Positions 1 through 64,000 of a stretch of 64,000 bases of DNA are shown here, one piece after another (position 1 is the stretch's first letter; each line of letters opens with the position of its first letter). The stretch spans positions 1 to 64,000 of the forward strand of contig PRDH01000019.1 of the NCBI GenBank assembly GCA_003345545.1, given 5' to 3'. Position numbers and translations under genes: made by a program. Below the pieces are notes generated by a model that saw only the letters and a list, made by a program, of their open reading frames with translations, did not search any database and was not told the DNA's origin. This stretch comes from Candidatus Thorarchaeota archaeon (GTDB lineage: Archaea; Asgardarchaeota; Thorarchaeia; Thorarchaeales; Thorarchaeaceae).

Positions 1-202
1 CTATAGCAGATCCGATGAGCACTGCCCAGACGCCGAAGAACGGTCCCAACAAGAATCCCATAATGGGTGCCGATACGAGTCCAAATGAGATTGTGGCTCC
101 TCCCCCGACACTGATAGAGAAAGGGATAAGCGTAATCACGAGATGTACAGCAGCGAAGATGCCTAGGAGTGCCATTTCACGTACTCCAAAACGCAGTCTC
201 AT
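1..202 (-). CDS. ECF transporter S-component-like membrane protein (5' part; runs off window start)
   Basis: Manual translation of the minus strand from ATG 202 (alternative ATG 232): MRLRFGVREMALLGIFAAVHLVITLIPFSISVGGGATISFGLVSAPIMGFLLGPFFGVWAVLIGSAI. The A-x-x-x-A first helix and G-x-LLGP-x-x-G pattern are typical of S components. Not in the ORF track. Confidence 0.7.
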   Translation of the reverse strand, partial: MRLRFGVREMALLGIFAAVHLVITLIPFSISVGGGATISFGLVSAPIMGFLLGPFFGVWAVLIGSAI

Positions 203-543
203 CGACCTGAAAGATACGTACACTCTAAACATGATTATTCTCGCTCCTTCTTCTAGCGCTGTTCAGCAGACCATATCGGCACTATGGGCATTGATTCGCC
301 ATTGTAAACGGATATTTGAAGATGTTCGGACCGTTGAAACGAAGCCAACTGCTCATCTTTGAGCATATTCACTCACTTCTCACTGGAAGGAAGCCTAGAG
401 ATGAATCCGTCCGGGCAATACTCGCATCACAAATCGCTCGTAGTGTGCTTTCGAGCATTCATGAGGATGATTGTCGAAGGCTCGACTACTAGAGGCATCT
501 ATGAATGCCAAGTCAAATTTGAGGGGAGTCACAATGGTAGGAC

Positions 544-1470
544 TTAGCTACTTGAGGATGCCGCAATCCAGAAGAACAAACCGCCCAAGATCCAAACGAA
601 AAGACCTGCACCTAGTAGAACTCCAAGCGTAGCTCCCATGCCGGATGAGCCAAAATTCACATGCATGTTTGTGAAGCTCTTGAAGCCTCCGACATATTTC
701 GTTTCATAGTCGCAGTGAAATTCCTTGTCAGTAACTGCTCCGCATATCTCACAGACATATCTATTCTGAAAGACTGCTCCGAGAACGCTGTCAACATTGC
801 AGCCTATGAAGCCAGTCAATACAGTCAGAGGTATGAGAAAGTAGACTTGGTCAACTGCTGTGACTGCTGGTACCCAGCCAGGGGCAAAGACTGAGAAGAG
901 AACTGCAATTACTCCAATCGTAAGACCTGCCAGAATGGCAACAGCCTCACCAAGCAAGGAAACTCCGCCAATCGTACCAGTCGGTACCTTCCTTCGAAGA
1001 TTAGTGATCAATCTCGGCTTGCTCCTGCTGAAGACTCCTAATTCGCTAGCTAGGGTATCCGCGGCTGTAGTTGATACTGCTCCGATATAACCACCGAAGA
1101 GAAAGAACGGCCAACCTGCAGCCGCCAAGTCTGGGACGAGACTGGCAAGGTACATAGCAACCGAGAACATCATAGGAATGAGTCCGCTTCCGAAGACGTT
1201 TTTCCATGATCTCTTGCCTTTTCCTTCTTGAGCACAGTTCCTCTGCATCTTTGCCTTGTACTTATATTTAGTAGCAATCCCTGCGCTCAGGAAATAGAAG
1301 AGCACAATTACGAACGCCGAAACGCCACCAGTGTACCAGATGGTGAATCCCACAATGAAGGCACTGATGAGTCCAGAAATATCGACAAAGTGGAGCTTAT
1401 AGGCCAAGGCCCCGAAAGCACCCATCACCAATAGTCCGGAAACGGCCGGATGCGCAAGTATCTCAAACAT
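544..1470 (-). CDS. DUF92/TMEM19-family integral membrane protein
   Basis: Multi-TM protein with motifs RSWKNVFGSG, ADTLASELG, VPTGTIGGVSLLG, DSVLGAVFQ and a CxxC..HC loop. Confidence 0.9.
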   Translation of the reverse strand: MFEILAHPAVSGLLVMGAFGALAYKLHFVDISGLISAFIVGFTIWYTGGVSAFVIVLFYFLSAGIATKYKYKAKMQRNCAQEGKGKRSWKNVFGSGLIPMMFSVAMYLASLVPDLAAAGWPFFLFGGYIGAVSTTAADTLASELGVFSRSKPRLITNLRRKVPTGTIGGVSLLGEAVAILAGLTIGVIAVLFSVFAPGWVPAVTAVDQVYFLIPLTVLTGFIGCNVDSVLGAVFQNRYVCEICGAVTDKEFHCDYETKYVGGFKSFTNMHVNFGSSGMGATLGVLLGAGLFVWILGGLFFWIAASSSS

Positions 1471-1814
1471 TCATTTCACATCCATGAATCATCATTAGCT
1501 CAAGCTTTGGTAATGTCATTGCGGTCTAGTTCGAATGTTCTATGAGCATATATCATAACCTAATCTACACCAGATTAACACTCTGCCGTTCCGATTTTGC
1601 ATTTATAGCTTTGCCTTAGGTATTGCTCTCCTGCAGCTTATCTTCGTCAATATGATGCCTTTCATGAATAATTCGGCACTAGACGAATAATGAATTTTCG
1701 ATGTTTATATCGGCAACTGTCGAAATCACCCTTTTCCGGGCGTTGTTTTTTTGTGCTCACCCTCTGCCAAACAGAGGATTATGAATATCAATGGTCGTGA
1801 AATCATACGGCCAC

Positions 1815-4800
1815 CTAATAGACTGTGAACTGCTTCTTCACTATGTCTACCGCACGATTTGGAAGCGGACGACCGTGCTGCGAGATGACTGCATCTAGGT
1901 AGTACCCTGACACAACATCGATCGGTGGAGTCAGCCATCTCACAGTCATTGTGTTCTTCTCTCCGCTAGGTAGACGGATTTCAAACTCCTTGACAATCTC
2001 ACGTCTTGACATCACTCTGAGATTGACTCTCAGGTCCTCCAAATCCTCTCTCGCGCTCTCCACATCCACGACAATATCGACTGGAGTGAGTCTAGCAACA
2101 AGACCCGGAATCTCATCACCTGTTTCGCTCTTTATTGAAAAGCCGACCTTGAAGAATGGCTTTTCGATAGCCTTGACCTTAAATCGTTGGCTATTCTCAT
2201 TCGATTGTGTGCCACAAGTTAGGCTCGCCTTCAGGTGTGCCGTACTCATTTCCGCACCGAGAGGTACTCTGAACTGGACTGGAATCATTTTTGCCTTTTC
2301 AGGTTCTAGGTTGATGTTTCTCTCAATCAGGCTGAAGTTACCAGCAATTGATTCAAGGCTGACTGAAAGACTGCAATCTGTTGGTTCTATTGGGCCGCCC
2401 TGGATTTGTATTGTCATCTGAACCATTTGGTCAGGTAGAGTGTAACTGGGAAGCCCGATGAACTCGATCGCCGCAAAACCTGCTGAGGGACCACCAACGA
2501 TGTCTATTGTTGCCGAACGCCTATCCATCTCCATATCTGCATAGCTGAGGATTGCAACAAGCGAAACCGTCTTTGGGTTTGTGGATGACTCCGGAGCTGG
2601 AACTGTGATGGGACCGAAGGCCAATGATAGGTTCTTGCTCTGCTTTACAGGCTGTCGAAGGACCATGTGCTCCTCGCCATCAGGAAAGACGAATGATAAT
2701 GAGAGAACAGCAGGATCTCCCTGCTCCGTGTTCCTCCGGATTCGTAACCATCCTGACACTTTACCTCCGATGTGAGAACGTTGGGGAACTCGAAGTGAGT
2801 CTAGATTGATGCGAGTCGCAACCTCGTCTATGCTGAATCTGTCTGACTCGACCGATGCCATGATACCTCCCCTCTCAATTACACGAATGCGAATTACGCC
2901 AACTCTGTCCGACTGAGTCATTTTCTCCACATGAGGGACTCTCCACTGAAAAGTCGCTGTTGTGCCCATGAACTCCCCGAATTGCAGGCTCTCAATTTCA
3001 GTCGACTTCTCTGATTCTGAATAGAAGTCAACAATCATCGTTGCTGATGTCCCAATCACCTTGCTCCTATCACTTACGACTACACTCCCCGTCACGAATT
3101 CGCCGGGCACGTAGCTGCTTTTCAAATCTGACTCTAGGACGGCTTGCGGCCCCCTTCTCACAAATCCCACGTAGAAGGGCTTTGATGTTCCTTCAGCTAT
3201 TTCCATATTCTCTTCGTTGAGCAAGCGTATCTGGAGAACACATCTCTCAACACCTTCAGCCGCATCAGGTGGAATCATCAGAGGCGGGAGGTGTGAACTC
3301 TCAAGGACTGTGGTTTCTCCTCCCTCAATCTCAAGCATCTCTCTAGTTCCGACAATGACGCGCTCGAGATTGGGGGCAAGTACATTGACTTGACAGCTGA
3401 CGAGTGATTTTGAAGGATAGTTGGTTTCGATCTCTCCGACAAAGAGAACAGGCGTCTTGCCATCTGCAAACTGAGTTGTCGTGCCTGGTTTGATTGATGC
3501 ACTCATCCAATATGTGTTGATGGTGCTAGTAAAACTGATCTGACGACCTGCAAAACCCACATCTGCAATCACGTTATAGGCAGTCGTGTCCTTTCGAGTT
3601 CTGAAGACAACCTGAGAAACATGTATTTCTCCAGCTTCAATGCTGTCGATTGTCAGAACATTACCATCCACAGTATTCCTGTGAGAGTCTTCTATTGAGT
3701 ATTTCACAGTCAGGTTCTCGAGACTTCTACCAGTACTGTTGCGAACGAGGATATTGAATTGTGCGTCTTGCCCCGCGAATGCTCTATCGGCGTCTATGAC
3801 GATCTCAGGTTCAAGGCCCTTCCACCAACACAGCCACGTAGGAAGATGTGGAGTTCCTTCAATCGGATCATAGAGCCAGTTGGTGCAACACTCCCTCGTG
3901 ACCTCTGCCAGACGTTTTAAAAGTGCAACCATATTGAAATCGGACTTTGCATAGACATCAAGCTGAAAGTCTGCCTCAGTTGTCCTCGGGTTTACATACT
4001 CACTTCCAAATATCGAAACAAGCAATGCCTGAATGAATGGATTCTCAATAACCTTGAGGTCGTCCAGCTCATCGCGGATCAGGTAGAGCATCGAGACAAT
4101 TGCATCTCCAATGTATCTGTTCCGTCGTGTTTCGTCAATAATTCCTGAGTCAGACACTTGGTGATTGTAGATTGTAAGGAATTCACCTCCACCCTCTCCC
4201 GGCTTGAATGGACCCCATAGTCCGGCAGCCACTGCGGATGCTCTATTCGCGCTAAGTGATTTTGCGCCAACATCTGGGACTATCTTGCCTTGATTGACCA
4301 TGCGCTTAGCTTTCAGAGCAAGAGCCTGAAGGATTAGTGCGAGTCCCATCCTTCTGGGAATACTCAACTGAGTATCGAACACTCGGAGTTCAATCGTTCC
4401 GTAATCCGTGTAGGGATAACAGTCCACCATCCTTGCATAGCTTCTGTTTACATGCTTAGCAAATGCTTCCTTATCAGCTGCCTTGACGTATGGAATCATT
4501 TCGAATTCGTTTGTTGGACCCATTTGTGTTGTGTTCTTGAAGAGTCTAATCGACCTCTTGCAACGAGGTGCACGGACCACGCCCTTATCATCCATTGTTA
4601 TTTCGTCACTCGTTTTCTTGTTTTCGAATGGCGAGTTCACTGATAGTGCTATGAGATGTGGAATGAAGTTCCGTATCATGTTATAGACAGCGATTTTGGT
4701 GGTTTCATCAACTTCCGGGCTGAGAATGTGATGATGCTCACCAAATGACAGATTGCGCAGGTACTCCTGTGTGGGATTCAGGCCAGTTGATATGAGAATC

Positions 4801-5240
4801 GCTTGGGAGTCCTTGGGTAGTGACTCATATGAGATAGCTATCAGTGTCTGTACCCACCATGCGAGCTCTTCGAGTGTCGTGCATGGAGGCGTTGCGACTT
4901 CGAGAATCCAGGTCAAGCTGACAACGTTCGGGTCATGTCCTAGGAGAGTGTATTCTCTTAGTTGTCCTGCGGGATCCTTATACGTGGCAACTATTCGTGA
5001 ACCTCGTTCTCCTTCTTCTGTCTGCGCCGAATGATCGTATTTCTGTCTGACAGTTTCCACTGATGAAGACCTGATTTTCTTGTCAAGAAGCCCCTTTGCG
5101 CTCGCGACTATCTTGTCGAACAAATCTAAGATGTCTTCTCCACGAATCCAAGTACCATCTTTGCGAATGACTTGGAGCTCGACCTCTATGCCATGAGGAA
5201 AGGGCAACTGCATCTCTGAATCATTTGAGGTCGGGATCAT
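1815..5240 (-). CDS. Glutamate-cysteine ligase family 2 (GCS2/YbdK-like) carboxylate-amine ligase fused to multiple C-terminal Ig/arrestin-like beta-sandwich domains
   Basis: N-terminal ~475 aa carry GIEVELQ, LEVATPP, GEHHH, PHLIALSVNSPF, SIR and YGTIELRVFD. The C-terminal ~660 aa are repeated beta-rich modules. ATG 5240 follows an AGGTGG RBS (track start is GTG 5249). Confidence 0.8.
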   Translation of the reverse strand: MIPTSNDSEMQLPFPHGIEVELQVIRKDGTWIRGEDILDLFDKIVASAKGLLDKKIRSSSVETVRQKYDHSAQTEEGERGSRIVATYKDPAGQLREYTLLGHDPNVVSLTWILEVATPPCTTLEELAWWVQTLIAISYESLPKDSQAILISTGLNPTQEYLRNLSFGEHHHILSPEVDETTKIAVYNMIRNFIPHLIALSVNSPFENKKTSDEITMDDKGVVRAPRCKRSIRLFKNTTQMGPTNEFEMIPYVKAADKEAFAKHVNRSYARMVDCYPYTDYGTIELRVFDTQLSIPRRMGLALILQALALKAKRMVNQGKIVPDVGAKSLSANRASAVAAGLWGPFKPGEGGGEFLTIYNHQVSDSGIIDETRRNRYIGDAIVSMLYLIRDELDDLKVIENPFIQALLVSIFGSEYVNPRTTEADFQLDVYAKSDFNMVALLKRLAEVTRECCTNWLYDPIEGTPHLPTWLCWWKGLEPEIVIDADRAFAGQDAQFNILVRNSTGRSLENLTVKYSIEDSHRNTVDGNVLTIDSIEAGEIHVSQVVFRTRKDTTAYNVIADVGFAGRQISFTSTINTYWMSASIKPGTTTQFADGKTPVLFVGEIETNYPSKSLVSCQVNVLAPNLERVIVGTREMLEIEGGETTVLESSHLPPLMIPPDAAEGVERCVLQIRLLNEENMEIAEGTSKPFYVGFVRRGPQAVLESDLKSSYVPGEFVTGSVVVSDRSKVIGTSATMIVDFYSESEKSTEIESLQFGEFMGTTATFQWRVPHVEKMTQSDRVGVIRIRVIERGGIMASVESDRFSIDEVATRINLDSLRVPQRSHIGGKVSGWLRIRRNTEQGDPAVLSLSFVFPDGEEHMVLRQPVKQSKNLSLAFGPITVPAPESSTNPKTVSLVAILSYADMEMDRRSATIDIVGGPSAGFAAIEFIGLPSYTLPDQMVQMTIQIQGGPIEPTDCSLSVSLESIAGNFSLIERNINLEPEKAKMIPVQFRVPLGAEMSTAHLKASLTCGTQSNENSQRFKVKAIEKPFFKVGFSIKSETGDEIPGLVARLTPVDIVVDVESAREDLEDLRVNLRVMSRREIVKEFEIRLPSGEKNTMTVRWLTPPIDVVSGYYLDAVISQHGRPLPNRAVDIVKKQFTVY

Positions 5241-5249
5241 TCCTACCAC

Positions 5250-5921
5250 CTAGAGGGTCGTGATGGTTTCGAGAATTTCGGCAATCTTTGGTACATTCCC
5301 TGCAAGTGTTGAGGAGAGTGTCATTTCTAGGACCACCACATTTTCAGCCTCCCTTGCCAATTCAGTCAGCTTGTATGTGAGCAATCCTCCCCCGAATTCA
5401 CCATCATCATCAAGCACTTGGAGGTTCAGCTCTCTGAGCTTCTCCTTGAAAGTCGATATCTCTCTCGGACTACCATGTTTGTATCTTGTTCCTAGGATTA
5501 CTGCTCTGTTGCTATCTATGACGGTAGGTAATGGCGACCACCTCAGATTGATTATTAGTTGGGATGTCTTGAGTTTGAGTTGTGCTCTGATGATTCTCAT
5601 GATGGAATCACACGTAGCCTGTGATTCGCTTCGGTCTGAGCCTTTTATGATGACTGGCAGTCTGAATCCTCTTCCTCTGAGGCTTTCAAACGCGTCGTGA
5701 ATTGGGTCTCCCTTGATGTCGGCGGTCAACGCACATACAATGCCAGTCGTTGAACCTTGGACGATGAGGACAGTCGTAGAGAAGTCATCCACTCGCAGGT
5801 TGCTTTCAATGGATTCCAAACTAGTGTGGAGATTGGATAGTCGCTGCAAGAGACTCCCAAGAATCTGCTCTGCTCTTTCTAGTTCTTGGAGAAGGACTGC
5901 TCCTTCACTAGCACTGGTCAT
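5250..5921 (-). CDS. Coiled-coil plus degenerate N-formylglutamate amidohydrolase (FGase)-like protein
   Basis: C-terminal half VILGTRY..GEFGGGLLT..VVVLEMTLS resembles the FGase pattern DIVLGTR..YxGGxIT..ALQIEI. The DxHS metal site appears replaced by NLRW. Its stop lies 9 nt before the ligase ATG. Confidence 0.45.
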   Translation of the reverse strand: MTSASEGAVLLQELERAEQILGSLLQRLSNLHTSLESIESNLRVDDFSTTVLIVQGSTTGIVCALTADIKGDPIHDAFESLRGRGFRLPVIIKGSDRSESQATCDSIMRIIRAQLKLKTSQLIINLRWSPLPTVIDSNRAVILGTRYKHGSPREISTFKEKLRELNLQVLDDDGEFGGGLLTYKLTELAREAENVVVLEMTLSSTLAGNVPKIAEILETITTL

Positions 5922-6014
5922 TGATAGGTTACCACTCTCTGAGTATTGCTCAACAAGCAACAGTTCCGCTCATTCGTTATTATCTTTCCTAGTTCAATGC
6001 AGTTCCAAGAAGGA

Positions 6015-6452
6015 CTAGGCATCTGCAATCAAACTCATCAACTCATCAATCTTTGCCCTAAGCTCCTTCAGACGATACCAAGTTGATTCTCGCCCACTTT
6101 GGTCTGCAAGTTTTCTCACAATGATATTGTAATCCACCCCAGCAAGATCACCCAACAATACGAGCGCACTCTTTGACTTGAAGTGAGACTCATTCACTCT
6201 ACCGTTTCTGAACCTAGTAATAAGAGGCTCAAGTGCTCGTTCTGCTGAATCAATCTCTATCAATGCACCGCGGTAGCTGCCCTTTGGATCCTTGATGGCA
6301 TACCCTCCGACCAATGGAGTCATTCCCATACCTAGTGAACCTTTCCCAATATCATCAAGTGTATCCATAGCATTCTGGAAGAACTGATCCCCGTCCCCTA
6401 GACACTTCTTGATTGCCCTCAAGATTCGAGGTCGTTCGATAGAGTCAATCAT
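6015..6452 (-). CDS. Hypothetical alpha-helical protein
   Basis: 145-aa ORF with an AAGGTGA RBS, co-oriented upstream of the ligase pair. Confidence 0.65.
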   Translation of the reverse strand: MIDSIERPRILRAIKKCLGDGDQFFQNAMDTLDDIGKGSLGMGMTPLVGGYAIKDPKGSYRGALIEIDSAERALEPLITRFRNGRVNESHFKSKSALVLLGDLAGVDYNIIVRKLADQSGRESTWYRLKELRAKIDELMSLIADA

Positions 6453-6477
6453 GAAATCACCTTAGTGAGAAGTGCAG

Positions 6478-6518
6478 AAAAAGGAAGTGGATACGGGTGC
6501 TTCAAGGGTCACACCCGT
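6478..6518 (-). terminator. Hairpin plus T-tract downstream of oppF
   Basis: ACGGGTG (6493-6499) / CACCCGT (6512-6518) inverted repeat followed on the minus strand by CTTCCTTTTT. Confidence 0.55.
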
Positions 6519-6528
6519 GGTTCGGATT

Positions 6529-7590
6529 CTATAATTGGACTTCTGGCAGCTCACCGGCGAAATGGCATGCTACGATATGTGCATCGCTGATGTTTCTGTC
6601 TTCGGGTATCTCCCTTACACAGATTTCCTGTGCGTATGGACATCTAGGGTGGAACCGACAGCCGGATGGCACATTGATAGGACTTGGAGGCTCGCCCTTC
6701 AAAGACTCGATACGTCGTTTGATGGTGGGGTCTCCAGAGGGCACTGCTGAAATCAATGCTCGAGTGTACGGATGCAGTGGACTGAAAGCCACATCGTGTG
6801 CTGGCCCCAACTCCATGATTCTCCCAAGATACATGATTCCAATTCTATCAGCAATATATGTTGCAACAGCCAGGTCGTGGGTGATAAACAGATACGTGAG
6901 TCCGAGCTCTTCACGCAGAGTCAACAACAGGTTCAGGATTTCTGCACGTATGGACACGTCAAGCATTGAAACTGGCTCATCAGCCACCATGAACTCAGGA
7001 TGCAGAATAAGCGCCCTGGCAACAGAGATTCTCTGTCTCTGTCCTCCAGATAGCTCATGGGGATACCTGTCAATATAGTCTTCGGCCGGAGTCAGGGCAA
7101 CGCTCTCCAGTGCTTCGAGGACTCTTTGGCGTCTCTGACTTGGCATCAGCGGTATCTTGTGAACCATAAGCGGCTCTTGCACTATGCTGAAGATGCTCTG
7201 CTTCGGGTTAAGGGATTCGTAGGGGTCTTGGAATGTAATCTGCATGCGCTTCCTGAGGTTCTTGATTTCATTTCTGTCAAGGGTCGCCAAGTTCTGACCT
7301 GCATAGAATACCTCACCATCCGTAGGAACCTCCAGGTGGAGAATGCATCTGCCTGTTGTAGTCTTCCCACAACCAGATTCTCCTGCCAGAACAAGTATCT
7401 CTCCTTTCTTGATGTCGAAAGTCACTCCATCGACTGCTTTCACAAAGAGCTCCTGCCTATACAGCATTGACGATAGGAAACCCGTATTGACTGCAAACCA
7501 TTTTCGCATGTTCCTGACGGCAATCAGAGTATTGCCATCCTTGACTTCCTCGGAACCCTGTAGAACTCTCGATTCATCTGTTGTCATCAT
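6529..7590 (-). CDS. oppF: Oligopeptide/dipeptide ABC transporter ATP-binding protein
   Basis: Walker A GESGCGKT, signature LSGGQRQR, Walker B VADEP, C-terminal oligo_HPY ([13 protein letters not shown]). Confidence 0.95.
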   Translation of the reverse strand: MMTTDESRVLQGSEEVKDGNTLIAVRNMRKWFAVNTGFLSSMLYRQELFVKAVDGVTFDIKKGEILVLAGESGCGKTTTGRCILHLEVPTDGEVFYAGQNLATLDRNEIKNLRKRMQITFQDPYESLNPKQSIFSIVQEPLMVHKIPLMPSQRRQRVLEALESVALTPAEDYIDRYPHELSGGQRQRISVARALILHPEFMVADEPVSMLDVSIRAEILNLLLTLREELGLTYLFITHDLAVATYIADRIGIMYLGRIMELGPAHDVAFSPLHPYTRALISAVPSGDPTIKRRIESLKGEPPSPINVPSGCRFHPRCPYAQEICVREIPEDRNISDAHIVACHFAGELPEVQL

Positions 7591-7593
7591 CTA

Positions 7594-8583
7594 TCACTCC
7601 AAGTCTATTTCAATCTCGCCTCTAAGCTGCTCAGCAAAGTGACAGGAAACAAACCTACCCGGTTCAACCTCCTGAGCTACCGGGTCATCCTTCGTGCAAA
7701 TGTCTTGCGCATATGGGCATCTAGGATGGAACCTGCAGCCCGTTGGAGGTGAGATTAGGTCTGGTGGAGACCCTGGAATCGAAGTGAGTTTCTTCTTTTC
7801 TGCCTTCACCATACTCGGGATTGCACCCACTAGTCCAGTGGCATATGGATGAATTGGGTCCTTGAATACTGATACGACATCAGCCAGCTCAACGATTTTG
7901 CCAGCATACATGACTGCGGTCTTATCACAGGTTTCGGCAATGACACTCAGGTCGTGTGTGATGAGAATGAGCGACAAGCCAAGATCTTTCTGGAGCTTCT
8001 GCATCAGCCTCAGAATCTGTGCCTGGATTGTGACGTCAAGTGCAGTGGTCGGTTCGTCAGCTATGACGAGATCGGGATTACAGGCAAGAGCCATAGCAAT
8101 CATGGCTCTTTGACGCATTCCTCCCGAAAACTCATGGGGATAGTTGTGAATGCGACCGGGGTCAAGACCAACCATCTCGAAGAGCTTAGCACAACGGTCT
8201 AGTGCCTCTTCCTCGGTCACGTTCTCATGCATGAGGATTGCTTCTGCAATCTGTTCTCCGATTTCAAATACGGGGTTCAGCGCATTCATGGCGCCTTGGA
8301 AGACGATAGCTACGTTCCTCCAACGGATGTCACGCATCTCCTTGGCGGTCTTGCGAATTAAGTCTTCACCCTTGAAGTACACGCTTCCACCAATGATATT
8401 TGCTGCAGGCGGGAGAAGTTGCATAACTGAATATGCCAAGCTTGACTTTCCACAACCACTCTCCCCAGCAAGTCCGATGGACTCACCAGGTTCCAGCGCC
8501 AGGGAAACGTTGTCGACTGCTTTTACAAGACCCTTCTGTGTTTGGTAGTACATCCTAAGATTACGAATGTCCAGCAAGGGCAT
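7594..8583 (-). CDS. oppD: Oligopeptide/dipeptide ABC transporter ATP-binding protein
   Basis: [37 protein letters not shown]. Start placed at ATG 8583 (MPLLDIRNL) after a GGAGTG RBS. Confidence 0.95.
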
Positions 8584-8854
8584 GATTGTACACTCCATCG
8601 AGCCAATAGTGGCCCTGGGCAGGGCATCCGCCTCGCCCTTCTTGGGGTACGCCTGCCATGAGGTCGGCTTAAATATGTTGCTTTCAAAGACATTCTTCCG
8701 AGGGTCGTCCGACAGCAGCAAACGCAATGGCATTAGAATAGAATCACAATAGTGAAGCTATTCTGATATCTACTATTGCCTTAGTGTGAGTCCAATAATA
8801 CGCTCGTTTAGAAAGAGTAAAAGCACTTCGATACGTAGTTGCCTCTGAATCAAG

Positions 8855-9175
8855 ATGTCTAGAATGGCAGTCAGATCCTTTCCAAGGACACACAATAAAC
8901 CCCCAAAATGGATTCTCCTAGTCCCCTTCATTCTCATGGTAGGTGGCTGGGCTATGACATTCGTCTACTTCCTCCAGTTCCTCGGAAGCATCATTGCCCT
9001 CACAGGAGCCCTGACCATATTCCTAGTAGGGGCAGTATATGCAGATCTTTGGGCCTCATATCGAAGGACGCAACAGCTAATCAAAGGCCGTCAAGAGGAA
9101 GGTCGTGTTACTTCTGCTGCTGCGGACATACCTCCAGCCGAAGATCCTTTTGAAGAAACCTTTGGTGAAGAGTAG
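8855..9175 (+). CDS. Small two-TM membrane protein
   Basis: Two hydrophobic segments followed by an acidic tail. Confidence 0.6.
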   Translation: MSRMAVRSFPRTHNKPPKWILLVPFILMVGGWAMTFVYFLQFLGSIIALTGALTIFLVGAVYADLWASYRRTQQLIKGRQEEGRVTSAAADIPPAEDPFEETFGEE

Positions 9176-9366
9176 TCCCAGCGAGCTGCGATGTAAACGG
9201 CAATGGCTTTCAAGGGAATTAATCGGGTACCCGAACCAATTCCTTTTTTAGGCAATCTTTCAGGGTCGTCATCACCTATACGAGACAAGAGGACTTCTCG
9301 GATTCATTGAACGAGTACAGATTCGCTCACTTGAATGCGATTCGTCCTACCAATGGAGGATGACAT

Positions 9367-10953
9367 TTGTCCGGGTCCCATAAGGGTTGGAAAGATCGTA
9401 ATTGGTACGTTAGTATCACTGGTTTCTGGAGAGAGTATCGCAAACATAAGATTGGATTAGTCGGCCTGGCTCTAATCATAATCTTCCTGGGCATGGCTGT
9501 ATTTGCTGATGGGATTATCACTCATAGTCCATCGCCAACCGCGAAGGTCGCTCCTGCCTATCTCATGCCATCATGGCTGTCAGTCTTTGATCCAAATGGT
9601 GTGATAACGGGCGAAGTCTTGCCAGATGCGGATCTCGATGAAACGCCAATTATCCAGGCAAATGGAACCAGTTCTGAATTCAGCGGACTGCATGTTCCCC
9701 GAGGCGAGAGTGTCAGTGACAGTTATGTGAACTTGACATGGACGCATACAGCTGGGACTCAGCTTGACTTTGGCATTGATCCAGACGGAATTCGAGCTGA
9801 CTATAGTGATTTCGTTTACTTTGAGCAGGATTTCACTTGGCTCTATAATAGCCCACCAAGTGATGTGAACATGTCTATCTTCTATAGCACGAGTCTAACT
9901 GGTGATTTTGTTCCAGGTGCTCAGGAAGGAAATAGTCTGATGTTGAGAGTCTATGTCTGGCTTATTGACTCCTCGGGCGAATGGACAAGAGTGTATGAAT
10001 CCCGAGATGCTGCGTATGTCGAAGAGCTGCAAATGCGACGCATCAGTATGAACCCTGTCAGTATCGAGTCTGTCTTTGATGGCATGGCTATGACGAATGG
10101 TACACAGGAAGATCCTACAGATGTTGTCCGACTTGTAGTCGGTCTTGCGCCTTATCGTTGGTTCGACAGTAGTTTCTACAGCTCTGGTAATTACACCTAT
10201 CCTTGGCAGTACTACAATGGCTCGGTAACGGTCAAGGTCACCAAACTGCAGATGGTTGCCTACGGGGAGTACTTTGGAGTCATGGGCACCACGAACTGGG
10301 GGGCCGATGCCTATTCGCAGTTGATATATGGTAGCAGAATCTCCCTCACTATTGGTGTTCTTGCCACTGGCCTCTCGACCCTAGTCGGTGTCATTGTTGG
10401 AATGGTTGCTGGCTATTTCGGTGGCAAGGTTGACGAAGTGTTGATGAGAGTCGTCGACTTCCTGCTAGTTATTCCAGGTTTGCCTCTGATGATGGTGCTG
10501 GCGGCGTTTCTGGGAGCAAGGATAGAAAACATCATCATCGTCATCGCAATATTGGGATGGACCGGAACGTCGCGGCTCATACGGTCTCAGGTCTTGGCCG
10601 AGAAGAATAAGGCCTATGTCGAGTCAGCCCGAGCGATTGGTGCCTCCGACACCTACATCATGTTCAGGCATATTTTGCCCAACGTGACACCAATCCTATT
10701 TGCCAATATCACTCTAGGTGTCGTCGGTGCAATTCTTTCAGAAGCAGGACTATCATTCCTTGGCCTGACCAATCCCGAAGACCCAAGCTGGGGCAGAATG
10801 CTTGCTGATGCTGTTGCCGGTGGAGCCTTTAGTGGTGGTGCATGGTGGGTGGTTCTCTTCCCTGGTCTCATGATTACTTTGCTCTCGCTTGCTTTCACAT
10901 TCGTGGGGCATACATTAGACCAAGTGCTCAATCCACGACTGAGGGAAAGGTAG
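9367..10953 (+). CDS. oppC: Oligopeptide ABC transporter permease with large extracytoplasmic insertion
   Basis: OppC_N region, then a ~230-aa insertion, then MGTTNWGADAYSQLIYGSRISL and EAA loop YVESARAIGAS..HILPN. Confidence 0.92.
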   Translation: MSGSHKGWKDRNWYVSITGFWREYRKHKIGLVGLALIIIFLGMAVFADGIITHSPSPTAKVAPAYLMPSWLSVFDPNGVITGEVLPDADLDETPIIQANGTSSEFSGLHVPRGESVSDSYVNLTWTHTAGTQLDFGIDPDGIRADYSDFVYFEQDFTWLYNSPPSDVNMSIFYSTSLTGDFVPGAQEGNSLMLRVYVWLIDSSGEWTRVYESRDAAYVEELQMRRISMNPVSIESVFDGMAMTNGTQEDPTDVVRLVVGLAPYRWFDSSFYSSGNYTYPWQYYNGSVTVKVTKLQMVAYGEYFGVMGTTNWGADAYSQLIYGSRISLTIGVLATGLSTLVGVIVGMVAGYFGGKVDEVLMRVVDFLLVIPGLPLMMVLAAFLGARIENIIIVIAILGWTGTSRLIRSQVLAEKNKAYVESARAIGASDTYIMFRHILPNVTPILFANITLGVVGAILSEAGLSFLGLTNPEDPSWGRMLADAVAGGAFSGGAWWVVLFPGLMITLLSLAFTFVGHTLDQVLNPRLRER

Positions 10954-10964
10954 GAGTAGGTGTC

Positions 10965-11008
10965 GAGATAGGAAGCAGTTCGCTTTCCTATCTCTATCCG
11001 CCCTTTTG
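10965..11008 (+). terminator. Stem-loop after oppC
   Basis: GAGATAGGAA (10965-10974) / TTCCTATCTC (10985-10994) perfect 10-bp stem, then CTTTTG. Confidence 0.55.
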
Positions 11009-11124
11009 TCAATCGTCACTTACGTCAGCCGAGAGCACTACGCTTATTAGGTAGTTGTTTGACATTTTACTTGTATCGGTACTTAGTATCTCTATGTAGC
11101 TCGAAAACTGGAGTGACTTTGATA

Positions 11125-12186
11125 ATGGGACTTCGAGAATATGTCATTCGACGATCAATCTACATGTTTCTACTCGTAGTAGCTGTCGTTTGTTTCAACT
11201 TCTTCCTCTTCAGACTCCCGACATTCATGTTCGGGGCCAATCCAATCAGCCTGATGCTCAGCGACGAGCTTCGCCAGAACCTGACACAGGAGCTCCTAGA
11301 GCAGATGTTCCAGAACTTTGGCCTTGTACCTGATCCTGATATTTTCGATTGGATCTACATGTTCTGGAGATACGTTGTCAGCATGTTCTCGGGCAATTTC
11401 GGAGTTTCTTTCTTGACCCAACGACCCGTGATGGATTCGATTGTGGAACGTCTGCCTAACACCTTGTTATTGATGGGCACATCCTCAATGGTTTCGATAC
11501 TCCTGGGAATCTGGACTGGTGTGAAGGTGGCTGCTGACCCTGGATCACGAAAGGATGTCAGTGCAGTCACTGTAGCTCTCTTCATTTATGCCTTGCCCGT
11601 TTTCTGGTTGGGGATGGTGCTCTTGCTGTTCTTCGGTTTCATGCTTCCAGAGTGGACACAAGCCGTGTGGGGAGTTCGTATCGGGTTTCCGCAGTATGGC
11701 ACTATCAGCTATGAGGTCTGGGAGGCCGCCAGAAACAACCCGCTGGGCGCCCTCATGGTCGCGGGCGACGTGCTTCACCATCTCTTCCTACCAATGATCA
11801 CTCTTGGGATAGGTGGATATGGGGGATACTTCCTCTTTATGCGGAACAACCTGATAGATGTAATGACAGAGGACTATATCTTGACAGCGCGTGCAAAGGG
11901 TCTAGACGAGAATCAAGTGCTCTACAAGCATGGTCTAAAGAATGCCATGCTTCCTATGGTCACTATCATTGCGATGAACTTTGGTTTTCTCATTAATGGA
12001 GCGACACTCACAGAAACAGTGTTTACGTGGCGGGGTCTAGGGCGTTTCATATTCGACAGCCTATTGCTTATGGACTACCCTGTCATCCAGACAATCTTCA
12101 TGATCATTGCAATCACCGCAATATTGGCAAACTTCGTCGCAGATTTACTCTACGGAGTACTAGATCCTCGAATCAAGTACGGGTAG
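11125..12186 (+). CDS. oppB: Oligopeptide ABC transporter permease
   Basis: GNFGVSF, RLPNTLLL, EDYILTARAKGL, TETVFTWRGLG, LDPRI. ATG 11125 follows a GGAGTG RBS. Confidence 0.95.
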   Translation: MGLREYVIRRSIYMFLLVVAVVCFNFFLFRLPTFMFGANPISLMLSDELRQNLTQELLEQMFQNFGLVPDPDIFDWIYMFWRYVVSMFSGNFGVSFLTQRPVMDSIVERLPNTLLLMGTSSMVSILLGIWTGVKVAADPGSRKDVSAVTVALFIYALPVFWLGMVLLLFFGFMLPEWTQAVWGVRIGFPQYGTISYEVWEAARNNPLGALMVAGDVLHHLFLPMITLGIGGYGGYFLFMRNNLIDVMTEDYILTARAKGLDENQVLYKHGLKNAMLPMVTIIAMNFGFLINGATLTETVFTWRGLGRFIFDSLLLMDYPVIQTIFMIIAITAILANFVADLLYGVLDPRIKYG

Positions 12187-12437
12187 TCGATGAACTGGGC
12201 GGGGTCGTGCTCTGACCGATCCCTCCCTTGCTTTTGCTGATATTCAGAGTACATTTAGCAGAACATCGACTACAATCATTTCGTTGTTCTACTTTTTTAT
12301 TCGACCGACATCTAACTATATTTCCACCATGTTCAGATAGACGCAGCGCTTACAGGATACGCAATGCTTTTATTGACCGCTGGCAAAAGCCATCCATCCG
12401 AATTCGACTCGGAACGGAAAGGAGATAGAGAGAAAAT

Positions 12438-14291
12438 ATGCTTTCAAAACGTAATACAAGGTTGGTGGCTATCACCTTTGCGGCAGCTTTTCTTCTCATG
12501 GTAGCATCCCCTGCTTATGTACAGGCAGTGGATCCTACTACAGAGAGTTTGAAGATTGGCCCGTATATAGACAAAATTGTATACCAGGTGATTACTACCC
12601 AAGATGCAAGGGTTCTGGCGATGCAGGCCGGGACGATTGACATGGACAACAGTTACTTCGACCCATCGTACTATACTACCCTTGCTGGAAGTCCAAACAT
12701 CGATATATACAGTGCCCGGCGACTAGGTTATGGTCATATCACGATCAACTGTCGTGATGCTCCGTTGAACGAGAGTGTGCTGAGAAGAGCCTTTGCCTTC
12801 GCGTTTGACAAGACCAGAGTCACTGATGAGGTAATGAATGGTTGGAACCAAGAACATGATTCCTTGGTACCTTTTGACAATCCTTACTGTATTGAGGATC
12901 AGCTGTTACCCCACTACTACACTGCTATGGTGACGGAGGGTAACGCACTGCTCAACGCATCTGGAAAATTCCCATATCTGGACCCAGCAGCCTCAAGTAG
13001 CGTGAGGACATACAAGGGTCAACCAATAGATCCTATCAAGATTGAGTACTCCTCAGTTGATGCTATTCCACGTGGTACCGCGCAGATCGGCGTTGATGCC
13101 CTACTCGCACTCGGCATCCCGGCTATTCCAGGACCTGCGAGCTTCAACGAGTACATCTCAAGACTGGACCAGCATGGCGATTATGACATGGTCTTCTACG
13201 CTCTCAACTACTTGTCCGACAGTGTCGACTGGCTCGCACGTACGTACCGGTCAGACTGGGCTGATGTTAACTACCAGAATCCATGCAATTTCAGGAACGC
13301 AACCTTCGACTCAATGATACCTCAGCTTCTCTACAGCACGACCACAGATGCAATTGCCAATGCTTCAGCTTGGATGCAGAAGATTCTCCATGAGCAGGTT
13401 CCAAGACTTGTCTGCTATGTTAACACCTATAACATGGCCTACAGGACTGACAAGTTCACTGGGTTTGTCGCTGACGCTGCCAGATACATCGTAGGTCCCT
13501 GGACCATGAGAAAGATCCACAACATTGGTGGCACTTTTGGTGGTACACTTACAGTCGCCCTCTCTCAGGAACCTGACAGCTTCAACATATTCGTCACAAA
13601 CTCTGCCTACGCAGCAGCCGTCCTGGAGAACCAGTGGCCACAGCTCTACATGCGTGGTCCCGACCTCAAGCCATTCGGAGATCTGGCTGAGAGTTGTACC
13701 ACAGAGACACATGCTGACAATCCTGACGTTCCCAGTGGTCATACTCGGTTCACTATCGACATAGTCCAGAATGCAACCTGGAGTGATGGCGTGAAATTGA
13801 CCGCTGATGACGTAGCATTCACGAACACCTATTACTTTGAAAGCTACCTCTATGGGAACCCGGCTGGAGCAACCATGGGTGACCTGGTTGCAGCCTATGC
13901 ACCGACCCCATACAGAGTCATCGTTGAGTTCAGCACCGTGTCATACTGGCACTTCCAGAACTTCGCCTATAACTCGATCATACCCAAGCATATCTTCAAA
14001 GAGGGTGCTGGAATAGGTTATGCAGGATGGAACATCTGGAACCCGGGATTTGACCCAGCCCAGCCCAACGTGAACTGTGGACCCTTCCACCTCACCAGCA
14101 TGGAGGCCGGTGAGTTCTATGAGGTCTCATATAACCCAACCTTCTACTACGCCCCTAGCCGCCCAACGACTACGACCACACTCCCAACTACAACACCTGG
14201 TCCAGATTGGACATTGGCCCTTGTAGCTGGAGCTGTAGGAGCCGCAGTTGTGATTCTCGTTGGTGGCTTTGTTCTGTTCAGGCAGAAGTAG
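12438..14291 (+). CDS. oppA: Family-5 solute-binding protein (OppA/DppA-like), circularly permuted, with signal peptide and C-terminal Thr-rich linker plus TM anchor
   Basis: Contains PYIDKIVY, LRRAFAFAFDK, GGTLTVALSQEPDSFN, ATWSDGVKLTADDVAFT and GPF, but in permuted order. Ends PTTTTTLPTTT plus a hydrophobic helix and RQK. Confidence 0.88.
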   Translation: MLSKRNTRLVAITFAAAFLLMVASPAYVQAVDPTTESLKIGPYIDKIVYQVITTQDARVLAMQAGTIDMDNSYFDPSYYTTLAGSPNIDIYSARRLGYGHITINCRDAPLNESVLRRAFAFAFDKTRVTDEVMNGWNQEHDSLVPFDNPYCIEDQLLPHYYTAMVTEGNALLNASGKFPYLDPAASSSVRTYKGQPIDPIKIEYSSVDAIPRGTAQIGVDALLALGIPAIPGPASFNEYISRLDQHGDYDMVFYALNYLSDSVDWLARTYRSDWADVNYQNPCNFRNATFDSMIPQLLYSTTTDAIANASAWMQKILHEQVPRLVCYVNTYNMAYRTDKFTGFVADAARYIVGPWTMRKIHNIGGTFGGTLTVALSQEPDSFNIFVTNSAYAAAVLENQWPQLYMRGPDLKPFGDLAESCTTETHADNPDVPSGHTRFTIDIVQNATWSDGVKLTADDVAFTNTYYFESYLYGNPAGATMGDLVAAYAPTPYRVIVEFSTVSYWHFQNFAYNSIIPKHIFKEGAGIGYAGWNIWNPGFDPAQPNVNCGPFHLTSMEAGEFYEVSYNPTFYYAPSRPTTTTTLPTTTPGPDWTLALVAGAVGAAVVILVGGFVLFRQK

Positions 14292-14304
14292 GTTAGTCTA
14301 GCAT

Positions 14305-14341
14305 AAGGGGACAGCTGTCCCCTTCCCCTTTTCTTTTTGTT
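14305..14341 (+). terminator. Palindromic hairpin plus pyrimidine/T tract after oppA
   Basis: AAGGGGACAGCTGTCCCCTT perfect palindrome (14305-14324) followed by CCCCTTTTCTTTTTGTT. Confidence 0.75.
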
Positions 14342-14431
14342 CACCTCTCAGGTATCCTAATAGAATGAATGGATTCATTCATTGCGTTGAAGAGAGCCTC
14401 TTTAATGGTAAGAGCACAGGACCCATGAGGA

Positions 14432-15313
14432 ATGAGAGTGATGAATATCAACCGATCACGGCTGACGATACTAGTTGTTTCAGCACTTCCTTTGGCGATT
14501 GGCTCAGTCTTGGCGATTCTTGTTCTCGACGCTGCCACAATAGGGGACATACTGCTCATCAACACGCGACCAGTTACAATAGATGAACTTGTGATTCAGA
14601 CTGGAGTATCTGTTGGCCTTGGAACATTGATTGTCTTTTCATTATTCTATGCTATTGAGCGACAGGGACCTGGTGCAAGGAGAGCATTTGTAGCTCTTGT
14701 AGTTTCACCAATCTTGACTGCTGCATTTTTTCTCTTGGGGCAATCGCTGCTATTCGTCCTCTTCAGAGGAACATCAACCTCCATAATTCCGAGTATCCTC
14801 TCCTTTGCCTCTCTTGGTGTTTTGCTCATGTCATTCGTATTCATTATGATAGATTCCGTTCCACCAGTGATGAGGAACGTCTTCGTAGCGTTCTACGCGA
14901 GTGTCTTTGGGACATTTCTAGGAGTAATGTCGATAACGCCAAGCATGTTTGTCTTGGTTGTTGCGGTTGTCTTGGAAGACTTCCTTCTTACTCGCCATTC
15001 TCCTGCAGCCCACGCTGCAGCATTGACAGATACACCGGGAGATGATCCTTTTGACTACACAAGAATACAGACCAAGAGGGTCGCTGTCGGAGCTGGCGAT
15101 TTCATTGCCTTCTCACTTATCGCGGCTCACTCTTTCATCTTCTTTCCAATCTATGTCTGGGCTATGTCAGTCGTGCTGGCTCTCGTAGGCATCGCAATCA
15201 ATGCAGCAGTTCTGGCCGAGGAGGACAAGATTCTCCCGGGGATTCCACTTCCAGCAATCCTCTCCCTCTTCCCATGGATTGCCCACATTGTGAGCTACAC
15301 TCTCCTCATTTGA
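14432..15313 (+). CDS. Presenilin/signal-peptide-peptidase-like GxGD intramembrane aspartyl protease
   Basis: About 9 TM helices. First catalytic Asp in VVLED, GAGD motif, and PAL-equivalent LPGIP. Confidence 0.75.
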   Translation: MRVMNINRSRLTILVVSALPLAIGSVLAILVLDAATIGDILLINTRPVTIDELVIQTGVSVGLGTLIVFSLFYAIERQGPGARRAFVALVVSPILTAAFFLLGQSLLFVLFRGTSTSIIPSILSFASLGVLLMSFVFIMIDSVPPVMRNVFVAFYASVFGTFLGVMSITPSMFVLVVAVVLEDFLLTRHSPAAHAAALTDTPGDDPFDYTRIQTKRVAVGAGDFIAFSLIAAHSFIFFPIYVWAMSVVLALVGIAINAAVLAEEDKILPGIPLPAILSLFPWIAHIVSYTLLI

Positions 15314-15372
15314 TAGCTGCTTGAAGCGGAAGCCAAATATGTGCCACGCGAGAAACAGAGGCTTGAAGTAGC

Positions 15373-15909
15373 ATGATTGCCAGCGGACGATTCCAGAACA
15401 TCATTATTGTTCTTACCATAGCAGTTGCGATTATCAGCTCTGGATTCATAGTGACGAATGCCTCATATTATGGAGGTACCTACGTCTTAGCTGAGCGACT
15501 GGAGGTTAGTCTGGCAGAAATTCACGTGAGCAACGTTGACCCTGGTAATTCTTCGGTGAACCCTCTAATCTCTCTTGCTTTCAATATGAGAATAGATGTA
15601 CAGGCTGTAGGGAATGTAAGGGTGACTTTCCTTGGTGCAACATTATGGCTGAATAATGACCTTCTATCATACACTTCCTTTTCGCACAGTCCCACTCTTG
15701 TCGACCAATATCTCCATTCGGACTATGATAGTAATGTCACAATGAGTCAGAGTGTGACTGATGACCGACAGACAGTCTTGGATGCATATCTTTCCTCCAC
15801 TTGGGCATGGAATGTTACCCTGAGGTACTCCTTCATAGTCTTTGATGTACGTGACACAATCGCCTGGCGCTCTCTTGAATTCTACACCACCGAGTTTACC
15901 TTGACCTAG
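15373..15909 (+). CDS. Membrane-anchored extracellular beta-sandwich protein (LEA_2-like)
   Basis: One N-terminal TM segment then a beta-rich domain. Confidence 0.55.
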   Translation: MIASGRFQNIIIVLTIAVAIISSGFIVTNASYYGGTYVLAERLEVSLAEIHVSNVDPGNSSVNPLISLAFNMRIDVQAVGNVRVTFLGATLWLNNDLLSYTSFSHSPTLVDQYLHSDYDSNVTMSQSVTDDRQTVLDAYLSSTWAWNVTLRYSFIVFDVRDTIAWRSLEFYTTEFTLT

Positions 15910-15918
15910 TGGAAGCAA

Positions 15919-16995
15919 CTAGCTTCGCGTGGACAGCTTCTTCCTTAGTAGGCTAATCCTTTCTACGCTCAGAGCATCCACTCTCTGCATTTCTGCGAGC
16001 TCGACGGATAACATGTCGAGATAATGAGTCAATGTGAGCATCCTTTCGACAATCGATCTGCCAGATGCTTTCAGACTGATAGGATCTAGTTCCAGCTCAA
16101 TACAGAGATCCACGATAGCATCCAATTGCCTTCCCGCCTGAAGTGGTTCGTCTTCGTATCTCAGGAAAACGGGGAGAACGAAACCTTGATGTTTGCCCTG
16201 GAGTCCCTCGATTTCATTGTGCATCGCTTCAGGCACCTCTGAACTGAAAGCCATCATCTTTGAGTTTTCATTGACTTGACACTTTGCTCGATATGCAACA
16301 GGTTTCATGTATCGACCCCCAATGAACAGGGGAATTCTGCCATGAATTTTGCCAGCTGTCGCAGATGGTGAGGGAATCCAATCTCCCCATTTCTCTGCCG
16401 CAGTCGTCAGCCCCTTGGCAATATCGTCAAGATTGGTGGGATTCAATCCGGTAAGCGACTGTGAAATCTCCAATGTTCCAGAAAAGAGAAGTGGAAGTGC
16501 AGCTCTTGGCTGCAATCCTTTCTGAATAAGGAGTTGAGGATGGTGGCTGTACTCACTTTTCATCTGCCCCCCTGAGGTAATAGTGAGTATCTTTGCGCCT
16601 CTCTCATTTGCCTGTTTAAGAGCAGAGAGTGTTTCTTCAGTATTACCAGAATAACTGACTGCAACAATTGCCCAGTCCTTCGTCACATACTTCGGGAGAA
16701 TGTAGTCTCTTACAGTGCAAATCGGTATGAGTGCTTCGTGACACAGAACTTCTCTCACATAATCACCAACTATCGCGCTGCCACCCATGCCTACGAAACA
16801 GAGCCCCTCGATGCCCTGCTCGTTGAATTCTCTGGCTCTCTCAATATTCTCTAGGTCGATATCAGTAAGTGTCAGCAGCTGCGCGAAATGAGAAACCATA
16901 CTTCTCATGTCTGTCAAGTCTAGTGATTTTGGTAGCTTCCTCATAGCAATCTCAATAGGCTCTCTTTCCTTAAAGGTAATCGCATCAGTACACAC
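15919..16995 (-). CDS. Bifunctional phosphoglucose/phosphomannose isomerase (SIS domains)
   Basis: GMGGSAIVG, SYSGNTEET, ITSGG, QPRAALP, QVNENSK, PEAMHNEIEG. True start may be ATG 16944. Confidence 0.92.
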   Translation of the reverse strand: MCTDAITFKEREPIEIAMRKLPKSLDLTDMRSMVSHFAQLLTLTDIDLENIERAREFNEQGIEGLCFVGMGGSAIVGDYVREVLCHEALIPICTVRDYILPKYVTKDWAIVAVSYSGNTEETLSALKQANERGAKILTITSGGQMKSEYSHHPQLLIQKGLQPRAALPLLFSGTLEISQSLTGLNPTNLDDIAKGLTTAAEKWGDWIPSPSATAGKIHGRIPLFIGGRYMKPVAYRAKCQVNENSKMMAFSSEVPEAMHNEIEGLQGKHQGFVLPVFLRYEDEPLQAGRQLDAIVDLCIELELDPISLKASGRSIVERMLTLTHYLDMLSVELAEMQRVDALSVERISLLRKKLSTRS

Positions 16996-17074
16996 CTCCT
17001 TTCACCACAATAAACAGAAGACTAAAGTACGGGATTCATCTTCGTCGCGCTCTCAATAGCTTGGAGGATTCAAA

Positions 17075-17581
17075 ATGGGTTTCATGAAGACAGCAGCAGT
17101 AAAAGGCATTATCCCGGCTCGCAACAAGGTCGGAGAACTGCGGTCGAATATTGTTCGGCTGATAAACGAGACCTCAGGAGTTCTTGAGAAACGCTTTGGA
17201 GCGGCTGGCCTTGAAGCAGCTGAGGAGATCTTTGGAAGACTGGGCGAAGAAGATGCGAGGACCATGAAGACGCGCTTGGGTTTTGGAGATACACTGAGAG
17301 ACTCTCTTGATGCTTGGCTCGTAATTGCCAATATTATGGGTTCTAAGATGGTGCCAAATTGGGTTTCAGAGAATCGGGTAGAAGTGAGCCACAGCTATTG
17401 CCCACAGTATGAGGAATTCCTCAAGCACGGGAAGCTATACTGTACACACGCCTGTCTTCCCTATGTGGGCGCGGTAGCAGAGAATATTGGCAAGGGTGTA
17501 GAGATGGAAGTCGTACGAGCTTCTGATGAGAACGCACCGTGTGTCAAGGCCCTATTCGTTCCCGCGAAGGATGCTCACTGA
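17075..17581 (+). CDS. ATC-hydrolase/V4R-like cysteine-containing protein
   Basis: Helical N-terminus (FG..G..A), then CP..C...C and a C-terminal Cys as in the ATC_hydrolase/V4R clan. Confidence 0.5.
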   Translation: MGFMKTAAVKGIIPARNKVGELRSNIVRLINETSGVLEKRFGAAGLEAAEEIFGRLGEEDARTMKTRLGFGDTLRDSLDAWLVIANIMGSKMVPNWVSENRVEVSHSYCPQYEEFLKHGKLYCTHACLPYVGAVAENIGKGVEMEVVRASDENAPCVKALFVPAKDAH

Positions 17582-18233
17582 GTTGAAGCGAGAGAACATC
17601 AGACTTCCTGTCGCTGGTTCATCACTCGCTTGTGTTCTATCACGACCCGGCGAAGAGCCTACTAGGGCAGTCGTTCTGCTCCATCCTCACCCTCTATATG
17701 GAGGAAACAAGGACAATCAAGTAGTCAGAAACCTGGACAAGATCTTTCTGGAACTGGGCTACACGACATTGCGGTTTGATTTCAGAGGAGTTGACGGAGG
17801 ATATGCTGGGATTGCTGGGGCTGCCGACGATACTTATGGGGCGATTGAGCTGCTCGAGAGCTACGAACCTTTGACATTGGGATTAGCGGGCTATTCCTTT
17901 GGAGGTTCGACTGCAATACATGTAGCCTCGTCTAAATCAGTTGCTTTCTTGGTGTCCTTGAGCGCTTCATTTGACCTTTTTCTTGAAGGCGGTTATGATG
18001 CATCATCATTATCTGAAATACACTGTCCAACTCTTCTCTTCCATGGTCAATCGGACACATTTGTTCCTCATGCTGATTTGCAGTTGTTCGCCCGGATGAT
18101 TACAGGTGCTAGGGCGATTTCATTACAGAAAGAGAATCATTTCTATCAGACATCAATGCAGACCGTAGGTGATGAAATTCGTTCATTCGTATCTGGACTG
18201 TCAAGAAGGCTGCCTGCTGAAAGGTATCCTTAA
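17571..18233 (+). CDS. Alpha/beta-fold hydrolase
   Basis: HPHPLYGG, LRFDFRG, nucleophile elbow GYSFGG, HGQSD, NHFY. Confidence 0.92.
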   Translation: MLTELKRENIRLPVAGSSLACVLSRPGEEPTRAVVLLHPHPLYGGNKDNQVVRNLDKIFLELGYTTLRFDFRGVDGGYAGIAGAADDTYGAIELLESYEPLTLGLAGYSFGGSTAIHVASSKSVAFLVSLSASFDLFLEGGYDASSLSEIHCPTLLFHGQSDTFVPHADLQLFARMITGARAISLQKENHFYQTSMQTVGDEIRSFVSGLSRRLPAERYP

Positions 18234-18246
18234 GTAGCGATTTTTT

Positions 18247-18942
18247 TTGAAATCAAATGGGTGGCCCAAGTTGTTGAAGGCTTTGATTTTTGACTTGGAT
18301 GGTACAATAACTGAGCTATCCTTGCCGTTGGAGGCAATGAGGCAAGACACTAAGACCTACTTTGTCGAAAGAGGATTTCCGGCAGAATCGCTCGAACCCG
18401 CAGATGGAATCTCGAGTTCTACTGCCAAAGCGAAGGAGTATTTCCTTTCTCTAGGTTTATCGCAAAGGGAATGGGAGCAGATGGAGTCTGAAGTTGACGA
18501 GATGCTCAGTCGACATGAAGGATTTGCCGCTGTGAATGCGGCACTCATCGAAGGAGCTTTAGAGATAGTGCATAAGATCAGAAATCTGGGTGTTCGTACT
18601 GCGATTTACACTAATAATGGCAGACCGTCAGTCGATAGGATAATGCAGCACATCCCCCTTGCAGATTACTTTGACGTCATACAAACGAGACATGAATCGC
18701 CTCAACCAAAGCCATTTCCCGATGGACTATGGAAGCTAGTCTCTGTCTTGGGCGTCCATCCCGACGAAACTGCATATGTTGGTGACGCGCTTATAGATGC
18801 TACAGCTGCGAAGAGAGCAGGAATTGAATTCTGGGGCGTAGCGACAGGTGAAACTCCCTCGTGGGTTCTCAAAGATGCTGGTGCTTCTGTCGTCTTTGAG
18901 TCACTTGACGGCATTCTCGATGAAGTACTTTCGAGAAGATGA
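18247..18942 (+). CDS. HAD-superfamily hydrolase (phosphoglycolate phosphatase-like)
   Basis: FDLDGT, TNN, KPFPD, YVGD...D. Confidence 0.92.
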   Translation: MKSNGWPKLLKALIFDLDGTITELSLPLEAMRQDTKTYFVERGFPAESLEPADGISSSTAKAKEYFLSLGLSQREWEQMESEVDEMLSRHEGFAAVNAALIEGALEIVHKIRNLGVRTAIYTNNGRPSVDRIMQHIPLADYFDVIQTRHESPQPKPFPDGLWKLVSVLGVHPDETAYVGDALIDATAAKRAGIEFWGVATGETPSWVLKDAGASVVFESLDGILDEVLSRR

Positions 18943-18957
18943 AGTCTGCTCCAGTCA

Positions 18958-18979
18958 ATTGGCCATTTGTTAAGTCCAC
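18958..18979. repeat. 22-bp exact direct repeat, copy 1 (ATTGGCCATTTGTTAAGTCCAC)
   Basis: Identical to 54524-54545; both copies are intergenic. Confidence 0.85.
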
Positions 18980-19122
18980 TGTATGATTAGTGACTTGAAG
19001 CGATTTTGACTTCTAGTAAGAGTATTCGCATTCTAGAACAACTCATGATCGATTCCATCTCGCGCGCCAATTAGGCGTGCAGCTTTGTTTCAGAGCCTTT
19101 TTGCAGGGTCTGTTTTTCACAT

Positions 19123-19617
19123 GTGGTCGAACTGAAGGTTATATACGCTTTCGTTACTATCACTACTGTGACAGGCAGTATTACCGTACTTGAACATGCG
19201 GATCGCACGCCAGAGGTCACAGACCAAATGACTATAGATGAGGGAACATTCTTAGTGCTACGCTCAGCTTCAGGCGCGTTTACATGCAGATATCCGCCTG
19301 TCCCTCGTCACTGGAACTCACTCGATAGACCTCACGTTGCGCTACTACTGCCTGATGCAAATGGTATCTTCACTGTCTTTCTCTCTCAACCTGAAGAGAA
19401 AGAACCATTCAGCCCGCAGCGACTTCAGACTGTGGATCTCAATCGGCTTCCTGCAAAATCCATCATCGAGATACGACACAGTAACGCACATTATGCATAC
19501 TATCGCCGAGATGATGGCTCATGGACGAAGGTGGCCGAGGCGAATGATCCCTTTGTTGTTGAAGTATTCTCTCATGGCTATGCCCCTATTCTCATGGATA
19601 TGATTCCATCTGCCTAG
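19123..19617 (+). CDS. Hypothetical protein
   Basis: 164-aa ORF filling the gap; true start uncertain (possibly a downstream ATG). Confidence 0.5.
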   Translation: MVELKVIYAFVTITTVTGSITVLEHADRTPEVTDQMTIDEGTFLVLRSASGAFTCRYPPVPRHWNSLDRPHVALLLPDANGIFTVFLSQPEEKEPFSPQRLQTVDLNRLPAKSIIEIRHSNAHYAYYRRDDGSWTKVAEANDPFVVEVFSHGYAPILMDMIPSA

Positions 19618-19846
19618 GACGAGTCCCTTTGTTATGAATGATCATCCGGGTTGTTCTAATTTCAATGCGGAATGCAACTCAATGTTCCCAGAGATGCTCA
19701 GAATGAGTGAGAAAGAGGTCTGTGTGGCTACTCTATTGAGAGGCGCCCCCACGAGCTCAGGATGCAGCTGATGATAGCACAGAAAGCTAGTAAAGACATC
19801 CACTATGCGACATTTGCTTAAATGTATTCCAGACTAGTAGAGTCTA

Positions 19847-19925
19847 GGGGCCCGGGGCCATTCTCTCTCAAAAACAGTTTCTCTCCTCCTTCCATGTTCT
19901 CTTCGGCCCCCCCTCTCTCTTTTCT
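19847..19925 (+). ncRNA. Putative small RNA 1 (G/C terminal stem, CU-rich loop)
   Basis: TTAAAT box ~27 nt upstream. 5' GGGGCCCGGGG pairs with 3' CTTCGGCCCC (one bulged C). Internal CTCTCCTCCTTCC and a pyrimidine trailer. Confidence 0.4.
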
Positions 19926-20106
19926 CAGACTTGATTTCCTTGATGAATCGAGTTGAGGAACGTAATGGAAATCACCACTGGCAGCCCGAAATCCTTGTTG
20001 TCAGCTGTCAACGAATACCAAACTACACGATCGCTGCAAGGCATTGCCTCGGCTGGTTCATTACAGGAATACTTATATGATAATATACTGTAATATATCT
20101 TGGATA

Positions 20107-20228
20107 GGGGGTCCAACGCGACCTTCATGAGTCTGTTCAATCTCCTCTCTCTCCCTCCCAAATTTCCGACCCGAATGACGTACATCGTCTCTTTCTCGGA
20201 CCCCCTCCTCCCTCCTCTCATCGTTTTT
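20107..20228 (+). ncRNA. Putative small RNA 2 (same architecture as RNA 1)
   Basis: AT-rich TTATATGATAATATA upstream. GGGGGTCC (20107-14) pairs with GGACCCCC (20198-205). Internal CTCCTCTCTCTCCCTCCC, and a pyrimidine trailer ending in TTTTT. Confidence 0.4.
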
Positions 20229-20328
20229 GAAGAACACTTCTTCATGATATCGCTCTCTGTTTGGCTCATAATAGCCTGGTACATTGCTTGTTAAGCCAGC
20301 AAGTTTTAAAGGAGTAGACTCTGGAGCC

Positions 20329-20847
20329 ATGCGAAGGCGAGCAAGCATGTCCACAGCAAAGAGTGCAATTGACAGTACTTTTCGACGGATACTGAAATAC
20401 GCTGCTGAGATCATAATATCGGTCATCCTGCTTGTGATAATCTGCATACCCCTAGCATTCACCATACCAGGATGGTTCCAGCATGTGTTTCTAGGTACTC
20501 CAAGAACTGAATTGACACTCAATCTAGTGGAATGGTTCGGCTATGATGGAGCTCTCTGGGTGACACTCCTGCTTGGACTGATCAGCTTTTCTCTTGGTTA
20601 CTTATACATCTCAAGAATGAAGGCGGGCGTCATATCTGCTGCAGAAGAAGAAATCGTCGAGGAAGTGCCCGAAGTTTCTGAAGAAGAGCCTGAGATTACT
20701 AAGGCTGAAGATGTGGAGGAGGAGGAAGAGATAGCAGCTGAAGATCAAGAGGAAGATGAACATGAGGCAGAACTTGATCTTGAAGGAATAGAGGACGCTC
20801 TAGATGAATCAGTGAAAAACGACGAAGGGAACGCGAGAGACGATTAG
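20329..20847 (+). CDS. Two-TM membrane protein with highly acidic C-terminal tail
   Basis: Two hydrophobic helices followed by an E/D-rich tail. Confidence 0.7.
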   Translation: MRRRASMSTAKSAIDSTFRRILKYAAEIIISVILLVIICIPLAFTIPGWFQHVFLGTPRTELTLNLVEWFGYDGALWVTLLLGLISFSLGYLYISRMKAGVISAAEEEIVEEVPEVSEEEPEITKAEDVEEEEEIAAEDQEEDEHEAELDLEGIEDALDESVKNDEGNARDD

Positions 20848-20872
20848 CTTATTCGTTCCTCACATCATCATG

Positions 20873-21691
20873 CTACATGAGTTTCGTTTTTGTTGCGAGC
20901 TTTTTCACGAGTACTGCAAATGCCCTAGACGCTTTTGAATCTGGATCTGCCAGAACAAATGGGGTGCCATTGTCACTTAGAGTAATCACTCTAGGGTCTA
21001 ATGGAAGAGTACCGAGATGTTCAATTCCATATTCCTTTGCGGCTTTTCTGGCTGCTCCTTCTCCAAAGATCTTGTAGGACTCGCCGCACTTCGGGCAAAC
21101 GAATTCTGCCATGTTCTCCACAATACCGAGGATACGTATGCCCATCTTCTCAACAAGCTGAATCGCTCTCCTAGCATCGAGCACTGCTACTTCTTGAGGC
21201 GTCACCACAATGACCACACCATCGATATCTGGGATTGATTGCAGGATGCTCAATATCTCATCTCCAGTTCCTGGCGGAAGGTCTACAACAAGAACATCAA
21301 GCGATCCCCAATTAACATTGGAGAGGAACTGACTGATTGCCTTTGCGACCATAGGCCCTCGCCACGCAACTGCATCATCATCGTTTCTGAGGAGGAAAGC
21401 CATACTCATGACCTTGACACCAAGTGGTCCAAGGATGGGATTAATGAAATTGCCCTCTGCAGTTGGATGTTTGCCTTCTAGGCCGAGCAGTTTCGGTATA
21501 TTTGGCCCATAGATGTCGACATCGAGGACTCCTGCTGCCTTACCTTCGTGTGCGAATGAAACTGCAAGGTTAGCAGCGACTGTTGTCTTTCCGACTCCTC
21601 CTTTTCCGGACAAAATGACAATCTTGTGCTTTATTCCTTTCATATTCTCTACGACTTCTGGAGGTACAGGTGATTTGGCCATGACAATCAC
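20873..21691 (-). CDS. Mrp/NBP35 (ApbC) Fe-S cluster carrier ATPase
   Basis: SGKGGVGKT, DVDIYGPN, WRGP, VDLPPGTGD, VTPQ, ENM..CPKCG. Confidence 0.95.
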   Translation of the reverse strand: MIVMAKSPVPPEVVENMKGIKHKIVILSGKGGVGKTTVAANLAVSFAHEGKAAGVLDVDIYGPNIPKLLGLEGKHPTAEGNFINPILGPLGVKVMSMAFLLRNDDDAVAWRGPMVAKAISQFLSNVNWGSLDVLVVDLPPGTGDEILSILQSIPDIDGVVIVVTPQEVAVLDARRAIQLVEKMGIRILGIVENMAEFVCPKCGESYKIFGEGAARKAAKEYGIEHLGTLPLDPRVITLSDNGTPFVLADPDSKASRAFAVLVKKLATKTKLM

Positions 21692-21739
21692 TATGGGGCG
21701 CCTTACTAGTTCTAAAAAGACTTTGCATACGTTTGAGAA

Positions 21740-22564
21740 CTAAGGGCGTTCTCGAAGACCCTTGAGTGTGTCTAGAATCAGGCGAGCGAGCTCTTCGTTC
21801 GAAGCAGCAACGAAATTCATCATGACACCTTGTTCCAGAGGGCAGCAGAATCTCTCTCCTCTTTGGTCAAGTACGAATCCTCCTGCTTCGAATACCATAT
21901 GTGTTCCGCAGATGTGGATGACTGGCAGTCTGTTCCTCATATCGACCATTCCATCAAGTAGGCCCGCTGCTGTCCAACAGAGGTCAAGTAGATTGCTTCC
22001 GGTTCTTCGTATATCATGCACTGCGCTCATTATTCTCACGGAGCTCTCAAGAAAATCAGATTCCCATGCTCTCTTGGTGTCATAGGATATGACAGCATCT
22101 GCCAGATTGACCGGAGCCGCTGTGGTTAGTTTCGTTCCATTTCGAGTAACCCCTTCGTTCTTTATCGCGACATAGGTTTCATTTGAAAACACTGATTCTA
22201 TGACACTGATTTCTGCATCATCTGAGGTCATTCTGGAGTCGAAAGGCACAATCGATATTCCAATAGACGCAAGAGGAATGCCTCTCCTCAGGTTTGCCGA
22301 ACCGTCAATAGGATCGACAATGGCAAGATACTCCGGTTGTCTGGCGGGCTTTAGAAATCCCTTCTCTTCAGTCAGAATGGCAAATTCCACGTTCGAGCTT
22401 TGAAGAACTGAAATTATCTCATCTTCTGCCCTCAAGTCCGAGACAAGTGTCCGGTCACCGTAGGGATTGATTGTGCCTGTGTACTCATTGGCACAATCCA
22501 CATTCTCGAGGGTATTCCTCTTTGCTGAATGGGTGGCGGCTTTGATGGTCTTGAGCAAGGTCAT
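21740..22564 (-). CDS. Inositol monophosphatase/FBPase family protein
   Basis: LTEE, VDPIDGSAN, RRTGS..LDLC..AAG. Confidence 0.88.
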   Translation of the reverse strand: MTLLKTIKAATHSAKRNTLENVDCANEYTGTINPYGDRTLVSDLRAEDEIISVLQSSNVEFAILTEEKGFLKPARQPEYLAIVDPIDGSANLRRGIPLASIGISIVPFDSRMTSDDAEISVIESVFSNETYVAIKNEGVTRNGTKLTTAAPVNLADAVISYDTKRAWESDFLESSVRIMSAVHDIRRTGSNLLDLCWTAAGLLDGMVDMRNRLPVIHICGTHMVFEAGGFVLDQRGERFCCPLEQGVMMNFVAASNEELARLILDTLKGLRERP

Positions 22565-22758
22565 AGTATCTCATCGCGCACACTAGTCTTCTTTGTCTAT
22601 TTCACTTAAGCGGTAGGAATGCCATCACATACAATGCGACGGTGCTAACATGAGTTTTGACAGACCCAACATTCTTGTGATGGAATGTGTGAGTTAGACA
22701 ATACCTTAAATGGTTCAAGGCATGAAATAAAGACGTAAGGCACAACATGGTGGTTCTC

Positions 22759-23424
22759 ATGGGTTTCTTGAGCGGTAGAAAGAAAGTCGACACAGAACGT
22801 GGAATCCTAGAGATGAAGGGTACAATGAATGCATTGACCCTCAGAGTCAGAAGACTAGAGACCAGAATGGCTGAAGAACAACAGTCTGCAAAGGAGGCTA
22901 TGTCCAGAGGCAACCGGTCCATTGCTCGGTCTCATCTCAGTATTGTCGTGGACCTAGAGAATAGGAAAGCCCGATATCAACAGCAGTATCTAACACTAGA
23001 AACAGCGCTTCTCAACCTCGAGGAAGCAAAGACTCAATCAGAGGTTCTTAGGGCATTCAGTATTGCCAATGATGCCTTGACAGAGGCACGGACTCTCTTG
23101 AAACCCGAGGAAATCCAGGCACAGCTCGATAGGCTCTCTGAATCTTTCGAACACATTTCCATAGCGGGTGAACTGCTCTCGGAGGATCTTAGCGGGGCTG
23201 AGTCCACTGTTGAAATGGAGGAGCGAGTTGACCGCGAACTGGATGCTATGGAAGCAGAGGTTCTTCTTCAGAAAGAGGGAGTTCTTCCACCACTCGAGGT
23301 TGAAGGAGGAAAGAGGCCCAAGGAGGCGACTGCCGAAAAGGCAGGAGAGAAACGGATTGACGCCCTCCTTGCAGACTTGGAGAAAGAAGCTCGTGAAGAA
23401 AGAGAGCGAGAAGCTGAGGGATAG
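22759..23424 (+). CDS. ESCRT-III / Snf7 family protein (Vps20/32/60-like)
   Basis: N-terminal MGFLSGRKK, basic helical hairpin (AKEAMSRGNRSIAR), LETALLNLEEAK, acidic C-terminal half (VDRELDAMEAE) and LPPL. Start at the second ATG after a GGTGG RBS. Confidence 0.82.
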   Translation: MGFLSGRKKVDTERGILEMKGTMNALTLRVRRLETRMAEEQQSAKEAMSRGNRSIARSHLSIVVDLENRKARYQQQYLTLETALLNLEEAKTQSEVLRAFSIANDALTEARTLLKPEEIQAQLDRLSESFEHISIAGELLSEDLSGAESTVEMEERVDRELDAMEAEVLLQKEGVLPPLEVEGGKRPKEATAEKAGEKRIDALLADLEKEAREEREREAEG

Positions 23425-23456
23425 TCGAGTCCACAGAGTCTGAACTTATTCTACAG

Positions 23457-24116
23457 GTGCATGTGACGTTGAGAATAGAACTCGTAGTGTTTGATGTCGA
23501 TGGGACGCTCACCCAGCACAGTAGCGTATGGTGGAGACTTCACGAGCTTTTCGGTACAACCAAGGAGGGTCGAGTCTACTTCGACCAGTATTTCGCTGGA
23601 GAAATCAGTTATCAACAATGGGCTGACTATGATGTAGCTCTCTGGAAAGGACAAGCAGTCAGCCGTGTGTTGAAAGTCGTACAAGACACGCGGCTTGTTG
23701 AGGGCGCCAAAGAAACTATCCAGACCCTACAAGATCATGACATCCACACAGCAATTCTTTCTGGCGGACTCGACATAATGGCCGAGGACATCGCGCGCAG
23801 GGTAGGAATTGAATTCGTCCTGACGAACAGACTTGTCCATAAGAATGGTTACCTGACAGGTACTGTTGAGAACGTTATCGGATGGGCTGAGAAAGCAAGT
23901 CATATTCAGAAGGTTCTTGACCACTTTGGTGTCGAGCGCGAACAGACCGCCTTTGTTGGTGATGGTAGGAATGACATGAGCGTCTTTGCTGTGGTCGGCT
24001 TCTCAATCGCCTTCAATCCCGCAGATCAGGAGGTAGCAAATGCAGCAACGGTCGCTGTGAAAGAGAGCGATCTTCGAGCAATCCTCCCCCATATCATATC
24101 GGGGTACCAGCGATGA
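23457..24116 (+). CDS. HAD-IB phosphoserine phosphatase-like hydrolase
   Basis: FDVDGTL, LSGG, K, GDGRND, IAFNP. Confidence 0.88.
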   Translation: MHVTLRIELVVFDVDGTLTQHSSVWWRLHELFGTTKEGRVYFDQYFAGEISYQQWADYDVALWKGQAVSRVLKVVQDTRLVEGAKETIQTLQDHDIHTAILSGGLDIMAEDIARRVGIEFVLTNRLVHKNGYLTGTVENVIGWAEKASHIQKVLDHFGVEREQTAFVGDGRNDMSVFAVVGFSIAFNPADQEVANAATVAVKESDLRAILPHIISGYQR

Positions 24117-25302
24117 GAAGAATGAACACATAGACCTGAAGCAGTATGATCATTGCACCCTCAAATAGGTCCAGCTTTTGGTCGTCGGTAATCGCCCGTT
24201 TTAGAAACCACAGACTTCCTGCTATGACAATGATTTGAAAGAGCACATACCTGTCCAAGGGGATGAGGACAAACATCCCAATTCCGCCCATGACCAGCAA
24301 GACAATCTGAAGAACACCTCCAATGAGGTTTCCAATTGCCAGACCTACTTTCCCTTTCGCCGCTGCAATTAATGCAATCCCATGTTCTGGCAATGCTCCA
24401 GCAGCGCCTAATATGAGGGCAGCAATTGCCACGTGATTGATTCCTAGAGCTGAAACGGACTCGCTGAAGCGATCAAGAAACAACTCGACAGAATCTGTCA
24501 GAATCTCGCCAGCAAGGAATATGCCTATGAATCCCATCAGTGCCAAGACCAGAGCACTCCTCTTCCTATGAGAAGGCTGTGCCTTCCCAGTGGTATCAGT
24601 CACACCACCCTTAGCTAATGCTCCCGTGTAAATGATGTATGATAGGAATAACGTAAACGAAGCGACCGCTGGGAATTTTGGATTCAGAGGAGAGTCTGGA
24701 CCGACCATGTCCAGGATTCCCAAGGCGAACATGCTGATTAGAGCAACGATAGTCCACCTGATTAGCACAGAGTCTTTCCTGATTGCCTCCTCTGGCACTT
24801 TCAAGGGCCCTGATTTTCGAGTGGATATGATTATTGTCACTCCTAGGAGCAGCATGTTGAATCCTGCTGCAATTAGAACAGACAAGACAGCAATATCCTG
24901 CAAATCGGGTTGATTGTTCGTCCAACCTGTATACGCAGCTATTCCGCTAATGACTGCCTCAGGCATGTTGCTTGCGAGGCTTGAAAGTATTCCTGCCATG
25001 TAGGCAGTGTAACCCAGATATCCTGCGGCACTCTCAATGCCCTCAACAGCCCATTCTGAGGGTCTGAACGCCAGCCAAATCCCAACAAGAAATCCAAGAG
25101 AGAGAACCAATACCGGTTCAATCCCTGCCAGTCTCAAGTAGAAGTAGACAACCAGTAGACCAATAACCACAGCAAATTCTTTCTTTCCTGCAACGAGCGA
25201 ATCTCTGACTCCATGCAGGTGAGGCTGATCGTTGTCTGCAGACTCGATGATTGATGGTTCCCCCATGAATCTTCGTTGAGGACTTTCTCTCCACAGATTC
25301 AC
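24094..25302 (-). CDS. Ca2+:cation antiporter (CaCA) family protein
   Basis: Two alpha-repeats, ASNMPE and GALPEH..AIGNLIGG; about 11 TMs. Confidence 0.85.
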   Translation of the reverse strand: MNLWRESPQRRFMGEPSIIESADNDQPHLHGVRDSLVAGKKEFAVVIGLLVVYFYLRLAGIEPVLVLSLGFLVGIWLAFRPSEWAVEGIESAAGYLGYTAYMAGILSSLASNMPEAVISGIAAYTGWTNNQPDLQDIAVLSVLIAAGFNMLLLGVTIIISTRKSGPLKVPEEAIRKDSVLIRWTIVALISMFALGILDMVGPDSPLNPKFPAVASFTLFLSYIIYTGALAKGGVTDTTGKAQPSHRKRSALVLALMGFIGIFLAGEILTDSVELFLDRFSESVSALGINHVAIAALILGAAGALPEHGIALIAAAKGKVGLAIGNLIGGVLQIVLLVMGGIGMFVLIPLDRYVLFQIIVIAGSLWFLKRAITDDQKLDLFEGAMIILLQVYVFILLIAGTPI

Positions 25303-25338
25303 ACGGGTTTTTAATGATGGCGATTATTCATAGCGCTC

Positions 25339-26505
25339 TCATTTGAGATTCGTATATCGGGCTCCGCTCCCAGTATTGAGAAGAATGACATCTTCGTCAA
25401 AATCAATCGTACCTGCATCGATGAGATTCCTCAGGCCTGCAATCCCGACTGCACTCTCAGGACAGATATCCAATCCCTCCAACCTCGCAACCATGCGTCG
25501 GATTGGTTCGATGTCATGTTCCGCTACTGCTACAGCTCCGCCGCCTGAGTTTCTTATGGCGTTGAGAATCTGCCTTCCAGCGAAAGGACTGGGCACACGA
25601 AGACCGAGTGCCATGGTCTTTCCGTTCACCCAGGGCTCCAGATTGTCTGTTCCCTTCTCTATCGCTCGCACAACGGGAGCACATCCACCACTCTGGGCAG
25701 CATATATTCTTGGACGTTCACTTCCTACAAGGCCCAGAGTTTCAAGCTCCTCAAATGCTTTCCAAATGCCGATGATTGCTGTTCCACCACCAGTAGGACA
25801 GACTATTGCATCGGGGACCGACCAACCCATCTGCTCAGAGATTTCAAAACCAAGAGTCTTTTTTCCTTCTACTCTGTAGGGCTCCTTTGTTGTTGAAAGG
25901 TCTGTCCAATCACCGTTTCTTTTCCTCATTTCTTGTCCTGCGTCTGATATTGTACCGCGCACTCGAACTGTTTCGGCACCGAACAGCTCGCACTGTGTAA
26001 AGAAAGGTTCAGGAGTATCATCCGGCATGAAGATGTGCGCTGACACTCCAGCAGCCGCGCTATATGCGCTCGCAGACACAGCGGCATTGCCAGCTGAAGG
26101 CAGGGCGAAGCTCTTCGCTCCGAGTTCAAGGCTCTTGGATATAGCTGCGCTGAGTCCCCTATCCTTGAAACTCCCTGTTGGATTTTGGGCTTCATCCTTG
26201 ATTCTCAGCATCCTGAGACCCAAGTGCTTTCCCAGCTGTCTTGATAGCAGAAGTGGTGTCCATCCTTCACCAAGACTAATGACGTAAGATGGGGACTTCA
26301 CAGGCAGAAGTTGTGAATATCTCCACATCGAGTTAAGGTCTGAAGGGAACTCTCCGGAATCAATCTCCTCTTGGACGCTGCCCGTGTCATATACTGCAAA
26401 CAGGGGTGATCCACAGACGCAATATGTGCTGAGGTGGTCAGCAGAGTGCTCTCTTCTGCATTGCGGACATTTAAGGTGCGATATATGAGAGATCAATGAG
26501 TTCAC
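25339..26505 (-). CDS. thrC: Threonine synthase (PLP, fold type II)
   Basis: N-terminal Zn-ribbon, SLGEGWTPL, NPTGSFKDRG, SAGNA, PTGGG, CPES. Confidence 0.88.
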   Translation of the reverse strand: MNSLISHISHLKCPQCRREHSADHLSTYCVCGSPLFAVYDTGSVQEEIDSGEFPSDLNSMWRYSQLLPVKSPSYVISLGEGWTPLLLSRQLGKHLGLRMLRIKDEAQNPTGSFKDRGLSAAISKSLELGAKSFALPSAGNAAVSASAYSAAAGVSAHIFMPDDTPEPFFTQCELFGAETVRVRGTISDAGQEMRKRNGDWTDLSTTKEPYRVEGKKTLGFEISEQMGWSVPDAIVCPTGGGTAIIGIWKAFEELETLGLVGSERPRIYAAQSGGCAPVVRAIEKGTDNLEPWVNGKTMALGLRVPSPFAGRQILNAIRNSGGGAVAVAEHDIEPIRRMVARLEGLDICPESAVGIAGLRNLIDAGTIDFDEDVILLNTGSGARYTNLK

Positions 26506-26621
26506 CTGAACTTAGATTACATGATATTCCGTGCAGTTGTACATAAGCATGTAGGATTGATTGAATGAACACCCTTATTTGTTGTATAGGCGTTCTTCTG
26601 CTCTGAGAGTATTCGGACGGG

Positions 26622-27827
26622 ATGTATCTGGGCGAGCTCAAGCGGATAACGTTGCCCTTCACAGCCATCGTCGGCCTAGAAAAGCTAAAGCTAGCCCTAC
26701 TTCTAAACGGTGTGAATCCTTCTATCGGAGGCGTGCTCATCTCAGGTCCGAAAGGTACAGGGAAGACGACTGTTGTTCGAGCACTTGCTGATCTGCTCCC
26801 TGAAGTCGATGTGGTGAAAGACTGTCGTTTTGGCTGCAATCCGAGTACTCCGGATTTCTTCTGCGAAGAATGCAAGTCTCGTGTGTCAGGTGGTGCAGCG
26901 CTTGAATCTACCAGACGGAAGATGCGGGTTGTGAATCTGCCTCTATCGACCACTGAGGATCGCCTTATTGGTGCATTAGACATCGAGCAAGTCCTTCAGG
27001 AGGGGATTCGTGCACTCAAACCAGGGATACTTGCCGATGCGCATCGAAATGTTCTGTATGTTGATGAAGTGAACCTATTGCCAGATCACCTCGTTGATGA
27101 CTTCCTCGATGCCGCTGCGACAAAGGTCAACACGATTGAACGCGAAGGAATCTCTATTTCGCATCCCTCGGACTTTGTCCTTATAGGCACAATGAACCCA
27201 GAAGAAGGCGAGCTCCGACCGCAGCTATTAGATCGATTCGCTCTCCATGTTGCAATTGGCTCGAATCACTCAATCGAAGAACGGATGGAGCTTGTAAGAA
27301 GGAATCTTGAGTTTGAGAGAGACCCAGATGGATTTCGTGCACGCTGGTCGGATGCTCAGCAAGAGATGCGAGAAAGGGTCGTTCGTGCCAAAGAATCACT
27401 GGAAAGCGTAGAGCTAGACGATACGAACCTACGCGCCATAGCAATGGCCTGTGATGCATTAGAAGTCGATGGTGTTCGACCGGACATTGTGATTAGCAAG
27501 ACAGCAATTACACATGCCGCATTTCAAGGCCGCGCACAGGTCACTCTTGAAGACATGAAGCTTGCTTCGCAACTCGCCTTAAGTCATAGAACTCGTAGAG
27601 GTGGTCTCTTGGAGCCTCCCTCTTCTGACGATATTGATCGGGCAATAACAAAAGCGGTAGAAATTGCAAAGAAGAATGACCGCAGGAAATCACCCACTGA
27701 AGTTCCGAAGGAGGATGAAGAGCCCGCTGAGCAAGGAGAGCGGCGAAGCGGAGGTCGCTTTGGCCGGCAATCAAGCTTTGCTCAATTCGAAAGACAGGAG
27801 GGCAAAAAAAAACTCCCGGAAAAATAA
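26622..27827 (+). CDS. Mg/Co-chelatase subunit I-like AAA+ ATPase (0-frame product of a frameshifted chlD-like gene)
   Basis: [52 protein letters not shown]. Confidence 0.92.
27804..27812 (+). other. A9 slippery site (A_AAA_AAA), predicted -1 programmed frameshift joining the AAA+ ORF to the VWA ORF
   Basis: GGC AAA AAA AAA CTC CCG GAA AAA TAA in frame 0. The -1 frame is open from 27731 to the stop at 29302. Confidence 0.72.
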
Positions 27828-29302
27828 GAAATCCAGAGGGGAATCCCATCAAGGGCACAATATGTGCGGTGATGATGGTCGTTGTCTTCAGCTATTTTCT
27901 CTGGATTTTTGTAAGTCCGTTGAATTGGCTGTTTGGTTCCTGGATTCTTGAGTTTCCTCCTCTCCATGTCATCATTATTGACACCATCGTCTATATCCCT
28001 CTTATCTGGCGACTCGTTAGGAAATGGCTTGAAGTCATGACCCGGCGAAAGGGCGGACCTACAGCTGGAATCGACACAGTGGAACCAGGTCGCGCCTTGC
28101 CTGAATCTGGTGATGAGTGGGGACTTGCGACAAGACCCTATGTTCCAGAAAAGCCGAGTCTGATTACAGGACCAAAATCCGACATTAGAGAGTCTCCTTT
28201 TGGGCTGAACGATGATTTCTTTGTCAAAATGCCCGATATCGACACGGGAGAGGAGATCTTCGATAATGAAAAGCTCCGGATGAGAGCCATGATTCGTTCT
28301 AGAGTCACAACTGGGAACTGGATCAACAAACGAGTAGGTTCACGAGCAATGGGGTCTTTGAAGTCCTCAGGTGCAGTGAAACACGGACGGCCTATCCGCT
28401 CCCGAATGCCTAACCGAGAAATCGAGAGCATACATGTTACTTCAACAGTACTTGCAGCAATTGCTAGAACCGGCGATGCACAGCATTTGCCAATTCGAAT
28501 CACGCGTGGTGACCTTCGTGAGAACATGTTCGCTGGCAGGTGCCCTCTAACGATTATTCTTGTCATCGACGTAAGCCTATCAATGAAGGGCAGCATGGAG
28601 GAAGTCAGGCAGCTTCTCGAACGCATTGAAGGCGAAACACGTGGTTCCAAGGACCGGACCGGAATCATAGCCTTCAAGGATAGCGGAGCCGTGGAAGTTC
28701 AGGCTCCTACAACCAATTGGAATAAGATCTACAGAGCTCTGGGCCGACTGAGGATATCTGGTCTGACACCGCTTGCAGACGCTCTCCGAAAGGCGTTTGA
28801 AACTATCCAGAGAGAGCGAATGAGGAATCCTGATATCGAGCCTTTTGTCATGATTATCTCAGATTTCTCACCAAATATCCCGCTAGCTCAGTCCGTCGGA
28901 CCCGGTGACAGTCAGTATACACCCGTGCAAGATCTCATCAGGACTTCTAGAATGATGCGCAAGGCGAAGATTCGCTTCGCCGCTATCAATGTTGACCCGG
29001 AGCAGAGTAGATGGCCAAGATTCCTTAAGCGTCCTTATCATGAAGCGCTCGAACTAGCAGCAATGCTTAGAGCCAGGAAGGACGGTCTTGATGATCCAAT
29101 CGAAGCAGTTCTTGCAGTGGACGAGTTTAGGAGGTCTTTCGGTGCCTATCTCGTAGCTAGGGCCGGTGGCGGTCGAGCACACCTTTCACGAGAGCTCATG
29201 AAGGAGAAATCGATACTTCGGACTCTCTTGCATACTGGTAGAACTAGAACACGACTTCGTGAGGAAGACCTGAGTGAGATTGAAGCATATCTTCCAAAAT
29301 GA
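27812..29302 (+). CDS. ChlD-like C-terminal part: TM hairpin plus VWA domain (-1 frame)
   Basis: MIDAS DVSLSM, GLTPLA, ISDF and ChlD-like GRPIR..TVLAA..DLRE. Two hydrophobic helices at the start. The track start GTG 27869 lacks a clear RBS. Confidence 0.82.
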
Positions 29303-29485
29303 TTGCACGGTTTTGCACTCGCGATTAGATTATTAACGGGGGCAGTGTTCTTGACATATGCGCATGGCTGATAGATGTCTTCTGTCATAGTGAGCGAGGA
29401 GAGCCCCGTACGGGTTTCTGTGAATTTGCTTTTCATGCACCAGACACAAGTCGTGCGCACCCTTCAAAACAGAGGAGTTCAATGA

Positions 29486-30496
29486 ATGCTTCCGGGTAAA
29501 GTTCCACCAGATATTCTCAAGAAGATAGTGTTCTCTCACCTCGGTGTTCTGGACCCCAGTGTTCTACTCGGGCCGCGTCTTGGAGAGGATGCATCTCTCA
29601 TTCAGATTGGGGACAAGGTGATTGTCGTGTCAACTGATCCTATCACTGGGTCAGTAGAGGATATTGGATGGCTGGTGGTTCATGTCAACGCGAATGATAT
29701 CGCCACCTTTGGCGTGGCTCCGAGATGGTTGTTGGTTTCAATCATGCTACCCAGCGGCTACAAACCGCTGGAGTTAGCGAAAATAATGAAGCAAATAGAT
29801 GAAGCCTCGAGGGAGCTAGGTATTGCCGTCGTAGGCGGTCACTCAGAAGTAACAGAGCGAATAGACCAGCCCATCATCGTTGGTTTCATGATGGGTGCCA
29901 CTGAGAAGGATAATTATGTCACAGCTAGTGGTGCGCGAACTGGGGATGCAATACTCCTGACCAAGACTGTGGCCATTGAAGGTACTGCTATTCTTGCAAC
30001 TGATGGATATGCAACACTCTCTAAGAGCATCAGCGTTGACGTCATAAGAAAAGGTCGCAAACTCAGAGAGCAAATCAGTGTAGTCAAAGATGGCGTTGTC
30101 GCTTTTGCGACTGGGCATGTTCATGCAATGCACGATCCCACTGAGGGGGGTCTCGCAGGCGGAATTCATGAACTGTGTGATGCCAGCCATGTTGGTTTCG
30201 AGATTAGAAGCGATGACATTCCCATCGGCAGTCCGACAAAACGAATCTGCGAAACTCTCGAGATCAATCCCCTTGAGTTGATAAGTAGTGGTTCCATGAT
30301 TGTGAGCTGTGCTGCTGAGAATGCGAATGAAGTAATACGTGCGCTTGAATCGGAAGGAATAGCAGCGACACGCATAGGAACAATAGTGAGCGACCCAGAT
30401 CATCGCAAGATTCTGATTAGTGGTTCATTAGTTGATATGCCTCGACCCAAGAGCGATGCGCTATGGACGGCGCTCAAGAAAGTTACTCCTTCATGA
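29486..30496 (+). CDS. AIR synthase-related (PurM/HypE/ThiL superfamily) protein
   Basis: GK, GEDA, STDP, NANDIA, VGGHSE, MHDPTEGG, LISSGS. Confidence 0.85.
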   Translation: MLPGKVPPDILKKIVFSHLGVLDPSVLLGPRLGEDASLIQIGDKVIVVSTDPITGSVEDIGWLVVHVNANDIATFGVAPRWLLVSIMLPSGYKPLELAKIMKQIDEASRELGIAVVGGHSEVTERIDQPIIVGFMMGATEKDNYVTASGARTGDAILLTKTVAIEGTAILATDGYATLSKSISVDVIRKGRKLREQISVVKDGVVAFATGHVHAMHDPTEGGLAGGIHELCDASHVGFEIRSDDIPIGSPTKRICETLEINPLELISSGSMIVSCAAENANEVIRALESEGIAATRIGTIVSDPDHRKILISGSLVDMPRPKSDALWTALKKVTPS

Positions 30497-31262
30497 ATCT
30501 CTTTAATCGGTCAATCTCCTCATCATGGATGAACTCAATTTTCACCGGCGAAAGTGCGATATTGTTGTTGACCGAAACTTCGTAGGCATCAGTTCCTCTA
30601 GGCGCCTCCTGTTCAATGCCTAGATACCAATAGTACGGCCGGCCATTTGGATCAAGCCTGCGTTCCACCTCGTTATGCATCCGAACCTTTGTCGGTTTTG
30701 TGATTACTACCTTGCTCTTTTCTGACAATTCGCCGGGAAAGTTCAGATTCAGAAGATCAACACCTTGGGGCATTCCTCTGTCCAATACTCTCATCACAAG
30801 GTCTCGCGTGATTTCGCAGATCTTGCTGCAGTCCTGCGTTGTCCCTGTTGAGTCAAACCACTCTTCGGGTATTGCTTGGCGTGATACTGCAATGGCTGGT
30901 ATTCCGCGCAGTGCAGCCTCGAAGGCGGCTCCCACCGTTCCACTTGTTAGCATACTCTGATACCCGACATTCGCGCCTGTGTTTATTCCTGATACAAGCA
31001 GACCTATGTCTTTGTAGAATGACGCTGCAAGTATGATGGAGTCTGCGGGCATTCCATCGTGAGTCACAAAACTGTATCCATTTATGGTATGCTGCTCGGT
31101 GATTCGAATCGGCCTTGTCAATGTGAGGGCCTTTCCAGAAGCACTCTTCTGGACATCCGGAACCATGACAAAGAGTTCGACCTCTCTACTCAGTACTTCA
31201 GCGAGTTTTAGTAGTCCCTCACTGCGGGGTCCATCATCGTTAGTCAGACACACTCTCGGCAA
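30483..31262 (-). CDS. surE: 5'/3'-nucleotidase SurE
   Basis: LTNDDG, GMPAD, VSGINTGANVG, SGTVGAA, LNLNFP. Confidence 0.95.
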   Translation of the reverse strand: MPRVCLTNDDGPRSEGLLKLAEVLSREVELFVMVPDVQKSASGKALTLTRPIRITEQHTINGYSFVTHDGMPADSIILAASFYKDIGLLVSGINTGANVGYQSMLTSGTVGAAFEAALRGIPAIAVSRQAIPEEWFDSTGTTQDCSKICEITRDLVMRVLDRGMPQGVDLLNLNFPGELSEKSKVVITKPTKVRMHNEVERRLDPNGRPYYWYLGIEQEAPRGTDAYEVSVNNNIALSPVKIEFIHDEEIDRLKRFMKE

Positions 31263-31387
31263 TCAGCATTACTCCAGTTTTGGAATCAACTGATTGTACT
31301 ATGACTTCTTGATAAGAATAATGATATGAAAAAGAGAGGGCTGTGAGAGCACAACTGCTCTCACTCCCGGCATCAGAGTGCTTCCCT

Positions 31388-31558
31388 CTACAAGTCGTAG
31401 GGCTTGAGCGTCTTACGCTTGTTTTCATTTGTTCTGACAGCGGCGGCACCAAGGATCTCACCGATTTTCTTATCGAGAGCCCCGTAGAAATCACCGCTCA
31501 CTTGAAGGTTCTTTTTCTTAGCAAAGTCTTGAATTGCTTTCTTAACGACAAAACTCAT
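31388..31558 (-). CDS. Short histone-fold protein (56 aa; truncated-alpha3/face-to-face-type prokaryotic histone)
   Basis: MSFVVKKAIQDFAK..QVSGDFYGALD..AAVRTNENKRKTLKPYDL ends in RxTxxxxD-L. GGAGGT RBS and TATA upstream. The track ORF is over-extended to 31765. Confidence 0.85.
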   Translation of the reverse strand: MSFVVKKAIQDFAKKKNLQVSGDFYGALDKKIGEILGAAAVRTNENKRKTLKPYDL

Positions 31559-31603
31559 CTTCTGTGTTACCTCCGTAGAGTGCCCTAGATGGCCCCTAAG
31601 TCG

Positions 31604-31616
31604 TATATAAGGCTTT
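31604..31616 (-). promoter_or_regulatory. TATA box/BRE of histone gene
   Basis: Minus strand reads AAAGCCTTATATA about 46-58 nt upstream of the ATG. Confidence 0.55.
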
Positions 31617-31905
31617 ACAGAAAAGTCACTTCTTGGGCGCCTTTTGCCTGTTTTGATGGATTTGCGCATTTTCAGCAATTGGGTCGATGAATATACAGCG
31701 AGATGCTTCAGCATCACTCGCTCGGCCCCTAGGACAATGATAGCATCCCACTGATTCCTCCGCAATAATCTCTTTTGAAGACCGTTGAAATACAGTGGTT
31801 CGAGTTTCGCTTCTAAGAGAGCCTGATAATGGGTTTCTCAAAACATCTAAAAGACACAGTCGTCAAATCAACTCTAGAGCATTAATGTCAAGGTGAGATC
31901 GAAGC

Positions 31906-32688
31906 ATGAGGTATGCGCATGGAATCATCTTTGGTGCGATTATTCCGGGCATCATTTTCTTGGGAGCCGCCGTTATCAAAATCGCTGGCATCGGTGCTGA
32001 CGCACTCACTGTGGATGCTCTCTGGGATACCTATGTAGTGTGGTTCCTCATAAGCATCATTTTTCCGATTAGTCTCCTCCTTATGATACGCTTCGCAAGA
32101 AGAGATCTCTTCAGGGAGGTCCTGATCTTTATGGCCGGAGGCTTCTTCTTCTTCTCCCCTCTCTGGCTGTTTTTTGCTACAGAGATTTCAGGTGACTCTT
32201 GGACGGATCTATTGCTGAAAGGAGTCACTCGCGGACTGATAGGCCCCGGGCCGGGCACCACGATTATCGGGATTGATATTAGCAATGTGTTTCTAGTGCC
32301 CTTTCTGATTCTGTCGATGATTCTTGGAGTGGTCTTTCTTAATCCCTCCTTCGTTGCAAAGCACACTGGTCCTATGGAACTGCCAGAGCTTACTGCATTG
32401 AAAGAAACAGCCCTGGGATCGGAGGAGGACTCGTTTGAAGCCGAGATGCCAGATGTAACTCCCCCAACGACGACTGTCGACAGTGTAGCAGCCCTCAGAG
32501 ATGTCTTGATTGAGTTGGGCACGACGGATCCCGTGATCAATCTCATTCTCAACTCGGGGATTGGAACCATTACTGACCTTGTTGCTACAGGCCCGGACCA
32601 ACTCTCGAATATCTCTGGACTTGACAGACACGCAGCTGAGAACCTTCTGATCTCGGTGCAGAAGCGACTCTGGTTCAGTGATATTTAG
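31906..32688 (+). CDS. Four-TM membrane protein with C-terminal helix-hairpin-helix-like domain
   Basis: Hydrophobic N-terminal 150 aa; C-terminal GIGTITDLVATGPDQLSNISGLDRHAAENL resembles an HhH/Rad51-N motif. Confidence 0.65.
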   Translation: MRYAHGIIFGAIIPGIIFLGAAVIKIAGIGADALTVDALWDTYVVWFLISIIFPISLLLMIRFARRDLFREVLIFMAGGFFFFSPLWLFFATEISGDSWTDLLLKGVTRGLIGPGPGTTIIGIDISNVFLVPFLILSMILGVVFLNPSFVAKHTGPMELPELTALKETALGSEEDSFEAEMPDVTPPTTTVDSVAALRDVLIELGTTDPVINLILNSGIGTITDLVATGPDQLSNISGLDRHAAENLLISVQKRLWFSDI

Positions 32689-33437
32689 TTACGCGATGGT
32701 TCCAGAGATACTAGCGCATCAAGCGCAATTATTACAAGGTCATCGATGGGCGGTTTTCCCACAATCTTCGCTTCCTTGGCTACATTCTCGCCGATTACAA
32801 CACAAGCACAGCCTACTCTGACTCCCCGAAGATGACCAATCACGAACAGGGCTGCTGACTCCATTTCTGTCGCCAAGACTCCGGCCTTTCTCAATGTAGA
32901 CCATCTCTGACGCATCTTATCATCTTCCGCGACATAAGATGGATGCTCGCTATAGAACGCGTCCTTGCTGTGTCCGATACCGACATGGTATCTCACATGT
33001 CTCTTCTCGGCTGCACGGTCGAGCGCTCTCACTACTTCTGGATGAGCAATTGCAGGGAATTCGATCGGTGCATATTGACGCGAGGTTCCGTCATCCCGGA
33101 CAGAGCCACTGAAGATGACTATGTCTCCTGTCGTGACTTTATTGCTGATTGCTCCGGAGGTACCAACTCGAATGAAGGTCTTGCAGCCGACTTTGACTAG
33201 CTCCTCAAGAGCTATGGCCGCAGAAGGACAGCCTATGCCCGTTGAGCAGACTCCAATAGGAATGCCTTTCCACGTTCCACTAAAACTCCAGTATTCACGT
33301 CGCTTGGCAATCTGAGATGGAGTATCAAGGAATTCTTCGGCTATCTTCTTTGCACGATCAGGGTCTCCAGGTAGCAAGACTAGTTCTGGAATCTCTCCTC
33401 GGGCAATCCCAATGTGATATTCCTTCTCAGATTCCAT
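32685..33437 (-). CDS. udp: Uridine phosphorylase (NP-I family)
   Basis: YHIG, LPGDPDRA, STGIGCPS, IRVGTSG, DAFY, EMESA. Confidence 0.9.
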   Translation of the reverse strand: MESEKEYHIGIARGEIPELVLLPGDPDRAKKIAEEFLDTPSQIAKRREYWSFSGTWKGIPIGVCSTGIGCPSAAIALEELVKVGCKTFIRVGTSGAISNKVTTGDIVIFSGSVRDDGTSRQYAPIEFPAIAHPEVVRALDRAAEKRHVRYHVGIGHSKDAFYSEHPSYVAEDDKMRQRWSTLRKAGVLATEMESAALFVIGHLRGVRVGCACVVIGENVAKEAKIVGKPPIDDLVIIALDALVSLEPSRN

Positions 33438-33554
33438 GACAAGACCACAAGCGAGGGATACTGAGCGTGAGAAAAGGATTTCGTAATATACCCCAAGTAC
33501 ATTGCACTCGAAAAGGGCCACTTCCGCGATTCCCGACGATATTGATGGGAATCA

Positions 33555-34541
33555 TCAGATTGAATGCACAAGTGTATCCACGATGTTATAGCAGAGGTTT
33601 GGATGCTCCTTGGAGAAGGCCTCTGTGAATACGGTGTTAGATGTTACGATTTTTCCGTTGCACATCTCAATCAGCCTCTCAAGGAGTTCCTCTCCCCTCT
33701 CCATGAGGGGAAGCACATGGGCGACTGCCAAGACCACCTCCTTTGCGCCCTGGTCAAGTAGGCGGTCTCTGGCCTTCAGAAGTGTGCTGCCGCTTTTTGT
33801 GAGATCATCTATGACAACGACGTTCAGACCCTTGACATCAAGGTCTCCATGCAATTCGACTCTGAAGGAGTTCGTTCTACTCTTTCCAAAACCCTCGATT
33901 TTGTATCGCTCTTGTGCTCCTTCATCAGGCGCGACAACGATGCATTTTCCAAGTTTGAACTCCTTCTCTGCAAACTTGACAAGGTCCGGTACTACGTCGA
34001 TTATTCTGTAGAGCCCCTTCTCCTTGAGACTCCGGACCCAATCCAGACTGTCTGGTGCATGAGGGCTCACGACATGAACCTTGTTGCATGCCTTTGCAAT
34101 CGTTTCGATGGCCCATCTCGCCGAGGAGATCTCGCCTGTTTCAAAGCACTTGTCCTGCAGTGCAAAGGGCTGGAAAGTGAGCACGACTTCGACTGTTTTC
34201 GGGGGTTCAACTGGTGTACAGAGATACTGCTTGTGGCCGCTCTTCTCCACTTCGAGAGGCCTTGAGAACATCTCCAGCAATAGAAGAACTTCAACAACGC
34301 GGTCTGATGTACTGTATTGCTCATTTTCAGCTGGACCTGAGCCGGTACAGCTCTGAATCACGATGACTCTCCTCCCGGAGAGCTGAGTGATTTTCCCTAT
34401 CTTGACATAGATGTCCGCATTCGGAAACATACGTTTGTTGTCGTAATTGAGGTCCGACGTATAGACTCGGTATCCCAGCTCTTCAAATCGGTTTCGAAGG
34501 TGCTCAGCTCCACTGGCTAGGACGACATCATAGTCTTTCAT
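33555..34541 (-). CDS. Divergent ribose-phosphate pyrophosphokinase / phosphoribosyltransferase-family protein
   Basis: FPNADIYVKI, VIVIQS, QDKCFETGEISSA, VAPDEGA, PRPP loop VVIDDLTKSGSTL. Confidence 0.75.
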   Translation of the reverse strand: MKDYDVVLASGAEHLRNRFEELGYRVYTSDLNYDNKRMFPNADIYVKIGKITQLSGRRVIVIQSCTGSGPAENEQYSTSDRVVEVLLLLEMFSRPLEVEKSGHKQYLCTPVEPPKTVEVVLTFQPFALQDKCFETGEISSARWAIETIAKACNKVHVVSPHAPDSLDWVRSLKEKGLYRIIDVVPDLVKFAEKEFKLGKCIVVAPDEGAQERYKIEGFGKSRTNSFRVELHGDLDVKGLNVVVIDDLTKSGSTLLKARDRLLDQGAKEVVLAVAHVLPLMERGEELLERLIEMCNGKIVTSNTVFTEAFSKEHPNLCYNIVDTLVHSI

Positions 34542-34720
34542 ACTGTCGACCACCGAATGTGGCCGAAGTTCACGCCCTAAAGAGGTTTGCCCCTTAGAGG
34601 GAAACAAGTGATTGGGCAGCCTGTATCCAGTTCGTCCGAATCTGTTCCGTGTACGATGAAGGAATAACCTAAAATGATGGTCTTGCAGAGTTATTCTGCC
34701 ACTACAGGTCTGTGCTTTGA

Positions 34721-35425
34721 TTGAGTCTGACTGCGAGAGAACTCCTACAGAGGCTTGCAGATGACACGGGTCTCCCTTATGATACCGTAGCAAAACGTGT
34801 CAATCGCAGGATGGAGAAAGGCAAGGGTTTCCTTGAGGCTGTCACAGAGATTGCAGAAGAGAACAGACTTGATCCTGGGAAGTACAGCATTGATCCTGTG
34901 AAGATAGTCGCCGAGGTTGAGAAGATACTTCGTGAGGATTATACTCAGACTCTGATGATATCCGCTGTTCTTGGGCAAATGGTTGAAGCCCGAGGAAAGA
35001 AGCGTTTTCCTCCTCCTGCATTCTTCGCCTTCATTGAGATGCTCTCGACGGTAGTCGATGCCCCACATGACACACGCTCCGAGACGTCAACAGAGATTGA
35101 AGAACAAGCAACTCGCATAATCGAACTGATGACAACTCTCGTATCTTTACTCTGTGAGTGGTCTGAACAGGGGATAATTGGAATCTCTGATGATTGCCCT
35201 GAGGCGCTTCGAGAGATTGCCCGTGCAGTCTTCAGAAAGACAAAACTTCTCCAGGGTGGGCTATGGACATGCATCTCGTGTGGCAATATCGTTGAGGCAA
35301 AAGAAACCCACGCTCTCATGTGTCTAGAATGCGATAAGAAAATATCCTCGGCCCATAGCATCGAAGCGCGGTTTGGAAGACTGGGTGAGAGAGACCGCAA
35401 CGGGTATGGATTCACATCTGAATAG
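34721..35425 (+). CDS. Hypothetical helical protein with C-terminal Zn ribbon
   Basis: CISCG..CLEC near the C-terminus. Confidence 0.7.
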   Translation: MSLTARELLQRLADDTGLPYDTVAKRVNRRMEKGKGFLEAVTEIAEENRLDPGKYSIDPVKIVAEVEKILREDYTQTLMISAVLGQMVEARGKKRFPPPAFFAFIEMLSTVVDAPHDTRSETSTEIEEQATRIIELMTTLVSLLCEWSEQGIIGISDDCPEALREIARAVFRKTKLLQGGLWTCISCGNIVEAKETHALMCLECDKKISSAHSIEARFGRLGERDRNGYGFTSE

Positions 35426-35435
35426 CGTTTCTGTA

Positions 35436-36077
35436 CTAGAGAGATAGATTCAGATTGAGTCCTCTCTGAAGAAGTTCGAGAGCAACGTCAATCTCAGATT
35501 GGAAAACAGATACGTCATCTACTTGGAGTACTAGCTCTTGGTCACTCGACTCTTCCAAGAACAGAATGACTGGATCAAGACCAGCCACAGGACCTGCGCT
35601 AATCAGTGGTGCCGTGATTCCGTCATAGAAATCAGCTCGCCCGAGAGGAACATCCATTCTCTTCAACAACCGGTCCCCCTTGGAAGAGAGCACCTGTCCG
35701 CATGTAGGTCCATCATGAGTCATCACGGACACGACAAACCGTGTGGGAACATTGCCTCTAAGATAGAAGAGCATGTCCGTCATCCAATCGTATTCCTTGA
35801 AAACAACATCTCCAAAAACAATCATCAAGTCATCGGCTACCATTCCATGGACTGGTACGACCGGGGCTTTGACATCCACGGGGTATCGATTCCAGGGCGA
35901 GAACGCTGGGGAATTGAAAATTAACAAGGTATCAAAGCCATTCTTTTCGTACAGCTGCCTGCACAATGCTTGCCCCATCGGATTGAGACCCAAGATGACC
36001 GAGTACGTTTCAGTTATCTTCTGCTTCTTGTACACCTCAAGGACTGGTGAAATCCATTCCTGTTCGAATATTGGCAT
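35436..36077 (-). CDS. Hypothetical protein, possibly PAC2 proteasome-assembly-chaperone-like
   Basis: VILGLNPMGQALCRQL and DGITAPLISAG..GLDPVILF loosely resemble PAC2 N- and C-terminal motifs. Confidence 0.4.
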   Translation of the reverse strand: MPIFEQEWISPVLEVYKKQKITETYSVILGLNPMGQALCRQLYEKNGFDTLLIFNSPAFSPWNRYPVDVKAPVVPVHGMVADDLMIVFGDVVFKEYDWMTDMLFYLRGNVPTRFVVSVMTHDGPTCGQVLSSKGDRLLKRMDVPLGRADFYDGITAPLISAGPVAGLDPVILFLEESSDQELVLQVDDVSVFQSEIDVALELLQRGLNLNLSL

Positions 36078-36246
36078 AGCAGTTGCTCCGATCTCCTGAA
36101 TAGTGAGCTCTTTAATGACTGTTCGTGTTACGAACTCATTACAGTCATAGCATCGCTATTGGTTCATTAGAGGATTATCAATCGATTCATTTATACGGGC
36201 ACCTCGTTTGAGGCGTTCTCGTCTAACATTACCGGTGAGTGCGAGT

Positions 36247-37593
36247 ATGAACAAATACATAGAGACTGTCTACAACAAGCTTGTCGAAAAAGACCCCGAT
36301 CAAAAGGTCTTTCATCAGGCTGCATTGGAAGTACTCGAATCCTTGGAGCCTGCTATCAAGAAGTATCCCAAGTACCAAGAATTCTCGATTCTTGAGAGGA
36401 TTACTGAACCAGAACGTTCTGTTCAGTTCCGCGTGCCTTGGAAGGATGACAAAGGCAAGATTCAGGTGAACCGAGGGTATAGAATACAATTCAACTCGGC
36501 GATTGGACCTTACAAGGGTGGTCTTCGACTTCATCCTACTGTCAATCTGGGAGTTCTCAAGTTCCTAGGATTTGAGCAGGTATTCAAGAATAGCCTGACA
36601 ACGCTGCCAATGGGTGGTGCCAAGGGAGGTTCCGATTTTGACCCAAAGGGTAAGTCGGATGCTGAAGTAGAGAGATTCTGCGAGAGTTTCATGTTCGAGC
36701 TCTACAGGCATATTGGTCAATTCATCGATATCCCTGCTGGAGACATCGGTGTTGGTGGACGCGAAATTGGCTATTTCTATGGAGCCTACAGAAAAATCAC
36801 TAACAATCATGGTACAGGCGTACTGACGGGCAAAGGCGGCGGATGGGGTGGCTCGCTGATTCGGCCTGAAGCTACAGGTTACGGTGTCGTCTATTTTGTC
36901 GAAGAGATGCTCAAGACCAAGAAACATGATATAAAGGGAAAAACAGTATGTATCTCTGGCTCCGGCAATGTAGCTCAATATGCAGCCGAGAAGTGTATCC
37001 AGCTTGGTGCCAAGGTCGTCACATTAAGTGACTCAAATGGATGGATCCATGATCCTACCGGCATTACAAAGGAAAAGCTTGCTTGGGTCATGGACCTTAA
37101 GAACAATCGCAGGGGGAGGATTGAGGAATACGGTGAGCAATTCAAAGTAGACTACTCAACGCAGGGTAGTCCCTGGAGTGTCAAGTGTGATATTGCCCTC
37201 CCATGTGCAACCCAAAACGAGGTCGATGGAAAAGAAGCAAAGACGCTTGTTGATAATGGCACAACTGCTGTTTGTGAGGGTGCAAACATGCCCACGGTGC
37301 CGGAGGGGGTCGAGATATTCATTGAGAACAAGATTCTTTATGGCCCCGGCAAAGCCGCGAATGCGGGAGGAGTTTCTGTGTCTGGCCTTGAAATGGCACA
37401 GAATAGTCAGCGCATCTTTTGGAATCGTGAAGAGGTGGATGCTAAGCTGCAAGAGATCATGAAGAGTATTCACGCTAACGCATACAAGACCTCAGAGCTC
37501 TTTGGGGCAAAGGGCAATTATGTCATTGGTGCAAACATTGCCGGATTCCTGAAAGTGGCTGATGCGATGATCGATCAAGGTCAATACGCTTGA
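36247..37593 (+). CDS. gdhA: NADP-specific glutamate dehydrogenase
   Basis: GPYKGGLR, GFEQVFKN, GGAKGGSDFDP, PAGDIGVG, RPEATGYG, GSGNVA, KAANAGGV. Confidence 0.96.
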   Translation: MNKYIETVYNKLVEKDPDQKVFHQAALEVLESLEPAIKKYPKYQEFSILERITEPERSVQFRVPWKDDKGKIQVNRGYRIQFNSAIGPYKGGLRLHPTVNLGVLKFLGFEQVFKNSLTTLPMGGAKGGSDFDPKGKSDAEVERFCESFMFELYRHIGQFIDIPAGDIGVGGREIGYFYGAYRKITNNHGTGVLTGKGGGWGGSLIRPEATGYGVVYFVEEMLKTKKHDIKGKTVCISGSGNVAQYAAEKCIQLGAKVVTLSDSNGWIHDPTGITKEKLAWVMDLKNNRRGRIEEYGEQFKVDYSTQGSPWSVKCDIALPCATQNEVDGKEAKTLVDNGTTAVCEGANMPTVPEGVEIFIENKILYGPGKAANAGGVSVSGLEMAQNSQRIFWNREEVDAKLQEIMKSIHANAYKTSELFGAKGNYVIGANIAGFLKVADAMIDQGQYA

Positions 37594-37606
37594 GCAATCA
37601 ATCCAC

Positions 37607-37645
37607 GCAGGACTTCCTCAGAGTCCTGCACTTTCCTTTTTCTTG
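37607..37645 (+). terminator. Hairpin plus T-tract after gdhA
   Basis: GCAGGACT-7nt-AGTCCTGC followed by ACTTTCCTTTTTCTTG. Confidence 0.75.
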
Positions 37646-37661
37646 TTTCAGGCTCAGAGAA

Positions 37662-38267
37662 TCAACTTCGTATGATTTCGAGTAGCTCCGCCAATCTACG
37701 TTTTATGTCAGATTCCACAGTGCGCAACTCCGCTAGCTGCCGAATCTGGTCAATCCTTCTCTTTCTGTATTCTGCTTCTGAGACCTTTCCACTTCTTCTC
37801 TCACGTTCTATTCTATCAGATTCTGCATTTATCTCGTTTCTTCTGGCTTCGGTCAACTCAAAACCTTGTTTCAGGCTCATCCATTCAATCATCGCATGGC
37901 TCCTTTCTTCTTCCATTCTCTCCCGGCGCTGTCTTTCAATCTCCATCTGTTTGAGTTGGTTGTTTGCTGCTCTGATCTCCTTTTGAATCTCGTAGAGTCG
38001 AGCTTCAACTTCTCTCTTCACCTGAATCATCTGAGTAGACATCGCCCACTTCTCGCGGTACTGCACGATGTGTTCTGATTCCGTAATTCTCCCGGCCTTG
38101 AGTTTCATGTCCAATTCGTTCAGTTCCCTCTGAACATCGCTGAGTTGTTGCTGCAGCTCGTCGTAGGACTTCTTGAGGGAAACCCATTCGACACTGTACT
38201 GGCTCAAAACCTCTCTCGGATCCATGAAAACAGAATCTTCAGGTGACGCGCCTTCACGATGGCTCAT
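37662..38267 (-). CDS. Coiled-coil protein with two internal helical-hairpin (SHOCT/steadiness-box-like) repeats
   Basis: EW-SLK at both repeat starts; LKAGRITESEH and RRSGKVSEAEY. Confidence 0.7.
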   Translation of the reverse strand: MSHREGASPEDSVFMDPREVLSQYSVEWVSLKKSYDELQQQLSDVQRELNELDMKLKAGRITESEHIVQYREKWAMSTQMIQVKREVEARLYEIQKEIRAANNQLKQMEIERQRRERMEEERSHAMIEWMSLKQGFELTEARRNEINAESDRIERERRSGKVSEAEYRKRRIDQIRQLAELRTVESDIKRRLAELLEIIRS

Positions 38268-38418
38268 GCTGGAACTGACTCCATTCCTTCGTTGGAGTTT
38301 CAAGAACAAGTAGTCACTTAAGGCATTTCCTTGAGCCTCCTTCTACGAGTTTTTTCCCGATAATTGGAGGAGCGTTAACCCGTCATCTTAAGAGGCGGCG
38401 CTGTCCATCGAATTTGCT

Positions 38419-39498
38419 GTGAGCGGAATGGAGATTGAGATGGATCTTGCCCCTTCCGAGGAGATGAAAGAAAAACCATCTGACGTTCTGAAAGTGCCCT
38501 TTGGAACCGTGTTTACGGACCATATGTTTTCCATGCGATTCTCAGCGAAGAAGTGGCATGATGCTCGAATCCATCGCTATGCTCCACTGTCACTTAGTCC
38601 AGCAGCACTCTGTCTGCACTATGGGCAGGGCATTTTTGAAGGCATGAAAGCACACAGACGTGGGCAACGCATACTTCTGTTTCGTCCAGAGAAGAACTTC
38701 TCGCGACTGAATCAGTCTGCGATTCGAATGGTGATGCCAGAGGTGAATATTGATTTCGCCCTCGAAGTACTGAAAGAGCTGCTACGCGTTGAACGTTCTT
38801 GGATACCTGAAGTCTCAGGAAGCTCTCTCTATATTCGCCCAACAATGATAGGCACTCAGGAGAAGCTTGGTGTGAAACCCTCTGATGAGTACCTCTTCTA
38901 TATCATATTGAGCCCGGTCGGGCCGTACTTCAAAGAAGGATTCAGTCCGGTCCACATCTATCTGAGCACTGACTATGTACGTGCTGCTCGTGGTGGAACT
39001 GGTGCCGCCAAGACTATGGCCAACTATGCTGCTAGTCTGCTAGCCGGAACAAAAGCCGCAGAGCTAGGTTATTCTCAGGTCCTATGGCTGGATGCACTGG
39101 AGCGGAAGTATCTCGAGGAAGTAGGCACGATGAACATCTTCGTCAAATTCGATGACGAACTCGTTACCCCTCCTCTGACGGGCTCGATTCTTGCAGGAAT
39201 AACCCGTGATTCCGTTCTAACTCTCACAAAGGATATGGGGCTGAAAGTCAGTGAGCGCCAGATCTCTATTGGCGAGGTGATTGATGGAATCAATTCAGGA
39301 AAAGTGACTGAGATGTTTGGCTGTGGCACGGCAGCAATCATTGCTCCGGTCGGATCTCTCTGGTATAAGGGCAGACCGTACACAATAGCTGATGGCAAGA
39401 TTGGCAGATTGACTCGCCACCTCTTTGATGAGCTGACTGGTATTCAGTCCGGGGAACTAGAGGATCCCTATGGCTGGGTTGTGGAAGTAGAGCATTAG
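38419..39498 (+). CDS. ilvE: Branched-chain amino acid aminotransferase
   Basis: FGTVFTDHM, LHYGQGIFEGMKA, LYIRP, GTGAAK..NY, EEVGTMN, ILAGITR, GTAA. Confidence 0.96.
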   Translation: MSGMEIEMDLAPSEEMKEKPSDVLKVPFGTVFTDHMFSMRFSAKKWHDARIHRYAPLSLSPAALCLHYGQGIFEGMKAHRRGQRILLFRPEKNFSRLNQSAIRMVMPEVNIDFALEVLKELLRVERSWIPEVSGSSLYIRPTMIGTQEKLGVKPSDEYLFYIILSPVGPYFKEGFSPVHIYLSTDYVRAARGGTGAAKTMANYAASLLAGTKAAELGYSQVLWLDALERKYLEEVGTMNIFVKFDDELVTPPLTGSILAGITRDSVLTLTKDMGLKVSERQISIGEVIDGINSGKVTEMFGCGTAAIIAPVGSLWYKGRPYTIADGKIGRLTRHLFDELTGIQSGELEDPYGWVVEVEH

Positions 39499-39508
39499 CT
39501 ATCTGCAT

Positions 39509-39859
39509 CTATAGCTTTTTTCTCTCAGCGTCTGAAACCTCTGGCTCTTCTGACTCAAGCCTGTCCCAATCAGGAGGAGGCTCCAATGAAGTATCTACCT
39601 CTTCAGTAGGTCTTTTGTATTGCTCTACAATCTTGGGGGGCTGCTCCACTTCTTCTCCCCCCTCTTCCTCCTCTGGTTCTTCTAGCCTGAACTCCTTGAC
39701 GAGTTTGCCTTCTTCGATTCTCTCGAGGAGCAATCGAAAGAGTTTCTCAACAACCAAACTACGACCTTTGGCTTCGAACTCGATATTTCCTATTCCGAAT
39801 TCAACTTCAGCATAGTCCGATTTCTTGCCTTTCTTGTCCTTTGAATCGTCCTCCGACAT
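39509..39859 (-). CDS. Small acidic hypothetical protein
   Basis: Folded N-terminal ~55 aa (IEFEAKG..VEKLF) plus an acidic tail. Confidence 0.6.
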   Translation of the reverse strand: MSEDDSKDKKGKKSDYAEVEFGIGNIEFEAKGRSLVVEKLFRLLLERIEEGKLVKEFRLEEPEEEEGGEEVEQPPKIVEQYKRPTEEVDTSLEPPPDWDRLESEEPEVSDAERKKL

Positions 39860-39975
39860 CTTTTCGACCCAAAATGCGTTATACCTTCAGCCTTAATAAA
39901 TCGTGTAGGCATCCTTGAAATATTGGACCTGCCGAAGCATTTTAGAGAGATTGACGCTCATCAACTACTCTCGAG

Positions 39976-40491
39976 GTGGTTCATCTGCCATCGCAACTGG
40001 TTGTCGATATGAATCGATGCACTGGGTGCCGTCTATGCGAGCTTGCCTGCTCTGCAAAGCATGAGGGCAAGTTTCAGCCTAATCTTGCTCGACTGAAGAT
40101 TGTGCGCTATGACGATTTGGGCCTAGATATTCCTAATGTCTGTGGTCCCTGTGAAACTGCGCCCTGCGTCGACATCTGTCCGGTGTATGCCATGCGTCGA
40201 GATCCTATCACCAAGATGACCTTTCTTGATGAGGATAAATGTATTCTATGTAAGTCATGTGTTGGCGCTTGTGTCAACGGGGTTATCCTGCTTGATACCG
40301 TCAGAATGAGAATAATCAAGTGCAACCACTGTGATGGCGCACCTGAGTGTGCAAAAATCTGCCCAACTGGTGCTATTACCTACAGCACTATAACATCTCT
40401 AGCTCCTGCTGATCGCCACGGTAAGATTGTGAGTTACTTGAAAGAGATTGATCGCGTGAGTGCCCCACAAGAAGCAAGTGGAGCTGATTGA
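39976..40491 (+). CDS. 4Fe-4S dicluster electron-transfer subunit (AorA-like)
   Basis: Four Cys clusters: CTGCRLCELAC, CGPCETAPCVDICP, CILCKSCVGAC, CNHC..CAKICP. Confidence 0.93.
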   Translation: MVHLPSQLVVDMNRCTGCRLCELACSAKHEGKFQPNLARLKIVRYDDLGLDIPNVCGPCETAPCVDICPVYAMRRDPITKMTFLDEDKCILCKSCVGACVNGVILLDTVRMRIIKCNHCDGAPECAKICPTGAITYSTITSLAPADRHGKIVSYLKEIDRVSAPQEASGAD

Positions 40492-42383
40492 CGATGGCAA
40501 GTGGCCATATGGGAATGATACTACGTGTCAATCTGACGGAAGGAGAGTTCACCACAGATCCCTTACCCAAGCGGTGGAAGAAGGAGTTCATCGGAGGAGA
40601 CGGTTTCGGGGCAAAGATACTCTTCGAAGAAGTACCCGCACGAATCGATCCACTGAGTGAGAAGAACAAGCTCATTATCGCTACCGGGCCCATCACAGGG
40701 ACTCTATGGCCGATGAGCGGCAGAACCGTATTCATCTCGAAGTCACCGCTAACGGGAATCTGGGGCGAAAGTCATGTGGGGGGATTCCTAGGCCCCGAGC
40801 TCAAGTATGCGGGGTATGATGTGCTTGTCATAGAGGGAATGTCTGAAAAACCGGTCTACATCAGTATTGATGATTCAGACTTGCAGATCAAGGATGCACG
40901 ACAGCTTTGGGGACTGACGACGGACAGACTTACCAGCGCTATCAAAAAGGCACACAATGATCCTGATATTCAAGTTGCAGCAATAGGTCCTGCAGGGGAG
41001 CGACTTGTTCGGTATGCGTCAGTGTTGGTTAACCATGCACGAGCTGCTGGCAGAACAGGCATGGGTGCTGTTCTCGGCAGCAAGAAGGTCAAGGCAATCG
41101 CGATCAGGGGGCATGGTGCTGTCGAAGTCCACGACCATGCCGCATTTGTAGACCTAGCCAAGGAAGCTCACACTAGAGTACGAAGCAATCCTCAAGCCCG
41201 AGAAATGGGCAAGTATGGAACTTGGATACTGACTGCGGTGAAACAAGAGATTGGTGAGTTGCCAACCTATAACCATCAGACTGGGGTCTTTGATGGCTGG
41301 GAGAAGTTAAGCGGTGACTACATTCGCCCCAAGTACACCGTCAGAGACAGGGCCTGTTTCGGCTGCAGTCTTGGCTGCAAGAAGCTCAACTATGTCCGTG
41401 AGGGCCCATTCGCGGGAACTCTCGAGGAGGGTCCTGAATACGAAGGTCTCATGGCATTTGGAAGCTCTCTGGGCGTAGATGATTACGCCACGGCCCTGAG
41501 AGCCAATCAGATTTGCAATAGATATGGACTGGACATAATCTCTGCAGGCGCTTCGATAGGCTTCGCGATAGAGTCGTTTGTCAAGGGCGCAATCACAGCA
41601 AAGGACACAGGTGGTCTTACGCTTCAATGGGGTGACAGGGAACAGATAATCAAACTGCTTCAGATGATTGCTGACAGAGATGGCTTTGGAGACCTCCTTG
41701 CAGAAGGAAGTAAGAGGGCTGCAGAAACCATCGGCCGTGGTACGAATAAGTATGCTATTCATGTAAAAGGTATGGAAGTGTCCGGGCAAGACGGGCGTAC
41801 CCATCGGAGTATCGCCCTAGGACATGCAACGGGTGCCCGCGGTGCGGATCATCTAAGAAGTCTGGTTGTGGTTGATCAATTGGGCTACAAAGACGTAGCG
41901 GCAAGAAGATGGGGAGCTGATAAGCTTCCAGAGATTATCGATCCCTATAATGAGAAGTACAAGGCCAATGCCGTATTCGAATCTGAGAATGCGTACTGCA
42001 TTCGTGACACTTTGATAGTGTGCTGGTACTCAGTTTCATGGCCTCCAATCTTCTGGATGGAGGACTTTGCCAAGATGCTTCCTTTGGCAACTGGTGAGAC
42101 GTACCTCGGCCAAGTGAGAAACCTGACAACGATTGCGGAACGTCAGGTTACCCTAAAGCGCTTATTCAATGCCAGAGAAGGAATCACAAGAAAGGATGAC
42201 CGGCTTCCAGATAGGTTTACCAAAGAACCCATGCCAGATGGTCCCGGGAAGGGGCAGATAGTAAATCTCGATCCTATGCTTGATGACTACTACACTCTCA
42301 GAGGATGGGACGTGGAAACAGGTCTACCAACAGATGAAACGATAAGACGACTATCATTGGAGTGGACAAGAGCCCACTCCTAG
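40488..42383 (+). CDS. aor: Tungsten-containing aldehyde:ferredoxin oxidoreductase family protein
   Basis: SKSPLTG, AAIGPAGE, GRTGMGAV, ACFGCSLGC, EGPEYE, YGLDIIS, RGADH, YYTLRGWD. Confidence 0.94.
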   Translation: MTMASGHMGMILRVNLTEGEFTTDPLPKRWKKEFIGGDGFGAKILFEEVPARIDPLSEKNKLIIATGPITGTLWPMSGRTVFISKSPLTGIWGESHVGGFLGPELKYAGYDVLVIEGMSEKPVYISIDDSDLQIKDARQLWGLTTDRLTSAIKKAHNDPDIQVAAIGPAGERLVRYASVLVNHARAAGRTGMGAVLGSKKVKAIAIRGHGAVEVHDHAAFVDLAKEAHTRVRSNPQAREMGKYGTWILTAVKQEIGELPTYNHQTGVFDGWEKLSGDYIRPKYTVRDRACFGCSLGCKKLNYVREGPFAGTLEEGPEYEGLMAFGSSLGVDDYATALRANQICNRYGLDIISAGASIGFAIESFVKGAITAKDTGGLTLQWGDREQIIKLLQMIADRDGFGDLLAEGSKRAAETIGRGTNKYAIHVKGMEVSGQDGRTHRSIALGHATGARGADHLRSLVVVDQLGYKDVAARRWGADKLPEIIDPYNEKYKANAVFESENAYCIRDTLIVCWYSVSWPPIFWMEDFAKMLPLATGETYLGQVRNLTTIAERQVTLKRLFNAREGITRKDDRLPDRFTKEPMPDGPGKGQIVNLDPMLDDYYTLRGWDVETGLPTDETIRRLSLEWTRAHS

Positions 42384-42396
42384 TTGGCCCTCACGG

Positions 42397-43356
42397 TCAC
42401 ATTCTGACGTAGTCCACTCGATGTGTTGCTCCGCAGCTTGGACATGCGTATTGGTCTGGCCCCGTCCAATTAATCTTCTCCCAGGACATCGGAGCGTTGC
42501 AGTTCGTACAGTTGTCTTTGATTACAGGCCTAACAAAGACCGTATTAGCTGCTGCACTAGCCGAGCTCGCTTCCATTTCCTGAGTCGTTTCAGTCGCTGT
42601 GTAAGTGGGTCTGACACTGGCGGAGTCACTAGTTTCATACTGACTGAGTGGATGATGGGGCACTATGTAGCTGAAAGGTCTAATCAACCAGTCAAGCTTT
42701 TCCGCTGGAGTGTTACTCCACGCACGAGTCTGCCAAACTCTTACCATATGGTCTTGTCTTGGTACGCGCCCTCTCAATTCGAACTTGCCATTTGTGGCCT
42801 TTATCTTGATCTTGTCTCCTCTGGACTCAAAGGTTTCGACCATGTGGAGTGGGAAGATGAACAACTTCCTGCTCTTTGCATCACTCTGATAGAGTCTGTA
42901 AGTCGTGAGAATGAAGCCCCCCGGATAGTATGTGAACACCTCTTCGCCCTTCAGCCAAGCGAAGGTCTGGTAGAAATGCATCGAGAATGGCTCATGATAT
43001 CCAACGGATATCCATCGATTGTATGGATGGTCGGGATGTACGAAGGGCACACCGCTTACTTCGCATATCTTCCTCTGACCTCCCACATTGAGCCGCTCAA
43101 ACTCCCTTAGACCAAGGGCAGCCCGCATTTCCTCTTTCTTCGGCATAGCTCCAACAAGGTTTACAATTCCATTGGTTACCTTGAACATGGCTGAGTTTGG
43201 AGTGAGCTTGTACTCTTTGATAATATGAAGAGGAAGAGTGACGCATGTCTTTGAGCCGCGACAGAACTGAATCAGTCTATAGTTCGTCACGATATACTCC
43301 TGATGTTGAGCAAGAACTCGCTCATTCTCGACTGGGATGTAGGTCACAAGTGACAT
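42397..43356 (-). CDS. Tandem PH/GRAM-like domain protein with C-terminal Zn ribbon
   Basis: Internal duplication YIVTNYRLIQ..LPLHII / FILTTYRLYQ..FPLHMV; C-terminal CTNCNAP..CPSCG. Confidence 0.6.
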   Translation of the reverse strand: MSLVTYIPVENERVLAQHQEYIVTNYRLIQFCRGSKTCVTLPLHIIKEYKLTPNSAMFKVTNGIVNLVGAMPKKEEMRAALGLREFERLNVGGQRKICEVSGVPFVHPDHPYNRWISVGYHEPFSMHFYQTFAWLKGEEVFTYYPGGFILTTYRLYQSDAKSRKLFIFPLHMVETFESRGDKIKIKATNGKFELRGRVPRQDHMVRVWQTRAWSNTPAEKLDWLIRPFSYIVPHHPLSQYETSDSASVRPTYTATETTQEMEASSASAAANTVFVRPVIKDNCTNCNAPMSWEKINWTGPDQYACPSCGATHRVDYVRM

Positions 43357-43449
43357 TGTAGATTACACCTACTACATTGAACTATCTATGAAGGCCACTT
43401 ATCAGAATTAAAACATTGGTTGTACGTGGCCAGAACGTGCAAGGATGCT

Positions 43450-43671
43450 CTATTGTTGTGTTGCACTAGGTATTGATATGTACAAGACATCTTCGAAGCC
43501 CAAAATGCCATGCCCCATTGGGTTCACAAGTCTGACATAGTCATCGTAGACTTCCTCGACTCTTACATTTGGGATTTTTGCGAGCGTATCCTTCTGCATA
43601 TATCTCAAATAGACTGTAAAAGTCTGTCCGGTTGTCTTCAGATCTTGGAATATGCTATGCCAATCCGGCAA
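43450..43671 (-). CDS. Small beta-barrel (Sm/LSm-like) hypothetical protein
   Basis: 73 aa; N-terminal helix then beta strands (VTVYL-like TFTVYL..RVEEVYDDYVRL..ILGFEDVLYI). AGGAGG RBS upstream. Confidence 0.5.
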   Translation of the reverse strand: MPDWHSIFQDLKTTGQTFTVYLRYMQKDTLAKIPNVRVEEVYDDYVRLVNPMGHGILGFEDVLYISIPSATQQ

Positions 43672-43673
43672 GT

Positions 43674-44201
43674 TCAGATTTCCTCCTTATCTGCAACAAC
43701 ACAGTCTTTACCATTTAACACTTGCTGCTTAGGCGGTCGGAGTGGAATCGTACCATCGCATGTGATTTGTGGCTCGAATTCAAGTTCTTTTAAGACCTTC
43801 ATCAGTGTTTCTTGAGGCCTCTCGATTTTCGGACATTGGAAAACATGGGATATGCAATGGTTTGTGCAGTCACTTGAGCCAAAACCCTTAGGGCCTGGAA
43901 TGCACTCCATATTCTTTTCGAGAGCCTCTGCGATCTTGCACTCTGCTCGACTTGGGCTTTCAACGATGATGGCCGCCTGCAAGAACGCTGTTTCAGATAG
44001 CAGGTAATCAATGTGCCAGTGGATGTTCTTCCGCGATAGAAAGTGTCTTCTGACTCTTCTCTCCAGGCTTGTCGATCCGTTACCCATTGCCGAACCCACA
44101 TACAGCCATGTTCCCTTTGATAATACATGAGTTCCTAGCGACCCAATTGTGACTGATAGGTCAAGTGGGAGCTGCAGTATGAGAACGTATGCTCCCTTCA
44201 T
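43674..44201 (-). CDS. GIY-YIG/Uri superfamily endonuclease (DUF123)
   Basis: KGAYVL, YVGSA, RVRRH, HWHIDYL, EC, GFGSSDC..CISH. Confidence 0.9.
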   Translation of the reverse strand: MKGAYVLILQLPLDLSVTIGSLGTHVLSKGTWLYVGSAMGNGSTSLERRVRRHFLSRKNIHWHIDYLLSETAFLQAAIIVESPSRAECKIAEALEKNMECIPGPKGFGSSDCTNHCISHVFQCPKIERPQETLMKVLKELEFEPQITCDGTIPLRPPKQQVLNGKDCVVADKEEI

Positions 44202-45280
44202 TCTTCTGAGTCACTCTCCATATCTGGGACACTTTTGACAATGGTCTTGATATACTCCAGAGCTTGACCTGTCGTCAGAATTCCTGCCTGCAACTCTCTG
44301 AGAACCCTATTGATTGACGGTCCCATATTCATCCATCCATTTGCGTTAGTGTCAGCAACAAGACGACATCCAAACTGCTTCCGAGAGATACTTCTTCCGT
44401 AGGTTTTCGAAATATGTTCTGTCCTGTGCTTCGTCAGTGACAGTGCTGCAGGAAGATGAATTGTCAATAATCTGCCATTCTCAACGATGGCCTGCCTTCC
44501 TGCGGGTAGCAATTCCCCAGTTACAAGGACTGAGTGATTGCTTTCTGTTGCGTATCTCAGGAAACAGGCAAGAATCAAAGCATGGCATTCTCCGCAGGGG
44601 TGAATCTTACATTCTCTTGCTCGCCGAACTACCTCTGAAGTGGCTTCGTCTTGGGGGATGCGTGTGAGCTTGACGTTAAGATGAGAACACCATTCAACCA
44701 TCTCAGCCATCTCTCTTTGGTCAAGGAATACATGCTGAAGATCAACGACAATCGCCTCCGGCTCGAAGCCACATTCCTTGAGAATGACCAGTGCTGCACT
44801 ACTGTCGATTCCGCCCGAGAATGCAACTGCCACTCTTTCTCCATGACCTATCGATTTTTCGAAGACACAACTCTCCTCTGGGAATTTGAGTTCTTGAGTA
44901 ATCAGTTTTCGGAGTCCCTGCAAAACTGACCAGTGTGCCTCGACACCAGTTGAAGATGTTAGTTCTTCGATACGACGGAGGGTCAATTCGAGTCTGTGCT
45001 TCTTTAGAAGAATTTCATCCGCTCCATAGATTGTGACAGGTTGCATGACACGTTTGGCCAACTCAGCTGCCACCCTTCCCCCGGGACCGAGCAGAAGGCT
45101 CTTTTCTGATCTATCCGACGTGACAATATGGAGACTGCCGTCAGGATGAGCAAACACCTGCCCGATTATTGGACTCACTCCGCGGTCCAATCCAAGCTCA
45201 TCTCTGATGTCTTGTACAAGGGCTAAAATCAGTTCTGGCTTCATTGATTCACTCTTAGATATGTTCCTCATAAGCATCAC
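44198..45280 (-). CDS. KH-domain PP-loop ATPase (COG1365-like)
   Basis: N-terminal KH-like DRSEKSLLLGPGG; PP-loop AFSGGIDSS; HPCGECH; FGC; RVLRE..AG. Confidence 0.85.
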   Translation of the reverse strand: MMLMRNISKSESMKPELILALVQDIRDELGLDRGVSPIIGQVFAHPDGSLHIVTSDRSEKSLLLGPGGRVAAELAKRVMQPVTIYGADEILLKKHRLELTLRRIEELTSSTGVEAHWSVLQGLRKLITQELKFPEESCVFEKSIGHGERVAVAFSGGIDSSAALVILKECGFEPEAIVVDLQHVFLDQREMAEMVEWCSHLNVKLTRIPQDEATSEVVRRARECKIHPCGECHALILACFLRYATESNHSVLVTGELLPAGRQAIVENGRLLTIHLPAALSLTKHRTEHISKTYGRSISRKQFGCRLVADTNANGWMNMGPSINRVLRELQAGILTTGQALEYIKTIVKSVPDMESDSEE

Positions 45281-45329
45281 CCATTGTCGATACGGTCATA
45301 AGGGCAAGAATGTTCACTCATGTGGGAAT

Positions 45330-46277
45330 ATGACTGCCGCAGAGATTATCCCTGGTGTTCATGCTATTCGAGGCAAGTTCGCTGGAGAGTTCGGATTCAT
45401 CGCTAGTTATCTGATAGTTGATGAAGGGGAAGCTCTCGTCATTGATCCAGGCACAGCCGGAGACCCGGGCGAACGAATAGAGAAGGCTCTGAAATCGTTC
45501 GGTCTGAACCATAGAAGTGACCTTATCGGAATAGTCTGCACGCATGGGCATCCTGACCATGTTGGGGGTGCGAACAGACTGAGAAGAGCAACTGGTGCGC
45601 CGATTATGATTCATGAAAAGGATGCTGAGCTGCTTAGAAATCCCCAATCATTTTTCGAGGAGCGTTTGCTGATGGATCGTGCAACACGCCTTTCGATGAA
45701 GCTCGACAAGGGCCCTCTTCGTGTCAATTATCGAGGGTGCGAACCTGACAGTCTACTCTCTGATGGTCAGAATATACAGATAGGGAGCACATCACTTCAA
45801 GTCATACTGACTGGAGGCCACTCAGCTGGACACTGCGTTTTGCATGATGGCAATAGAAAACTCCTCTTTGCAGGCGATGAGGTAAACAACTTCCCTAATG
45901 ACCCCCGAAAATTCTACGTTGACTTGACTGGAAGTCTCGTTTCCAGAATGGCTGCTCTTGAGAGGCTTTCAAAGATGGGCATAGAGCATCTCTTACCCTC
46001 TCATGATGTTCCGTACCTATTCGGTGAAGCTCGTCTGCAATTCGGAGCTGCCAAGGACGGCATTATGCATCTTCAGGATACAGTCCTAACGCACCTTGGA
46101 GATAGGGGTGAGGCAGATGTTGAGCAACTTGTTTTTGATGTGAGGCAGTCCAGAAGTGTGCCTATTCCAGAGAGCCTTGATTCACTAATACAGACAACGA
46201 TTCAAGTGACTCTCCAAGGGCTCGCAGAGGCTGGGCTGGTCAAGTCCCTTGGCAAGGGTGTTTGGACCAAGGTATAG
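45330..46277 (+). CDS. Metallo-beta-lactamase-fold hydrolase with C-terminal wHTH
   Basis: IDPG, THGHPDHVGG, GHSAGH, FAGD, PSH. Confidence 0.92.
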   Translation: MTAAEIIPGVHAIRGKFAGEFGFIASYLIVDEGEALVIDPGTAGDPGERIEKALKSFGLNHRSDLIGIVCTHGHPDHVGGANRLRRATGAPIMIHEKDAELLRNPQSFFEERLLMDRATRLSMKLDKGPLRVNYRGCEPDSLLSDGQNIQIGSTSLQVILTGGHSAGHCVLHDGNRKLLFAGDEVNNFPNDPRKFYVDLTGSLVSRMAALERLSKMGIEHLLPSHDVPYLFGEARLQFGAAKDGIMHLQDTVLTHLGDRGEADVEQLVFDVRQSRSVPIPESLDSLIQTTIQVTLQGLAEAGLVKSLGKGVWTKV

Positions 46278-46328
46278 CCGAGGAGCTACGCGCAAGCTAG
46301 ATTCAAATGAAAGAACACCGGTTCTCAT

Positions 46329-49019
46329 ATGACAGCTAATCCTCAAGATTGTCCATACCTTGGCAGTATTCGGGAGATGGCAAATGTGAGCAGGAAGAGC
46401 AGAAAAGATGTACAAGCGCAGAGTACTGTTGAAGCCATAAGAATGGCCTCTGCTTCAGTGTTGAGCACGACGACTGGCTTAGGCTATCCAGTTGGAAGTG
46501 CAAGAGGCGCTGGAAGCATGCTTGAACAGCATTCCGAAACAGTGTCCATGAGTATTGCACCTCTAATCTTCAACGTGCGTGATACCTTGAACTCGTCTGA
46601 AGGGTTGGAACTGCTCTCTATTGAGTGGAATCTCGAGAGAACTCCCGGCCCCGGAGTCTTGCCGGAACAGCTCATTGTTGTAGGCGGTTCTGAAGGTGGC
46701 GTCGGTTCTCACGTCTGTGTCCTGTGCTGGGAAAGGGGTGTCGTAGACCCGTTCAGGATAGATCAGTATGTGAAGGTCATCGCCAAGAAACTTGGCGATA
46801 TAGAGGCCGCTGTCATCAACAATGATCTCAACTACGACCTCGATGGCCTATCCGTTATCCGACGTTTTGCTGACCGCCTAAACAGCGTCTTGTTCGTAGA
46901 CATGCTTGACAGGCGTTTTCAGGGTACATGGGATTCACTTCAAGTCAAAGATGAACAGATGGCTGTCGAAGCCATCGCGAAAATGTCAACGTATGATGAT
47001 TTTACGCTTGTTCCTCCAGGCCTAAAGATCGCTCGGCGCAATAGCCTTGAATTCAGGCTGCCGTCGTCGTCTAAGGAAGATTTCTTGGATCAGTTTCAAC
47101 ATCGAGTATTGACTCCCAGCGCAATAGAGATGCTGACAAAGACAGTCCCTGAAACAGGACAAGCAATACTTAACGAGTTGAATACCTATGCATATGCGAG
47201 GGAGGAGGCTGATGTTGCCGAGGGGACAATCTCAGTTCTGAAAGAATACCTCAAGAGAGACACCGTGAAGCTGTCAGACCTCCAGTCCATTAAGAAAGCA
47301 ACAGGTGAGTTTGTCGGTCATCTCAATGATACCGTCGACTCGCTTGAGTCAATTGTTGATCAACACTCGAACTCTGGGAAGGCTTTGACTATTGCAGGAC
47401 ATAGAGACGCTCTTCTTTCAGATATTGATGCAAACCACGAACGATTCGATGGTATCAATGGCACACTTGCTCACATGCTAATTGTTCAAATCATGAAGTC
47501 TATTGGGCGCGAATCATTTGGAGTGGAGGATATTCGTGCATGGCAACTACGAAGCGCTCTAAGCTATGCCATTGCATATGCAAAGAGAGTTGCACAGTAC
47601 TTTGCTGAGGAACTCGATCACTACCTGATTGCTTCTGCCGCAAGAAAGGCATTCTTTGTCGCGCTCCGTGATTTTCGTCAAGAAACCGTACAGGTTGGAA
47701 TGGATTCAACTGACCTGATGCTTTTCGAGAAGTTCTATGCTGAGGTTCAATCTCAGCTCAATGCATCCTTCTCGAGAAAATCGTACCAAGGTGTGCAGTA
47801 TCATGATTTCATTCAGCTAATGGACACGATTACGCGGGAAATAATCGAAACCTTCAGGCATATCGATGTATGGAATCTAATCAATTTCTCCGACGTTGCG
47901 GATATTGCTCGTTCTGAGATACAAAAGAGACATGCAGGCCAGTCAAGTGACGGAGCTCTAATGTCGGATGGCAATGCGCTCATGAGCCTACTGAACGCGT
48001 TTCAGAACACTGTTTCTGATATTATCCCTGATGTGGCCGACACTATTCTATCAAAATCTCTTATTCGAAAGATGATTGAGAAGATTAGGTCTGATGGCAC
48101 AGGTCTGGGTAATGAATTGGCATCTGCGATTGAAAGTGTCGGCGAGAAGTCCCAGGAGTGGAAAAGAGAGGCTGTGGCCTGGGTAGAAGGCTTTCGAGAT
48201 AGTGTAGACCCCACACAATCCACCCCCGTGAGTCTGCTTGCGCTGTTGCAGTATATCCATGAGCTATTGGACCAAGTGGTATCACCAAGTGCAATGGCTG
48301 ATCGAGTAAAGGCAGAGGCTGACGCGAAAGAAGCTGTCTACCAAGCCAAAGTCAATGATTGGCAATTCGCCTGTAAAGAAATCGAAAAGGAGAATGTGTC
48401 AATTCGACAACGAAACAACAGACGTGAGGAGCTCATTGCAGAAGCCACAAGGCAGTTTGAAATGGAGATGTCTGCATTTGAGCAGCAAGTCCGTGATTAT
48501 CAAGAAAAGGTTGAGCAGAGAGAGTCTCTGGCAGCAAGTGCAGCTGGAGCGCAGGTTACATTACCAGCATTACCTCTGGAACCAGTTCGTCCTTCTCCTC
48601 TAGGGCCGCGAGTTGACAAAATAAGAGGAAACAATCCAACTGAGCTTGAGAAATCCTTCCCGCCTGAACCGCAACCTGAACCAACACTTCGTTACTACAC
48701 TGAGTTGCGAGACCTTCTATACGATAAGCTGAGTGAGATGAAAGAACGTGAAAAGAGCATGGAAGAGACATTTGCTCGGAGAGTCTTACGGCTTCAGGCA
48801 GAAGGCATGGGCGCCATTGGAGAGATTGACATCAATATCGGTGATGATTTTCTGCAGCATCTGATGGACTCGCGAATTCGTACTCTGGGCAGGCTACTTC
48901 CTCGTATCTCTCGCGTTTTCTTGAGGAATCCGAAGATACCAGGCCTCCTCTATCTTGTATCATATGCGTACTATAAAGAGGGTTTGACTATGTCGATTGG
49001 GAGCACGTTTCTGAGGTGA
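46329..49019 (+). CDS. Large hypothetical protein: longin-like N-terminus, helical body, coiled coil and Pro-rich segment
   Basis: 896-aa open frame with no recognisable enzyme motif. Start may be ATG 46377. The longin call is from secondary-structure pattern only. Confidence 0.75.
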   Translation: MTANPQDCPYLGSIREMANVSRKSRKDVQAQSTVEAIRMASASVLSTTTGLGYPVGSARGAGSMLEQHSETVSMSIAPLIFNVRDTLNSSEGLELLSIEWNLERTPGPGVLPEQLIVVGGSEGGVGSHVCVLCWERGVVDPFRIDQYVKVIAKKLGDIEAAVINNDLNYDLDGLSVIRRFADRLNSVLFVDMLDRRFQGTWDSLQVKDEQMAVEAIAKMSTYDDFTLVPPGLKIARRNSLEFRLPSSSKEDFLDQFQHRVLTPSAIEMLTKTVPETGQAILNELNTYAYAREEADVAEGTISVLKEYLKRDTVKLSDLQSIKKATGEFVGHLNDTVDSLESIVDQHSNSGKALTIAGHRDALLSDIDANHERFDGINGTLAHMLIVQIMKSIGRESFGVEDIRAWQLRSALSYAIAYAKRVAQYFAEELDHYLIASAARKAFFVALRDFRQETVQVGMDSTDLMLFEKFYAEVQSQLNASFSRKSYQGVQYHDFIQLMDTITREIIETFRHIDVWNLINFSDVADIARSEIQKRHAGQSSDGALMSDGNALMSLLNAFQNTVSDIIPDVADTILSKSLIRKMIEKIRSDGTGLGNELASAIESVGEKSQEWKREAVAWVEGFRDSVDPTQSTPVSLLALLQYIHELLDQVVSPSAMADRVKAEADAKEAVYQAKVNDWQFACKEIEKENVSIRQRNNRREELIAEATRQFEMEMSAFEQQVRDYQEKVEQRESLAASAAGAQVTLPALPLEPVRPSPLGPRVDKIRGNNPTELEKSFPPEPQPEPTLRYYTELRDLLYDKLSEMKEREKSMEETFARRVLRLQAEGMGAIGEIDINIGDDFLQHLMDSRIRTLGRLLPRISRVFLRNPKIPGLLYLVSYAYYKEGLTMSIGSTFLR

Positions 49020-49020
49020 T

Positions 49021-51468
49021 TTGATGGCAAGTTCTTGGGTACTTAAGACACGACAGGCAAGCGAGGCTGGCAAAGAGATCCTGCTGCGGGAGGCTCTTGT
49101 TGCTCATATGCGAAGTACGAGAGACAGGCAGCTCTTCACTGGGATATTGACTGAAACTCGGCCGCTAAAGGACGTCTTTTCGTTTTTTGCATCTTTCTAT
49201 CTGCACAGCTATCAGGGAATAAGATTGCTAGAGGCCGCAGAATCTCCTGAACTTACTGCTGATGGTAAAGATGACCTTGGTCAAGAGGAACGCCATCAAT
49301 TGGAGCTAGAAGTGCGTAAGCTCTTTGGCGATAAGCAACGTGAGGAGATTCACACAACGCGTATCATGAGTGAACTCGCGATACGTTTCTGTGATGAATT
49401 GGGAGGCAAGCTGTCTTCCTCCCCAGATCTGCGCGAGAAGGTGCTCTCTCTCCTAAATGAGTATCTTCAGAGAATTCCATCAGAGTACTCTCCTAATCAC
49501 GACATTGACTTCGTTGTTGAAGTCACTGGCTGGGGTACACAATGGCGTGATGAGCTCTACACGAAGGCGTCAGGATTGAAAGAGAGTGCGCTCTCGTTGA
49601 GAGAGGAGTTATTGAGAGACCATCCTTCAGAAGTGCCTGAAACAACCGTCCTAAGAATGGGTCTTGAACGCATCCATGGTCGAGCTGAGTTTGCAAGGGG
49701 TCGGCTATCTGATGCTATTATTCCTTCTCGCAATTGGGATGGTATTGCAGATGCCATCATTGGACGTTTCTGCAGGGATGCGGACGAAGTCAAGTGTCTG
49801 AAGCAAGCACATGAAATCCGACTCGCCCTGCTGAAGGCAGTTGAAGAGAAGTACGATACGCCTACTACGATCGAGGACTATGAGCAAAGGCTAGGATCTG
49901 TTGTCGCCGGTCCAATCGCTGACATCCTGTCCTCTGATTCATCTCTGGTACTAGGCATATTATCCAGTCTTCTTGCTATTGATTCAGATGAACTGAAGGC
50001 GCAGCTTCGTCGGAAGGGTATTGACGATTTGTCCATCATTGGAGAAGGCCTAAGAGCGCTCGCAGATGTTGTTGAAGACGCCCCATCAGGTCCACAGATC
50101 AGCAAGCAAGAGATGGAGCTCCTTGAGCGTTCTCTGAAGACTCTAGAGAAGCTTGAGCACACTCTCGAACATCCGGTGAAAGGACTGTTGAAGGCTCGGG
50201 GCCTTCGAGCCTCAGAACTTGACAAGATTTCCGTGGATCTCCTTGTTAAGGATCGGAAAAGCTTGGTGGGGATTGAAGTTGAGGTTCTTGATGAGTTGGC
50301 TAAGAAGATGCGAGTTCCGCCTCCGGAAGAGGTCAAGAGGCTTGTTGAAATACGGGGCCAAGTAAAAAGTGGCGCCTTAAGTACGCTGGGCATATCTTCA
50401 GCCCGTGATTTTAGCAGACAACGCGTCGAGGAAGAAACAGTCAGGTCAATCAAACTTGACATAATCTGGCACCTCACGACTAGCATTCTAACAAACCTCA
50501 CTAGGATAGTTGAGTCCTATATTCGGTCGAAGCAAGACCTGCTTCGTGTCAAGGCACTATTGAAGAGTATATACGAAGACACAGACCCAAGTCTGCAGTT
50601 TCTAAGAGAAGAGATTCTGGTTGATTTGGCTGCCATGCGTATCCATGAGTTTAAGGTAGTACACCCTGAACTTGATACAGCAAATATCTGCACATGGATG
50701 CATGCACGTCTCTCGAGTAAGGATATGACGGCTGCACGAAAGGATCTTGATGCTACTCCGAGTCCTGCTTTCGAGGGTATTATCGACAAGCCGCTTGAGA
50801 TGAGTGGTCTAGAGTATGATAACTATGCTATTGCCTTTGATATAATGCAGCGTTTCTTGAAACAGGAGCGCCTCGAAAAGCTTGCCAAAGATGAGTACGC
50901 GTTTGAAACCAAGCAAAAAGAGCAAATCCTCCTCGAGTCAAAACGGGAGTCTCTCGATGTTCTGACGTACTTGCATAACAAGGCTCAGACCGTGTTTCGT
51001 GCCATAGGCCGTGTAGGAACCAAGGGTCTGGAATGGTCTCAGAGCGATACCTCAAAGTGTTCTAACCTACTGGCATACTACATCAAAACTGGTCGTGGAA
51101 GGCTCATCTGTTCTGCATGTGGCACTGTTTCAAAGGAGAAGAAATGCCCACAACATGGCACATCCTTCATCAAGGAAGCAAATGACATGGATAATCTAGC
51201 GATATTCATGATGAGAGCGAACTATGAAATTAAAGATGGTCTTGTTGGGAGGAGTGCTGAACAGATGCCTTGGGACAAGGCAAAATCGAGCATCGAGCGC
51301 GAAATAGGCATCCTGAAGCGAAAGGGCAAATTGACCTCAAAGGCCAATCTAAAGGAACTTCTCCCTGGAGAGATCAACTATGTGATTGGTCCTGTTATTT
51401 GCGAAATCATTGGCAAGTACTTCAACGAGTCACTAGTCTATGCAGCTCGTAGAGCCGAAGTGGCTTAA
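49021..51468 (+). CDS. Large hypothetical alpha-helical protein with C-terminal Zn site (CSACG..CPQHG)
   Basis: 815-aa ORF starting 1 nt after the upstream stop. Confidence 0.78.
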   Translation: MMASSWVLKTRQASEAGKEILLREALVAHMRSTRDRQLFTGILTETRPLKDVFSFFASFYLHSYQGIRLLEAAESPELTADGKDDLGQEERHQLELEVRKLFGDKQREEIHTTRIMSELAIRFCDELGGKLSSSPDLREKVLSLLNEYLQRIPSEYSPNHDIDFVVEVTGWGTQWRDELYTKASGLKESALSLREELLRDHPSEVPETTVLRMGLERIHGRAEFARGRLSDAIIPSRNWDGIADAIIGRFCRDADEVKCLKQAHEIRLALLKAVEEKYDTPTTIEDYEQRLGSVVAGPIADILSSDSSLVLGILSSLLAIDSDELKAQLRRKGIDDLSIIGEGLRALADVVEDAPSGPQISKQEMELLERSLKTLEKLEHTLEHPVKGLLKARGLRASELDKISVDLLVKDRKSLVGIEVEVLDELAKKMRVPPPEEVKRLVEIRGQVKSGALSTLGISSARDFSRQRVEEETVRSIKLDIIWHLTTSILTNLTRIVESYIRSKQDLLRVKALLKSIYEDTDPSLQFLREEILVDLAAMRIHEFKVVHPELDTANICTWMHARLSSKDMTAARKDLDATPSPAFEGIIDKPLEMSGLEYDNYAIAFDIMQRFLKQERLEKLAKDEYAFETKQKEQILLESKRESLDVLTYLHNKAQTVFRAIGRVGTKGLEWSQSDTSKCSNLLAYYIKTGRGRLICSACGTVSKEKKCPQHGTSFIKEANDMDNLAIFMMRANYEIKDGLVGRSAEQMPWDKAKSSIEREIGILKRKGKLTSKANLKELLPGEINYVIGPVICEIIGKYFNESLVYAARRAEVA

Positions 51469-51574
51469 ATCTTGGCTCTGTACACAAGATTCTGAGTGCA
51501 TCATGTCCCAGGCAAAATAGTGCAGTAGCGAAGCCCATTTATACCAACCTGCTCGGACTGGCATTGGTGATTTC

Positions 51575-52972
51575 ATGAGTAGATTCGTCCCAAAAGGAGT
51601 CATGCCGGCCCTCGTAACACCATTCACCAGAGATGGCGACATCAACGAAGAAGGCTTCAGACAGGTTATCGACTACACTATCAGTAAAGGTGCAACTGGA
51701 GTCGTACCAGCTGGAACGACCGGGGAATTCTCGTATATGCGTACTGAGGAGCGTAAGAAACTACTGAAGCTCACTGTGGAGTATGTTGACGGTCGCGTTC
51801 CCATTATTGCTGGCACCGGCCAAAACAGCACCAGAGCGACTGTACTCTTGACCAAGTACGCTGCAGACATCGGATGCGATGCAGCCCTCGTGATTTCACC
51901 CTACTATCTCCGGCCTGGTGACAAGGGATACTATGAGCACTATGCAACAGTGGCACGTCAAGCTGACCTGCCAGTGATTCTGTACAATCTCCCCCAATGC
52001 ACTCTCGGAGTTCTCAATTCCAATGTAGTAGAAGATCTCTCTGAGATAGACAATGTTGTTGGCATAAAGGATAGCAGCGGTAATATGCCATATCTTCTAG
52101 AATTGCTCGAGAAAGTGCACGGCAGGATAGAAGTCATAATCGGAGCTGACGAGTGCTTCCTTTCTGCAGTAGCTGCTGGAGTGAAGGCGGCGATTCTTGC
52201 TACAGCAAATCTCATTCCCCATATTTGGCTTGAAATCATGCACAAGGTCCAGAAGGGAAAGATCGAAGAGGCTGCGAAGCTGCAGAACTCTGTGCAGACA
52301 TTAGCACGTCTTATACTGAAGAACGGTGCTGCGCCTCCTATTAAGGCAGGTCTACGCATGCTGGGCATCAATGCAGGCAAGAGTAGGATGCCACTTGATA
52401 CTGGAGGCACGCTCACTCCTGAAACCAAAGAAGAAATCCGGCTTGAGCTCCAGAAACTTGGAGTCCTAGAAGAACTCAAGCATCCTTCAATCCAGCGAAG
52501 CATCCAGATATTTGAGGCATTGCTGCAGCAAGGTTTCACTATAGATGAGACGTCGAATGTCAAACAGAGCTCCGGTTCGAATAATACTGTTTCTGTGGCC
52601 ATCGCCACAGGAAGCAAGAATAGCCCTCTGGGCGGAACCTTCGTCAAGCTTCTCACAATGCCAAAAATAGGTCACGAAGCCCTCATGGTTATTCTGGAGC
52701 CCAACCTGGCTGTCCGTCCCAGTAGCATCATGTTTCCAATGAGGAGAATCGAATCGATGCGACAGGCATCCCTATTCTATGGTCCAGTTCAGTCTGGAGC
52801 TGCGCGAGCTATTGCTTCCTATCTTGAGAAAGGCAAGATTCCAAATCAGTCAATAGAAGATGATGTGATGGTCATGGCATTGGACGTTGATTTGAATTCG
52901 AAGGACCGCCGACAAGTCGTTGCAGCGACACAAGAGGCTGTTGAAAAGGCCCTAGCTGGCATATGGAGGTAG
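51575..52972 (+). CDS. DapA-family class I aldolase fused to degenerate formaldehyde-activating enzyme (Fae) domain, copy A
   Basis: PALVTPF, GTTGE, LYNLP, GIKDSSG. C-terminal GHEALMVILEPNLAVRP..LFYGPVQSGAARA is Fae-like. Confidence 0.85.
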   Translation: MSRFVPKGVMPALVTPFTRDGDINEEGFRQVIDYTISKGATGVVPAGTTGEFSYMRTEERKKLLKLTVEYVDGRVPIIAGTGQNSTRATVLLTKYAADIGCDAALVISPYYLRPGDKGYYEHYATVARQADLPVILYNLPQCTLGVLNSNVVEDLSEIDNVVGIKDSSGNMPYLLELLEKVHGRIEVIIGADECFLSAVAAGVKAAILATANLIPHIWLEIMHKVQKGKIEEAAKLQNSVQTLARLILKNGAAPPIKAGLRMLGINAGKSRMPLDTGGTLTPETKEEIRLELQKLGVLEELKHPSIQRSIQIFEALLQQGFTIDETSNVKQSSGSNNTVSVAIATGSKNSPLGGTFVKLLTMPKIGHEALMVILEPNLAVRPSSIMFPMRRIESMRQASLFYGPVQSGAARAIASYLEKGKIPNQSIEDDVMVMALDVDLNSKDRRQVVAATQEAVEKALAGIWR

Positions 52973-52977
52973 GCATC

Positions 52978-54456
52978 ATGTACAGTGGTAGCTATCGTTT
53001 TCAAGGCGTCTATCCAGCGTTAGTCACACCGTTTGACGAGAACGGTGTAAATGAAAAGCAGTACAGAAACCTCATTGAGTATACGATCAAGGCCGGCGCC
53101 ACGGGTATTGTTCCCTGCGGGACAACCGGAGAATTCACCAGCATGAGGTTTGATGAAAAAGTTGAAGCCATCAGAATTGCCTGTGAAGTGGCAAAGGACC
53201 GTGTTCCCGTTCTTGCAGGGACTGGGGCTGCCTACACAGGCGATGCAATCAAGCTGACACGACGAGCTTCCGAGCTAGGAGCTTCAGGAGCTCTGGTGGT
53301 TTCTCCATACTTCTTGAGACCTTCAGACAAGGAGATATTCGAGCATTTTGAGAAGATTGCGAATAACAGCGACATTCCCATCTTCATTTATAATATCCCT
53401 CAGGTAACTGGTGTTCCCATCCATTGGACGCTTGTCGATGGTCTGCGGGAGATTGATGGAATTGCAGGACTGAAGGATTCAAGTGGTGACCTGATTAATC
53501 TGACGACAATCCTTGTTCGCAAACCCGAGAGCTTCCAAGTAGTTGTCGGTCACGATGAGGTAGCACTTCCTGCTCTCGCATCAGGTTGTGATGGGGCTAT
53601 ACTCGCAAGTGCCAACGTTTTTCCCGATAGGTACATCAAGATGCAGACTGCCTTGGCGAGTGGCTATCTCAAGGAAGCCATGATTATCCAGCGAAGCATC
53701 CAGAAGACAGTCCGCATCTTTGTGAACAGTGGTGGAGGAATGGCAATAAAGGCGGCCCTGAATATGATGGGTATCCCTGTCGGAAAGGCGAGGCCCCCTC
53801 TCCAGATTGGTGATTCTCTCAGCTATGCTGACCTTGATGAACTGAGGGCTTGCCTTGAGGATCTGCAAATGATTCCAAGAGGGCCAGTCACATTCAAGAT
53901 GAGGGGCAACTCAGTAGTTGCAGAGAACTACCCCAAGGCAGTGGGGCAAGTACCCGACACTGTGGCAGACTTGACTCTCCTTCATGGAGAGTCGTTATTC
54001 GGTTCAAATACTGAAGTGGCTCATGTCGACCTTCTCCTTGGAATAAGAGATGGCCCAATAAAGGAGGCTCTTGCCAATGCAGGAAAGATTGCTGATGACC
54101 GGCATCCGTCCAATGTGATAAAGGATCTTGAGCTCACAACTGTATTTGCTCCGACAGTGACCATCACATCTGAGAAGCACAAGAAGCTGGTCTACGATGT
54201 CGCCCAGAAGGCGGTCAAAGATGCAGTCAAGCGTACCATTACAGATATGATTATCCCAGAAGAGCTAATCCCTGACCTTGTGATTGCTGTGAATGTCTTT
54301 GTTCACCCGAGCGCAGCGAATCCAAGGCGAGTGCACATCAATAATTTCATTGCTGTTCGCCATGCCATCCGACGTGCAATTGAAGGTCGTCAGAGTGTTG
54401 ATGAGATAATCGCGCGTAAGGATTCTGCCAGGCATCCATTTGCCTATAACCCATAA
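52978..54456 (+). CDS. DapA-family class I aldolase fused to Fae domain, copy B
   Basis: PALVTPF, GTTGE, IYNIP, GLKDSSG. C-terminal GESLFG..EVAHVDLLLG..VTI..AQKAV..VFVHP..NNF..RHPF. ATG 52978 follows GGAGGT. Confidence 0.88.
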   Translation: MYSGSYRFQGVYPALVTPFDENGVNEKQYRNLIEYTIKAGATGIVPCGTTGEFTSMRFDEKVEAIRIACEVAKDRVPVLAGTGAAYTGDAIKLTRRASELGASGALVVSPYFLRPSDKEIFEHFEKIANNSDIPIFIYNIPQVTGVPIHWTLVDGLREIDGIAGLKDSSGDLINLTTILVRKPESFQVVVGHDEVALPALASGCDGAILASANVFPDRYIKMQTALASGYLKEAMIIQRSIQKTVRIFVNSGGGMAIKAALNMMGIPVGKARPPLQIGDSLSYADLDELRACLEDLQMIPRGPVTFKMRGNSVVAENYPKAVGQVPDTVADLTLLHGESLFGSNTEVAHVDLLLGIRDGPIKEALANAGKIADDRHPSNVIKDLELTTVFAPTVTITSEKHKKLVYDVAQKAVKDAVKRTITDMIIPEELIPDLVIAVNVFVHPSAANPRRVHINNFIAVRHAIRRAIEGRQSVDEIIARKDSARHPFAYNP

Positions 54457-54523
54457 GCCTGCTCTCAGTGTAATGTGAGGTGGTCATACGCTTGACCGTA
54501 GCATCAGTCTCTGCCAAAACATC

Positions 54524-54545
54524 ATTGGCCATTTGTTAAGTCCAC
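54524..54545. repeat. 22-bp exact direct repeat, copy 2
   Basis: Identical to 18958-18979. Confidence 0.85.
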
Positions 54546-54762
54546 AAAAACTGGCATTACACTAATCAGAACTTCTAGGTACATCCTAGGAGTTCCAAGA
54601 AGAGTGCGCCTTCAGAATAGCCCCTACCCCCTGTTTGGGCGCATTCCACGGTGCATTTCTGTCTGGTTCCTCTATATATACTTCAGTGTACATGTGTTGT
54701 ACAAGTCTTGCATCCCTCTTAGACTGCCGCGTCATCACCACATCCGTCGGAGTAAAACAGGA

Positions 54763-54948
54763 ATGGCTGAGAACTACATCATTCGCATTGGCGATATTCC
54801 TTCTCGGAAAATCCGCAAGAGTGTTCGCGGATTCTTGGAGGATGAAGATGTCGCTGTTGTGGTCAATGATGGACAGATATTCGACGTAGTGCTCGAAAAG
54901 AATCGGCTTGTCATGAAGTCTGACGAACTCTGGTCAGTTCAGAAATAG
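54763..54948 (+). CDS. Small hypothetical protein (61 aa)
   Basis: MAENYIIRIGDIPSRKIRKSVRGFLEDEDVAVVV... GGAG RBS upstream; TATATATA at ~54672. Confidence 0.55.
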   Translation: MAENYIIRIGDIPSRKIRKSVRGFLEDEDVAVVVNDGQIFDVVLEKNRLVMKSDELWSVQK

Positions 54949-55213
54949 TCGCGATTTGCTCTCGAATCTCTCCCCTAAATATCTGTCCAGTCGTTGAAGT
55001 GTGGATCTCAGCCCAATTCCTACCTCATTCTTTCAAAGAAAAAGTGGCAAATCTCAGCCTGCTCTTGGCTCGTCATCGCTAATGCTCAGACAGGGGTAAC
55101 TGCCTCATCGATTGCCATCTCTACTAGCAACATCTAGCCTTATGAAAGTGTTCAAAGCTGAATCAGAATCTTCTTAGCGATAAAGCTACTCAGCCCATCT
55201 CGGTGTTGAATCC

Positions 55214-56341
55214 GTGCTAGAGTCTAGAGTGCTCTCACTTCTGAGGGATTTGGTGGCAACGAGCTCAGAAAATCCTCCTGGCCGTGAAGACAAAGTCGCC
55301 AAGGTGCTTCGCGAGCATATGGAATCGCATGGAATCGGCTGTGTGTCAGTTGGTCCAAGCAGGCGCCCAAATCTGATATTCTCAAGTCATGATGGTCGCC
55401 ACGCCGACTTGGTCATGCATGGTCATATGGATACTGTGCCTGTTGGCAGGCCAGAGAGTTGGTCTCACGATCCCTTCGGGTCGGAGATTGTTGATGGGGC
55501 GTTCTATGGAAGAGGAGCCTGTGATATGAAAGGTCCACTCGCGGCACTCGCAGAGACCCTTATCATCTATGCTGAGGAACATCATCATCAGCCTCTTCTT
55601 GTGCTCAACACGTCAGATGAGGAGAGAGTCTTTTCAGGCGCAGAAAATGTGGTCAAGAGTGGGGAACTTGCTGGGGTACGATACGGAGTCTGTGCAGAAC
55701 CCACCAATTTGCAGGTCCTTGCTGGGGAGAAGGGCCTATTCTGGTCAAGGATTGTGGCGACTGGAAAATCCGCCCATGGTTCGCGTCCGGAGCTGGGAGT
55801 GAATGCAATCAGCGCCTGCATTGACGCAATTGATGTTCTACTTTCTGATGAATACCCATATGAAAAAGACCGACTGCTAGGCAAACCCACAGTAAACGTT
55901 GGATTAATCCGAGGCGGTATCATGGTCAATGTTGTTCCAGATAGCTGCGAAGCGCAGCTGGATTTTCGGACTGCCAAAGGGCAGAGTCCCGAATCTCTCA
56001 TGAAGTTGATGAACGAACGGCTGAACTCAGCAGGCCTATCTAATCGAGTAAAAGTTGAGTATATGCATGGAAAGCCAGCGGTCTTGACACCCCATGATTC
56101 AGTCATAGTCCAAGTCGCAGTTGAGGAAGTAGAGAGAGCGACCGGAGTTCATTCCGCACTGGGAGCTGCAACATATGGCACAGACTGCTCCGTCCTGCAG
56201 ACGAAGGCTGGAATCCTCAATGTCATCTGTGGCCCCGGGATGATAGAGCATGCTCACCAGCCTGATGAGCATATCAGTCTGAATCAGTTGTACAAGGCTG
56301 TTGACGTCTTTCTAGGAATAGCTCGGAGATTCGATCAATGA
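55214..56341 (+). CDS. M20 family metallo-amidohydrolase (ArgE/DapE-like)
   Basis: HGHMDTVP, GRGACDMKG, DEE, AEPT, GKSAHGS, GTD, GPG..AHQPDE. Confidence 0.93.
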   Translation: MLESRVLSLLRDLVATSSENPPGREDKVAKVLREHMESHGIGCVSVGPSRRPNLIFSSHDGRHADLVMHGHMDTVPVGRPESWSHDPFGSEIVDGAFYGRGACDMKGPLAALAETLIIYAEEHHHQPLLVLNTSDEERVFSGAENVVKSGELAGVRYGVCAEPTNLQVLAGEKGLFWSRIVATGKSAHGSRPELGVNAISACIDAIDVLLSDEYPYEKDRLLGKPTVNVGLIRGGIMVNVVPDSCEAQLDFRTAKGQSPESLMKLMNERLNSAGLSNRVKVEYMHGKPAVLTPHDSVIVQVAVEEVERATGVHSALGAATYGTDCSVLQTKAGILNVICGPGMIEHAHQPDEHISLNQLYKAVDVFLGIARRFDQ

Positions 56342-56560
56342 ATTAATTCCCTACGCAATTCATCTTGGCGATAAGCAGACTATCGATGTAGCTCCGAGTC
56401 CATAAATGGCACTCACGACATCTCCCCATAGTCAGTATTCCTATTGGTTCCTTTATATCCGTCAAGAAACGTCGTAGCTATGAAACCGCAGTCTCCATCA
56501 GGGGAAGCTTTAAAGTTGGCGTTGTGTTGAAGGAGCCTGCTGCGTTGTTGTAACAGAGCA

Positions 56561-57091
56561 GTGGGGCAACCTTTGATGCAAATCACCGTACTCTTTACAG
56601 ATCCGCTATTCCTGATTGTTTTGGTTTGGATACTCGCAGCTATTGCTGCAGCAATCTGGGCGCGCCGACCAAGAACCAAAGTGGCCAAGGTCAAAGGGCC
56701 TCTGATGAAACAGATCGGGAAGATGATAGGTGAAACAGAGAAGGGTGGCAAATTATCCGTGCCTGCTGTGAGAACGAGGCAAGAGATAATCACACGCATG
56801 TTTGAATCAAAGATGGATGCAATCGGTCTAGAACCATCCAAGGATGGCGGCTATATTCCTGTATCCACAACACCTCTAGCAAGATTCCTGAAGGACCGCG
56901 GTGTGCCAGATGATACTATCGATGCGATTCTCGCCGGTCTAATGGAAGAGAAACAAGAAACCGAAGTGCGAGCCATCATTGACGCCGCAGCCGATTCGCC
57001 AGAGATTAATCTCGTTGGTAATGAATTGGACAAGGCAAAGGATCTTGCTGTGGAAGAATGGAAGAATCTCCGTGCGTCTGGGAAAGCCTAG
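56561..57091 (+). CDS. Single-pass membrane hypothetical protein
   Basis: N-terminal TM segment followed by a basic stop-transfer and a helical domain. Confidence 0.65.
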   Translation: MGQPLMQITVLFTDPLFLIVLVWILAAIAAAIWARRPRTKVAKVKGPLMKQIGKMIGETEKGGKLSVPAVRTRQEIITRMFESKMDAIGLEPSKDGGYIPVSTTPLARFLKDRGVPDDTIDAILAGLMEEKQETEVRAIIDAAADSPEINLVGNELDKAKDLAVEEWKNLRASGKA

Positions 57092-57106
57092 GAGGGCAAT
57101 CGCAGA

Positions 57107-57832
57107 TTGACTGAGCTTTTGCATATGAGAGACAATTATCAAAAATCATTTGATGCTAAAGTAGTTGCATCGGGGGCAGACTATGTCACTCTCGATCGTA
57201 CTGCATTCTATCCGGAGGGTGGCGGTCAGTCCAGCGATGTTGGTGAACTCTCGGATGGTTCGCGTACCGTTCACGTAAAAGAAGTACGGAAAGTTGAGGG
57301 GGAAGTCCTCCATAAAATAGACGGACCTCCCTTTGCAAAAGGCACATCCTTGCATGGCGAAATCGACTGGAACGCTCGATACAAGTGTATGCGTTTTCAC
57401 ACTGCTCAACATATTCTCTCTCGCTATCTTCAACTGAATTACGGAGTCGAAACGGTCGGTAACAGTATCTCGTCTAACGAGAGTAGAGCCGACTATTCGC
57501 CCCTAGATTCATTTGAAGACGAGATGAAGAGAAACGTTGAAGCTGGTGTGAACGGCCTCATTCGGCGGAATATGGATGTCGAGGTTAGGTTCATGCCACG
57601 CAGTGAAGCTATCTCCTACTTGGAGCAGAGAGGATATCAAGCCCGATATCTGGAAATGGTGCCCAAGTCCGTGAAAGAGTTTCGTATACTACTCATTGGG
57701 GACTATGATGCCGCATCATGTGCTGGGACTCATGTTGCCAATACAAAAGAGATTGGCGGAATCCAAATTGGCAAGTCCAAGAATGTGGGAGCCGGCAAGC
57801 GACGCATATATTTCCAGTTGCATTCTCCCTAA
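57107..57832 (+). CDS. alaX: Alanyl-tRNA editing protein AlaX-M
   Basis: LDRTAFYPEGGGQ..D.G, MRFHTAQH, CAGTHV..T.EIG. Confidence 0.93.
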   Translation: MTELLHMRDNYQKSFDAKVVASGADYVTLDRTAFYPEGGGQSSDVGELSDGSRTVHVKEVRKVEGEVLHKIDGPPFAKGTSLHGEIDWNARYKCMRFHTAQHILSRYLQLNYGVETVGNSISSNESRADYSPLDSFEDEMKRNVEAGVNGLIRRNMDVEVRFMPRSEAISYLEQRGYQARYLEMVPKSVKEFRILLIGDYDAASCAGTHVANTKEIGGIQIGKSKNVGAGKRRIYFQLHSP

Positions 57833-57902
57833 TTGGTACAAATTCATTACAGGACTAACAGTTTTATGCATCAAAAGACTGAGCATAAGTAGTGTGAGCA
57901 TA

Positions 57903-59198
57903 ATGAAGGCGCTCGTGCTTACTGCCGGAGAAGGACAACGGTTGAGACCCCTAACATCCAACCGTTCAAAATCAATGTTGATGATCGCAGGAAGACCGGT
58001 CCTGCAATACATCATTGACAGTCTTGTCGCAAATGACATCCATGATATTGTCATGGTTGTTGGACACGGACGTGAGGAATTAATCGACCATTTCCAAATG
58101 GGTGACGGTGAAGATATCAGGATTTCATATGTCATTCAGCATAAACAGGAAGGCGCTGAGAACGCCATTCTGACTGCAAAGGAAGAACTCAAGTCCGAAG
58201 AGGAATTCTTGCTGATAAATGGTGATGTTCTCGTTGAGCCCGAAATGGTAACTAGAACTCTCTCCAATCACGAAACGACAGGCTCGAATGTGACAATGTT
58301 GGTCACACTAGTATCTAATCCTGAGCAATTCGGGACAGTCAAGATAGGCTCCGATGGTATTGTTCAGAAATTGGTTGAGAAGGGCGGTCCAGATCGCTAC
58401 CTCAGTAATTACGCAGTAGCAGGAGTATCTGTCTTCAGCAAGGAGATCCTCGGGCTTCTAGAGAAACATGGCAAGATGGAAACGGCCTTTGAAGAGCTGA
58501 TTGGCAAGGGGGAGAAGGTCTCTGCTGCGGTGTGGGAAAAGGAATGGGCTGAATTCACGTGGCCTTGGGACATACTGAATGCAAACAGAGTCGTAATGGA
58601 CCGCCAACTTCGAGGGAAGGGGAGCTTCATCGCAGAGTCAGCAGAGATTCATCCGAGTGTTGTGATTGAAGGCTCGGTCTTTATTGATGAGGGTGTAATC
58701 GTCAGGCCTAACACAACTCTGGTTGGTCCCATTTATTTGGGGAAGAGAGTCTATATTGGAAACAACTCATTGATTCGTGACTATTGTAGCCTCTGTGATG
58801 GCGTACGAATCGGCTATGCTGTCGAGGTGCGAAATAGCATGGTCTTTGAGCGCGTCAATGTTGGCCGGATGACCTATCTTGCAGATTCAATAGTCGGTGC
58901 TGACACCTGCATCGAGGCTGGAGCGCAACTCTGGAATTGGAGACCCGGAGGCGAACCGCTCTTCCTAGAGAGCGGAGACGAGCGCGTTCAAGTGCCTTCA
59001 AGGAAGTTCGGAGCGATTATTGGCGACAATGTTGTCATCGGAGTAAATGCATCTATATATCCTGCCACTCGAATTGGTGAGAATAGCATTATCTCTGCTG
59101 GATGTGTAATCGAAGATGATATTCCCCCCAACAGCGAAGTCACGATGCAACAGAAGTTGAAAATCTCAGGCCGTAAGAATGTCAAAGGTTGCGATTAG
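57903..59198 (+). CDS. Sugar-phosphate nucleotidyltransferase with left-handed beta-helix (archaeal GlmU-like)
   Basis: MKALVLTAGEGQRLRPLT, INGD, PWDIL, hexapeptide repeats, KFGAIIGD. Confidence 0.92.
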   Translation: MKALVLTAGEGQRLRPLTSNRSKSMLMIAGRPVLQYIIDSLVANDIHDIVMVVGHGREELIDHFQMGDGEDIRISYVIQHKQEGAENAILTAKEELKSEEEFLLINGDVLVEPEMVTRTLSNHETTGSNVTMLVTLVSNPEQFGTVKIGSDGIVQKLVEKGGPDRYLSNYAVAGVSVFSKEILGLLEKHGKMETAFEELIGKGEKVSAAVWEKEWAEFTWPWDILNANRVVMDRQLRGKGSFIAESAEIHPSVVIEGSVFIDEGVIVRPNTTLVGPIYLGKRVYIGNNSLIRDYCSLCDGVRIGYAVEVRNSMVFERVNVGRMTYLADSIVGADTCIEAGAQLWNWRPGGEPLFLESGDERVQVPSRKFGAIIGDNVVIGVNASIYPATRIGENSIISAGCVIEDDIPPNSEVTMQQKLKISGRKNVKGCD

Positions 59199-59860
59199 AT
59201 CTTCGAGTTGCTGTAGCTTCCGATTTCCTGACCATCTGCGTAAACACGGGTGATTCCTTCTCGAGCAATCAGCTCTATCTTGGAATCTTTGGTATCACCA
59301 GTCACAGTGAAGACGTTTCCATCGACAGCTATGTCGATTTGCTTGTTTGAATGGCGAATGCTTACCTCATGACTCAGCAGTTCACGCCCTCCCTTCTTGC
59401 TAGGGACAAGTTGCATCTCACGTAGGAGTGCATCCAACTGGGTCAATTCAAGTCCAAGGAGATGCCCCCGAATCGTCCTATAGCCTAGATACCTATCCCT
59501 TCCGCGACTGATGATGTAGTCCTCATATTTCCCAGTAGTCGCGCGTTCAGCAGCAAGGTAAGGTCCTAGACCTCGTTCAATGACATCGATATCCGTGCTT
59601 CTCTCTGTCGTGGAATGATTATCTTGCGCTGGATGGCTAAGTTCATGAGAAAGCAATCCTAGAAGAGCTGCTTCATGCCACTTCTTGGTCTGAGTATTGC
59701 ATGTGATTCTAATACTCCCCGGAAGTGAAGTCCAGCTCACTGTGCCGAAGAATGATGTTCTCTTCCATCCGACATCAATATCACTAGGTCTTAGTTCTGG
59801 GTACGCTTCTTCTACAAGCAGGCGGATTAGCTCCTGCAAATCTCGATGTCTGTCCACCAT
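59195..59860 (-). CDS. Zincin-like (HExxH) hypothetical protein
   Basis: GLLSHELSH..TERSTD..VIERGLG. Confidence 0.65.
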   Translation of the reverse strand: MVDRHRDLQELIRLLVEEAYPELRPSDIDVGWKRTSFFGTVSWTSLPGSIRITCNTQTKKWHEAALLGLLSHELSHPAQDNHSTTERSTDIDVIERGLGPYLAAERATTGKYEDYIISRGRDRYLGYRTIRGHLLGLELTQLDALLREMQLVPSKKGGRELLSHEVSIRHSNKQIDIAVDGNVFTVTGDTKDSKIELIAREGITRVYADGQEIGSYSNSKI

Positions 59861-59966
59861 ATCTTCGTCATTCTGATGCTGAAAGACTGACTAATGAGCA
59901 TATTTAAAAGTCAGACTCCGGTTTTTCGCGCCGACCTAGTCAGCGTTATCTAGGAGAGTAATCATC

Positions 59967-60800
59967 ATTAGCAGAAAGAAGTGGGGCAAATCAACCGTCA
60001 AGACTGAGAAGACAATACGTGATGCAATTCCTAGGCCCGAGGCTCTAACTGGAATCAACGAGTACTTGGCCAAGGCTAGGTCTGTCACCCCCTACGATCT
60101 TGCCAATCGTTTCAACATCAGGATGAGTGTCGCTCGGCGAATCCTCAGAGAGAAGGAGGCTAAGGGCGATGTCATTCCTTATGTGCGGGAGAGCGGTTTT
60201 GTTGTTTACACGACGCCGGCGGAAATCCAGAAGAGAGAGGGCGGCGTCCCGATCATGATTTCTGATGCACTCGCAGAAGTTGCATCTTCAGTGAGTGCAG
60301 AACCAGTGATTACTGAGGAAATGGAACTGGCTCTCTTGGCTGCAGGTACTCCTGGAGCTGTCAAACCTAGTATGCTAGCCAGAAAAAGAAGAGAGGCTGG
60401 CGAGAAGAAAGCTCGCAAAGACACCAGACCTGAAGTGATTGTAGAACCTCTCGATATTGCTCTTGTGCGCGGCCCTGAACATGCATTCGAGGCCACCAAG
60501 AGTACTGCGGCAGGCGAAGCGGCTCCTGTAGAGGAAGTTCCAAAGAAGGCTGCTGAGAAGAAGGAAGAGAGGCCCAAGAAGGAAGTTCCGAAGAAGGCAG
60601 TTGCAAAGAAGGAAGAGAGGCCCAAGAAGGAAGTTCCAAAGAAGGCAGCTGCAAAGAAGGAAGAGAGGCCCAAGAAGGAAGTTCCAAAGAAGGCAGCTGC
60701 AAAGAAGGAAGAGAAGCCCAAGAAGGAAGTTCCAAAGAAGGCAGCTGCAAAGAAGGAAGAGAAGCCCAAGAAGGCTACATCAAAGAAGAAGTCTGAGTAA
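59967..60800 (+). CDS. rps25e: 30S ribosomal protein eS25 with long Lys/Glu/Ala/Pro-rich repeat tail; probable ATT start
   Basis: In-frame extension upstream of the track start gives SRKKWGK (eS25 KKW motif), followed by the wHTH core VTPYDLANRFNIRMSVARRILRE..G..VVYT. AGGAGAG RBS at 59952-58; in-frame TAG at 59937. Confidence 0.85.
   Translation: MSRKKWGKSTVKTEKTIRDAIPRPEALTGINEYLAKARSVTPYDLANRFNIRMSVARRILREKEAKGDVIPYVRESGFVVYTTPAEIQKREGGVPIMISDALAEVASSVSAEPVITEEMELALLAAGTPGAVKPSMLARKRREAGEKKARKDTRPEVIVEPLDIALVRGPEHAFEATKSTAAGEAAPVEEVPKKAAEKKEERPKKEVPKKAVAKKEERPKKEVPKKAAAKKEERPKKEVPKKAAAKKEEKPKKEVPKKAAAKKEEKPKKATSKKKSE
60534..60773 (+). repeat. Coding tandem repeat, 5 x 48 nt (EVPKKAAAKKEE[R/K]PKK)
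   Basis: Near-identical units start at 60534, 60582, 60630, 60678 and 60726. Confidence 0.95.
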
Positions 60801-60960
60801 TCACAGTGCACTAGTGCACTCATAGTGACACTGGATGCTCATCTATCTACATGGCGCTGCAAAAGATAGTCTGTGGCTCATGCCTTAATTTCTGGATATG
60901 ACCAGGAATGTGCCAAGTATGAGCCGTTACTTCGGTCTTTGCCTAACACAACAGCTTCAA

Positions 60961-61551
60961 CTACTTGAGCGCAGTGATTTGCTTATCCAGGCCTTCGAGT
61001 TGAGCATCAAGATCTGCTTCTTTTGACTTGTACTCGTCCTCTGGAATGTACCCACGCATGTAGTCGAATCGAAGGTCCGTCAATTGAGCCTTAAGGCGGT
61101 CCTTCTGTTGGAGGAGAAAATCAAGTTGGTCGCTGCCTTCTGCGGCTGGAGCTAATTCCACTTCTGGTTCGTAGGCTGGCTCGGGTTTTGGAGCCGCTTT
61201 TGGTGTTGGTTTCTGAACAGCTTGAGGCGCTGGTTGAGGCTTAGGAGCTGGAGTTGGCTTAACCTCCGGCGCAGGTTCCGGTCTGGATCTAGGTGCCGGA
61301 GTTTCAAGTTTTGGGGCTTCTGTCTTGACACTCTCCATCTTTTCCATATTCTGCCTCAGAGCTTCAATCTGATCGGCTATCTCTGCGAAGCTATCATTAA
61401 TCGTCTGATTAATGTTCATCTTCATCCTTGCGAAGTTCTCAGCCAACGTATCCGCGAGCTTCTTTGTTTCAGCCACGTTCTCGGCAAAGTCTTCGATTTC
61501 CTTCAACTTCTCCATGATGGCGGATAAGTCAAATGACATTTTCTTGCTCAC
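60961..61551 (-). CDS. Coiled-coil / Pro-rich linker / C-terminal SHOCT-like hairpin protein
   Basis: N-terminal heptads, PAPEVKPTPAPKP linker, LRFDYMRGYIPEDEYKSKEADL. Confidence 0.72.
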   Translation of the reverse strand: MSKKMSFDLSAIMEKLKEIEDFAENVAETKKLADTLAENFARMKMNINQTINDSFAEIADQIEALRQNMEKMESVKTEAPKLETPAPRSRPEPAPEVKPTPAPKPQPAPQAVQKPTPKAAPKPEPAYEPEVELAPAAEGSDQLDFLLQQKDRLKAQLTDLRFDYMRGYIPEDEYKSKEADLDAQLEGLDKQITALK

Positions 61552-61639
61552 CTATGGTCGCCTGTTATCGATAATTCGTTTGTTTGATTCTTAACCTTTG
61601 CCTTGATGCATCTATACCGAAAAACGGGCAGTCTACCTG

Positions 61640-62389
61640 TCATTCATACCCCCATGTAGTAATTGTTTTTTCTACGGGAGTTTCTCTCCGTGAGATGAAG
61701 TACACAAAAACCACTACATACATCAGGATATGTACGAGACCAACAGCGGGCCAAATGTATACGGATGCCACAGTCACACCAGAGGCAATATAGAGTGCTC
61801 CTGCTGCAATAGCTCCATTCTCGATTCCTGTACGACCTATTTCAACAAGAATTGATAGGCCTGCAGCCAACATGAAAAGAGAATACACTAGATGTGTCGT
61901 CGAAAAGTAGTTCGTAAAGTCCTTGGGATAGAGAACTTCCTCAATCATTACGAATGGTCCATTTACAATGATGTCCATCACTGAGACGATCTGCAATAAA
62001 GCTGTTACAAGACCGACAACGGCCACCTCAATTCCGAGGTTCCTGTTGATTGGCCTGTTTATTGCATAGAATCCGAGCGATTGGAGAATCACTGCGATTG
62101 AAAGACCGGCAAAGTACATTGGCAATGGAGGAATGTACGAGGGCAGGAGTACCTGACGATGCATCAGGTCATAGAGCATATTGAACTCAACTGTCATCAG
62201 GCCAACAATGCACCCAATACTCGCCAGGAGAAAGAAAGGTCTTGCTGCTTGACTGGGAATCTGCCTTTGAGAACGGGCACACTCCCTGCATGATATTACC
62301 CCGCGATATCGAACAATTTCCTCTCTGCTCAACTTCCTATTACAGAAGACACACCTAATCTCACTTTTCTCTTCAGTATGTGTCGCCAA
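61640..62389 (-). CDS. Multi-TM membrane protein with N-terminal Zn finger
   Basis: CVFC..CREC followed by about 6 TMs. Confidence 0.7.
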   Translation of the reverse strand: MATHTEEKSEIRCVFCNRKLSREEIVRYRGVISCRECARSQRQIPSQAARPFFLLASIGCIVGLMTVEFNMLYDLMHRQVLLPSYIPPLPMYFAGLSIAVILQSLGFYAINRPINRNLGIEVAVVGLVTALLQIVSVMDIIVNGPFVMIEEVLYPKDFTNYFSTTHLVYSLFMLAAGLSILVEIGRTGIENGAIAAGALYIASGVTVASVYIWPAVGLVHILMYVVVFVYFISRRETPVEKTITTWGYE

Positions 62390-62500
62390 ACTTATCCCCC
62401 GATTTCACTACCTGCAGGGGCACTCTCTGAAGATTTACATGCCCTAGGGGCAGATAAAGATTGGCACCCAGATTGTATCAAACATCGAGTCGGGAATGCA

Positions 62501-63352
62501 CTATGCATTCTTGACCTCTGCTTTACCTTCGAGAATTGCCCTCCTGATAATCTGAATCAGGCGGTCTCTGTATGAGATATCGATGGCCACGAGTTCATAT
62601 GTTGCTACGCCAAGTATCTGTCCCACTCGTTCAGGGGTCAGAGCAGTTGGAAGGTCTTGCTTATTGGCTATGCCAATTACCTTGGCATCAGGAACCTCAT
62701 CTTTTACGAGAGACACGAGTTTCTTGCTTCTAAGCACATTTTCCAAGGTGCTATCTGTGACTATCACAACAACCTGTGCGTTCGCAATCATCTTTGCCCA
62801 TAGGATACTGAATCTTGACTGTCCTGCGAGATCCCAGAGTACGATGTTTGCATTGCTAATCTCTTCCGGCAGTTTCTTGATGCTAACACCAATAGTCGGA
62901 TCATGGACTAGGGGTAGTGTTTCACCTCTCAAGAGATGAAGTGTCGTGGTCTTTCCAACCCCTGCAAATCCCAAGATTGCGACCTTCACCATCGTGACAG
63001 CGATTTCATCAACTTTCTCATCGAATCCTGCTAATGACTGATTCGCTAGGGCCAGATTCGAATAGTCTCTCAGGAATGAATCGACAAGTTGCCCCATCTT
63101 TTCCTCTATCTGTGTAGCATCATCGGCCTTGTCAGCCACGAATATGAAGGTGAAGGGTTCTCTCTGGGAGTAGAAAATTCTTGAGCCTGCAACGTTCATG
63201 AATTCCGTCTTGCTCTCCAGTTCCATAGTCTTTAGAAAATGTGTTAGATTGACTAAGAACTCAACAAGATCCGCTCTTGTTTCGCTCTTTGTGTACTCCT
63301 TTGAGTAAATCATGTTCTCCTGTTCGCCAAGTACATAGACACCGCGGATCAT
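62501..63352 (-). CDS. Longin-domain-fused Arf-like small GTPase
   Basis: N-terminal longin-like ~120 aa (IRGVYVL..FIFVADK); G1 GFAGVGKT, G2 PTIG, G3 WDLAGQ, G4 ANKQD. Confidence 0.9.
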   Translation of the reverse strand: MIRGVYVLGEQENMIYSKEYTKSETRADLVEFLVNLTHFLKTMELESKTEFMNVAGSRIFYSQREPFTFIFVADKADDATQIEEKMGQLVDSFLRDYSNLALANQSLAGFDEKVDEIAVTMVKVAILGFAGVGKTTTLHLLRGETLPLVHDPTIGVSIKKLPEEISNANIVLWDLAGQSRFSILWAKMIANAQVVVIVTDSTLENVLRSKKLVSLVKDEVPDAKVIGIANKQDLPTALTPERVGQILGVATYELVAIDISYRDRLIQIIRRAILEGKAEVKNA

Positions 63353-64000
63353 TTCGCTTCACCCCAAGTCTTCATGAGGAGTTCGAGATGCCTGCGTGCG
63401 GCCTCGGGAGTTATCTCTTTCGTTGATAGCTTCTTATCGATGATGGGCAGCACATATTCCGGCATGAATGGTTGAATTTTGGGATTCGTCAATAATGCCC
63501 ACAAATCGTCTTGGTCAAAGTGCAGGGCAACTTTGTCTGTTTCTAAGGCCCGTAGAACCTTCGTCACGACAGATAGTGGAAGAGCAGTATTTCGGGCAAT
63601 ATCTGCAGGAGAGAGTACTTGGTTTCTCAGTGAGGCAAGTACTCTATACTGAAGCCTCTCTGACAGTATTTTGGAGATCTTCTCTCTGTCTTCAAGTATA
63701 GGTGAGTTAGGATCATCTTCAGGCAACGTTGGATTGTAGCCCTTGCTGGGTGGGGCTGGCGAAAAGAACTCTGATACATATTCCATGTATCTCTGTGCTA
63801 TCTGTGGCGTCGTTTCCTTCGCCTTCTTGATTGCATCCATTGGTGGCTCCCGATAACCAACGACGTCCTTCACAAGAAAGACAATTTCGGAAGTCTTGCC
63901 AAGAAGTTCCACTGTCACAACACCCGACTGGATGAGGGGTGCCATTGCCTCCCGCAAGTCTACTTCATCTTGAATCTCGTTCTTTAGCCAGAGCGACAGT
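63349..64000 (-). CDS. Partial protein with winged-helix domain, overlapping the GTPase start (runs off window end)
   Basis: Frame is open to the window edge (LSLWLKNEIQDEVDLRE...). YRVLASL..LSPADIARNTALPLSVVTKVLRALE is HTH-like. 4-bp ATGA overlap with the GTPase gene. Confidence 0.75.
   Translation of the reverse strand, partial: LSLWLKNEIQDEVDLREAMAPLIQSGVVTVELLGKTSEIVFLVKDVVGYREPPMDAIKKAKETTPQIAQRYMEYVSEFFSPAPPSKGYNPTLPEDDPNSPILEDREKISKILSERLQYRVLASLRNQVLSPADIARNTALPLSVVTKVLRALETDKVALHFDQDDLWALLTNPKIQPFMPEYVLPIIDKKLSTKEITPEAARRHLELLMKTWGEAK

Follow-up and report, generated by a model that had tools for sequence, protein, structure and literature searches.

In a Thorarchaeota contig, of which a 64,000-nt stretch (the window) was analysed, a minus-strand gene was found to encode a glutamine synthetase (GS)-fold ligase related to YbdK/GCS2, with intact catalytic residues, fused to an array of six beta-sandwiches. 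Together with a metal hydrolase and a von Willebrand-type (vWA) protein, this ligase constituted an undescribed gene set across Asgard archaea, and our search of the literature on Asgard amide ligases and GCS2 proteins returned no account of such a set. We tentatively propose, with somewhat less than even confidence, that the set serves to place an amide or isopeptide mark on proteins or peptides and to take it off again, with the ligase as writer and the hydrolase as eraser, and not to supply gamma-Glu-Cys for thiol metabolism.

The minus-strand ORF spanned positions 1815-5249, with the stop codon at 1815-1817 (Table 1). The likely start codon was the ATG at 5240, which is located 9 nt past the stop of the upstream gene, is preceded by GGTGGTAGGA and yields a protein of 1141 aa; a GTG at 5249 provided an alternative start. 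The N-terminus contained no hydrophobic stretch, and the maximum 19-residue Kyte-Doolittle mean of 1.37 indicated that the 1141-aa protein has no transmembrane helix. Our search of this protein for a signal peptide, a transmembrane segment or an anchor was negative, as the first-pass annotation had stated for the first two; judged from its sequence, the protein appears to be cytoplasmic.

Table 1. Positions of the ligase gene, its domains and the neighbouring genes in the window. Residue positions of motifs and tail domains follow the numbering of P0001 (residues to 1144).
Feature	Position	Strand	Basis or remarks
Whole gene, 1141-aa ligase plus six-sandwich protein	1815..5240	(-)	Single ORF; full-length homologues
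N-terminal GS-fold carboxylate-amine ligase domain, ~475 aa	3819..5240	(-)	Profile, conservation, structure model
Beta-sandwich D1	3510..3818	(-)	Residues 478-580; structure model, fold matches, sub-threshold CARDB/MG2 Pfam matches
Beta-sandwich D2	3162..3506	(-)	Residues 582-696; structure model, fold matches
Beta-sandwich D3	2829..3146	(-)	Residues 702-807; structure model, profile comparison
Beta-sandwich D4	2499..2810	(-)	Residues 814-917; best conserved tail domain
Beta-sandwich D5	2175..2474	(-)	Residues 926-1025; structure model, profile comparison
Beta-sandwich D6	1818..2153	(-)	Residues 1033-1144; conserved KQFTVY C-terminus
Upstream 223-aa gene abutting the ligase gene	5250..5921	(-)	ATG at 5921; N-terminal coiled coil, C-terminal FGase/gamma-PGA-hydrolase-like domain
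145-aa helical protein, no known family	6015..6452	(-)	Upstream neighbour conserved in Thorarchaeota only
DUF92 (TMEM19-like) membrane protein	544..1470	(-)	Conserved downstream neighbour past a 344-nt gap

The N-terminal part had been assigned to the YbdK/GCS2-like ligases on account of its retained motifs, and this assignment was borne out by profile, fold and conservation. The domain contained the GhExE, E, HxH, NSP, SxR and ExR..D.Q motifs (GIEVE 20, LEVAT 116, GEHHH 170, NSPF 205, SIRL 233 and IELRVFD 286 in P0001) and ended in a conserved Cys/Trp-rich linker. Among 38 ligase domains drawn from different architectures, GhExE, E114, H169/H171, N202-S203-P204, R232, E284/R286, D289 and Q291 were invariant or at least 90% conserved. 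The structure model (pLDDT 92.7) had its best structural matches in YbdK (1r8g/1tt4; VIA-align Z 33.3 over 330 residues, rmsd 2.9, 22% identity), and Foldseek also matched it to YbdK; a separate alignment to 1r8g/1tt4 took in the same catalytic motifs (Foldseek E 2e-16, TM by target 0.76-0.78). Further matches to the fold were plant GCL (Z 26.6), Dop (20.7), PafA (19.7) and GS (~16). At the profile level, Pfam GCS2 reached 24.6 bits against a cut-off of 21 over 45 residues only, TIGR02050 remained below threshold (58.4 bits against 176.4), and the YbdK/GCL equivalog models all gave 14-47 bits against cut-offs of 332-437. The domain fell under every curated subfamily and equivalog cut-off and represents a divergent sister clade, not an equivalog. 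From its sequence and the structure model we infer that the 1141-aa protein is apparently an active ATP-dependent amide-bond ligase. Its architecture was atypical for the YbdK family, as noted earlier: instead of a single domain of ~350-400 aa, the 1141 aa comprised the ligase domain and six sandwiches.

AlphaFold2 modelled the tail (residues ~475-1141) as all-beta, with six 7-stranded sandwiches (pLDDT 87). The sandwich array of ~660 aa described in the first-pass annotation was thus recovered, its count of five to six modules becoming six. The pTM of 0.40 indicated no fixed packing between the domains. D3, D4 and D5 were mutually homologous (hhalign probability 82-93%), and the remaining pairs were weak. 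Three strings previously quoted as instances of a Y/F-x-x-G pattern were located at residues 490, 712 and 825, in the second strand of D1, D3 and D4, respectively, but the loose pattern did not hold as a regular expression, which returned one match. D1 and D2 could be superposed on the pair of barrels at the C-terminus of transglutaminases and factor XIII (Z 13-14, ~197 residues), and D3-D6 on protein 4.2 and on the macroglobulin arrays of A2ML1 (Z ~12); these beta-sandwich matches were generic, with rmsd of 7-12 Å across two domains. In Foldseek, the tail as a whole was matched best by the alpha-2-macroglobulin/complement C3-C5/CD109/TEP arrays (E 6e-20 to 1e-15). No arrestin appeared among the fold matches listed for the multi-domain tail, which lends no support to the earlier arrestin-like label. 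Residues 485-563 gave sub-threshold matches to CARDB, MG2 and FxLYD. Throughout the full-length family the 660-aa tail was constant in length, with 46% mean column identity.

Thorarchaeota contained at least 120 full-length homologues (1136-1153 aa, 50-92% identity), and co-linear homologues with ~30% identity were present in Odinarchaeota and Asgardarchaeia; all of them began straight at the ligase domain. Since the fusion was constant in length across well over 100 Thorarchaeota clusters as well as in other Asgard classes, an assembly artefact was ruled out as its source, and the absence from related genomes that the first-pass annotation had allowed for was not observed. The ~460-aa ligase domain formed a clade of its own, mainly in Asgard archaea (253 of the 400 genomes of the phylum), with architectures spanning ~550 aa to 3800-aa giants. 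Many members were short (~480-590 aa) and had no six-sandwich tail, P0176 carried the ligase fused to vWA, and the same clade was found inside giants of 2200-3800 aa, at least one of which was shown by a crude composition profile to have abundant coiled-coil-like sequence. Relatives gave weak Transglut_C matches.

The hydrolase was an Amidohydro_2 orthologue retaining the HxH, H, H and D metal ligands, and its family-by-family distribution across the phylum matched that of the ligase, in counts that include related genomes and to that extent non-independent evidence. Each of the two genes was present in 74 of the 85 genomes of family f1, both were missing from f8 (0/31), f10 (0/12) and f14 (0/19) and from genera g7, g8 and g15, and f15 and f16 carried two copies of each. 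In Heimdall, Jord and Loki-like genomes the hydrolase gene was an immediate neighbour of the ligase gene, sharing its strand in Heimdall and many f22 genomes and converging with it in Jord; in Thorarchaeota it was located 8-12 kb from the ligase on the same contig. A PDB sequence search with the hydrolase returned nothing at E<=0.1, and the ESM-Atlas yielded Amidohydro_2 clusters only. A vWA or CDC48_N-vWA gene was paired with the hydrolase in the genome under study (contig C41), in Jord and in Heimdall, and flanked the ligase in Odin. In addition, the second gene upstream of the ligase in three of the sampled lineages encoded a protein of ~780-800 aa composed of a coiled coil, CarboxypepD_reg and an ESCRT-II-like EAP30 domain; a fourth lineage (G001) had this gene beside the ligase, and in the genome under study it was located 60 kb from the ligase on the same contig. 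The link of this long EAP30 protein to the ligase is one of adjacency only, because canonical ESCRT-II homologues of ~250 aa dominated its phyletic survey, with full-length matches seen only in f1 and f3, and because genus G324 has the long EAP30 protein and no ligase.

The FGase-like domain of the 223-aa partner was degenerate, without the conserved His or Glu ligands. This partner preceded the ligase in Thor, Odin, Asgardarchaeia and a sister family, with stop and start codons abutting or overlapping. A complex prediction of ligase residues 4-700 with the partner gave an ipSAE of 0.01 (mark 0.32), which has no bearing either way. By hhalign, the 223-aa family showed no similarity to the genes that precede the ligase gene in Heimdall (399 aa), Jord (501 aa) or the P0140 locus (343 aa). 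The 259-aa gene following the EAP30 gene in the genome under study was rejected as a paralogue of the 223-aa partner and is YdjM-like. A terminator-like hairpin was located upstream of the 145-aa gene, and the DUF92 gene probably has its own promoter. The 851-aa divergent gene of the Odin locus had no match in the genome under study. FtsZ and the ligase were 4-5 kb apart in the loci of Jord and Heimdall and on different contigs in the genome under study; this link was dropped as probably coincidental.

Following the established chemistry of its fold, the ligase domain would phosphorylate a carboxylate, most likely the gamma-carboxylate of glutamate, and the acyl group would then be passed to an amine. 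The six rigid Ig-like sandwiches would be non-catalytic and would form an arm or scaffold for holding partners or a macromolecular substrate. Within the conserved set, the Amidohydro_2 metal hydrolase is the candidate eraser and the CDC48_N/vWA protein a candidate adaptor or target, and the Thor/Odin-type operon may add the coiled-coil pseudo-amidohydrolase. Three points favour such a macromolecular setting at the level of gene and domain organisation, namely the fusion of the clade to giants and vWA, its linkage to the hydrolase/vWA pair and its linkage to the EAP30 protein. A fuller scheme, which we regard as quite doubtful, would be a reversible Asgard protein modification through an ATP-driven amide or isopeptide bond of the gamma-glutamyl type, with the ligase as writer, bearing a six-Ig arm in Thorarchaeota, Amidohydro_2 as eraser and CDC48_N/vWA as adaptor or target, coupled to EAP30 in several lineages. 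If true, this would place an archaeal counterpart of pupylation, transglutaminase cross-linking or tubulin glutamylation among the prokaryotes most closely related to eukaryotes. Points against a protein mark are the location of the hydrolase/vWA pair outside the ligase operon in Thorarchaeota, the occurrence of long EAP30 without ligase in G324, and the lack of a nearby Pup-like small protein ending in a conserved Glu or Gln.

A protein mark also fits poorly with the nearest characterised relatives, YbdK and haloarchaeal GshA, whose substrates are free amino acids, and with the Amidohydro_2 enzymes, which mostly process small molecules. Both facts suit a small-molecule enzyme, a possible but on balance unlikely alternative in which gamma-Glu-Cys or some other free gamma-glutamyl or acyl amide (for instance of a polyamine or amino acid) is the ligase product, Amidohydro_2 acts in the same pathway, and the tail provides oligomerisation, stability or localisation. 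Its closest solved relatives are likewise YbdK and glutamate-cysteine ligases, the NCBIfam matches were exclusively to YbdK/GCL models, many clade members do without the tail, and an Opp peptide transporter adjoins the ligase locus in Thorarchaeota. Moreover, the ligase gene is the only GCS2-like gene of its genome and could therefore simply be the gamma-Glu-Cys ligase of the cell. A GSH-S_ATP search matched RimK/LysX-like ATP-grasp genes and was uninformative on glutathione. However, scores far under the YbdK/GCL cut-offs (58 bits against 176-437), recurrent fusions to giants, vWA and Ig arrays, and linkage to the protein-interaction modules vWA, CDC48_N and EAP30 all argue against a small-molecule product, and the conserved, length-constant tail would be costly for a metabolic enzyme.

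The superpositions of D1-D2 on transglutaminase/factor XIII barrels and of D3-D6 on protein 4.2 and A2ML1 arrays, the weak Transglut_C matches and the coiled-coil-like sequence of giant relatives could also suggest a structural protein, the arm of which drives a cytoplasmic scaffold or lattice while the ligase is regulatory or cross-links the protein to itself, transglutaminase-like but ATP-driven. Oligomers are indeed common among GS-fold enzymes (PMC2588565). We consider such an assembly role improbable, as the sandwich matches are generic, the tail model indicates no fixed inter-domain packing, and the strong conservation of the catalytic residues argues for a true enzyme. A secreted or surface adhesin-like protein, to which the CARDB/MG-type sandwiches typical of archaeal surface proteins and the sub-threshold matches in D1 might point, is very unlikely: signal peptide, transmembrane segment and anchor are all absent, the ligase domain requires cytoplasmic ATP, and every homologue starts directly at this domain.

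To our knowledge, pupylation is the only ubiquitin-like tagging system of bacteria, and it arose from GS-fold ligases. The lineage described here is a second one with this fold; it is mainly Asgard, occurs in about two thirds of the Asgard genomes, has large protein-interaction arrays fused to it and is inherited together with a hydrolase and vWA. On these grounds it is a concrete candidate for a new system of amide-based modification or cross-linking. Were the product to be a small molecule, the set would still be a widely conserved, unannotated piece of Asgard biology, its proteins being labelled "glutamate-cysteine ligase family protein" or "hypothetical" by current pipelines.

Among known systems, alpha-2-macroglobulin, complement C3-C5, CD109 and TEP likewise contain strings of 7-stranded sandwiches of ~100-110 aa, but the Asgard tail has no thioester domain, CGEQ motif (absent from the entire 1141-aa protein), bait region, CUB domain, secretion signal or helical domain. 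Actinobacterial PafA and Dop belong to the same superfamily, PafA being thought to derive from GCS2 (PMC2588565), and both systems pair a ligase with an amide-cleaving enzyme. The Asgard ligase is structurally nearer to YbdK and plant GCL, and its candidate eraser is an unrelated TIM-barrel Amidohydro_2 protein, not a ligase paralogue. The inspected ligase neighbourhoods contained no Pup-like gene, no proteasome genes and no small protein with a conserved C-terminal Glu/Gln; the small neighbouring proteins in these loci ended in ...IADA, ...VADH, ...VAEN, ...ITTL or variably. Transglutaminases, factor XIII and protein 4.2 (PF00927) likewise carry tandem Ig-like barrels on an enzyme that makes gamma-glutamyl amide bonds. 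This likeness is at the level of the common fold only: the Asgard protein has no papain-like Cys-His-Asp core (no Transglut_core match in Pfam at E<=1), would use ATP-driven chemistry and has six sandwiches instead of two. With YbdK/GCS2 (PF04107, TIGR02050; E. coli YbdK 1r8g, Salmonella 1tt4, haloarchaeal GshA) it has in common the GS-fold core and the GhExE, E, H, R and ExR motifs, whereas its catalytic domain exceeds theirs by ~100 aa, having an insert at ~35-110 and a helical extension at the C-terminus, and it is set apart by the 660-aa six-sandwich tail, a clade of its own and a different gene neighbourhood.

The ligase gene occupies an uninterrupted reading frame (1815-5249) on the minus strand. 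The likely start codon, the ATG at 5240, comes 9 nt after the TAG that ends the upstream gene and is preceded by GGTGGTAGGA; homologues share this start position, which sets the product at 1141 aa. The Kyte-Doolittle mean did not exceed 1.37 over 19-residue windows and the N-terminus proved hydrophilic on inspection; neither a transmembrane helix nor a signal peptide was found by these means, confirming what the first-pass annotation had claimed. The gene is single-copy, and it is the sole GCS2-like gene of its genome.

Sequence profiles detected the N-terminal domain weakly: Pfam GCS2 gave 24.6 bits across 45 residues, TIGR02050 reached 58 of the 176 bits set as its cut-off, each of the GCL/YbdK equivalog models scored well under the TIGR02050 value, and a sequence search matched YbdK in the PDB at E ~0.005. 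For residues 1-483 an AlphaFold2 model based on 38 diverse domains, which was also searched by Foldseek, was confident (pLDDT 92.7, pTM 0.93). It superposed most closely on YbdK 1r8g/1tt4 (Z 33.3, 330 residues, rmsd 2.9), followed by plant GCL (Z 26.6), Dop (20.7), PafA (19.7), other GCLs (17-19) and glutamine synthetases (~16). The ligase motifs initially read from the sequence were present in the protein. Across the 38 domains, which come from widely differing architectures, conservation extends over GhExE, by which the carboxylate-amine ligase superfamily is defined (PMC2588565), the E of LEVAT, HxH, NSP, the R of SIR, ExR, and D.Q after ExR. We conclude from the model and these motifs that the domain is a divergent yet intact YbdK/GCS2-like ligase, predicted to be catalytically competent; its fold points to acyl-phosphate formation followed by amine attack.

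The tail model (residues 478-1144, from a 44-sequence alignment) combined pLDDT 87 with pTM 0.40, indicating well-formed domains whose mutual arrangement is not fixed. DSSP assigned strands only, in six groups (D1-D6) of ~100-115 residues each; D3, D4 and D5 were detectably homologous (hhalign probability 82-93%), and the remaining pairs were weak. The tail had been described as about 5-6 Ig/arrestin-like modules, of which the Ig-like part holds, as six sandwiches in the model; no arrestin is among the fold matches listed. Foldseek ranked macroglobulin-domain arrays highest (C3/C4/C5, A2M, A2ML1, CD109, TEP1 and ECAM; E 6e-20 to 1e-15) and also returned ciliary central-pair proteins and LILR Ig arrays. 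VIA-align placed the two C-terminal barrels of transglutaminases/factor XIII first for D1-D2 (Z 13-14, ~197 residues), and protein 4.2 and A2ML1 first for D3-D6 (Z ~12). The macroglobulin and transglutaminase-barrel matches reflect a common fold. Mean column conservation in Thorarchaeota was 0.80 for the ligase domain and 0.47-0.66 for the tail domains; the tail is under constraint, though a weaker one than the ligase domain. An exhaustive phmmer search found no tail-only relatives besides fragments of the same family.

The possibility that the fusion was an assembly artefact was dismissed by homologues of constant length across Thorarchaeota and co-linear ones in Odinarchaeota and Asgardarchaeia. 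A word-indexed search gave 174 proteins, the best 120 of which were mostly 1136-1153 aa long with 50-92% identity, the remainder of these being truncated or partial records; where named, nearly all of the 120 were Thorarchaeota, and a few were labelled Sifarchaeia, Promethearchaeota or Lokiarchaeota. Exhaustive phmmer searching with the ligase returned only 152 representatives. These included full-length co-linear homologues of ~30% identity in Odinarchaeota and Asgardarchaeia, 1230-1410-aa forms in Jordarchaeales and Promethearchaeota, ~480-610-aa forms in Heimdallarchaeota and others, giants of 2200-3800 aa with the ligase domain close to the C-terminus, a single vWA fusion, and one match labelled Thermoplasmatota. 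The giants P0141, P0147, P0152 and P0199 are metagenomic proteins; P0152 additionally carries an HhH motif and, over some 1500 aa, sequence resembling coiled coil.

The ligase domain delimits an Asgard clade. Its profile (E<=1e-20) matched 253 of 400 genomes of the phylum, including 74/85 in the family of the window, always in ~1140-1170-aa frames, and 115/135 in family f22, in ~555-590-aa frames. Families f15 and f16 have two copies each; the same search found none in f8 (0/31), f10 (0/12) or f14 (0/19). Several short-form ligase matches in f21/f22 (e.g. genomes G133, G158, G159, G139, G164) contain one in-frame TAG/TAA close to where they end at the C-terminal side, probably read-through beyond the gene end into an in-frame neighbour. 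The intact GS-fold ligase belongs to a separate Asgard clade, with the six-sandwich fusion conserved in the Thor/Odin group.

On the minus strand of the window the order is OppD, OppF, a terminator-like hairpin, the 145-aa gene, the 223-aa gene, the ligase, a 344-nt gap and DUF92; loci with 52-57% ligase identity have the identical order, one of them without the 223-aa gene. The hairpin suggests a separate transcription unit made up of the 145-aa, 223-aa and ligase genes. The 223-aa family (about 50 clusters) has an N-terminal coiled coil, and the ESM-Atlas model of its C-terminal domain resembles FGase, gamma-PGA hydrolase, pyroglutamyl peptidase and PAC2 folds (TM 0.5-0.6). We treat this resemblance as a lead only; the family has no conserved His or Glu, so a hydrolase is improbable. 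Odin, Asgardarchaeia and a sister family have homologues of 224-235 aa that directly adjoin or run into the ligase start. In these three loci the preceding gene, two upstream of the ligase, codes for a protein of 770-805 aa that combines a coiled coil and a CarboxypepD_reg sandwich with an EAP30 domain (ESCRT-II Vps22/36-type; best E 3e-19) at its C-terminus. The own-genome orthologue differs from the canonical ~275-aa ESCRT-II gene on contig C44. Also within the window, a 293-aa ORF may, from its sequence match, encode a presenilin/SPP-like membrane protease.

Coordinates of features around the ligase and hydrolase genes (G000, own genome; C, contig; L, examined locus)
Feature	Position	Strand	Remarks
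Terminator-like hairpin	window 6453-6528	-	CACGGGTG...CACCCGT then T-rich run; between oppF and 145-aa gene
293-aa ORF	window 14432-15313	+	after Opp substrate-binding gene; weak Presenilin match, E 0.003, C-terminal 70 residues
784-aa EAP30 protein, own-genome orthologue	G000:C19:65018-67321 (L006:1477-3831)	+	just beyond window, on the contig of the ligase and about 60 kb from it
vWA cluster round Amidohydro_2	G000:C41:14900-24400 (L016:2898-12375)		vWA 398, 390, 420 aa; 890-aa gene, weak vWA-like match

A metal hydrolase, Amidohydro_2, and a vWA protein recur near the ligase. The Heimdall locus encodes on a single strand a vWA protein (447 aa), a 399-aa protein, the ligase (544 aa) and Amidohydro_2 (492 aa); in the Jord locus the ligase is followed, in convergent orientation, by CDC48_N-vWA (442 aa) and Amidohydro_2 (470 aa), and in the Odin locus a vWA gene (427 aa) converges with the ligase. 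Both the Jord and the Heimdall locus have FtsZ/tubulin genes at 4-5 kb from the ligase (L009:1004-2050, L011:11611-12915), probably by coincidence, the own-genome FtsZ genes being on other contigs (C27, C81). The own-genome orthologues of Amidohydro_2 (501 aa) and vWA (420 aa) adjoin on contig C41, near more vWA genes. Synteny with other loci (ligase, DUF92, Band_7, NfeD, Rce1-like, HEAT) makes it probable that the end of C41 (Rce1-like, NfeD-like, Band_7-like) adjoins the contig of the window at its start. Two other Thorarchaeota carry ligase and hydrolase on a single contig at a distance of 8-10 kb, a phylum-wide genome search gave many more cases at 9-12 kb, and in f22 the two are typically same-strand neighbours. 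Across the same 400 genomes the Amidohydro_2 orthologue (E<=1e-30) follows the ligase family by family: both are absent from f8, f10 and f14, doubled in f15 and f16, and lost together in three genera within the family of the window (genomes 91-99% complete). This co-occurrence is strong in a descriptive sense and does not amount to a statistical test, the genomes being related and not independent. Amidohydro_2 keeps the amidohydrolase-superfamily metal ligands (HxH, H, H, D). The ligase has a conserved abutting partner gene; it is linked to, and co-occurs with, a vWA protein and this intact metal hydrolase.

We tentatively propose, at somewhat short of an even chance, that both enzymes act on one and the same amide bond of a protein or peptide substrate: the ligase would form the bond and Amidohydro_2 would cleave it. 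The sandwich arm and the vWA, CDC48_N, coiled-coil and EAP30 proteins argue for such a substrate. A small-molecule gamma-glutamyl ligase with the tail as an accessory is less likely, and a self-assembling or cross-linking scaffold is improbable. In databases the clade proteins go by 'glutamate-cysteine ligase family protein' or 'hypothetical'.

A literature search found no account of the ligase clade or of the ligase-hydrolase-vWA module. Macroglobulin/complement thioester proteins differ in having the CGEQ motif and the helical thioester domain, both missing from the ligase tail, and transglutaminases in their core, which a Pfam search did not find in the ligase. The protein is a GS-fold amide ligase of new architecture that sits in a new gene set, and the closest precedent in concept is the origin of PafA from GCS2 (PMC2588565).

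Follow-up and report, generated by a model that had tools for sequence, protein, structure and literature searches.

Paired aldolase–Fae fusion proteins in Thorarchaeota with a putative Fae site divided between two paralogues

Introduction

Pyruvate aldolases of the DHDPS/NAL group (DapA, NanA, YagE/YjhH, KDG aldolase and HOGA1) belong to Pfam family PF00701 and are recognized by a GTTGE motif (Thr44/Thr45), the catalytic Tyr133 of YNxP and the Schiff-base Lys of KDS (K161 in E. coli). In the archaeal Fae-Hps (5,6,7,8-tetrahydromethanopterin hydro-lyase/3-hexulose-6-phosphate synthase; NF009833) a formaldehyde aldolase and Fae occupy one polypeptide, and formaldehyde is presumed to pass between the aldol reaction and the pterin without release. 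Fae itself, a homopentamer, condenses formaldehyde with H4MPT and reportedly has its site between adjacent subunits, with His22 and Gln88 as pocket residues. The synthetic homoserine cycle, set up in engineered E. coli, joins pyruvate and free formaldehyde to 4-hydroxy-2-oxobutanoate (HOB), which is transaminated to homoserine and leads on to threonine; its HOB aldolase step relies on promiscuous, metal-dependent class II aldolases such as YfaU/RhmA (review PMC7918591).

Here we analyse two adjacent genes, A and B, in a window of 64,000 nucleotides, the whole stretch of Thorarchaeota DNA under study. Each encodes a DHDPS-family barrel with a C-terminal Fae-like domain, as a first-pass annotation had proposed. 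Unlike the DHDPS/NAL aldolases, with which they share family and motifs, A and B lack Arg138, with which DapA binds the aspartate semialdehyde carboxylate, carry GHDE where DapA has GDD, end in a Fae-like domain and come from a genome without the DAP pathway. Their C-terminal halves belong to the same domain family as Fae of Methylorubrum extorquens (1Y5Y/1Y60; PF08714; EC 4.2.1.147) and its motifs are recognizable in them, but A is truncated, B has a loop deletion and both are fused to an aldolase. Compared with Fae-Hps, the barrel is N-terminal and of the class I Lys-Schiff-base type, whereas Hps is C-terminal and has the OMPDC fold; pyruvate would take the place of ribulose-5-phosphate as donor; two paralogous chains would share the Fae site; and some hosts of the aldolase–Fae family have no H4MPT markers. 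In contrast to the enzymes of the homoserine cycle, the one proposed here would be a natural class I aldolase with a carrier-binding domain. The annotation knew of no description of such a system, and our literature searches gave no paper on a fusion of Fae with DHDPS/DapA. What it had observed is confirmed below; its interpretation is partly supported.

Results and discussion

Gene A (51575..52972, + strand) encodes 465 aa, a DHDPS-family class I aldolase barrel followed by a Fae-like domain that we designate ‘A’-type. It is a 100% match to cluster P0121, and its Thorarchaeota orthologues share 66–89% identity. A candidate archaeal TATA box, TTTATA (51538..51543, + strand), read from the sequence, lies ~32 nt 5' of the A start. 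The barrel (aa 7–288; 51593..52438, + strand) matches the Pfam DHDPS profile PF00701 with E 1.6e-79 over profile positions 3–282 of 289 and contains GTTGEF, Tyr137 in YNLPQC and Lys165 in KDSSG. The Fae-like domain (aa 337–461; 52583..52957, + strand) matches the Pfam Fae profile PF08714 with 94 bits (cut-off 27) over profile positions 11–135 of 159. It retains GHEAL..ILEPNLAVRP (Glu375, Pro376, Asn377 and Leu378) and YGPVQ (Gln406); alignment with M. extorquens Fae 1Y5Y (E 2e-11) places a Ser at His22, so that the equivalent of this residue is absent, and the C-terminal arm is missing.

Gene B (52963..54456, + strand) has the same layout, with a ‘B’-type Fae-like domain. Its product is 497 aa long from ATG 52963 or 492 aa from ATG 52978. 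The A stop codon occupies 52970–52972, and a GGAGGT Shine–Dalgarno sequence (52965..52970, + strand) sits within the final codons of A, 7 nt 5' of ATG 52978; because of this spacing and the 491–492 aa length of the orthologues (66–93% identity), the downstream ATG is most likely the start. Judged from this arrangement of sequence signals, A and B are translationally coupled. The B barrel (aa 13–281; 52999..53805, + strand) matches PF00701 with E 8.6e-70 over profile positions 2–272 of 289 and contains GTTGEF, Tyr143 in YNIPQV and Lys171 in KDSSG. The Fae-like domain (aa 342–493; 53986..54441, + strand) matches PF08714 with 101 bits (cut-off 27) over profile positions 2–158 of 159, retaining GE, EVAH354VD356, GP, VFVHP, NN and the ARH491PF arm. 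When it is aligned with 1Y5Y (E 3e-18), His354 is the equivalent of His22, a deletion of ~5 residues replaces EPNLxxKP, and a degenerate YDVAQ stands at FGPAQ of Fae.

The profile searches that the first-pass annotation had called for therefore recover Fae in both C-termini, and the reciprocal loss it described is borne out: the His22 loop survives in B together with the C-terminal arm, whereas A has kept the EPNL loop along with GPxQ. The complete set of pocket motifs is absent from either chain; together, A and B have all of it. Against the Fae equivalog-domain model TIGR03126 both proteins stay under the cut-off of 118 bits (A 86.7, B 114.8), and against NF009833 only the Fae part is matched (75 and 92 bits, cut-off 274). 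An Hps above cut-off was found nowhere in the genome, nor was another Fae; Thorarchaeota lack canonical Fae and Hps, and Fae-Hps is found in most other Asgard families.

Databases label such proteins DapA because their TIGR00674 scores (222 and 230 bits for the two proteins) exceed the equivalog cut-off of 206, and the nearest solved structures to the barrels are indeed DHDPS. That A and B are genuine 4-hydroxy-tetrahydrodipicolinate synthases of lysine biosynthesis is nevertheless very improbable. Where Bacillus anthracis DHDPS has the Arg of YNVPGR, the aligned residue of A is Cys and that of B is Val; all relatives have Cys, Val or Ala there, whereas plain DHDPS have Arg. Moreover, the genome, estimated to be 93% complete, gave no match to dapB (PF05173) and no lysA above a best score of 84 bits (TIGR01048, cut-off 298), and the DAP pathway has no use for a Fae domain at the C-terminus. 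The loss of Arg138 and the missing pathway outweigh the profile score, in agreement with the first-pass annotation. As regards N-acetylneuraminate lyase, both proteins fall far below the cut-offs (NF003164 and TIGR00683) and have GTTGE in place of GSTGE, but GHDE is present in both barrels and presumably resembles the sugar-binding GxDE of those lyases; it could indicate an aldehyde that is larger than formaldehyde and hydroxylated.

How widespread is this arrangement? A precedes B on one strand in 78 of 86 genomes, with each of the 16 genera of the Thorarchaeota family represented, and pairs occur beyond it in Chloroflexota, Spirochaetota, Methanomassiliicoccales and other archaea. The two types are always neighbours in this order, a point that the first-pass annotation had asked to see examined, and their subtrees are mirror images of each other. 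Fusions are monophyletic with respect to plain DHDPS (support 99), and so is the A clade (99). Open frames of ~1000 aa, reported for genus g16 and a handful of further genomes, looked like an A–B gene fusion, which reading the DNA rejected: the genes are not fused but share a frame in which one stop codon lies between them. The complementary motif pattern is identical in 11 pairs drawn from all of the groups just named, while single-copy fusions (Bathyarchaeia and Loki-like Asgards) keep every Fae motif. By motif content the family has two forms, a lone gene whose Fae domain is complete and an A-then-B pair with complementary losses. Single-copy members share the barrel Lys, Tyr and GTTGEF with both the A and the B type. 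Conservation is 0.71–0.79 in the retained Fae segments versus 0.41–0.55 in the degenerate ones; AH.DL (His22 and Asp24) and the C-terminal arm are invariant in all B proteins whatever their phylum, and A proteins show the same constancy in EPNL..P and GP.Q (Gln88).

Structure prediction for the two Fae-like domains together gave an ipSAE of 0.82, against 0.00 for the best of 3 controls; the mark applied to this score lets through 58 of 80 solved complexes along with 2 of 110 mismatched pairs, although success here may stem merely from the likeness of the pair to the solved Fae pentamer. Runs agreed in at least 83% of contacts, with a partner pLDDT of at least 88. The predicted interface sets B residues 341–345, His354, Asp356, 364–366 and 489–493 against A residues 373–381 and 402–407, that is, it is made of the complementary retained motifs and lends model-based support to the composite site proposed in the first-pass annotation. 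In this arrangement the His loop and C-terminal arm of B would pack on the EPNL loop and GPxQ helix of A much like two neighbouring subunits of the Fae pentamer, leaving one composite pterin/formaldehyde pocket per A:B pair and two unused faces that have decayed. The contact is probably of a dimer type and not a homopentamer ring. Since each chain carries half of a Fae pocket, A and B probably act only together, and we infer fairly strongly that they would form an obligate heteromer.

It is also conceivable that the Fae-like domains have lost formaldehyde and pterin chemistry and serve as heterodimerization or regulatory ligand-binding modules of a pyruvate aldolase for another 4-hydroxy-2-oxo acid or a 2-keto-3-deoxy sugar acid. 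Their ~30% identity to biochemically characterized Fae, the TIGR03126 scores under cut-off and the NAL-like GHDE would suit such an enzyme, as would the distribution of the C1 carrier. The first-pass annotation had linked the pair to H4MPT, and Mch is present in this Thorarchaeota genome (F420-dependent Mtd, PF01993, was not found in it). In the five non-Asgard pair hosts, four bacterial and one Methanomassiliicoccales archaeon, however, Mch and RFAP synthase were each found in 0 of 5, from which it follows that H4MPT is not the general carrier. We nonetheless regard this reading as unlikely: the canonical pocket residues are invariant across phyla, which would be unexpected of a purely structural module, and single-copy members retain a complete Fae domain despite the presence of Fae-Hps in the same genomes.

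Based on these observations, we propose a model in which the pair is a working composite enzyme. By analogy with Fae-Hps, where Fae is joined to another formaldehyde aldolase, we hypothesize that it handles formaldehyde. On one side of the reversible reaction would stand pyruvate and a formaldehyde-level C1 unit, on the other HOB, the keto acid that corresponds to homoserine. Pyruvate, bound as an enamine to the barrel Lys, would be the nucleophile, and a tetrahydropterin would donate or accept the C1 unit; this carrier would be H4MPT in Thorarchaeota and probably a different one where H4MPT is missing. Indirect support comes from two sides: few Thorarchaeota genomes have homoserine dehydrogenase, and a neighbour protein, X, is found elsewhere in an operon with that enzyme. 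Taken as a whole, paralogous aldolase–Fae fusions that form a heteromer with a composite pocket and catalyse this interconversion, the model seems to us about evenly poised between right and wrong.

In which direction would the reaction run? Of 85 Thorarchaeota genomes, 3 encode homoserine dehydrogenase (PF00742); four other fusion-bearing Asgard families have it in no genome (0/3, 0/12, 0/19 and 0/3), and most families without the fusion possess it. Threonine synthase is kept in Thorarchaeota; in the window its gene, thrC (25339..26505, - strand; NF006050 equivalog, 484 bits, cut-off 303), is not adjacent to the pair and is a possible downstream user of homoserine phosphate. With a threonine synthase but hardly any homoserine dehydrogenase, Thorarchaeota would likely run the reaction towards the homoserine/threonine skeleton. 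A point against is that the genus yielded no canonical homoserine kinase above cut-off. Strict replacement of homoserine dehydrogenase by the fusion is a pattern at the family level, but it fails in family f22, where 35 of the 83 fusion-bearing genomes have both, and in the non-Asgard pair hosts, all five of which have the dehydrogenase. With these exceptions, and with Mch and RFAP synthase absent from the non-Asgard hosts, neither H4MPT nor the replacement is a general rule.

The same enzyme could instead be run catabolically, as the first-pass annotation had it, cleaving HOB from homoserine, methionine or other C4 compounds to pyruvate and formaldehyde, which the composite Fae site would trap immediately on the pterin for oxidation or C1 supply. 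The reaction is reversible, and the Fae-Hps of methanogens operates in the formaldehyde-releasing direction. The literature portrays Thorarchaeota as fermenters of peptides and amino acids, and the co-occurrence with homoserine dehydrogenase in f22 and the non-Asgard hosts points the same way. So does X, whose operon in Asgards without Fae holds an aminotransferase, homoserine dehydrogenase, AOR and a PatB-type C-S lyase and looks catabolic. Against a catabolic role stand the apparent need of Thorarchaeota to make homoserine, to which the gene counts above point, and the fact that no source of HOB was found. We consider it rather unlikely; the aldol reaction of the earlier proposal is retained in our model and its direction is weakened, the anabolic one fitting the genomic pattern of Thorarchaeota at least as well.

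X is a conserved neighbour of the pair, present in Thorarchaeota and accompanying the fusion in 79 of the 83 fusion-bearing f22 genomes, and no other recurrent neighbour was found around the pair across phyla. As an obligate partner it was rejected, being absent from four of the five non-Asgard hosts and from the fusion-bearing families f4 and f14; it also occurs in families f8 and f11, both without Fae. An AF2 model of X (pLDDT 71) found nothing in the PDB by Foldseek at E <= 0.001, and VIA-wide and Atlas comparisons gave generic TIM-barrel matches only: enolase-superfamily barrels (Z 9.5), pterin-binding MeTr domains (Z 7.5–8) and Peptidase_U32-like proteins.

The domain logic of an enamine nucleophile and a pterin-carried C1 unit would equally suit a pterin-dependent hydroxymethyltransferase that uses some other 2-oxoacid, such as a functional analogue of ketopantoate hydroxymethyltransferase (PanB) or of a further C1-accepting reaction. 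We hold this to be improbable, since DHDPS-family enzymes are typically specific for pyruvate and 36 of the 41 Thorarchaeota genomes sampled, this one included, have a canonical PanB, which disfavours a KPHMT analogue in particular.

Conclusions

What are the implications of a divided Fae site? Whatever the substrate, the A/B pair is a clean and phylogenetically replicated partition of an oligomeric enzyme site between paralogues after duplication. That a Fae-type pocket, apparently functional, is present where H4MPT is lacking also raises the question of which carrier it binds. In addition, hundreds of ‘DapA’ database entries are wrong, and predictions of the lysine pathway for Asgard archaea are distorted.

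We suggest tentatively, as a possibility that goes beyond the enzyme model itself, that Thorarchaeota and several further lineages of Asgards and Bathyarchaeia build the homoserine/threonine skeleton from pyruvate and pterin-bound C1, not from aspartate, by means of a class I aldolase–Fae machine that in Thorarchaeota would be an obligate heteromer with a split site. If so, it would be the natural equivalent of the step that is central to the synthetic homoserine cycle. To our knowledge, the conversion of pyruvate and C1 to HOB has so far been achieved only via promiscuous aldolases in engineered pathways of formaldehyde assimilation; should the proposed chemistry be true, the pair would be the first natural enzyme dedicated to it, and models of amino-acid and C1 metabolism would have to be revised for very abundant sediment archaea and for Chloroflexota.

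Adjacent aldolase-Fae fusions that are not DapA

Gene A (51575-52972, + strand) is an open reading frame of 465 aa, and gene B (52963-54456, + strand) one of 497 aa when read from 52963, the likelier start being 52978. The first-pass annotation described them as adjacent paralogues, each a class I aldolase barrel with a Fae-like C-terminal domain, and its observation is confirmed in every detail. In Pfam profile searches PF00701 (DHDPS family) spans the whole barrel (E 1.6e-79 in A, 8.6e-70 in B), and PF08714 (Fae) matches both C-termini, with 94 bits in A and 101 bits in B against a cut-off of 27. The genome, a Thorarchaeota (Asgard) assembly of 2.69 Mb with an estimated completeness of 93%, contains no other Fae-family match. 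A TTTATA box lies ~32 nt 5' of A. The stop codon of A (52970-52972) overlaps a GGAGGT Shine-Dalgarno sequence, and an ATG at 52978 is 7 nt 3' of that sequence; the B orthologues, with 491-492 aa, agree with this ATG. Given this overlap and the fitting orthologue length, the likely start of B is 52978, and its translation is probably coupled to that of A. At seven Thorarchaeota loci (L105-L111; genomes G391, G392, G394-G396, G328 and G334) A and B lie in one frame with exactly one stop between them, which explains the apparent open frames of ~1000 aa in the genome search.

Are the barrels dihydrodipicolinate synthases? Both slightly exceed the NCBIfam dapA equivalog cut-off of 206 bits (A 222, B 230), and it is because the two types just pass it that their relatives in public databases are all named '4-hydroxy-tetrahydrodipicolinate synthase'. 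Both retain the GTTGE motif, the YNxP Tyr and, within KDSSG, the Lys that forms the Schiff base (K165 in A, K171 in B). Arg138 of DapA is the residue that binds aspartate semialdehyde. In an alignment to solved DHDPS structures its position is occupied by Cys in A and Val in B, which bears out the earlier view that the missing Arg makes a DapA function improbable. No dapB was found in the genome, and the best genome match to lysA scores only 84 bits, the cut-off being 298. With Arg138 replaced, dapB missing and lysA so weakly matched, we reject A and B as lysine-pathway DapA. A third DHDPS-family gene of the same genome, on contig C47 (46001-46855; locus L005:1486-2403, - strand), is likewise non-canonical as DapA; its 305-aa product has VLYKKGP in place of YNxP. 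It adjoins a citrate-synthase-like gene and may encode a dehydratase of the KdgD type or some other non-DapA enzyme of the family.

Directly 5' of A, on the same strand, two genes encode proteins of 896 and 815 aa (46329-49019 and 49021-51468, +) that are charged and helix-rich in appearance and have no Pfam match; on a further Thorarchaeota contig (L024:1-5099) both of these large genes again lie ahead of the pair. About 750 nt 3' of B lies a gene for an M20 ArgE/DapE-family deacylase (55214-56341, +), which falls under all equivalog cut-offs, its highest score being 210 bits for acetylornithine deacetylase (cut-off 298); the DAP pathway is absent. Elsewhere in the window, two adjacent genes (26622-29302, +) resemble parts of a Mg- or Co-chelatase, one the ATPase (ChlI/BchI-like), the other the vWA part (ChlD-like); each scores under the equivalog cut-offs.

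Reciprocal degeneration and a predicted composite Fae site

Aligned to M. extorquens Fae (1Y5Y), the two Fae domains have lost different parts, as first noted. In B the segments GE..EVAH354VD, GP, VFVHP and NN are retained, as is the ARHPF arm at the C-terminus; a deletion of ~5 residues takes the place of the EPNLxxKP loop, and FGPAQ of Fae corresponds to YDVAQ. A still contains GHEAL..ILEPNLAVRP and YGPVQ; Ser replaces His22, and the chain stops short of the C-terminal arm. The same pattern recurs identically in 11 pairs, and single-copy fusions contain every Fae motif. Retained segments are also the more conserved (A, 0.79 versus 0.46-0.50 in degenerate segments; B, 0.71-0.72 versus 0.41-0.55). 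This reciprocal loss is genuine and ancient.

We modelled residues 330-497 of B with residues 322-465 of A, using 36-row alignments for each. The predicted complex scored 0.82, and the best of three controls 0.00, which is support for binding rather than proof of it. Of 80 solved complexes 58 attain this score mark, as do 2 of 110 mismatched pairs; these counts are approximate here, our own alignments having been used. Runs share at least 83% of contacts, with a partner pLDDT of at least 88. The predicted interface comprises GESLF, His354, Asp356, the GP turn and the 477-493 arm including RHPF on the B side, and 373-381 (ILEPNLAVR) and 402-407 (YGPVQS) on the A side, so that the retained halves face each other; the degenerate segments of both proteins lie outside it. 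The modelled geometry supports A and B as neighbouring Fae-ring subunits that would form one complete pocket, in line with the composite site proposed in the first-pass annotation. Since the Fae pentamer has already been solved, the high score may reflect resemblance to it. Taking the comparative and modelling evidence together, we consider an A/B heteromer with a composite site likely.

Distribution and neighbourhood of the fusions

The pair is present in 78 of 86 genomes and all 16 genera of the Thorarchaeota family; whenever a single contig carries both genes, A precedes B and the strand is the same. Among species-representative genomes, single-copy fusions were located in Bathyarchaeia, Loki-like Promethearchaeota and Borrarchaeum. 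The two-gene form, A then B, was located in the Chloroflexota (Anaerolineae and others), in one MAG each of Spirochaetota and Methanomassiliicoccales, and in unclassified archaea. Two further Asgard families, f5 and f28, each have two adjacent aldolase-Fae genes (G005:C65:11323-14187; G299:C135:11109-14004); judged as a gene arrangement, the two-gene form therefore extends beyond Thorarchaeota within the phylum. In a maximum-likelihood tree the fusions as a whole form a clade apart from plain DHDPS (support 99). Within it the A-type is a clade of its own (99), with the single-copy forms as its sister group (97). The branching of the A subtree mirrors that of the B subtree, and the pair was thus inherited or transferred as a unit. 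Our literature search found no publication on this fusion family.

In three phyla (Bathyarchaeia, Loki-like Asgards and some Anaerolineae) the fusion adjoins a gene for a protein of ~430 aa, here called X, which matches no Pfam or NCBIfam family. X is extremely conserved, archaeal and Chloroflexota sequences sharing ~65% identity, and has at least 8000 relatives, every one labelled 'hypothetical'; a generic TIM-barrel-like C-terminal half is the sole fold assignment obtained. In the Asgard family f22, 79 genomes have both X and the fusion, 4 the fusion only, 2 X only and 50 neither; X was found in only one of five non-Asgard pair hosts. The window genome carries X on contig C81 (110900-112162; L112:6892-8172), and further loci are L029:5807-7087, L053:4328-5596 and L116:6537-7820. 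In those Asgard families that lack Fae altogether, X is first in an operon with an aspartate-aminotransferase-like gene, homoserine dehydrogenase, AOR and a PatB-type C-S lyase. Both contexts of X thus converge on four-carbon, homoserine-type metabolism.

Possible implications for one-carbon and homoserine metabolism

What reaction might the pair catalyse? Archaeal Fae-Hps likewise joins a Fae domain to an aldolase, and by this likeness the aldehyde partner of A and B would be formaldehyde. Canonical Fae-Hps (E about 1e-70) is found in other Asgard families; in Thorarchaeota the A/B pair stands alone (E about 1e-30), and no Hps was found. Alternatively, the barrels may act on an aldehyde larger than formaldehyde: the GHDE motif of both resembles GxDE, the motif with which neuraminate lyases bind the sugar. 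A ketopantoate-type role is disfavoured, PanB being present. With formaldehyde as partner, a pyruvate-type class I aldolase would yield 4-hydroxy-2-oxobutanoate (HOB), the keto acid of homoserine. Three indirect lines agree with this idea: the distribution of Fae-Hps together with Mch in the window genome, the scarcity of homoserine dehydrogenase beside a retained threonine synthase, and the two contexts of X. Condensation of pyruvate and formaldehyde to HOB is a promiscuous activity that has been exploited in a synthetic homoserine cycle (PMC7918591). The window genome has Mch and therefore an H4MPT pathway. The five non-Asgard pair hosts checked (three Chloroflexota, one Spirochaetota, one Methanomassiliicoccales) have neither Mch nor RFAP synthase, so H4MPT is not the universal carrier.

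Homoserine dehydrogenase (PF00742) is detected in 14 of 14 control genomes and occurs in most of the fusion-free families; among Thorarchaeota only 3 of 85 genomes have it, and no genome does in four other fusion-bearing Asgard families (0/3, 0/12, 0/19 and 0/3). The enzyme coexists with the fusion in all five non-Asgard hosts and in 35 of the 83 fusion-bearing f22 genomes; the fusion is therefore not a simple substitute for it. All these counts are descriptive only, related genomes being non-independent samples. The window encodes a true threonine synthase (25339-26505, - strand; 484 bits with NF006050, cut-off 303), and no canonical homoserine kinase scores above cut-off in the genus. A HAD-IB phosphoserine-phosphatase-like protein (23457-24116, +), slightly under the SerB and archaeal PSP-like cut-offs, weakly matches ThrH (phosphoserine phosphatase/homoserine phosphotransferase) and is by this match a candidate enzyme for the missing step, phosphorylation of homoserine. 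By analogy, conversion of pyruvate and a C1 unit to HOB by the A/B pair is a reasonable hypothesis, with chances a little short of even; that Thorarchaeota would use it anabolically, as a route to homoserine, is a more doubtful reading.
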